A stretch of DNA of 63,915 nucleotides, counting the filler, from Octopus bimaculoides (lineage: Eukaryota), in NCBI RefSeq assembly GCF_001194135.2. It is 9 parts of 8 records of this genome, joined end to end, with 100 filler letters (N's around TTAATTAATTAA, not from the genome) between each part and the next. Parts side by side here need not be neighbours in the genome. Positions count along the whole stretch, not along the records: positions 8,902 to 27,939 come from NC_068983.1; 8 more parts are not named here. One strand, written 5' to 3'. This document shows, one piece after another, positions 1 through 63,915 of this stretch. Below the pieces are notes generated by a model. That model was given only the letters and a program-made list of their open reading frames with translations, did not search any database and was not told the DNA's origin. Position numbers and translations under genes: made by a program. Position 1 is the stretch's first letter. Each line of letters begins with the position of its first letter.

Positions 1-13531: not shown

Positions 13532-15797
13532 NNNNNNNNNNNNNNNNNNNNNNNNNNNNNNNNNNNNNNNNNNNNNNNNNNNNNNNNNNNNNNNNNNNNN
13601 NNNNNNNNNNNNNNNNNNNNNNNNNNNNNNNNNNNNNNNNNNNNNNNNNNNNNNNNNNNNNNNNNNNNNNNNNNNNNNNNNNNNNNNNNNNNNNNNNNNN
13701 NNNNNNNNNNNNNNNNNNNNNNNNNNNNNNNNNNNNNNNNNNNNNNNNNNNNNNNNNNNNNNNNNNNNNNNNNNNNNNNNNNNNNNNNNNNNNNNNNNNN
13801 NNNNNNNNNNNNNNNNNNNNNNNNNNNNNNNNNNNNNNNNNNNNNNNNNNNNNNNNNNNNNNNNNNNNNNNNNNNNNNNNNNNNNNNNNNNNNNNNNNNN
13901 NNNNNNNNNNNNNNNNNNNNNNNNNNNNNNNNNNNNNNNNNNNNNNNNNNNNNNNNNNNNNNNNNNNNNNNNNNNNNNNNNNNNNNNNAATTTAAATTTG
14001 TGTCCATTTTTTAACTCTAAAAAGTTAATCTCCATATTTTCGCACTAGATTGGTGGAATAGAAATAAAAAAAAAGGTTTTAAAAAAGTTAAAAAACAAAA
14101 GAAAACATAAATTGCTTTCTCATATTACTACGGGATATTACTCTGAAAGACATCTTTGCAAACAGGTGAGTCGATTGATTACATTATGTTATCGCAGTTT
14201 TGTGAGATCTGGCTGTTATTTCTAACATGTGGATAGCCTGCATGAAGGCCTGAAGGTATATACATATATATATTTTTTTTTTTCTGTTGAAAAACTGAAA
14301 TTTTACAAATAATGTTTTTTTCAGAATCGTAATCTTCGTAATTTTCTACGTATTTCGTAAAAAAAAAAAAAAACTTTCCGGAAAAAGTAAAAAATAAAGG
14401 AGAGTGGGATAGTTTAAATTTTGAAAATGCGATATTTGAAAAATCCTCCATAACCAAAAGCGTGGGACTCGGTAAAAAAAAACAATATATATCCATTTCA
14501 CCGGAAGTTATGACGATAAAATCAGATCTTGTGAATTTTCCCAAAGTCTCCTCCCCATTCTCCAAGGTCATCAGCGCGCATTTGTTTTTTTCATATTCGT
14601 TTTCTACTTACTTTTTAACACCCACCAGGCTGGTTTATTGTTTTCGTTCCCGGGTGAAGATCTTTATATTGACCAATCTCACTATGGTCAACTTTGTCTT
14701 TCGGTCGATAAAAAAAAACTACCCATGAAGCGTTGAGGTCACTCTTTTCAACTAAACCCTTCCTCCCAAGATTACTAGACGTGTGTCTAAATGCAGACGG
14801 GATCGATTTTGCTTTCCAATTATTCTAGTGTTTTGTAGAATACGTACTAGGATTGAAATATTCGACTGTTTGTTATCTCAAAACTTAGAAATCAATAATT
14901 ACTACTTGCACAAAAGTAAAAAAAATCAATATTTACTACACATAACTATTTACTCAACATGAGGTGGCACTGAAATAGCAAATGCATTGAACCAATACCG
15001 CACGTCAGGTAATTAACTATTGAAAACGCAATGATCTGTTAACTGGCGTAAGAATCTACGAATTGCTCACTGCCTTGCACGGTAATTAATGACCTTTATA
15101 TTATAAGGCAAGTTTATTAGACAAACGAGAGCTGTTTGAATACCGCTTATTGACGCTAAAACAGCTAATGGATAAACATCGAAGTTGGTAAATAGTTATA
15201 TAGTTTTCCGCCCATAAGGTTGATGTTATCAGTTCAGCATATTCATTACTTCATGTCTTGACATTTAAATTAAAAAAATTATACCTAGTACATAACAACA
15301 GTAAGTTACAATAGTAATTCGTGCCTAGAATTTATCAAGATTTAACAAATGTGAACACATTTGTCTATATTTTTTATACAGAGCTTTGATTGAACGTGCC
15401 TGTAGGTATGTTTCTTTTCGTTCCGAAACGAAAAATTCTTAAATTCACAATTATTCGTTTAATTTCATCCACTAATTAATCAGTAATACATATACTTACA
15501 TGCATACATATAGAAATAAACCTGAATGATGACAGCTATACATACAAACATACATACATAGATATAAAGATATGTGTAAACACGTACGCGCACACATCCA
15601 CACACTCGCCCCCCCCCCACACACACACAGACGTGATGCGTGAGTGTGCATGTATATATATGTGCGTTTGCGTATTTCTATATGTGCGCGTATTCTAATA
15701 CATATGCGTGAAGGTAACACATAATGCATGTGTGCGTATATATATACACACACACAAATACACACACACAAATACACACACACACACACACATACAC

Positions 15798-15828
<31 letters not shown>

Positions 15829-15933
15829 TGTATGTATGTATGCATAGAGTGCTTGAAGTGGTATACAGGTATTGTATATTGAGATTTAAAGGAGGCAGTC
15901 AGAATATATGTATATACATATGCATACATGCGA

Positions 15934-16021
<88 letters not shown>

Positions 16022-16060
16022 CTGTGTGTGTATATTTATGTGTATGTATGTATATATAAA

Positions 16061-16092
<32 letters not shown>

Positions 16093-16169
16093 AGTATGTA
16101 TGTATGTATGTATAGAGTGTTTGATGTGATGTACAGATATTGTATATTGAGAAAAAGGAGGCAGTCAGA

Positions 16170-16206
<37 letters not shown>

Positions 16207-16243
16207 CATACACGCGCACACACACACACATACACACACACAT

Positions 16244-16274
<31 letters not shown>

Positions 16275-16304
16275 CNNNNNNNNNNNNNNNNNNNNNNNNN
16301 NNNN

Positions 16305-16337
<33 letters not shown>

Positions 16338-17539
16338 ATAATTGTTGTTTATTGATATCGATCTTGGAAAAGTTCATGTCGACACTTGGAATACCGTTCA
16401 TTTAACGAGGCCATCTCGTAAGTATTGAATTTCAAGCGTAATATGTAAGTAAGATGCTGGCAAACGAAACTTTTAGCTGATAGGCAATATCTCTGACTAA
16501 TCCTTTGTTAACTGTCCATAAAATATTAACAAAAAGAACAAAAGCCAAATAAGAAATTGAAGGAAGATGCACTTCTTATATTTTAAATGTCCATTCATAA
16601 TGACTATCGAGTAATTTTATTGCGTCTTCAGTTTTGTTTTGTGATTTCATTGAGTGAAGCCGTTCACTGTTAAGCCATAAATCAATTATGGCTTCAAGAA
16701 CCATAATGTTTTAGATAACATTTCAATCGAAATAAACTTATGGTTGTGTTGCTGTGTTTAGAGACGATCTAGAATCAGCTAGAATGAATCGACCAGCGAA
16801 GTATATTTCTAAGTAGTCGACATCCTTACTAGAAAATGCAGCCAATTATTATTAGATCACACACTACTGTTTGGCAATAAAAGAAAGTTCGTACTGGATA
16901 ATGTAGGCTTTGATAAAGAGAAATATTGAATGGGCAAGGCTGAAATGTTTGTGGACATCATTTTGCTTATTCAGGTTAGTTTTCGTATTATATTAAACAA
17001 CAAAATAAGATCATTGATCACTTTATTTCATAGTGCATCAAGCATTTCATTGTTTTAATGATCTTCCCAGCTTCTAAACAGTTGCAGGTGATTCGAAGAA
17101 TAGTTGGCTACTATATCTGAAGTAGAGTAGCCATGTTAACACTGGCTTATTTGCTAAAGACCATAGGGCGTTTCGACTGGCATACCTAATACGTCAAGCA
17201 ACTGAGTCGAGAATCTCCTTTATATCTTGGTAGTACAGTGTTATTTGAAGGAATTTTAGCTGCAAATTCAAAGGAGGAGTTACCCTTCAGAAGTTGCCTT
17301 CTCTCTTTCTCTCTCTCTTTCGCGCTCTCTCCTCTAACCCTGATTTGGCTCAGTTATTATCCTATAGAATTTAATAATTTAATCATAATAAAGCGGTTTT
17401 ATCAGTAAAATAATGCTAGTTGTTTTATACTACGTAAGCAAATTTATGTTGGAAAAATAATATTAAGTATATATCTCTTATGATTTTTGTTTTTGCTTGC
17501 TGGAAGTGGAGGAAGAGGCGGAGGTGGGTCATCGCTGTT

Positions 17540-18060
17540 GCAACCCTCCAGGAGCAGTGACATTGTGACTGTTAATAGTTCCCTTGCCTATGAGCAGGGA
17601 GAGAATTCCAGAGAGACGACGATCCAGTTACTGAGAATTGGAGTAATTGATTACTGTGAGACTTTGTGACTGGAAATAGCAAATGTGGTGACAGAAGAAA
17701 ATATACGTAAATCAAGTAATTCAAAGGGAGATGGCATGACCCAACGCAGTTCCTTGAAGCAGAGGTCATTAAAGTTGTGATAGAAAACTCAGTGAAAATA
17801 GTATATCAGAAAGCCAAAGGCGGGAGGGAACGTGTTTGTGAGTCACTTCAACCAACCAGTCAACTGACCAGCTTTTGGATGCAGTCTAGCATGCTTCTGT
17901 TGACTGCAGCTACATTATATCAGATGTGAAAGTAATACTTTATTATAAGCATCTCCTGGGCTATATAGTGTGTCAATAATTGATTGTAGCTGGCGTATAT
18001 ACTCTGGTGGTATACAACTGATGGTATACCTATTAACTTAATACCAGAGATGCTTTCATC
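17540..18060 (-). mobile_element. CR1/L2-group (Zenon-like) LINE, RT C-terminal fragment
   Basis: YYFHI*...MLDCIQKLVS*LV (cf. YCSHIW...LLD.IQKRA.RLI) and SLWNSLP. Confidence 0.6.
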
Positions 18061-18884
18061 AACGGAGCTATAGCAAACGTAATTACGATGGATATTTCAA
18101 CCAACATATTTACAATGATACACGCAACGGTATATACATAATCCTATACACTCCAACATAACTCTTGCGATATGCTCGTAAACATAATTACTGAGATATC
18201 CTAATTAACATGTTCACAGCAATAACCATATGAACAGATTCACAATCCTTATCAATATTCTCACAACCATCTTCCCGTTTCTTATCTACTTCATCCGCCC
18301 TGGCTCCAGTACCGTATTATCATTATAATGATCAATGCTTCAACAACAGAAACGTTAGTAGTAATGGGTTTTTTTCTGTTTATATACGTATTTTTTTTGT
18401 TTTTGTTCGACATTTTACAAACACGCTTGTTCAGAGCCAGAACAATAAAGAATTCCATGTATGCAAAAGAAACTGGAAATTTATAGCTATAAAGGTAGTG
18501 AAACTTTAGGAATATTTTTCCTCTTTATCTTCTGAGGCGCTTCTGACATTAATGGGAGAAACCTTGCATCGTTCCTTTCACCCACTCGCACTACATATAA
18601 CAACGGAACAGCCATTTTTCATCTTGCATTTAGTGCCATTAATATCCGTTATGTTTCATTGATTCACAACTACACCTGAGCGAAAACGACAACACAAACT
18701 ACTACTACTACTACTACTACTACAAATACCATCACCAGCACCACCACCACCAACAACAACGACGATAAAAATAATTATTATAATAATGATATATTGTTCA
18801 TGGGCAAACAAACAAGCAAACAAGCAAACACAACTGAAAACAATACCTCCGCCTTCGCTAAGGCGGAGGTAATAGTGATCATGA

Positions 18885-18905
18885 TGATGAAGCTGATGAT
18901 GATGA

Positions 18906-18978
<73 letters not shown>

Positions 18979-18991
18979 AATTATGATGATG

Positions 18992-19059
<68 letters not shown>

Positions 19060-19070
19060 AATAATAATAA
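18885..19070. repeat. (GAT)n followed by (AAT)n microsatellite
   Basis: Read directly. Confidence 0.95.
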
Positions 19071-19490
19071 TATGTGAGATGTAAGTGTTCCTACTGATAA
19101 AAATATATCTGTAAAGGAATTTGACAAATTAAGTAAATATAAGACCCTGTAAATTGAAATACAAAAGATGTGGGATCTTAAAGTGCGAACTGTTACTGTT
19201 ATTGTGGGTGCTCTAGGTATGCTAAAAAAAAACAGGAATGTCAGAAACATCTAGATAATATCCTAGGAGAGACAGGTCTCATAAAAATCCAAATGATTGC
19301 GCTAAGTACTAGCCATATTTTAGAAAAACCCTATCAATTTAAATGTATCTGTTGTATTACATGAAGATATTTCGCTACTGCCCCTGCCACTTGCCCTCCC
19401 CAAGCTTTCAGTCATATGTAGCATCCCTTATCCTTCACTTGCCCTTGGACACCGGGTATGTCTTAGCGATTGATTGTAACAAACACTTAA
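19071..19490 (+). mobile_element. R4/Dong-like element, 3' fragment (RLE end + 3' UTR), family 1
   Basis: DVSVPTDKNISVKEFDKLSKYK...MWDLKV...IVGALG; (TAA)n on both sides; 3' UTR homologous to 39729-39900. Confidence 0.85.
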
Positions 19491-19504
19491 ATAATAATAA
19501 TAAT

Positions 19505-20176
19505 GATACATGAAATACAGAATAGACAACACATCAGAAAGTGATAAGTGCAGAATTTGTGGACAAAATGGTGAAACCGTATGACATAACACCAGTCAAT
19601 GTACACCACTAGCCCCAAAAAGAATATAAGAGACGTCATGACAATATAGCAAGGATTGTCTATCGGACACTTTGAAACAAATATAGATTTGACAAAGAAA
19701 AATAGTGGTACGAATATAAACCTGAAGGCATCACCGAAAATGATAATGCAAAAATCCTATGGGATTTTATGATTCAGTGCGATAGAAAATAGGAAACCAC
19801 ACATAGTGTTAATTGAGAAAGAAAGCAAAAGATGCTGGAACATAGATATAACATCCCAGCTGACAAAAAGGTATGCGATAAGGAAGAAAGAAGAGTCGAT
19901 AAATTTGACAGGTTGGCTTGGGCGGTTAAGCAGTTGTGGTCGCTGAAAAAAAGTGGTAGTAGTACCAATAATTTTCGGAGCCCTGGGAACAGTCAGTAGA
20001 AATCTTGAGAAGTACATGGAAGAACTAGGGGTTGCAGTAAGGGTGGAGCGTTTGCAGAAAACAGCACTGCTTGGAACTGCTCGAATACTCCGGTTGGTGC
20101 TCGAATAATAAAGGGTGTTACCTTATTCCCTGGTAGTGAACAGCTGATACCGTAATACATTTCTAGCGTTAGAAAC

Positions 20177-20177
<1 letters not shown>
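19505..20177 (+). mobile_element. R4/Dong-like element, 3' fragment (CCHC finger + RLE), family 2
   Basis: DKCRICGQNGETV*H..QC, RRHDNIARIV, ILWDFMIQCD, RKPHIVLIEK, PIIFGALGTV, LQKTALLGTARILR; followed by an (ATT)n tail. Confidence 0.9.
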
Positions 20178-20260
<83 letters not shown>

Positions 20261-20513
20261 TATTAATGTAGTTTATAAAAAAAAATAGAACTACTCATCG
20301 TCTGCTAAATTGCAAAGGCCTGTTTATCTGTTTGTTTATTTTATTCGCGTTCGTGTTTAGCTTCCTTTATGTGCTTTTAAAAATATACTGTTTCTGTTTA
20401 AATTATGTAATGTTTAATGTCAGACTTTTCTATACTCTGAGTAACGATGCAGATAATATTCTGCATTTTCTTGTTTAAAAAGCAAACAAAACGATTTTTA
20501 GATCGGTGGCTAT

Positions 20514-20558
20514 CGGACGCTGACGAAGGGAAATAACTCTGAAACTCGAGTCCGTTCG
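20514..20558 (+). ncRNA. Type I hammerhead ribozyme, canonical core
   Basis: Stem I CGGACG/CGTTCG, core CTGACGA, stem II AGGG-AAATAA-CTCT, GAA, palindromic stem III ACTCGAGT, GTC cleavage triplet (cut after 20552). Confidence 0.8.
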
Positions 20559-20869
20559 TGCTACAGATCACGATGAGAGGACTAACTTCCCTTGGCAAAA
20601 CAAAAATAGACAGGACACAGAAGTGTGTCGATAAGCCAGCTGGATGAGATGTCCTCCTGGGGCTAAAAGCAACAGTAACATCCACCCCTAGGGGTCAGCG
20701 ACATTTAAGTGGCAATATACTTCACTTTATCCTGCAGTTACTGTTAATACCTCGTTTAGAGAATTAACATTGCTTGTTTTCCCTTTTTCGATATCAGTGA
20801 ATAATTTCACTGGAAAAAGGTATAAAGTTTTGCCAGGAATTAGCTTTCTCATCGTAGATCGGTGGCTAT

Positions 20870-20914
20870 CGGACGCAGACGAAGGGAAATAACCCTGAAA
20901 CTCGAGTCCGTTCG
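20870..20914 (+). ncRNA. Type I hammerhead ribozyme, second copy (U4A core variant)
   Basis: Same fold with stem II AGGG/CCCT perfect and core CAGACGA. Predicted cut after 20908. Confidence 0.7.
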
Positions 20915-21289
20915 TGCTACAGATCACGATGAGAGGGATAACTTCCCTTGGCAAAACGATCTTTATTCGCTCAAATATTCGTAGAAAAATCCAACATTTT
21001 GCAGGCCTATTCCGACGACGTCCATACACAGAGTCAGATGTCTGCCTTTTGGTGTGATAAATTAAAAAAAAAGAACAAAGAAAACAAAATCCAAATCAGA
21101 TCCATGCACATCCCACACATTTGGACTTACAAACAAACATGAACTCAGAGAAAATAACGATATTAGGGCACAGCAAACGACTGAAACAAAGTCCTGCCTG
21201 TACTCAGGACACACAAAGCTGTATTTGTTTGTGCAATGAAAACACGCAATAAAAGAATAAAACTACTGGTGATGTGTACGGTATTGATC

Positions 21290-21440
21290 ATTATGATGAT
21301 GATAATGATGATGGTGATGATGATGATGATGACGGCAAAAGCGCTGATGATGATGAAGGAGATGATGATGATGGTGATGATGATGATAATGATGATGACA
21401 ATGGCATTGATGATGAAGGCGATGATGATGATGATGTTGT

Positions 21441-21471
<31 letters not shown>

Positions 21472-21536
21472 CATAACAATGGCGCCGATGATGAAGGAGA
21501 TGATGATGACAACAATGATGATGATGATGATGATTT
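21290..21536. repeat. Cryptic (GAT)n minisatellite with a higher-order unit
   Basis: GATGATGAAGG(A/C)GATGATGAT occurs three times, each preceded by a GC-containing spacer. Confidence 0.8.
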
Positions 21537-21956
21537 CTTTAAATATCCGCAAATAATAGAAGCTGAGGTATTTTAGAATTAAGCGTTCTAATTACGATTT
21601 ACGAAGGCAATAAAAGCAGAATTCTTCGTATTTTGTCCATTTTGTATCTCGAAGGGGGCAGGAAAGTTTATTTTCGACTCACAACACGAAAGTATCACCT
21701 TTACCATCGTTCCATAACATTTAGCTTCTGATCTTTCCACCGATGCCAACCCAGCTGAACATTTAATGACAGACGATTTCACCAATACTGAATTCCTTAA
21801 CATTCTTTTTTCCTTCTTTCTATCAACTATACATGAGCTTCAAAAGATCTTGCGGAAAATTCTGAAAAAGTTTGGCAACATTATTAAAGAAAGCATTTGC
21901 GAAGAATGCGCGCGTATGTGTGTATGTGTGTGTCTGCGTGTGTGTGTATACATATA

Positions 21957-22005
<49 letters not shown>

Positions 22006-22186
22006 AGAAAGGACAACAAAAGAAAGAAAGAGCCCTCATTATTATGTAAATAGAGGAATTTATCTGTAAAAATATGTGACACTTATTCGGTAGCCATGAT
22101 AAAACTCCGAGTTTCGGATGCAGGGGTGAGAACACACGCCATCATATCTTCAGTTATACGGCCATTGAAAATTCCTGTGAAAAATG

Positions 22187-22223
<37 letters not shown>

Positions 22224-22441
22224 NNNNNNNNNNNNNNNNNNNNNNNNNNNNNNNNNNNNNNNNNNNNNNNNNNNNNNNNNNNNNNNNNNNNNNNNNNNNN
22301 NNNNNNNNNNNNNNNNNNNNNNNNNNNNNNNNNNNNNNNNNNNNNNNNNNNNNNNNNNNNNNNNNNNNNNNNNNNNNNNNNNNNNNNNNNNNNNNNNNNN
22401 NNNNNNNNNNNNNNNNNNNNNNNNNNNNNNNNNNNNNNNNN

Positions 22442-22484
<43 letters not shown>

Positions 22485-22769
22485 GAGAGAGAGAGAGAGG
22501 AGAGGGGGAGAGGAGGGACGTAGAACTCTAAGTAACAGTCTTGTGATGTTTTCATATCTCTCTCTCTCTAACTCTATACATACACACACACAGATATATA
22601 TATATATATATATACATATATGTGTGTGTGTGTGCGTGTGTGTGCGTGCGTGTGTGTGTGTGTAGGAGTTTGTTTAGGAGTTTTTATGCGTTAGTTACTC
22701 TGTAACATCGGACTAGTCTGGTTGAAAAGATAAGCACACATAAACTTGAATGCATTAATAAGTACAGCC

Positions 22770-23119
22770 AGTTTCTAAAATCACCGCTAACCTCTGGCCA
22801 CCTACTTCCCCAGACTGCAACCCCTTTGATTATTATTTGTAGGGCGCAGTTGAGTGAGAGACAGATAAAATTCCTTGTAACACCAAAGATGTACTGAAGG
22901 CAAGGATTATGACCGGATTCAACAAATTGAACAAGGAGATTGTCGAGAAGAGCTGCATGAGATTCCAAAGTCGTCTGGACGTTGTGGTTGAACCGAATGG
23001 CGATTTTATAGAATTCAAGATGTTTCTATGTAATTCTGGTAAATATAACTGCTAAAATGAGGTGTCAGTGTTATTTTCATTTTGTGTAATTTAGACGACA
23101 GTTTATTCGCCGCACCCTG
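22770..23119 (+). mobile_element. Tc1/mariner (DD37D/maT-like) 3' fragment with TIR
   Basis: LWPPTSPDCNPFDYY...RFQSRLDVVVEPNGDFIE; ends CACCCTG followed by TA (23120-23121). Confidence 0.85.
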
Positions 23120-23904
23120 TATATCCCACCTCTTACTATATATATATATATATATATNNNNNNNNNNNNNNNNNNNNNNNNNNNNNNNNNNNNNNNNNNN
23201 NNNNNNNNNNNNNNNNNNNNNNNNNNNNNNNNNNNNNNNNNNNNNNNNNNNNNNNNNNNNNNNNNNNNNNNNNNNNNNNNNNNNNNNNNNNNNNNNNNNN
23301 NNNNNNNNNNNNNNNNNNNNNNNNNNNNNNNNNNNNNNNNNNNNNNNNNNNNNNNNNNNNNNNNNNNNNNNNNNNNNNNNNNNNNNNNNNNNNNNNNNNN
23401 NNNNNNNNNNNNNNNNNNNNNNNNNNNNNNNNNNNNNNNNNNNNNNNNNNNNNNNNNNNNNNNNNNNNNNNNNNNNNNNNNNNNNNNNNNNNNNNNNNNN
23501 NNNNNNNNNNNNNNNNNNNNNNNNNNNNNNNNNNNNNNNNNNNNNNNNNNNNNNNNNNNNNNNNNNNNNNNNNNNNNNNNNNNNNNNNNNNNNNNNNNNN
23601 NNNNNNNNNNNNNNNNNNNNNNNNNNNNNNNNNNNNNNNNNNNNNNNNNNNNNNNNNNNNNNNNNNNNNNNNNNNNNNNNNNNNNNNNNNNNNNNNNNNN
23701 NNNNNNNNNNNNNNNNNNNNNNNNNNNNNNNNNNNNNNNNNNNNNNNNNNNNNNNNNNNNNNNNNNNNNNNNNNNNNNNNNNNNNNNNNNNNNNNNNNNN
23801 NNNNNNNNNNNNNNNNNNNNNNNNNNNNNNNNNNNNNNNNNNNNNNNNNNNNNNNNNNNNNNNNNNNNNNNNNNNNNNNNNNNNNNNNNNNNNNNNNNNN
23901 NNNN

Positions 23905-23935
<31 letters not shown>

Positions 23936-23944
23936 TATATGTAT

Positions 23945-24400
23945 AACGCGGTGACGAGTTAACGACATATCCTGCTTCATCATGGGACGTCACAGAATGT
24001 GTGTTGTCTGTAAAGGTTTAGCGAAATTTTTGTATTTGTGAGGTGAACCCTCGCATGAATCAATTTCCTTGTGTCTTTAACGATTTGCCTAACAGAGTTA
24101 AACTCTACAATTTTCCGTCGTGTTCTGTCAGCAGAAATGATCCCGTTACAAGGAGCGGGACAGGCCTGACTTGAACATATCTTCCTCCTTTTCGAATAAC
24201 ATTTAGAGCCATGGTAGATATAGTATAATATATTGGAACATCTATAATATTGCCTCTCCCATTTACTTCCTACATAACAGTAAAACAAAAACATAAGTGG
24301 CTTCCTTATCGTGATTTTATCTCCACTCAAATTTCTTTATTGGTGTTGTCTCAACTTTCATTACTCCTGTTACGTTCAATTCGTTATTACATCTCTAATA
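23945..24400 (-). mobile_element. Very old Penelope-like GIY-YIG/3' remnant (tentative)
   Basis: Minus ORF contains FYCYVGSKWERQYYR (GIY-YIG-like) and is followed by an HHR-like remnant (TGATGAAGCAGG...CTCGTC). Confidence 0.3.
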
Positions 24401-38385: not shown

Positions 38386-38568
38386 GGCTTGTCCCCCCCG
38401 CCCCAACATCGCTTGTGTTTACGTGCCCGTGACTTAGCGGTTTGGCAAAAGAGAATGTTAGAATAAGTACTAGGCTTACAAAGAATAAGTCCTGGGGTCG
38501 ATTCGCTCGACTAAAGTCGGTGCTCCAGCATGGCCGCAGTCAAATGATTGAGACTGAAACAAGTAAAT
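38386..38568 (+). mobile_element. SINE family A, 3' half
   Basis: aataagtcctggggtcgat...ccagcatggccgcagtc. Confidence 0.8.
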
Positions 38569-39544
38569 ATATGGACATGTTCAGGTACAACAAAACCATA
38601 CTCCCAACATGCCACTCTTGTTCCATTTCAAAACACGGATATACTTTTACAGGTGCACACTCAAAACCGTCGCTTCCTTCTTTCTAAACTCTTTCCGTAG
38701 AGTCGGATTCTCATCTGATCCCTCACCGATCGCCTGCTATTTTTTGTGAATCACTTTTCTTGCTTCACATTTCACTTCTACATTAATATACTTTTCTTTT
38801 GACGAAGCACTAACCTCCAAAGCGTTAAGATTCTTTTCTTTTCAAGCTTTAAACTAATGTAATATTTGTTAAAACTTGTCTTTTCTGTGCTGTTTTTTTC
38901 CTTTTGCATGCAACAATCAATTTATCTGTTCGGTGTATATATGTGAGTACATGTGAATATGTATGCGTGCACTTCTGGATACGTATGAGTGTACGTTAAC
39001 AAATATGGGTGTGCTCGTGTATGTGTAAGTATGTGTGTACTTGTGTGTGTTCGAACATGCATGTGAACACATCAAAATGTGCGTTAATCATTCACTATGT
39101 GTGTTAGTGTACACTTTACTGTGTATGCTTTCAGAAATATCATCAACACCCATTAAAGGACGGTTATCTATTCCTTAACGAATTATTTACATCATATTTT
39201 GTTACCAAAAGTATTTGCCCCATCTCGCTTTATTCCACCTACTGACATCCCCAACCGGCCTAAACGTCCATGCCCTTATTCTCATTTATATTAACGCCTC
39301 TTCAACCTCCACACTGTCCTTCCACCTCTACATGAACAAAACCTTATTTTCATAATGCTCCCACCATCAATATACGCTTAAAAACCCGGTCACATTTGTT
39401 CTTTGATCTGTAAACCTATATGATTGTATTTGCGATCTTACGCTCACACACAGACAACTCATACACACAGGTGCACACACATACACACACACACACCACA
39501 TATCCACATCTTCACACACCTATCTACTCATCCACATAAGAGTA

Positions 39545-39700
39545 CTTTACGTTCTGTGTTCAAATTCCACCACGGTTGTCTTTGCCTTGCATCCTTTCGG
39601 GGTCGATAAAATAAGTACTCAGTTGAGCACTGGGGTCGATGTAATCGACTTACCCTTCTCTCGAAACCGCTGGCCTTGAGCTAAAAGATGAAACTATTAT
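39545..39700 (+). mobile_element. SINE family B, partial
   Basis: B box + core + tail. Confidence 0.75.
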
Positions 39701-39728
39701 TATTATTATTGTTGTTGTTGTTGTTGTT

Positions 39729-40021
39729 TACTTTTAATCTGTATGTTTGATGCAATCACTTGCTGGGACACAACCAGCACCCTAGGGCAACTGAAGGTTA
39801 AGAAATGTTGAAATATAACTGAAAGCTTGGCAAAGGTAAGTGGCAAGGGCAGTAGAGAAATGTCTCATATAATACAACACAAACATTTAAATTAATAGGG
39901 CTTTTCTAAGGATGTGGGCAGTACTTGTCAGCAGTCTTTTGGATTTCCTTGAAACATGGTACTCCTGGGATGTTGTCTAAATGTTTCTGGCATCCCTTTT
40001 TTATCATACCTAGCGCACCTA

Positions 40022-40023
<2 letters not shown>
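39729..40023 (-). mobile_element. R4/Dong-like element, 3' fragment, family 1
   Basis: VGALGMIKKGCQKHLDNIPG fused directly to (AAT)n; 3' UTR matches 19305-19490; (AAC/AAT)n tail. Confidence 0.85.
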
Positions 40024-40083
<60 letters not shown>

Positions 40084-40141
40084 CATTCCACATGGATCAA
40101 ATAACGAGGTGTGGTAATCTTGCTTATCTACGTCTGTTTAT

Positions 40142-41397
40142 ATGAATCAGCCTCATCTTATTGGAGCTGACTCTTATAAGCTGACAATTACAAACACACC
40201 CTGTAGTTCTTTTCCATTTAATCTATGCATTAGACAGCTGGCAAACACATTTTTGCCAGTTTTTCTGTCTCATTCCATTTGCCTCATCATCCAAAGATTC
40301 AGAGATGTGTGTGTATACGTTTGCAAAGGTAAACCAGGTATCTGTATTATCAATGTTATGTTTTATGTTTTGCGTTAAGTTACACAAGCTGCACCCAAGT
40401 TTCAACTAGAGCCGTCAAGGGACCACAAGGTTTTACATTTAAAGATGTAAACAGATGAGGTGTCATGTAATAAAAACAACTAAAGTTAGAAGGTTATTAA
40501 TAGTTATTTAGTTTTCATAAAACGTAGAGCAAAACCGAATTAATAAGACTGTATTTCCATGGAGAGGAATTTATTGTTGTTTTTGTTTCCAGTCAGAGTG
40601 GATAGAAGGAAAGCAAAATGCCGCATTTGCTTTTCCTCTAATCATTTAAAAGCCTTCTGCCCAACAACGGCCACCAGAATTCGAGCGACAACAACAGAAG
40701 CACCATCATCAGCAGATTCAGCCGTGGCAGCACCAACACCAACAACCATACCAACACCTAGTTTCCTCAAAACACTTCTGAGCGCCCGAAGATGTTCCAC
40801 TTCCCGATGCGGAGCGGGCGAACAATACAGGTGGAGAGTCGGATTGCGATGAGGAGTGGAAGTTGAAAACGGAAAAGAGACAGAAAGAAAAACAAATATA
40901 TGGACAAACAACAACAATCCTCATCCGCAGAAGAAGTATGAAGAAAACAAATCAAACCAACAAAACCAATTACACCCAGAACAAACACTGCATCGACACC
41001 ACCACCTCTAAAATCTGAAACATAAGCCATCCCACACACAGAACCACAACAACAACAATCACAACTGCAACCACCACTACCACAACAACAACCACAACCA
41101 TAACAACAACAAACACAAATTAAAGAGACTAACATTACACACTTGGCAATAAACATAAAAAACAATGAATTAACGAAGTACATAATAACACACCCAAATA
41201 TTACAGCAGACGATTTTGTCACACCCACAATCTCCCAACCTGTACACATACAAATCATTCAAACAACACAAAACACATACACACACTTAAAAATCCAGTT
41301 CCCACAGGAAATTGGAGATTTTCGAGGGAATATCACCAAGAGAACTTTTGCTGATTTATTGTTGGAAACACCCCAAGCCAGCAGGAGGGACAGGTAA
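40142..41397 (+). mobile_element. Degraded ORF1 (gag-like) of a non-LTR retrotransposon with a CCHC zinc knuckle
   Basis: ORFs 40142 and 40559 are in the same frame. CRICFSSNHLKAFC matches C-x2-C-x4-H-x4-C and is followed by a P/T/Q-rich tail with stops. Confidence 0.55.
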
Positions 41398-41625
41398 TCC
41401 GCCTCTCCAAACAAAACCAAGTAAGTTTTCCTTTTCTTTTCTTTCCTTTTACAGAATAGGCAGCGTGAATGTGGTTGCCTTGGAAGCTTGATCACCTGCT
41501 CAACAACGTGATTGCCATTAGTGAANNNNNNNNNNNNNNNNNNNNNNNNNNNNNNNNNNNNNNNNNNNNTTAATTAATTAANNNNNNNNNNNNNNNNNNN
41601 NNNNNNNNNNNNNNNNNNNNNNNNN

Positions 41626-41664
<39 letters not shown>

Positions 41665-41680
41665 GTATGTATACATCTAT

Positions 41681-41715
<35 letters not shown>

Positions 41716-41736
41716 CGTGTGTGTGTGTATCTGTGT

Positions 41737-41936
41737 TTGTCCCCCCATCACCGCTTAACCGGTGTCGGCGTGTTTATGTCCCCGTAACTTAGCGGTTCAG
41801 CAAAGGAAACCGATAGAATAAGTACTAGACTTTAAAAATAAGTCCTGGGGTCGATTTGCTCGACTAAAATCCTTCAAGGCGGTGCTCTAGCGTGGCCACA
41901 GTCAAATGATTGAAACAAGTAAACGGATAAAAGAAT
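41737..41936 (+). mobile_element. SINE family A, 3' half
   Basis: Same family signature. Confidence 0.8.
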
Positions 41937-43078
41937 ATACATATATTATATTATATTATATTATAGTATATTATAGTATATTATAGTATATTGGGGTGTC
42001 CTATGGAACGGCCTAGGTGAGATATATTATATTGTGTGCATGTAAGTGTAGTCTAGTTAATTTGGCCGTCCTTCCGAATGCTTCAATGATTTCACGCGAG
42101 CACGCCAGCCATCACAGTACTTTCCTGGGATCACGTCTACAGTGATAATTCGACAGTGAAAATTCGTAGGAGTACTGAAGGTGACTTCCAGGATATGCTT
42201 CTTAAATATGTCCATTTGATCCTCTCTAAACTTAGATAGTCATTATTATTGAGTGTCAGAAAAACTAACATTTTGTATTACATTATATTATTTTACATAA
42301 ATTCATATTATACTATATTATATATACTATATTATATATGCTATATCATGTTATATTATATTATATCATATCATATTCTATCTGTTTAAATGTTGATTTT
42401 GTTTCTTCATAGACGCAATATAATATTCCCTGTTTCGTATTTCTGTAATATCGCCAATTTGTCCACTTTTCAGGCATAAAAGTCATCATTTTTTGTTCAT
42501 TTTATTATTATAATTTTTGTTGTTGTTGTTGTTGCTGCTGCTGTTGTTGCGGTTGTTGTCGTCATTATCCTCGTCATCATCAACAGCATAACTTCTACTG
42601 TTATTATTATTAGCGTTGTTGTTGTTACTATTCTACTCCCTGTTGTACTGGTTTTGATAGCACTTATAATAGTTCCAGTATATATTTGCAGCCTCTTTTT
42701 TTTTTTTGTTTTGTTTATTTGTGACTTTGTCATTGCTGTTATCGTCATCGTCGTCGTTCTCGTTGTTGTTTTGTCTTCTCGGTCATAATCGTTGCCGCAT
42801 TTATTCTTGTTGCTGTTGTTACCGTTGTCACTAGTATATTTGACGAAGTTGTATCGTCACTACCGCCATCATCACCACCATTTCTACTATGACCACCATA
42901 TCCACCACCCACCATGAAAACTATTTATAATGACTACTACACGCAGCCATTTCACTTTATCACACTCCATCATTCAACCTTGCTCCATTTTCTGTACCAT
43001 TATTGAATTTATAATGTTGTGTAAAAATAACAAAAAATAATTCTTCGTCACTTATGTAAATCTAATTTTTTTCCCCAG

Positions 43079-45585
43079 GATACTTTAGAAGACAAGTTAG
43101 ACTCGACAGACAAGCATTTCCAGGCAAAAGACGAAGATACTGAAAGAATTAAAACAAGTCTTTCCGTTTCAAAAGATGAGTGCGCAAAAGATGACAACCG
43201 TCTGTCTCAGAAATATGGAGCAGAAAAAGTTGCGAGTTTGGAGGAAGTTAACGGTTCAAGCAGTTACCAAAAAGAAAAAGAAATGGAAGAGAAGAAAAAA
43301 GATATTTATGTGTCAAGTGTTGACAGAAGTAAAGATTTGATTGAAGGAAAAGAAATAATAAAGCCAAAAGACCGTTCGGTAGAAGGGGATATAGCTAAAC
43401 TGAGGAAGGATGACATCGATAAAGTTAGGCATTTCACTGAAGCAGACGATAAAAAAGTAGACGATAAAATAACGAAACATGCAGATGACAAAGAAAATAT
43501 CTGTGAAACCCGTTCGAGAGAGCAAACTACCGGCCTTAATGAGAGAATTAGTGTAGTGAAACCAGTGGCGATTGAAATAAAGAAAGATTACGTTAATGAA
43601 GACATTGGTCGTTCTCGAAATGACGTCAGCACCAGTGAAAGCAATAATAACAAGTTTTATTTGGTAGCAGATGAGAAAATATCTGTGATTAAAACAGGTG
43701 ATAAGATAGAGAAAACAATACACTCAACAGATGTCGTCCGTTTAGAACCTATTCAGAGATTTTCTGCAAATGAAAACACCTGTTCGTTAGAATTTGGTCA
43801 AAGTGTACAGCTTCTAACAATGCCTGCTCCGTTGATCAGAAAAGAAGTTTCGAAGAAAGGGGACTCTGGTGATACCAACACAACTAGTTCTCAAGTTGAA
43901 GTCGGTAAATGTATCAAAATTGTGAAAAGGTCAGCTTTCGATCAGAAGCCAACCGAACATTTAGAAAAACAACATAAAGAAAAAGAGAAGACAACAGACA
44001 AACCTCCAGTCGATACAGGCAAAGATTTAGCAAAAATGAATTCTTCCAAATCGACTGAAAAGGCCGAAGTAGAAAAATACGAATCAAAGAAGGATGCAAC
44101 TTCTGCTGAATTGAGTAACAATCTCTTTAAAACTGACAAGACGAGCTCGATAAAAGGAAATATAGATCTTCCTAAAGTAGAACTTCACGAAACTAAGATG
44201 GATGTTCGCCAAAAAGAAGACATCCTTCCATCTAAGATAGACGAACATGACATAAAAGAAAAGAAACAATCAACAAAAGTTGATCTTGCCCTGTCTAAGG
44301 AAGATATTTTCGAAACTAAAACAAGAACTCAGAAAAAGGAAGGCGACATTCTTGAAGGTAAGAAAGAGCGCGGTGAGTTAGGGGACATTTATGAAACAAA
44401 ACACATACTTCCAAAGGATGAAGACAATTTACTCTCTGAAAAAGACAATTATGAGAAAAAGAAAGATGAGTATTCGACAAGCAAGGATAGCAGTATACAT
44501 ATAGTAGAGAGCAATGAATCAAAAAAGGATAGATTTTCTATAAATGAGGGCAGTTCCATCAAATATAAACACTTGGAAGTAGGAGAAATGCATCACTTTA
44601 AGGTAGACAGCAATAAATCCAACAAAAATCAATTTGCAAGTGTTGGTGACATTCTTCAGAGTGAAGTAGACATCTCCGAAAAGAAAAAGCAGAAACATTC
44701 TTCTGACGAAGCTGTCTATCTATCCAATGACAAACACTTGATAGATGAGAAAACTCAGCCCCCTAAAGGTGAGAGTCCTGGCACAAAGGAGGAAGAACAT
44801 CCAAAGGAACAGGAACAGGACAGACTCCCGTCTAATTTGAACAATTTTAGCATGAAAGTCGAGGAGCATTTTGAAAACAAAGACATTCTTCTATCTAAAG
44901 CAGACATCTACGAAACTAAGCACGTTTGCTCTGAATCAATGGCGAATAAGGATGCCAAAAAGGAGGATACTTCTCTGTCTATAACGAAAAAAGATAAACC
45001 ATCCGCAGGAAAGGACAATACCGAAACAAAGGAGTTAGAGCGTCTTGAATCTAAGGTAGACATTCTTGAAACAAAGAAAATTGAGCATCCAACAGATGAG
45101 GAGAGTTGTCTGTCAAAAGGCGGCAAAGATAAACTCTCAACAAACAAAGACACTCACCTGTCAAAGGTAGATAGTAATGAAACTGTAAAAGATTGCAGCA
45201 GTATCTCTAAGCAAAAAACATCTGAAGAAAATAAATCTAAACCTGTGGACAGGTGTGAGACAGAGGACGGTTCTAGCGAAAACAAAAATAAGATTTCTAC
45301 TGACATAGACAGAATTGACATATATGAAACAAAGCATCATATACTTGAAGATAGTCTTTCCTCTGCAGTAGGCACTTGCGTAACGATTAAAGATAAACAA
45401 TTCCAAAATAAGGAATGTCTCAGCTTTGAAATAAAGGAAAGTGAGATAATCACAAAGGAGAGCATTCGTCCAGCTAAGAAAGACACAGCTGAAGAGAAGA
45501 GGCCTACAGACAGAGACAGTCGTCTGTATAAAGGAGACAGCTTTGATATAAAGGAAAGTGAAATAATTACAAAAGAAAGCATTCA
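43079..45585 (+). CDS. Giant internal coding exon (>=835 codons, 3' end lost in gap) of a large, probably intrinsically disordered K/E/D/S-rich protein; family not identifiable from sequence alone
   Basis: Branch-like CTAAT (43062-43066) and polypyrimidine tract ending ttttttccccAG at 43078. The frame is open from the first exon base (DTLEDKLDST...) through the 799-aa ORF track entry to the gap. An internal repeat differs only at third codon positions. Confidence 0.8.
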
Positions 45586-45685
45586 NNNNNNNNNNNNNNN
45601 NNNNNNNNNNNNNNNNNNNNNNNNNNNNNTTAATTAATTAANNNNNNNNNNNNNNNNNNNNNNNNNNNNNNNNNNNNNNNNNNNN

Positions 45686-45719
<34 letters not shown>

Positions 45720-45729
<10 letters not shown>

Positions 45730-45990
45730 TGTATATATCATCATCATCGTTTAACGTCTGCTTTCCAAACTGGTGTGGGTTGGACGGTTTGACTGAGGAC
45801 TGGTGAGCCAGAGGCTTCACCAGGCTCAATCTAATCTGGTAAGGTTTCTACAGCTGGATGCTCTTCCTAACACCAACCACTCCGAGAGTGAAGTGGGTGC
45901 TTTTTACGTGCGACCAGCTCGAGGGCCAGTCAGGACGATTCTGGCAACGACTACGCTCAAAAGGTGTTTTTACGGGGTATATTCACGGGA
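45720..45990 (-). mobile_element. Repeat family C copy
   Basis: Homologous to 63538-63880. Confidence 0.65.
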
Positions 45991-46207
45991 GCCAGTCCAG
46001 GGAATAAATAACATCAAAAAATTTCCATTTTCCTGTTTTGTTATTCAACAACTCAGCAAATGATAATTCCAAAATTCTCAATTTCAATGTGTTTCAGTTT
46101 ACAGACAACAGTAACCATGGATCCATTGATTATAATAATGTAATAAGCAGATGTGCTTCAAGAGGAAACAGCTGGGATTTTCCTAACTACCTATACAATT
46201 ATAAATT

Positions 46208-46423
46208 TGAGGAGGTGCTGAAAAGTTCCCGGCTTTAGAGGTATCGCAAAAGGCCTGGTTGGAGGCCCAGCCTTCTGAGTTCTTTCGCAGGGCTTAGAAA
46301 AACCGAAGGACTGCTGTAATAAGTGTGTGAACCTGAGAGGGGAACATGTTGGATAAAATCATAATGAACTGATCCTCCTGTATTTTCTTCTACCCAAAGC
46401 CAGGAACTTTTCAGCACACCCTG
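46208..46423 (+). mobile_element. Internally deleted mariner (MITE-like)
   Basis: TIRs GGTGCTGAAAAGTTCCCGGCTTT / AAAGCCAGGAACTTTTCAGCAC; interior encodes a mariner C-terminus (WLEAQPSEFF...KCVNLRGEHV). Confidence 0.75.
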
Positions 46424-46694
46424 GGTTTCTTTTTCTAACATTTTACATAATTCAAACAGCACAAGGAAATATATGAAAAAAAAAAAGAAAAGGAATTTTG
46501 AAAGAAGTTTCTATAAAACTAGTTTTAAACATTGAATGGCAATGGGAGTCCACCAGAATAAAAAAAATGGAGTCCATAGATAAAAAATGGTTGAAAACCC
46601 CTGTATTAGATGTATGTACTGGTCTGTATTGCAAGAACCAGCTGGGTTTCTTTCTCTAACAGTTTACATAATTCACCCTATGCAAGTTAATGTA

Positions 46695-47244
46695 TACTCT
46701 TTTACTTGTTTCAGTCATTTGACTGCGGCCATGCTGGAGCACCGCCTTTAGTCGAGCAAATCGCCCCCAGGACTTATTCTTTGTAAGCCTAGTACTTATT
46801 CTATCAGTCTCTTTTGCCAAACCGCTAGGTTACGGGGACGTAAATACACCAACACGGGTTGTCAAGCAATGGTGGGGGGAGACAAACAGACACAAATATA
46901 TATATATATANNNNNNNNNNNNNNNNNNNNNNNNNNNNNNNNNNNNNNNNNNNNNNNNNNNNNNNNNNNNNNNNNNNNNNNNNNNNNNNNNNNNNNNNNN
47001 NNNNNNNNNNNNNNNNNNNNNNNNNNNNNNNNNATATTTATATATATATATATACATATATATACATATATATACACACGACAGACTTCTTTCGGTTTCT
47101 GTCTACCAAATCCACTCACAAGGCTTTGGTCGACCTGAGGCTATAGTAGAAGACACTTGTCCAAGGTGCCACGAAGTGGAACTGAACCCAGAACCATGTG
47201 GTTGGTAAGGAAGCTATTTACCACACAGCTACTCCTGCGCCTAT
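46695..47244 (-). mobile_element. SINE family A, full length with internal microsatellite/gap
   Basis: tRNA-like head at the 47244 end, central (TA)n, 3' tail at 46695. Confidence 0.85.
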
Positions 47245-47409
47245 GGAAAATAAAATAAGACTTTTGACAGAAATTTCTAGAAAACTAGTTATTAAACATT
47301 CAAATGGCTACAGGGGTTCACCAGTATGGCTGCTGTCCAATGGTCGGAACAAATAAAAGATAATAGTGTATTTTTTGCATTTTCAAATGGAGTGGACATT
47401 GTCCAGTTC

Positions 47410-47790
47410 ATAAACAGGCATGGATGGCTGTGTGGATAAGGAGCTTGCTTTGCAACCACTTGGTTTCAAGTTCAATCCCACTGCATGGAACTTTGGGCAA
47501 ATGTTTTCAACAACAACCTCTGGCCGAACAATAGGTGAGTAAATTGAGTCGATGGAAATTATGTGGAAGCCCATTGTGTGTGTATGTTTCTCATCCCACA
47601 ATGCTTGACAACTGGTGCTGGTATTAGTTTCTTTATGTCCTTGTAACTTAGCGGTTCAGCATAAGGGGCGCAATAGAATAAATACCATTTAAAAAAAGGA
47701 AAAGTAAGGGGTGGAGCAGAATGCTCAACTAAATTCTTCAAGGAGATGCCCCAGCATGGCCATAGTTCTATGACTGAAACAAAAGACAGT
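47410..47790 (+). mobile_element. SINE family A, older full-length copy
   Basis: Diverged head, body and tail in + orientation. Confidence 0.75.
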
Positions 47791-48086
47791 TAAACAGGCA
47801 GACAAATAGATAGATAGATAGATAGAAGGATAGAGGGATAGATTGATAGATAGATAGATATATTGATAGATAAGATAAAATAGACAGATAGATTGATAGG
47901 GAGAGAGAGAGATAGATAGAAAGATATGTAGATAGATTGATAGATAGATTAGACACATTGATAGGTAGACAGATTGATAGGTAGATAGATGGATAAATAG
48001 ATAATTCAAATAAACGAGTGAAATTAACGGACAACAAGAGGACGTACACAAGAAATGTATTTGCTTGATGCTTGGAGAAAAGAGAG

Positions 48087-48119
48087 TTTGATGTTTCAAG
48101 CATAGCTCTTCATCGGAAA
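48087..48119 (-). ncRNA. Degenerate minimal HHR (CCGA-core family)
   Basis: Minus strand TTT-CCGATGA-A-GAGC-TAT-GCTT-GAAAC-ATC-AAA; flanks homologous to the copy at 55444-55476. Confidence 0.5.
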
Positions 48120-48187
48120 GGAGAAAGAAAAAAATCCAAAGAAAGAAAAAATATCACCAACAGCGTGTGTGAAGTTACATTATAGAT

Positions 48188-48420
48188 CAGAGGTTCTCAA
48201 ACTTTTTCGGTCACCGCCCCCACCAGCATCATGGCCACATAATACCCTCAGCGCTCCCACCCCTATTTTTATGTATAAATAAATATTTTATATTTTACCA
48301 ATTTATACATACAATGAAACATTTGATATTTAATACAATATTATATAATTTGTATAATAATATTATAATAAATTCATAGCGTCCCCCAATCCACTGCCTT
48401 CCTCTCAATGCCTGAAGGAA
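48188..48420 (+). mobile_element. hAT-like non-autonomous element, one end only
   Basis: Starts CAGAGGTTCTCAAACTTTTT, typical of Charlie/Chaplin-type TIRs; no partner TIR found. Confidence 0.4.
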
Positions 48421-49079
48421 CTTGGGAAGGGTCGTACGCTATCACTCATGAGTTTTGATAGTTTACAAATTCGTCTATCATGAACTTCTTTTCATCTATG
48501 AAGATGCGAACGTCTTCACCACGATGTTTCAGATGATTAAAAAGTTTGGGACTTCTTTCAGCTTGGATGGCTTTGGAGCAGGTAGTTAGGATGTTACGGT
48601 GTCTTCTCACGTACGATTTCATACGGAGGTCTCGTCTCACAGCCCTAGAAACGGTCGTTTTACTGATTCCTCGATCTTGAGCCAACTTTGCCATCGATTT
48701 TGATGGGTTCAACTCAGTCGATCTTTCAAGTCCTGTTAAGAAGCGAGGTGTGCGTTTTTGGTCTCTATGAGGACTGTGAAGCTTCCATTGAACATCCTGA
48801 CTTATCTTCAAATTGGCTACAACTCTAAAAACAGTAAATTTGGCAGACTTTGGAACTCTAACAGTCTCCCCAGCACTTTTACCGGCGTGGAACTAATTCG
48901 GCAATTACACATCTACGATTTAATTCTTTACTAACATTCATAGTTTGTTCAATCTGGAATACAAAATAGTACAAGAAATCATTCAAGTTAGTAATATTTA
49001 AAATTTAGACACAAACAAAATTTATACTATTAGAAATATATCCATTTGGAATTTGTCCCAATTTACCTGTTACACCCTG
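48420..49079 (-). mobile_element. Tc1/mariner (maT-like) 5' fragment with TIR
   Basis: HTH-like SMAKLAQDRGISKTTVSRAVRRDL and first catalytic region IFIDEKKF; TA + CAGGGTGT end at 49079. Confidence 0.85.
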
Positions 49080-49353
49080 TAGATATACGGATTGATAGGT
49101 GCTTAGACAGCTAACTAGATAGATAGATGTATAGATAGATAGATAGATAAATACATAGATGTATAGATAGATAAATACATAGATGTATAAATAGATAGAT
49201 GTATAGATAGATAGATAGACAGACAGACAGATACATAGAAGTATAGATAGATAGACACACACAAGCATATATACGTATGTGTATATGTATAAATATTGTG
49301 TGTGCATTGAGATAAATTCTCATTTACGTCTTGAGAATATCCTTTAATCTGTT

Positions 49354-49385
<32 letters not shown>

Positions 49386-49736
49386 ATAAGAGAAAATGGA
49401 GATAGAAAGAGAGTCAGTAGCTGGTAGATAAAAGCTAAACACACACATACATACAAACATACCTGCACATGTATACACAAACACACGCATTATTAGAAAG
49501 CAGAGAATGGAGAGTGGAGGAGGAGGAGGAGGTCTGTACTATTTGCCTCTTTTTTTTTTAATGTTTATTAAGCTTTGCTCATTTGATTGTTATTTTGTTT
49601 TCTAATTAGATTAATTAGACTGAATGAAACTCTGTCGAGGAAGATTTATTGAGGAACATGGAAAGTGGAGGGACAGGTGAGTGTGTGCGTATGGGAGAGG
49701 GAATTTGTGTATTCACGAATGTGTCTATGTGTGTGT

Positions 49737-49798
<62 letters not shown>

Positions 49799-50227
49799 TT
49801 GTGTTTACTTTTTATGTGTGTCTGTATACACGTCTATGTACGTGTCAATGTGTTGCATACAAACGTATTTCTGAGATTTTTTATTTATTTACTTTTATTA
49901 TTTATTCGTTGCTATAAAATATGTTGCGAACTTCTTTGGGATATGAAAAACAAAAAAGAAGCTAGATTCATTGATACTGAGATACAGAGATAGATGTGCG
50001 TGCGCGTGTGTTTTATTGAATTAGATTGGGAGAAAGCGACAGAATGGTAGAGACACACGTCTGCATACAAATATGTATAAAAAACATACGTAGGTAGGTA
50101 AGAATGTGTGTGTGTGTGTGTGTATGTGTGTAAAATAACAGTTTGACTCAGCACTGCGTAATTTCATGAAAGACTCAAACTTAGAAATACATTTTGATAA
50201 CTCTTGCAAAATGTTTTCAGGCCCACT

Positions 50228-50266
<39 letters not shown>

Positions 50267-51119
50267 ATGTGTGTACACTTGCGCGCACAGGTAAGTGTGT
50301 GTACACTTGCGCGCACACTTGAGCTTCTATATATTTGTGTGTATGTGTGTGTGTGTATAAAGTAACAGTCATGTATACAACTTGAACAGACACATATCAG
50401 TTTATAAACATACGTTCACATGTACATACACATGTATACACACATAGACACGTCTACACACCTAAAATACTCACGTACATACATAAGGCATGCACACATG
50501 CATACGCACATACATGCACACGTACACACATACATACATACACGCATACATACATACATACATACACACACACACATACATACCTACATATACACACACA
50601 TCAATCAATCAATCAATCAATCATGAACTAACTGTCACTTTCTCAGATGCAGCACGGAATTTTGTCAGTGAACAGGTCGCAGTCTCAAAGCGACGAAAAT
50701 ATTTTGGCAAATTAAATCTAAATGTTGAAGTGAATCTAACGGTTTTTGTGTGTTTTTTAAATGGCTTATAAACACCTTCCACGCTGCAATTNNNNNNNNN
50801 NNNNNNNNNNNNNNNNNNNNNNNNNNNNNNNNNNNNNNNNNNNNNNNNNNNNNNNNNNNNNNNNNNNNNNNNNNNNNNNNNNNNNNNNNNNNNNNNNNNN
50901 NNNNNNNNNNNNNNNNNNNNNNNNNNNNNNNNNNNNNNNNNNNNNNNNNNNNNNNNNNNNNNNNNNNNNNNNNNNNNNNNNNNNNNNNNNNNNNNNNNNN
51001 NNNNNNNNNNNNNNNNNNNNNNNNNNNNNNNNNNNNNNNNNNNNNNNNNNNNNNNNNNNNNNNNNNNNNNNNNNNNNNNNNNNNNNNNNNNNNNNNNNNN
51101 NNNNNNNNNNNNTTTTTTT

Positions 51120-63915: not shown

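What the first reader, a model, noticed from the sequence alone, without database searches (positions are those of the whole stretch)
20487..20964. Retrozyme-like element predicted to release a 356-nt circular RNA
Seen: two 103-bp direct repeats (4 differences), each folding into a type I HHR (CUGACGA / CAGACGA core, GAA, palindromic stem III ACUCGAGU, GUC site), with cut sites exactly 356 nt apart (after 20552 and 20908). The monomer is strongly self-complementary. GTTTTGCCA (20827-20835) and TCTCATCGT (20847-20855) pair perfectly with TGGCAAAAC and ACGATGAGA in the repeat. There are hairpins at 20614-20629 and 20782-20820, and GATCGGTGGC/GCTACAGATC extends stem I. A 13-bp near-TSD (1 mismatch) flanks the unit. 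Established: retrozymes are non-autonomous HHR-bearing retroelements that produce circRNAs, and palindromic stem III HHRs can act as dimers. Inference: this is a 1.3-mer copy reverse-transcribed from a circular or tandem RNA. It is a candidate cephalopod retrozyme family, possibly mobilised by the Penelope-like or RLE-type RTs seen nearby.
Basis: partly seen in the sequence, partly recalled or inferred. Interest (0 to 1): 0.88.

Follow-up and report, generated by a model that had tools for sequence, protein, structure and literature searches.

The report
Hammerhead-ribozyme retrozyme insertion, octopus-type genome
This is one slightly decayed copy of a small non-coding mobile element (a "retrozyme") that carries two self-cleaving hammerhead ribozymes 356 bases apart; the class is already known in animals, but the papers I could search do not describe it in cephalopods.

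Summary
Two 103-nt direct repeats lie 356 nt apart and differ at 4 positions.

- **Ribozymes.** Each repeat holds a canonical animal type I hammerhead. A covariance model built from 31 unrelated metagenomic type I hammerheads scores the two copies 45.5 and 43.1 bits; the next best hit in the 19-kb piece scores 9.6.
- **Insertion.** The unit is flanked by a 14-nt target-site duplication with 1 mismatch (p about 4e-4).
- **RNA fold.** The 356-nt monomer, folded as a circle, gives -120.5 kcal/mol (z = -7.3). The palindromic helix III forms only between two copies, so a double hammerhead is close to the minimum-energy fold of the whole transcript.
- **Second copy.** Another copy that shares the interior is annotated, as a spurious antisense ORF, in Octopus bimaculoides (UniProt A0A0L8IHK6).

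The best reading is a 1.29-unit retrotransposed copy of a non-LTR retrozyme, which is a non-autonomous relative of Penelope-like elements.

Caveats:
- The downstream ribozyme has a core U4-to-A change, so this locus is probably a poor RNA source.
- Copy number, expression, circularity and the mobilising reverse transcriptase are untested.
- The host species is not verified.

It is a new member of a known kind, of moderate interest.

The parts
20487..20500 (.). Left copy of the target-site duplication, CAAAACGATTTTTA
   Evidence: the repeat finder family D7, 14 nt, 93%. The same geometry gives such a match at 0.04% of non-low-complexity positions and in 4 of 20000 flank shuffles.
20499..20601 (+). 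Upstream partial unit: direct repeat copy 1, equal to the last 103 nt of the unit
   Evidence: the repeat finder D2; the 4 differences from copy 2 are listed.
20504..20566 (+). Hammerhead ribozyme 1, type I, with an intact core. It has distal helix I, a UAU/U internal loop, a 6-bp helix I, core CUGACGA, a 4-bp helix II with loop AAAUAA, GAA, and the palindromic helix III ACUCGAGU. Cleavage falls after C20552.
   Evidence: R1 covariance model 45.5 bits, E = 4.8e-12, full length, no non-canonical pair. Rfam RF00163 gives 17.9 bits, positions 1-45 of 45. Descriptor hit with 0 hits in 2000 shuffles.
20553..20908 (+). Predicted excised monomer, from cleavage site to cleavage site: 356 nt, GC 43%
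   Evidence: Circular minimum free energy -120.5 kcal/mol against -81.0 +/- 5.4 for shuffles, z = -7.3. 64% of bases are paired.
20560..20601 (+). 5' arm of the long closing stem. It pairs with 20827-20866 and continues hammerhead helix I.
   Evidence: Helices listed; pair probabilities 0.92-1.0.
20602..20854 (+). Non-coding interior of the unit (253 nt), with hairpins at 20614-20629 and 20782-20820
   Evidence: Stops in all six frames. No Rfam family. Hairpins appear in the circular fold. 20607-20681 is shared with Octopus bimaculoides A0A0L8IHK6.
20827..20866 (+). 3' arm of the long closing stem
20855..20957 (+). Direct repeat copy 2: the 3' end of the full unit 20602-20957
20860..20922 (+). 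Hammerhead ribozyme 2. It has the same fold as ribozyme 1, but the core reads CAGACGA (U4 to A at 20877). Helix II has G-C where copy 1 has G-U (20894). The cleavage site falls after C20908.
   Evidence: R1 covariance model 43.1 bits, E = 2.7e-11; differences.
20952..20965 (.). Right copy of the target-site duplication, CAAAACGATCTTTA. Its first 6 nt are also the last 6 nt of the unit (priming microhomology).
   Evidence: the sequence is shown.

Best explanation
Positions 20501-20957 are one retrotransposed, non-coding copy of a metazoan non-LTR retrozyme. This is a short non-autonomous element related to Penelope-like elements (PLEs). Its 356-nt unit carries one canonical type I hammerhead.

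**Structure of the copy.** It holds 1.29 units: the last 103 nt of a unit followed by a full unit. A transcript through it therefore contains two hammerheads in tandem.

**How cleavage would work.** Helix III is only an 8-nt palindrome. It is unstable within one motif, so the two motifs pair with each other to form a double hammerhead. [quoted passage not shown] By analogy with coral, mussel and axolotl retrozymes, a host tRNA ligase would then close that RNA into a highly self-paired circle.

**How new copies would arise.** A reverse transcriptase supplied in trans would copy the circle, or an uncleaved multimer, for more than one turn. Here the run was primed by a nicked target whose 3' end (GTTTTG) anneals to CAAAAC in the RNA. 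That would produce both the 8-14-nt target-site duplication and the more-than-unit-length insert.

**State of this locus.** It is a decaying copy. The two repeats differ at 4 of 103 positions, the duplication has 1 mismatch, and the downstream ribozyme has lost the conserved U4.

**Shown here:** the repeats, the ribozyme folds, the target-site duplication with microhomology, the self-pairing, the preference for a double hammerhead, and a second copy in Octopus bimaculoides.

**Inferred:** transcription, cleavage, circularisation, target-primed reverse transcription, and which reverse transcriptase acts.
For: **Repeats.** Two copies, 103 nt, 356 nt apart.

**Ribozymes.**
- Rfam Hammerhead_1 aligns over the full model.
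- My own descriptor finds 1 site and 0 in 2000 shuffles.
- Model R1 was built from 31 metagenomic type I hammerheads that show covariation in helices I, II and distal I. It scores 45.5 and 43.1 bits against a next best of 9.6.
- That match includes the GCUAY bulge and the 3' U-GC, neither of which was in the pattern used to retrieve the training set.

**Insertion.** The target-site duplication has p about 4e-4.

**RNA fold.**
- Circular fold z = -7.3, 64% paired.
- Helix III scores 0.0 kcal/mol as a hairpin and -10.7 as a duplex.
- The double-hammerhead fold scores -160.2, two single hammerheads -144.6, and the unconstrained minimum -161.7.

**Non-coding, single polarity.** No ORF, no other ribozyme and no hammerhead on the minus strand.

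**Second copy.** It covers 20509-20681 and is annotated in Octopus bimaculoides.

**Class definition and life cycle.** PMC7229834 and PMC7761336. The link to PLEs comes from bioRxiv 10.64898/2026.07.22.740005.

**Comparator.** An analogous 1.4-unit copy with a 260-nt unit lies in metagenome locus L006.
Against: - Only one further copy could be found, and it could be an ortholog rather than a paralog.
- Family-specific DNA patterns found nothing in the metagenome or viral collections.
- No other copy lies in the 19-kb piece.
- The Rfam score is below the gathering threshold (17.9 against 34), and the match is invisible in wider searches.
- A10.1-U11.1 replaces the usual G-C at the base of helix II.
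- Copy 2 has U4 changed to A.
- There are no RNA data.
- No PLE reverse transcriptase lies in the piece.
- Published retrozymes are mostly longer tandem arrays.
Confidence: 0.78

Rival explanations
1. It is an internally deleted or 5'-truncated Penelope-like element. On this reading the two repeats are its pseudo-LTRs, formed by the partial-tandem insertion typical of PLEs. The hammerheads are pLTR ribozymes, and no circular RNA stage is involved.
For: PLE insertions are typically partial tandems with hammerheads near the 3' end (PMC8557442; PMC4209133). Retrozymes and pLTRs are phylogenetically intermingled in Xenopus. The 103-nt partial unit followed by a full unit has exactly that layout.
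Against: - Animal PLE hammerheads are minimal variants that lack helix III and the loop-loop nucleotides (PMC4209133, PMC7761336). This one is canonical, with both.
- The 253-nt interior has no reverse transcriptase or GIY-YIG remnant and has stops in all frames.
- The strongly self-paired 356-nt unit (z = -7.3) is the retrozyme signature.
Confidence: 0.12
2. It is a SINE-like element copied from a linear RNA with a fixed 3' end (...GGCAAAAC). The extra 103 nt would come from template switching. The hammerhead only trims read-through transcripts and no circle is made.
For: The insert ends exactly at CAAAAC, with microhomology to the target, as in target-primed reverse transcription. [quoted passage not shown] Octopus genomes hold hundreds of unclassified SINE families (PMC13282606).
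Against: - ARAGORN and Rfam find no tRNA-, 5S- or 7SL-like head.
- The ends of the insert do not coincide with the ribozyme cut sites.
- Canonical type I hammerhead units of this size were shown to accumulate as circles in all three phyla tested (PMC7229834).
Confidence: 0.07
3. It is a chance local duplication of a sequence that merely resembles a hammerhead, or a non-mobile micro-satellite repeat.
For: Only 1.29 units are present, and Rfam's default search reports nothing.
Against: - The flanking target-site duplication has p about 4e-4.
- Covariance-model E-values are 1e-11 to 1e-12.
- The descriptor finds 0 hits in 2000 shuffles.
- A second copy exists in Octopus bimaculoides.
Confidence: 0.02
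4. It is an endogenised cDNA of an infectious viroid-like or HDV-like circular RNA, not of a genomic retroelement.
For: The RNA is small, highly structured and hammerhead-bearing, with a more-than-unit-length cDNA.
Against: - The hammerhead is present in one polarity only.
- There is no ORF.
- The ribozyme is the animal genomic type I form.
- The viral-contig scan found nothing.
- A second diverged genomic copy exists.
Confidence: 0.01

Closest known systems
Metazoan non-LTR retrozymes (Cervera & de la Pena 2020, PMC7229834), especially the Mytilus galloprovincialis family (350-390 bp) and axolotl Rtz_353
   Same: - One canonical type I hammerhead per unit of about 350 nt.
- Helix III of 2 bp plus a palindromic tetraloop, which favours dimeric cleavage.
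- GC below 50%.
- No LTR, PBS, PPT or ORF.
- Target-site duplication longer than 4 bp.
- A highly self-paired predicted circle.
   Different: - There is no detectable sequence similarity outside the ribozyme, as expected because families are species-specific.
- This is a dispersed 1.29-unit copy rather than a long tandem array.
- Helix II starts with A-U rather than G-C.
- Expression and circularity are untested.
- The papers I searched do not report the class from cephalopods.
Canonical animal type I hammerhead (Rfam RF00163; newt satellite 2, Schistosoma Sm-alpha)
   Same: - 6-bp helix I.
- Core CUGACGA.
- 4-bp helix II with a 6-nt loop containing AAAUA.
- GAAAC, palindromic helix III and a GUC site.
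- GCUAY bulge and 3' U-GC in helix I, as in 31 metagenomic examples.
   Different: - The score is below Rfam's gathering threshold (17.9 against 34), because the helix II sequence differs from the strongly conserved GUCC/GGAC.
- It has A10.1-U11.1. That variant is seen once among the comparators, in L064.
Penelope-like element pseudo-LTRs with minimal hammerheads (Cervera & de la Pena 2014, PMC4209133)
   Same: - Type I hammerhead inside direct repeats made by a partial-tandem insertion.
- Hammerhead near the 3' end.
- Probable dimeric action.
- The likely evolutionary source and mobiliser.
   Different: - No RT/GIY-YIG ORF lies between the repeats.
- The ribozyme is the full canonical form, not the minimal form.
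Plant LTR retrozymes (Cervera et al. 2016, PMC4918200)
   Same: Non-autonomous, two hammerheads flanking a non-coding region, and a circular RNA intermediate.
   Different: Plant elements have type III hammerheads in roughly 350-bp LTRs, a tRNA-Met PBS, a PPT and 4-bp target-site duplications. None of these is present here.

Membership tests
Hammerhead ribozyme, type I (canonical animal form) | Conserved core: C3 U4 G5 A6 N7 G8 A9, G12 A13 A14, A15.1-U16.1, H17 | tested here: met
   Copy 1 has CUGACGA ... GAA A...U C, all present. Copy 2 fails at one position (U4 to A, 20877).
Hammerhead ribozyme, type I (canonical animal form) | Three helices around the core, with helix I open-ended | tested here: met
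   6-bp helix I, 4-bp helix II, and A-U/C-G closing a palindromic helix III. The covariance-model alignment shows no non-canonical pair, and the descriptor finds 0 hits in 2000 shuffles.
Hammerhead ribozyme, type I (canonical animal form) | Loop 1 / loop 2 nucleotides used for the tertiary contact | tested here: met
   GCUAU bulge, 3' U-GC and loop AAAUAA align to the consensus GCUAC / U-GC / cAAAUA of 31 independent sequences. The contact itself is not testable here.
Hammerhead ribozyme, type I (canonical animal form) | Reaches Rfam RF00163 gathering score (34 bits) | tested here: not met
   17.9 bits, E = 0.022, and only when a 62-nt stretch is searched. Nothing appears in wider searches. 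A model trained on a broader set gives 45.5 and 43.1 bits.
Hammerhead ribozyme, type I (canonical animal form) | Self-cleavage at H17 | not testable with these tools
   Needs in vitro transcription.
Metazoan non-LTR retrozyme | Non-coding unit of about 170-400 nt carrying a type I hammerhead, present in more than one unit so that a monomer is bracketed by two ribozymes | tested here: met
   356-nt unit, 1.29 units, two hammerheads 356 nt apart. Stops in all frames.
Metazoan non-LTR retrozyme | No LTR, PBS or PPT; GC below 50%; target-site duplication longer than 4 bp when present | tested here: met
   GC 43%. Target-site duplication of 8-14 nt. I saw no tRNA-complementary or polypurine motif on reading the sequence.
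Metazoan non-LTR retrozyme | Monomer predicted to fold into a stable, highly self-paired circle | tested here: met
   -120.5 kcal/mol, z = -7.3, 64% paired.
Metazoan non-LTR retrozyme | Multi-copy, dispersed or tandem in the genome | tested here: inconclusive
   One further copy is known, through UniProt A0A0L8IHK6 of Octopus bimaculoides. No eukaryotic genome could be searched by DNA.
Metazoan non-LTR retrozyme | Expressed as linear and circular RNA of unit length | not testable with these tools
   No transcriptome access.
Metazoan non-LTR retrozyme | Co-occurs with autonomous Penelope-like elements | not tested
   No PLE lies in this piece. The literature reports PLEs, including recently active ones, in Octopus vulgaris (PMC13282606).
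Penelope-like element (pLTR-ORF-pLTR) | RT plus GIY-YIG ORF between the repeats | tested here: not met
   The 253-nt interior has stops in all frames, and its translation finds no relative.
Penelope-like element (pLTR-ORF-pLTR) | Minimal hammerhead without helix III or loop contacts (animal PLEs) | tested here: not met
   The canonical form is present.
Plant LTR retrozyme | Type III hammerhead in roughly 350-bp LTRs, PBS, PPT, 4-bp target-site duplication | tested here: not met
   Type I topology, 103-nt repeats, 8-14-nt target-site duplication.
Viroid-like / HDV-like infectious circular RNA | Ribozymes in both polarities, or an antigen ORF | tested here: not met
   Only plus-strand hammerheads and no other ribozyme family. 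No ORF.

The most novel reading that the evidence does not exclude
This locus may be a fossil of a still-active cephalopod retrozyme family. Part of the large "unclassified SINE" fraction of octopus genomes would then consist of such elements, with intact copies producing abundant 356-nt hammerhead-processed circular RNAs in octopus tissues. That would extend ribozyme-made circular RNAs to cephalopods and give a tractable dimer-dependent type I hammerhead with an A10.1-U11.1 base pair.
Probability: 0.3. Interest if true: 0.55.

Novelty: new member of a known kind. Interest (0 to 1): 0.38.

Why it matters
Retrozymes are the only known route by which animal genomes make circular RNAs with their own ribozymes. 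They are patchily catalogued, mostly in cnidarians, bivalves, amphibians and other vertebrates.

A cephalopod family would fill a gap in molluscs. It would also help re-annotate unclassified short repeats in octopus genomes. It already exposes at least one spurious protein model, UniProt A0A0L8IHK6.

This copy is also unusually informative about how such elements integrate. It has a clean target-site duplication, a 6-nt primer-template microhomology, and ends that do not coincide with the ribozyme cut sites. These features argue that integration started at an internal site of a circular or multimeric RNA, rather than at the end of a cleaved monomer.

Tried and rejected
- **Rfam on the whole piece and on 571 nt.** No hammerhead was reported, only microsatellite-driven miRNA look-alikes below threshold. 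The hammerhead match appears only when 62 nt are searched.
- **Protein search with a 107-aa antisense translation of the tandemised unit.** No hits.
- **Family-specific hammerhead DNA pattern in the metagenome and viral collections.** 0 hits.
- **BLAST of the element against the rest of the piece and against 73 fetched loci.** Nothing beyond the repeat itself.
- **Contigs carrying the closest relatives of the upstream LINE tail (L001, L002).** They come from other organisms and hold no copy.
- **P0121, a 2557-aa hit with 12 matched stretches.** This is a bacterial repeat protein matched by low-complexity chance and was rejected.
- **Contig look-up for P0122.** Not on record, so the DNA of the second copy could not be read.
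- **tRNA-like head or Pol III origin.** ARAGORN found nothing.
- **Loose hammerhead pattern hits at 14512, 22103 and 26851.** The covariance model does not support them.
- **Pfam on the stitched LINE tail and the mariner-like fragment.** No family reached threshold.

Full report
**1.

The repeat finder reports two 103-nt direct repeats, 20499-20601 and 20855-20957. They are 96% identical and 356 nt apart. The four differences are 20521 T/20877 A, 20538 T/20894 C and 20581-82 AC/20937-38 GA.

Reading copy 1 gives:
- helix I, CGGACG (20514-19) with CGUUCG (20553-58);
- core CUGACGA (20520-26);
- helix II, AGGG/CUCU with loop AAAUAA;
- GAA (20541-43);
- the palindrome ACUCGAGU (20544-51);
- C17 at 20552.

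**2. The motifs are real type I hammerheads, not chance.**

- Rfam's default and 571-nt searches report no hammerhead.
- When only 62 nt are searched, RF00163 Hammerhead_1 aligns over its full length (positions 1-45 of 45) at 20514-20558. The score is 17.9 bits, below the gathering score of 34.
- A descriptor of my own required a 6-bp helix I, CUGANGA, a 4-5-bp helix II, GAA, an A..U helix III and H17. It finds this one site in the piece and none in 2000 dinucleotide shuffles of the 17.5 kb, both strands.

For an independent test I scanned metagenome contigs with a generic pattern for canonical animal type I hammerheads, which gave 71 loci. I kept 31 distinct 63-nt sequences with an intact helix I. 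They show compensatory changes in helix I, helix II and a distal extension of helix I: 15 of 17 pairs change on both sides, and 0 of 500 shuffles reach that.

I built covariance model R1 from them. With filters off it scores 45.5 bits (E = 4.8e-12) at 20504-20566 and 43.1 bits (E = 2.7e-11) at 20860-20922. Both hits are full length with no non-canonical pair, and the next best hit in the piece scores 9.6 bits.

The core, loop 2 and helix III geometry were in the retrieval pattern, so they match by construction. These features were not in the pattern and still match:
- the 6-bp helix I;
- the GCUAY bulge 5' of it;
- the single U followed by GC 3' of it;
- the distal helix.

This is the canonical form with the loop-1/loop-2 nucleotides. 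It is not the minimal form found in animal Penelope-like elements (PMC4209133; PMC7761336).

Two departures are worth noting. Helix II begins with A10.1-U11.1 instead of G-C, a variant seen once among the comparators, in L064. Copy 2 has A in place of the conserved U4.

**3. The element is a discrete insertion.**

CAAAACGATTTTTA (20487-20500) and CAAAACGATCTTTA (20952-20965) flank the repeats (family D7). With the same geometry, such a match occurs at 0.04% of non-low-complexity positions in the piece and in 4 of 20000 flank shuffles. A local tandem duplication would not create this.

The first six bases of the duplication (CAAAAC) are also the last six of the unit (...UUGGCAAAAC). In target-primed reverse transcription, the primer is the bottom strand ending at the left edge of the duplicated target. 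Here that primer would end ...GTTTTG-3' and could anneal to CAAAAC in the RNA. That geometric argument is an inference.

The insert (20501-20957) is 1.29 units long. Its ends do not coincide with the ribozyme cut sites, so the template was not a cleaved linear monomer. It was either a circle or an uncleaved multimer.

**4. RNA folding fits a retrozyme.**

- The 356-nt monomer (GC 43%) folded as a circle gives -120.5 kcal/mol, against -81.0 +/- 5.4 for dinucleotide shuffles (z = -7.3). 64% of its bases are paired.
- A long stem joins 20560-20601 to 20827-20866 with pair probabilities of 0.92-1.0. It directly continues hammerhead helix I.
- Helix III alone does not fold (0.0 kcal/mol), but two copies pair at -10.7 kcal/mol.
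- On the 20499-20964 transcript, an enforced double hammerhead gives -160.2 kcal/mol and two single hammerheads give -144.6. The unconstrained minimum (-161.7) already contains the inter-copy helix III.

Dimer-dependent cleavage is the behaviour described for newt, axolotl and many animal type I hammerheads (PMC6155905; PMC7229834).

In a double hammerhead, each active site combines the core of one copy with the cut site of the other. The intact upstream core could therefore cut 20908 in dimer mode and 20552 in single mode. The U4-to-A change weakens monomer release but does not strictly exclude it. This is an inference.

**5. Other copies and the host.**

The DNA collections available hold no cephalopod genome. 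Family-specific patterns found nothing, and the piece holds no other copy.

Searching 1.84 billion protein representatives with the spurious antisense ORF of the element (window:20730-20957:-) returned P0122. It has 54 aa and 83% identity. It is UniRef/UniProt A0A0L8IHK6, an "uncharacterized protein" of Octopus bimaculoides.

tblastn maps it to 20681-20607 (92% over 25 aa, in the interior) and then to 20610-20509 / 20954-20865 (the repeat with the hammerhead). The frame change between the two parts falls in the A-rich tract at the unit boundary. So at least one more copy shares 80 nt of interior as well as the ribozyme, and it lies in an octopus.

Its DNA could not be fetched. I cannot say whether it is a paralog or the orthologous locus of a sister species, and the window's own species stays unverified. 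The piece itself is AT-rich, full of microsatellites and assembly gaps, and has no long ORF.

**6. Surroundings.**

- A decayed C-terminal tail of a non-LTR retrotransposon ORF lies 0.4-1.4 kb upstream, at about 19108-19233 and 19543-20105. It has 208 homologs, the best at 62% identity, some carrying zf-RVT and with RVT_1 neighbours. It is followed by (ATT)n at 20178-20255.
- A mariner/Tc1-like transposase remnant lies at about 22780-23025.
- No Penelope-like reverse transcriptase is in the piece.

The literature reports recently active PLEs in Octopus vulgaris (PMC13282606).

**7. Comparison with what is known.**

The element meets every sequence-level criterion of metazoan non-LTR retrozymes (PMC7229834):
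- a type I hammerhead in a unit of 170-400 nt (the mussel family is 350-390 bp);
- no LTR, PBS, PPT or ORF;
- GC below 50%;
- a target-site duplication longer than 4 bp;
- a highly self-paired predicted circle.

[quoted passage not shown] A metagenomic comparator, L006, has the same layout: 102-nt repeats 260 nt apart, each with a hammerhead, the second decayed.

Multi-copy status is only partly shown. Expression and circularity are untestable here.

None of the papers I could search mentions a hammerhead or a retrozyme in a cephalopod.

**8. Age (rough inference).**

If the two repeats were copied from one template, 4 differences in 103 nt (3.9%) and 1 mismatch in the 14-nt duplication suggest an insertion some millions of years old. 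The counts are too small, and the host too uncertain, for a firmer estimate.

**9. Verdict.**

This is a well-supported, slightly decayed 1.29-unit copy of a retrozyme with a canonical, probably dimer-dependent, type I hammerhead. It is a new member of a known kind. The interest is moderate: it extends the class to cephalopods and shows a clean integration footprint, but the mechanism and class are as already described.

Noticed in passing
window 19108-19233 and 19543-20105 (+), with (ATT)n at 20178-20255: Two frameshifted, stop-ridden fragments of the C-terminal tail of a non-LTR retrotransposon ORF (...CRICGQNGETV..., ...LQKTALLGTARILRLVLE), ending just before an (ATT)26 microsatellite. There are 208 homologs in invertebrate assemblies, the best at 62% identity.
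   Followed up: partly
window about 22780-23025 (+): Remnant resembling the C-terminus of a mariner/Tc1-type transposase (WPPTSPDCNPFDYYL...CNTKDVLKARI...). I recognised it by eye only; Pfam gave no hit at E <= 0.1.
   Followed up: partly
window 21255-21549: Imperfect tandem array with 9- and 15-nt spacing (GAT/GAC-rich; it translates as poly-Asp, poly-Ile or poly-Met depending on frame). It lies about 300 nt downstream of the element (repeat finder D1).
   Followed up: no
window 15725-16340, 21913-22001, 22569-22659, 27638-27939: Dozens of sub-threshold Rfam miRNA matches (mir-3149, mir-297, mir-1277 and others) all sit on (TG)n/(TA)n/(CA)n microsatellites and match on both strands. They are low-complexity artefacts, not miRNA genes.
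   Followed up: yes
UniProt A0A0L8IHK6_OCTBM (P0122): This 54-aa "uncharacterized protein" of Octopus bimaculoides is an antisense translation of a retrozyme copy (interior plus hammerhead). It is almost certainly a spurious gene model.
   Followed up: yes
L006 1478-1849 (-), metagenome contig ERZ1740055 NODE-24695: An unrelated element with the same layout: 102-nt direct repeats 260 nt apart, each with a canonical type I hammerhead (71.6 and 55.8 bits). The second hammerhead is decayed (GAAAU, loop UAAAAA).
   Followed up: partly
L007, L037, L042, L058 (metagenome sample Ga0126343): Near-identical canonical type I hammerheads occur as inverted pairs 200-450 nt apart. This recalls the inverted partial copies described for Penelope-like insertions. 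Most other loci carry a single hammerhead.
   Followed up: no
window 13532-13988, 16276-16304, 22224-22441, 23158-23904, 27092-27177: Runs of N (assembly gaps), several bordered by microsatellites. The piece comes from a gapped draft assembly.
   Followed up: no
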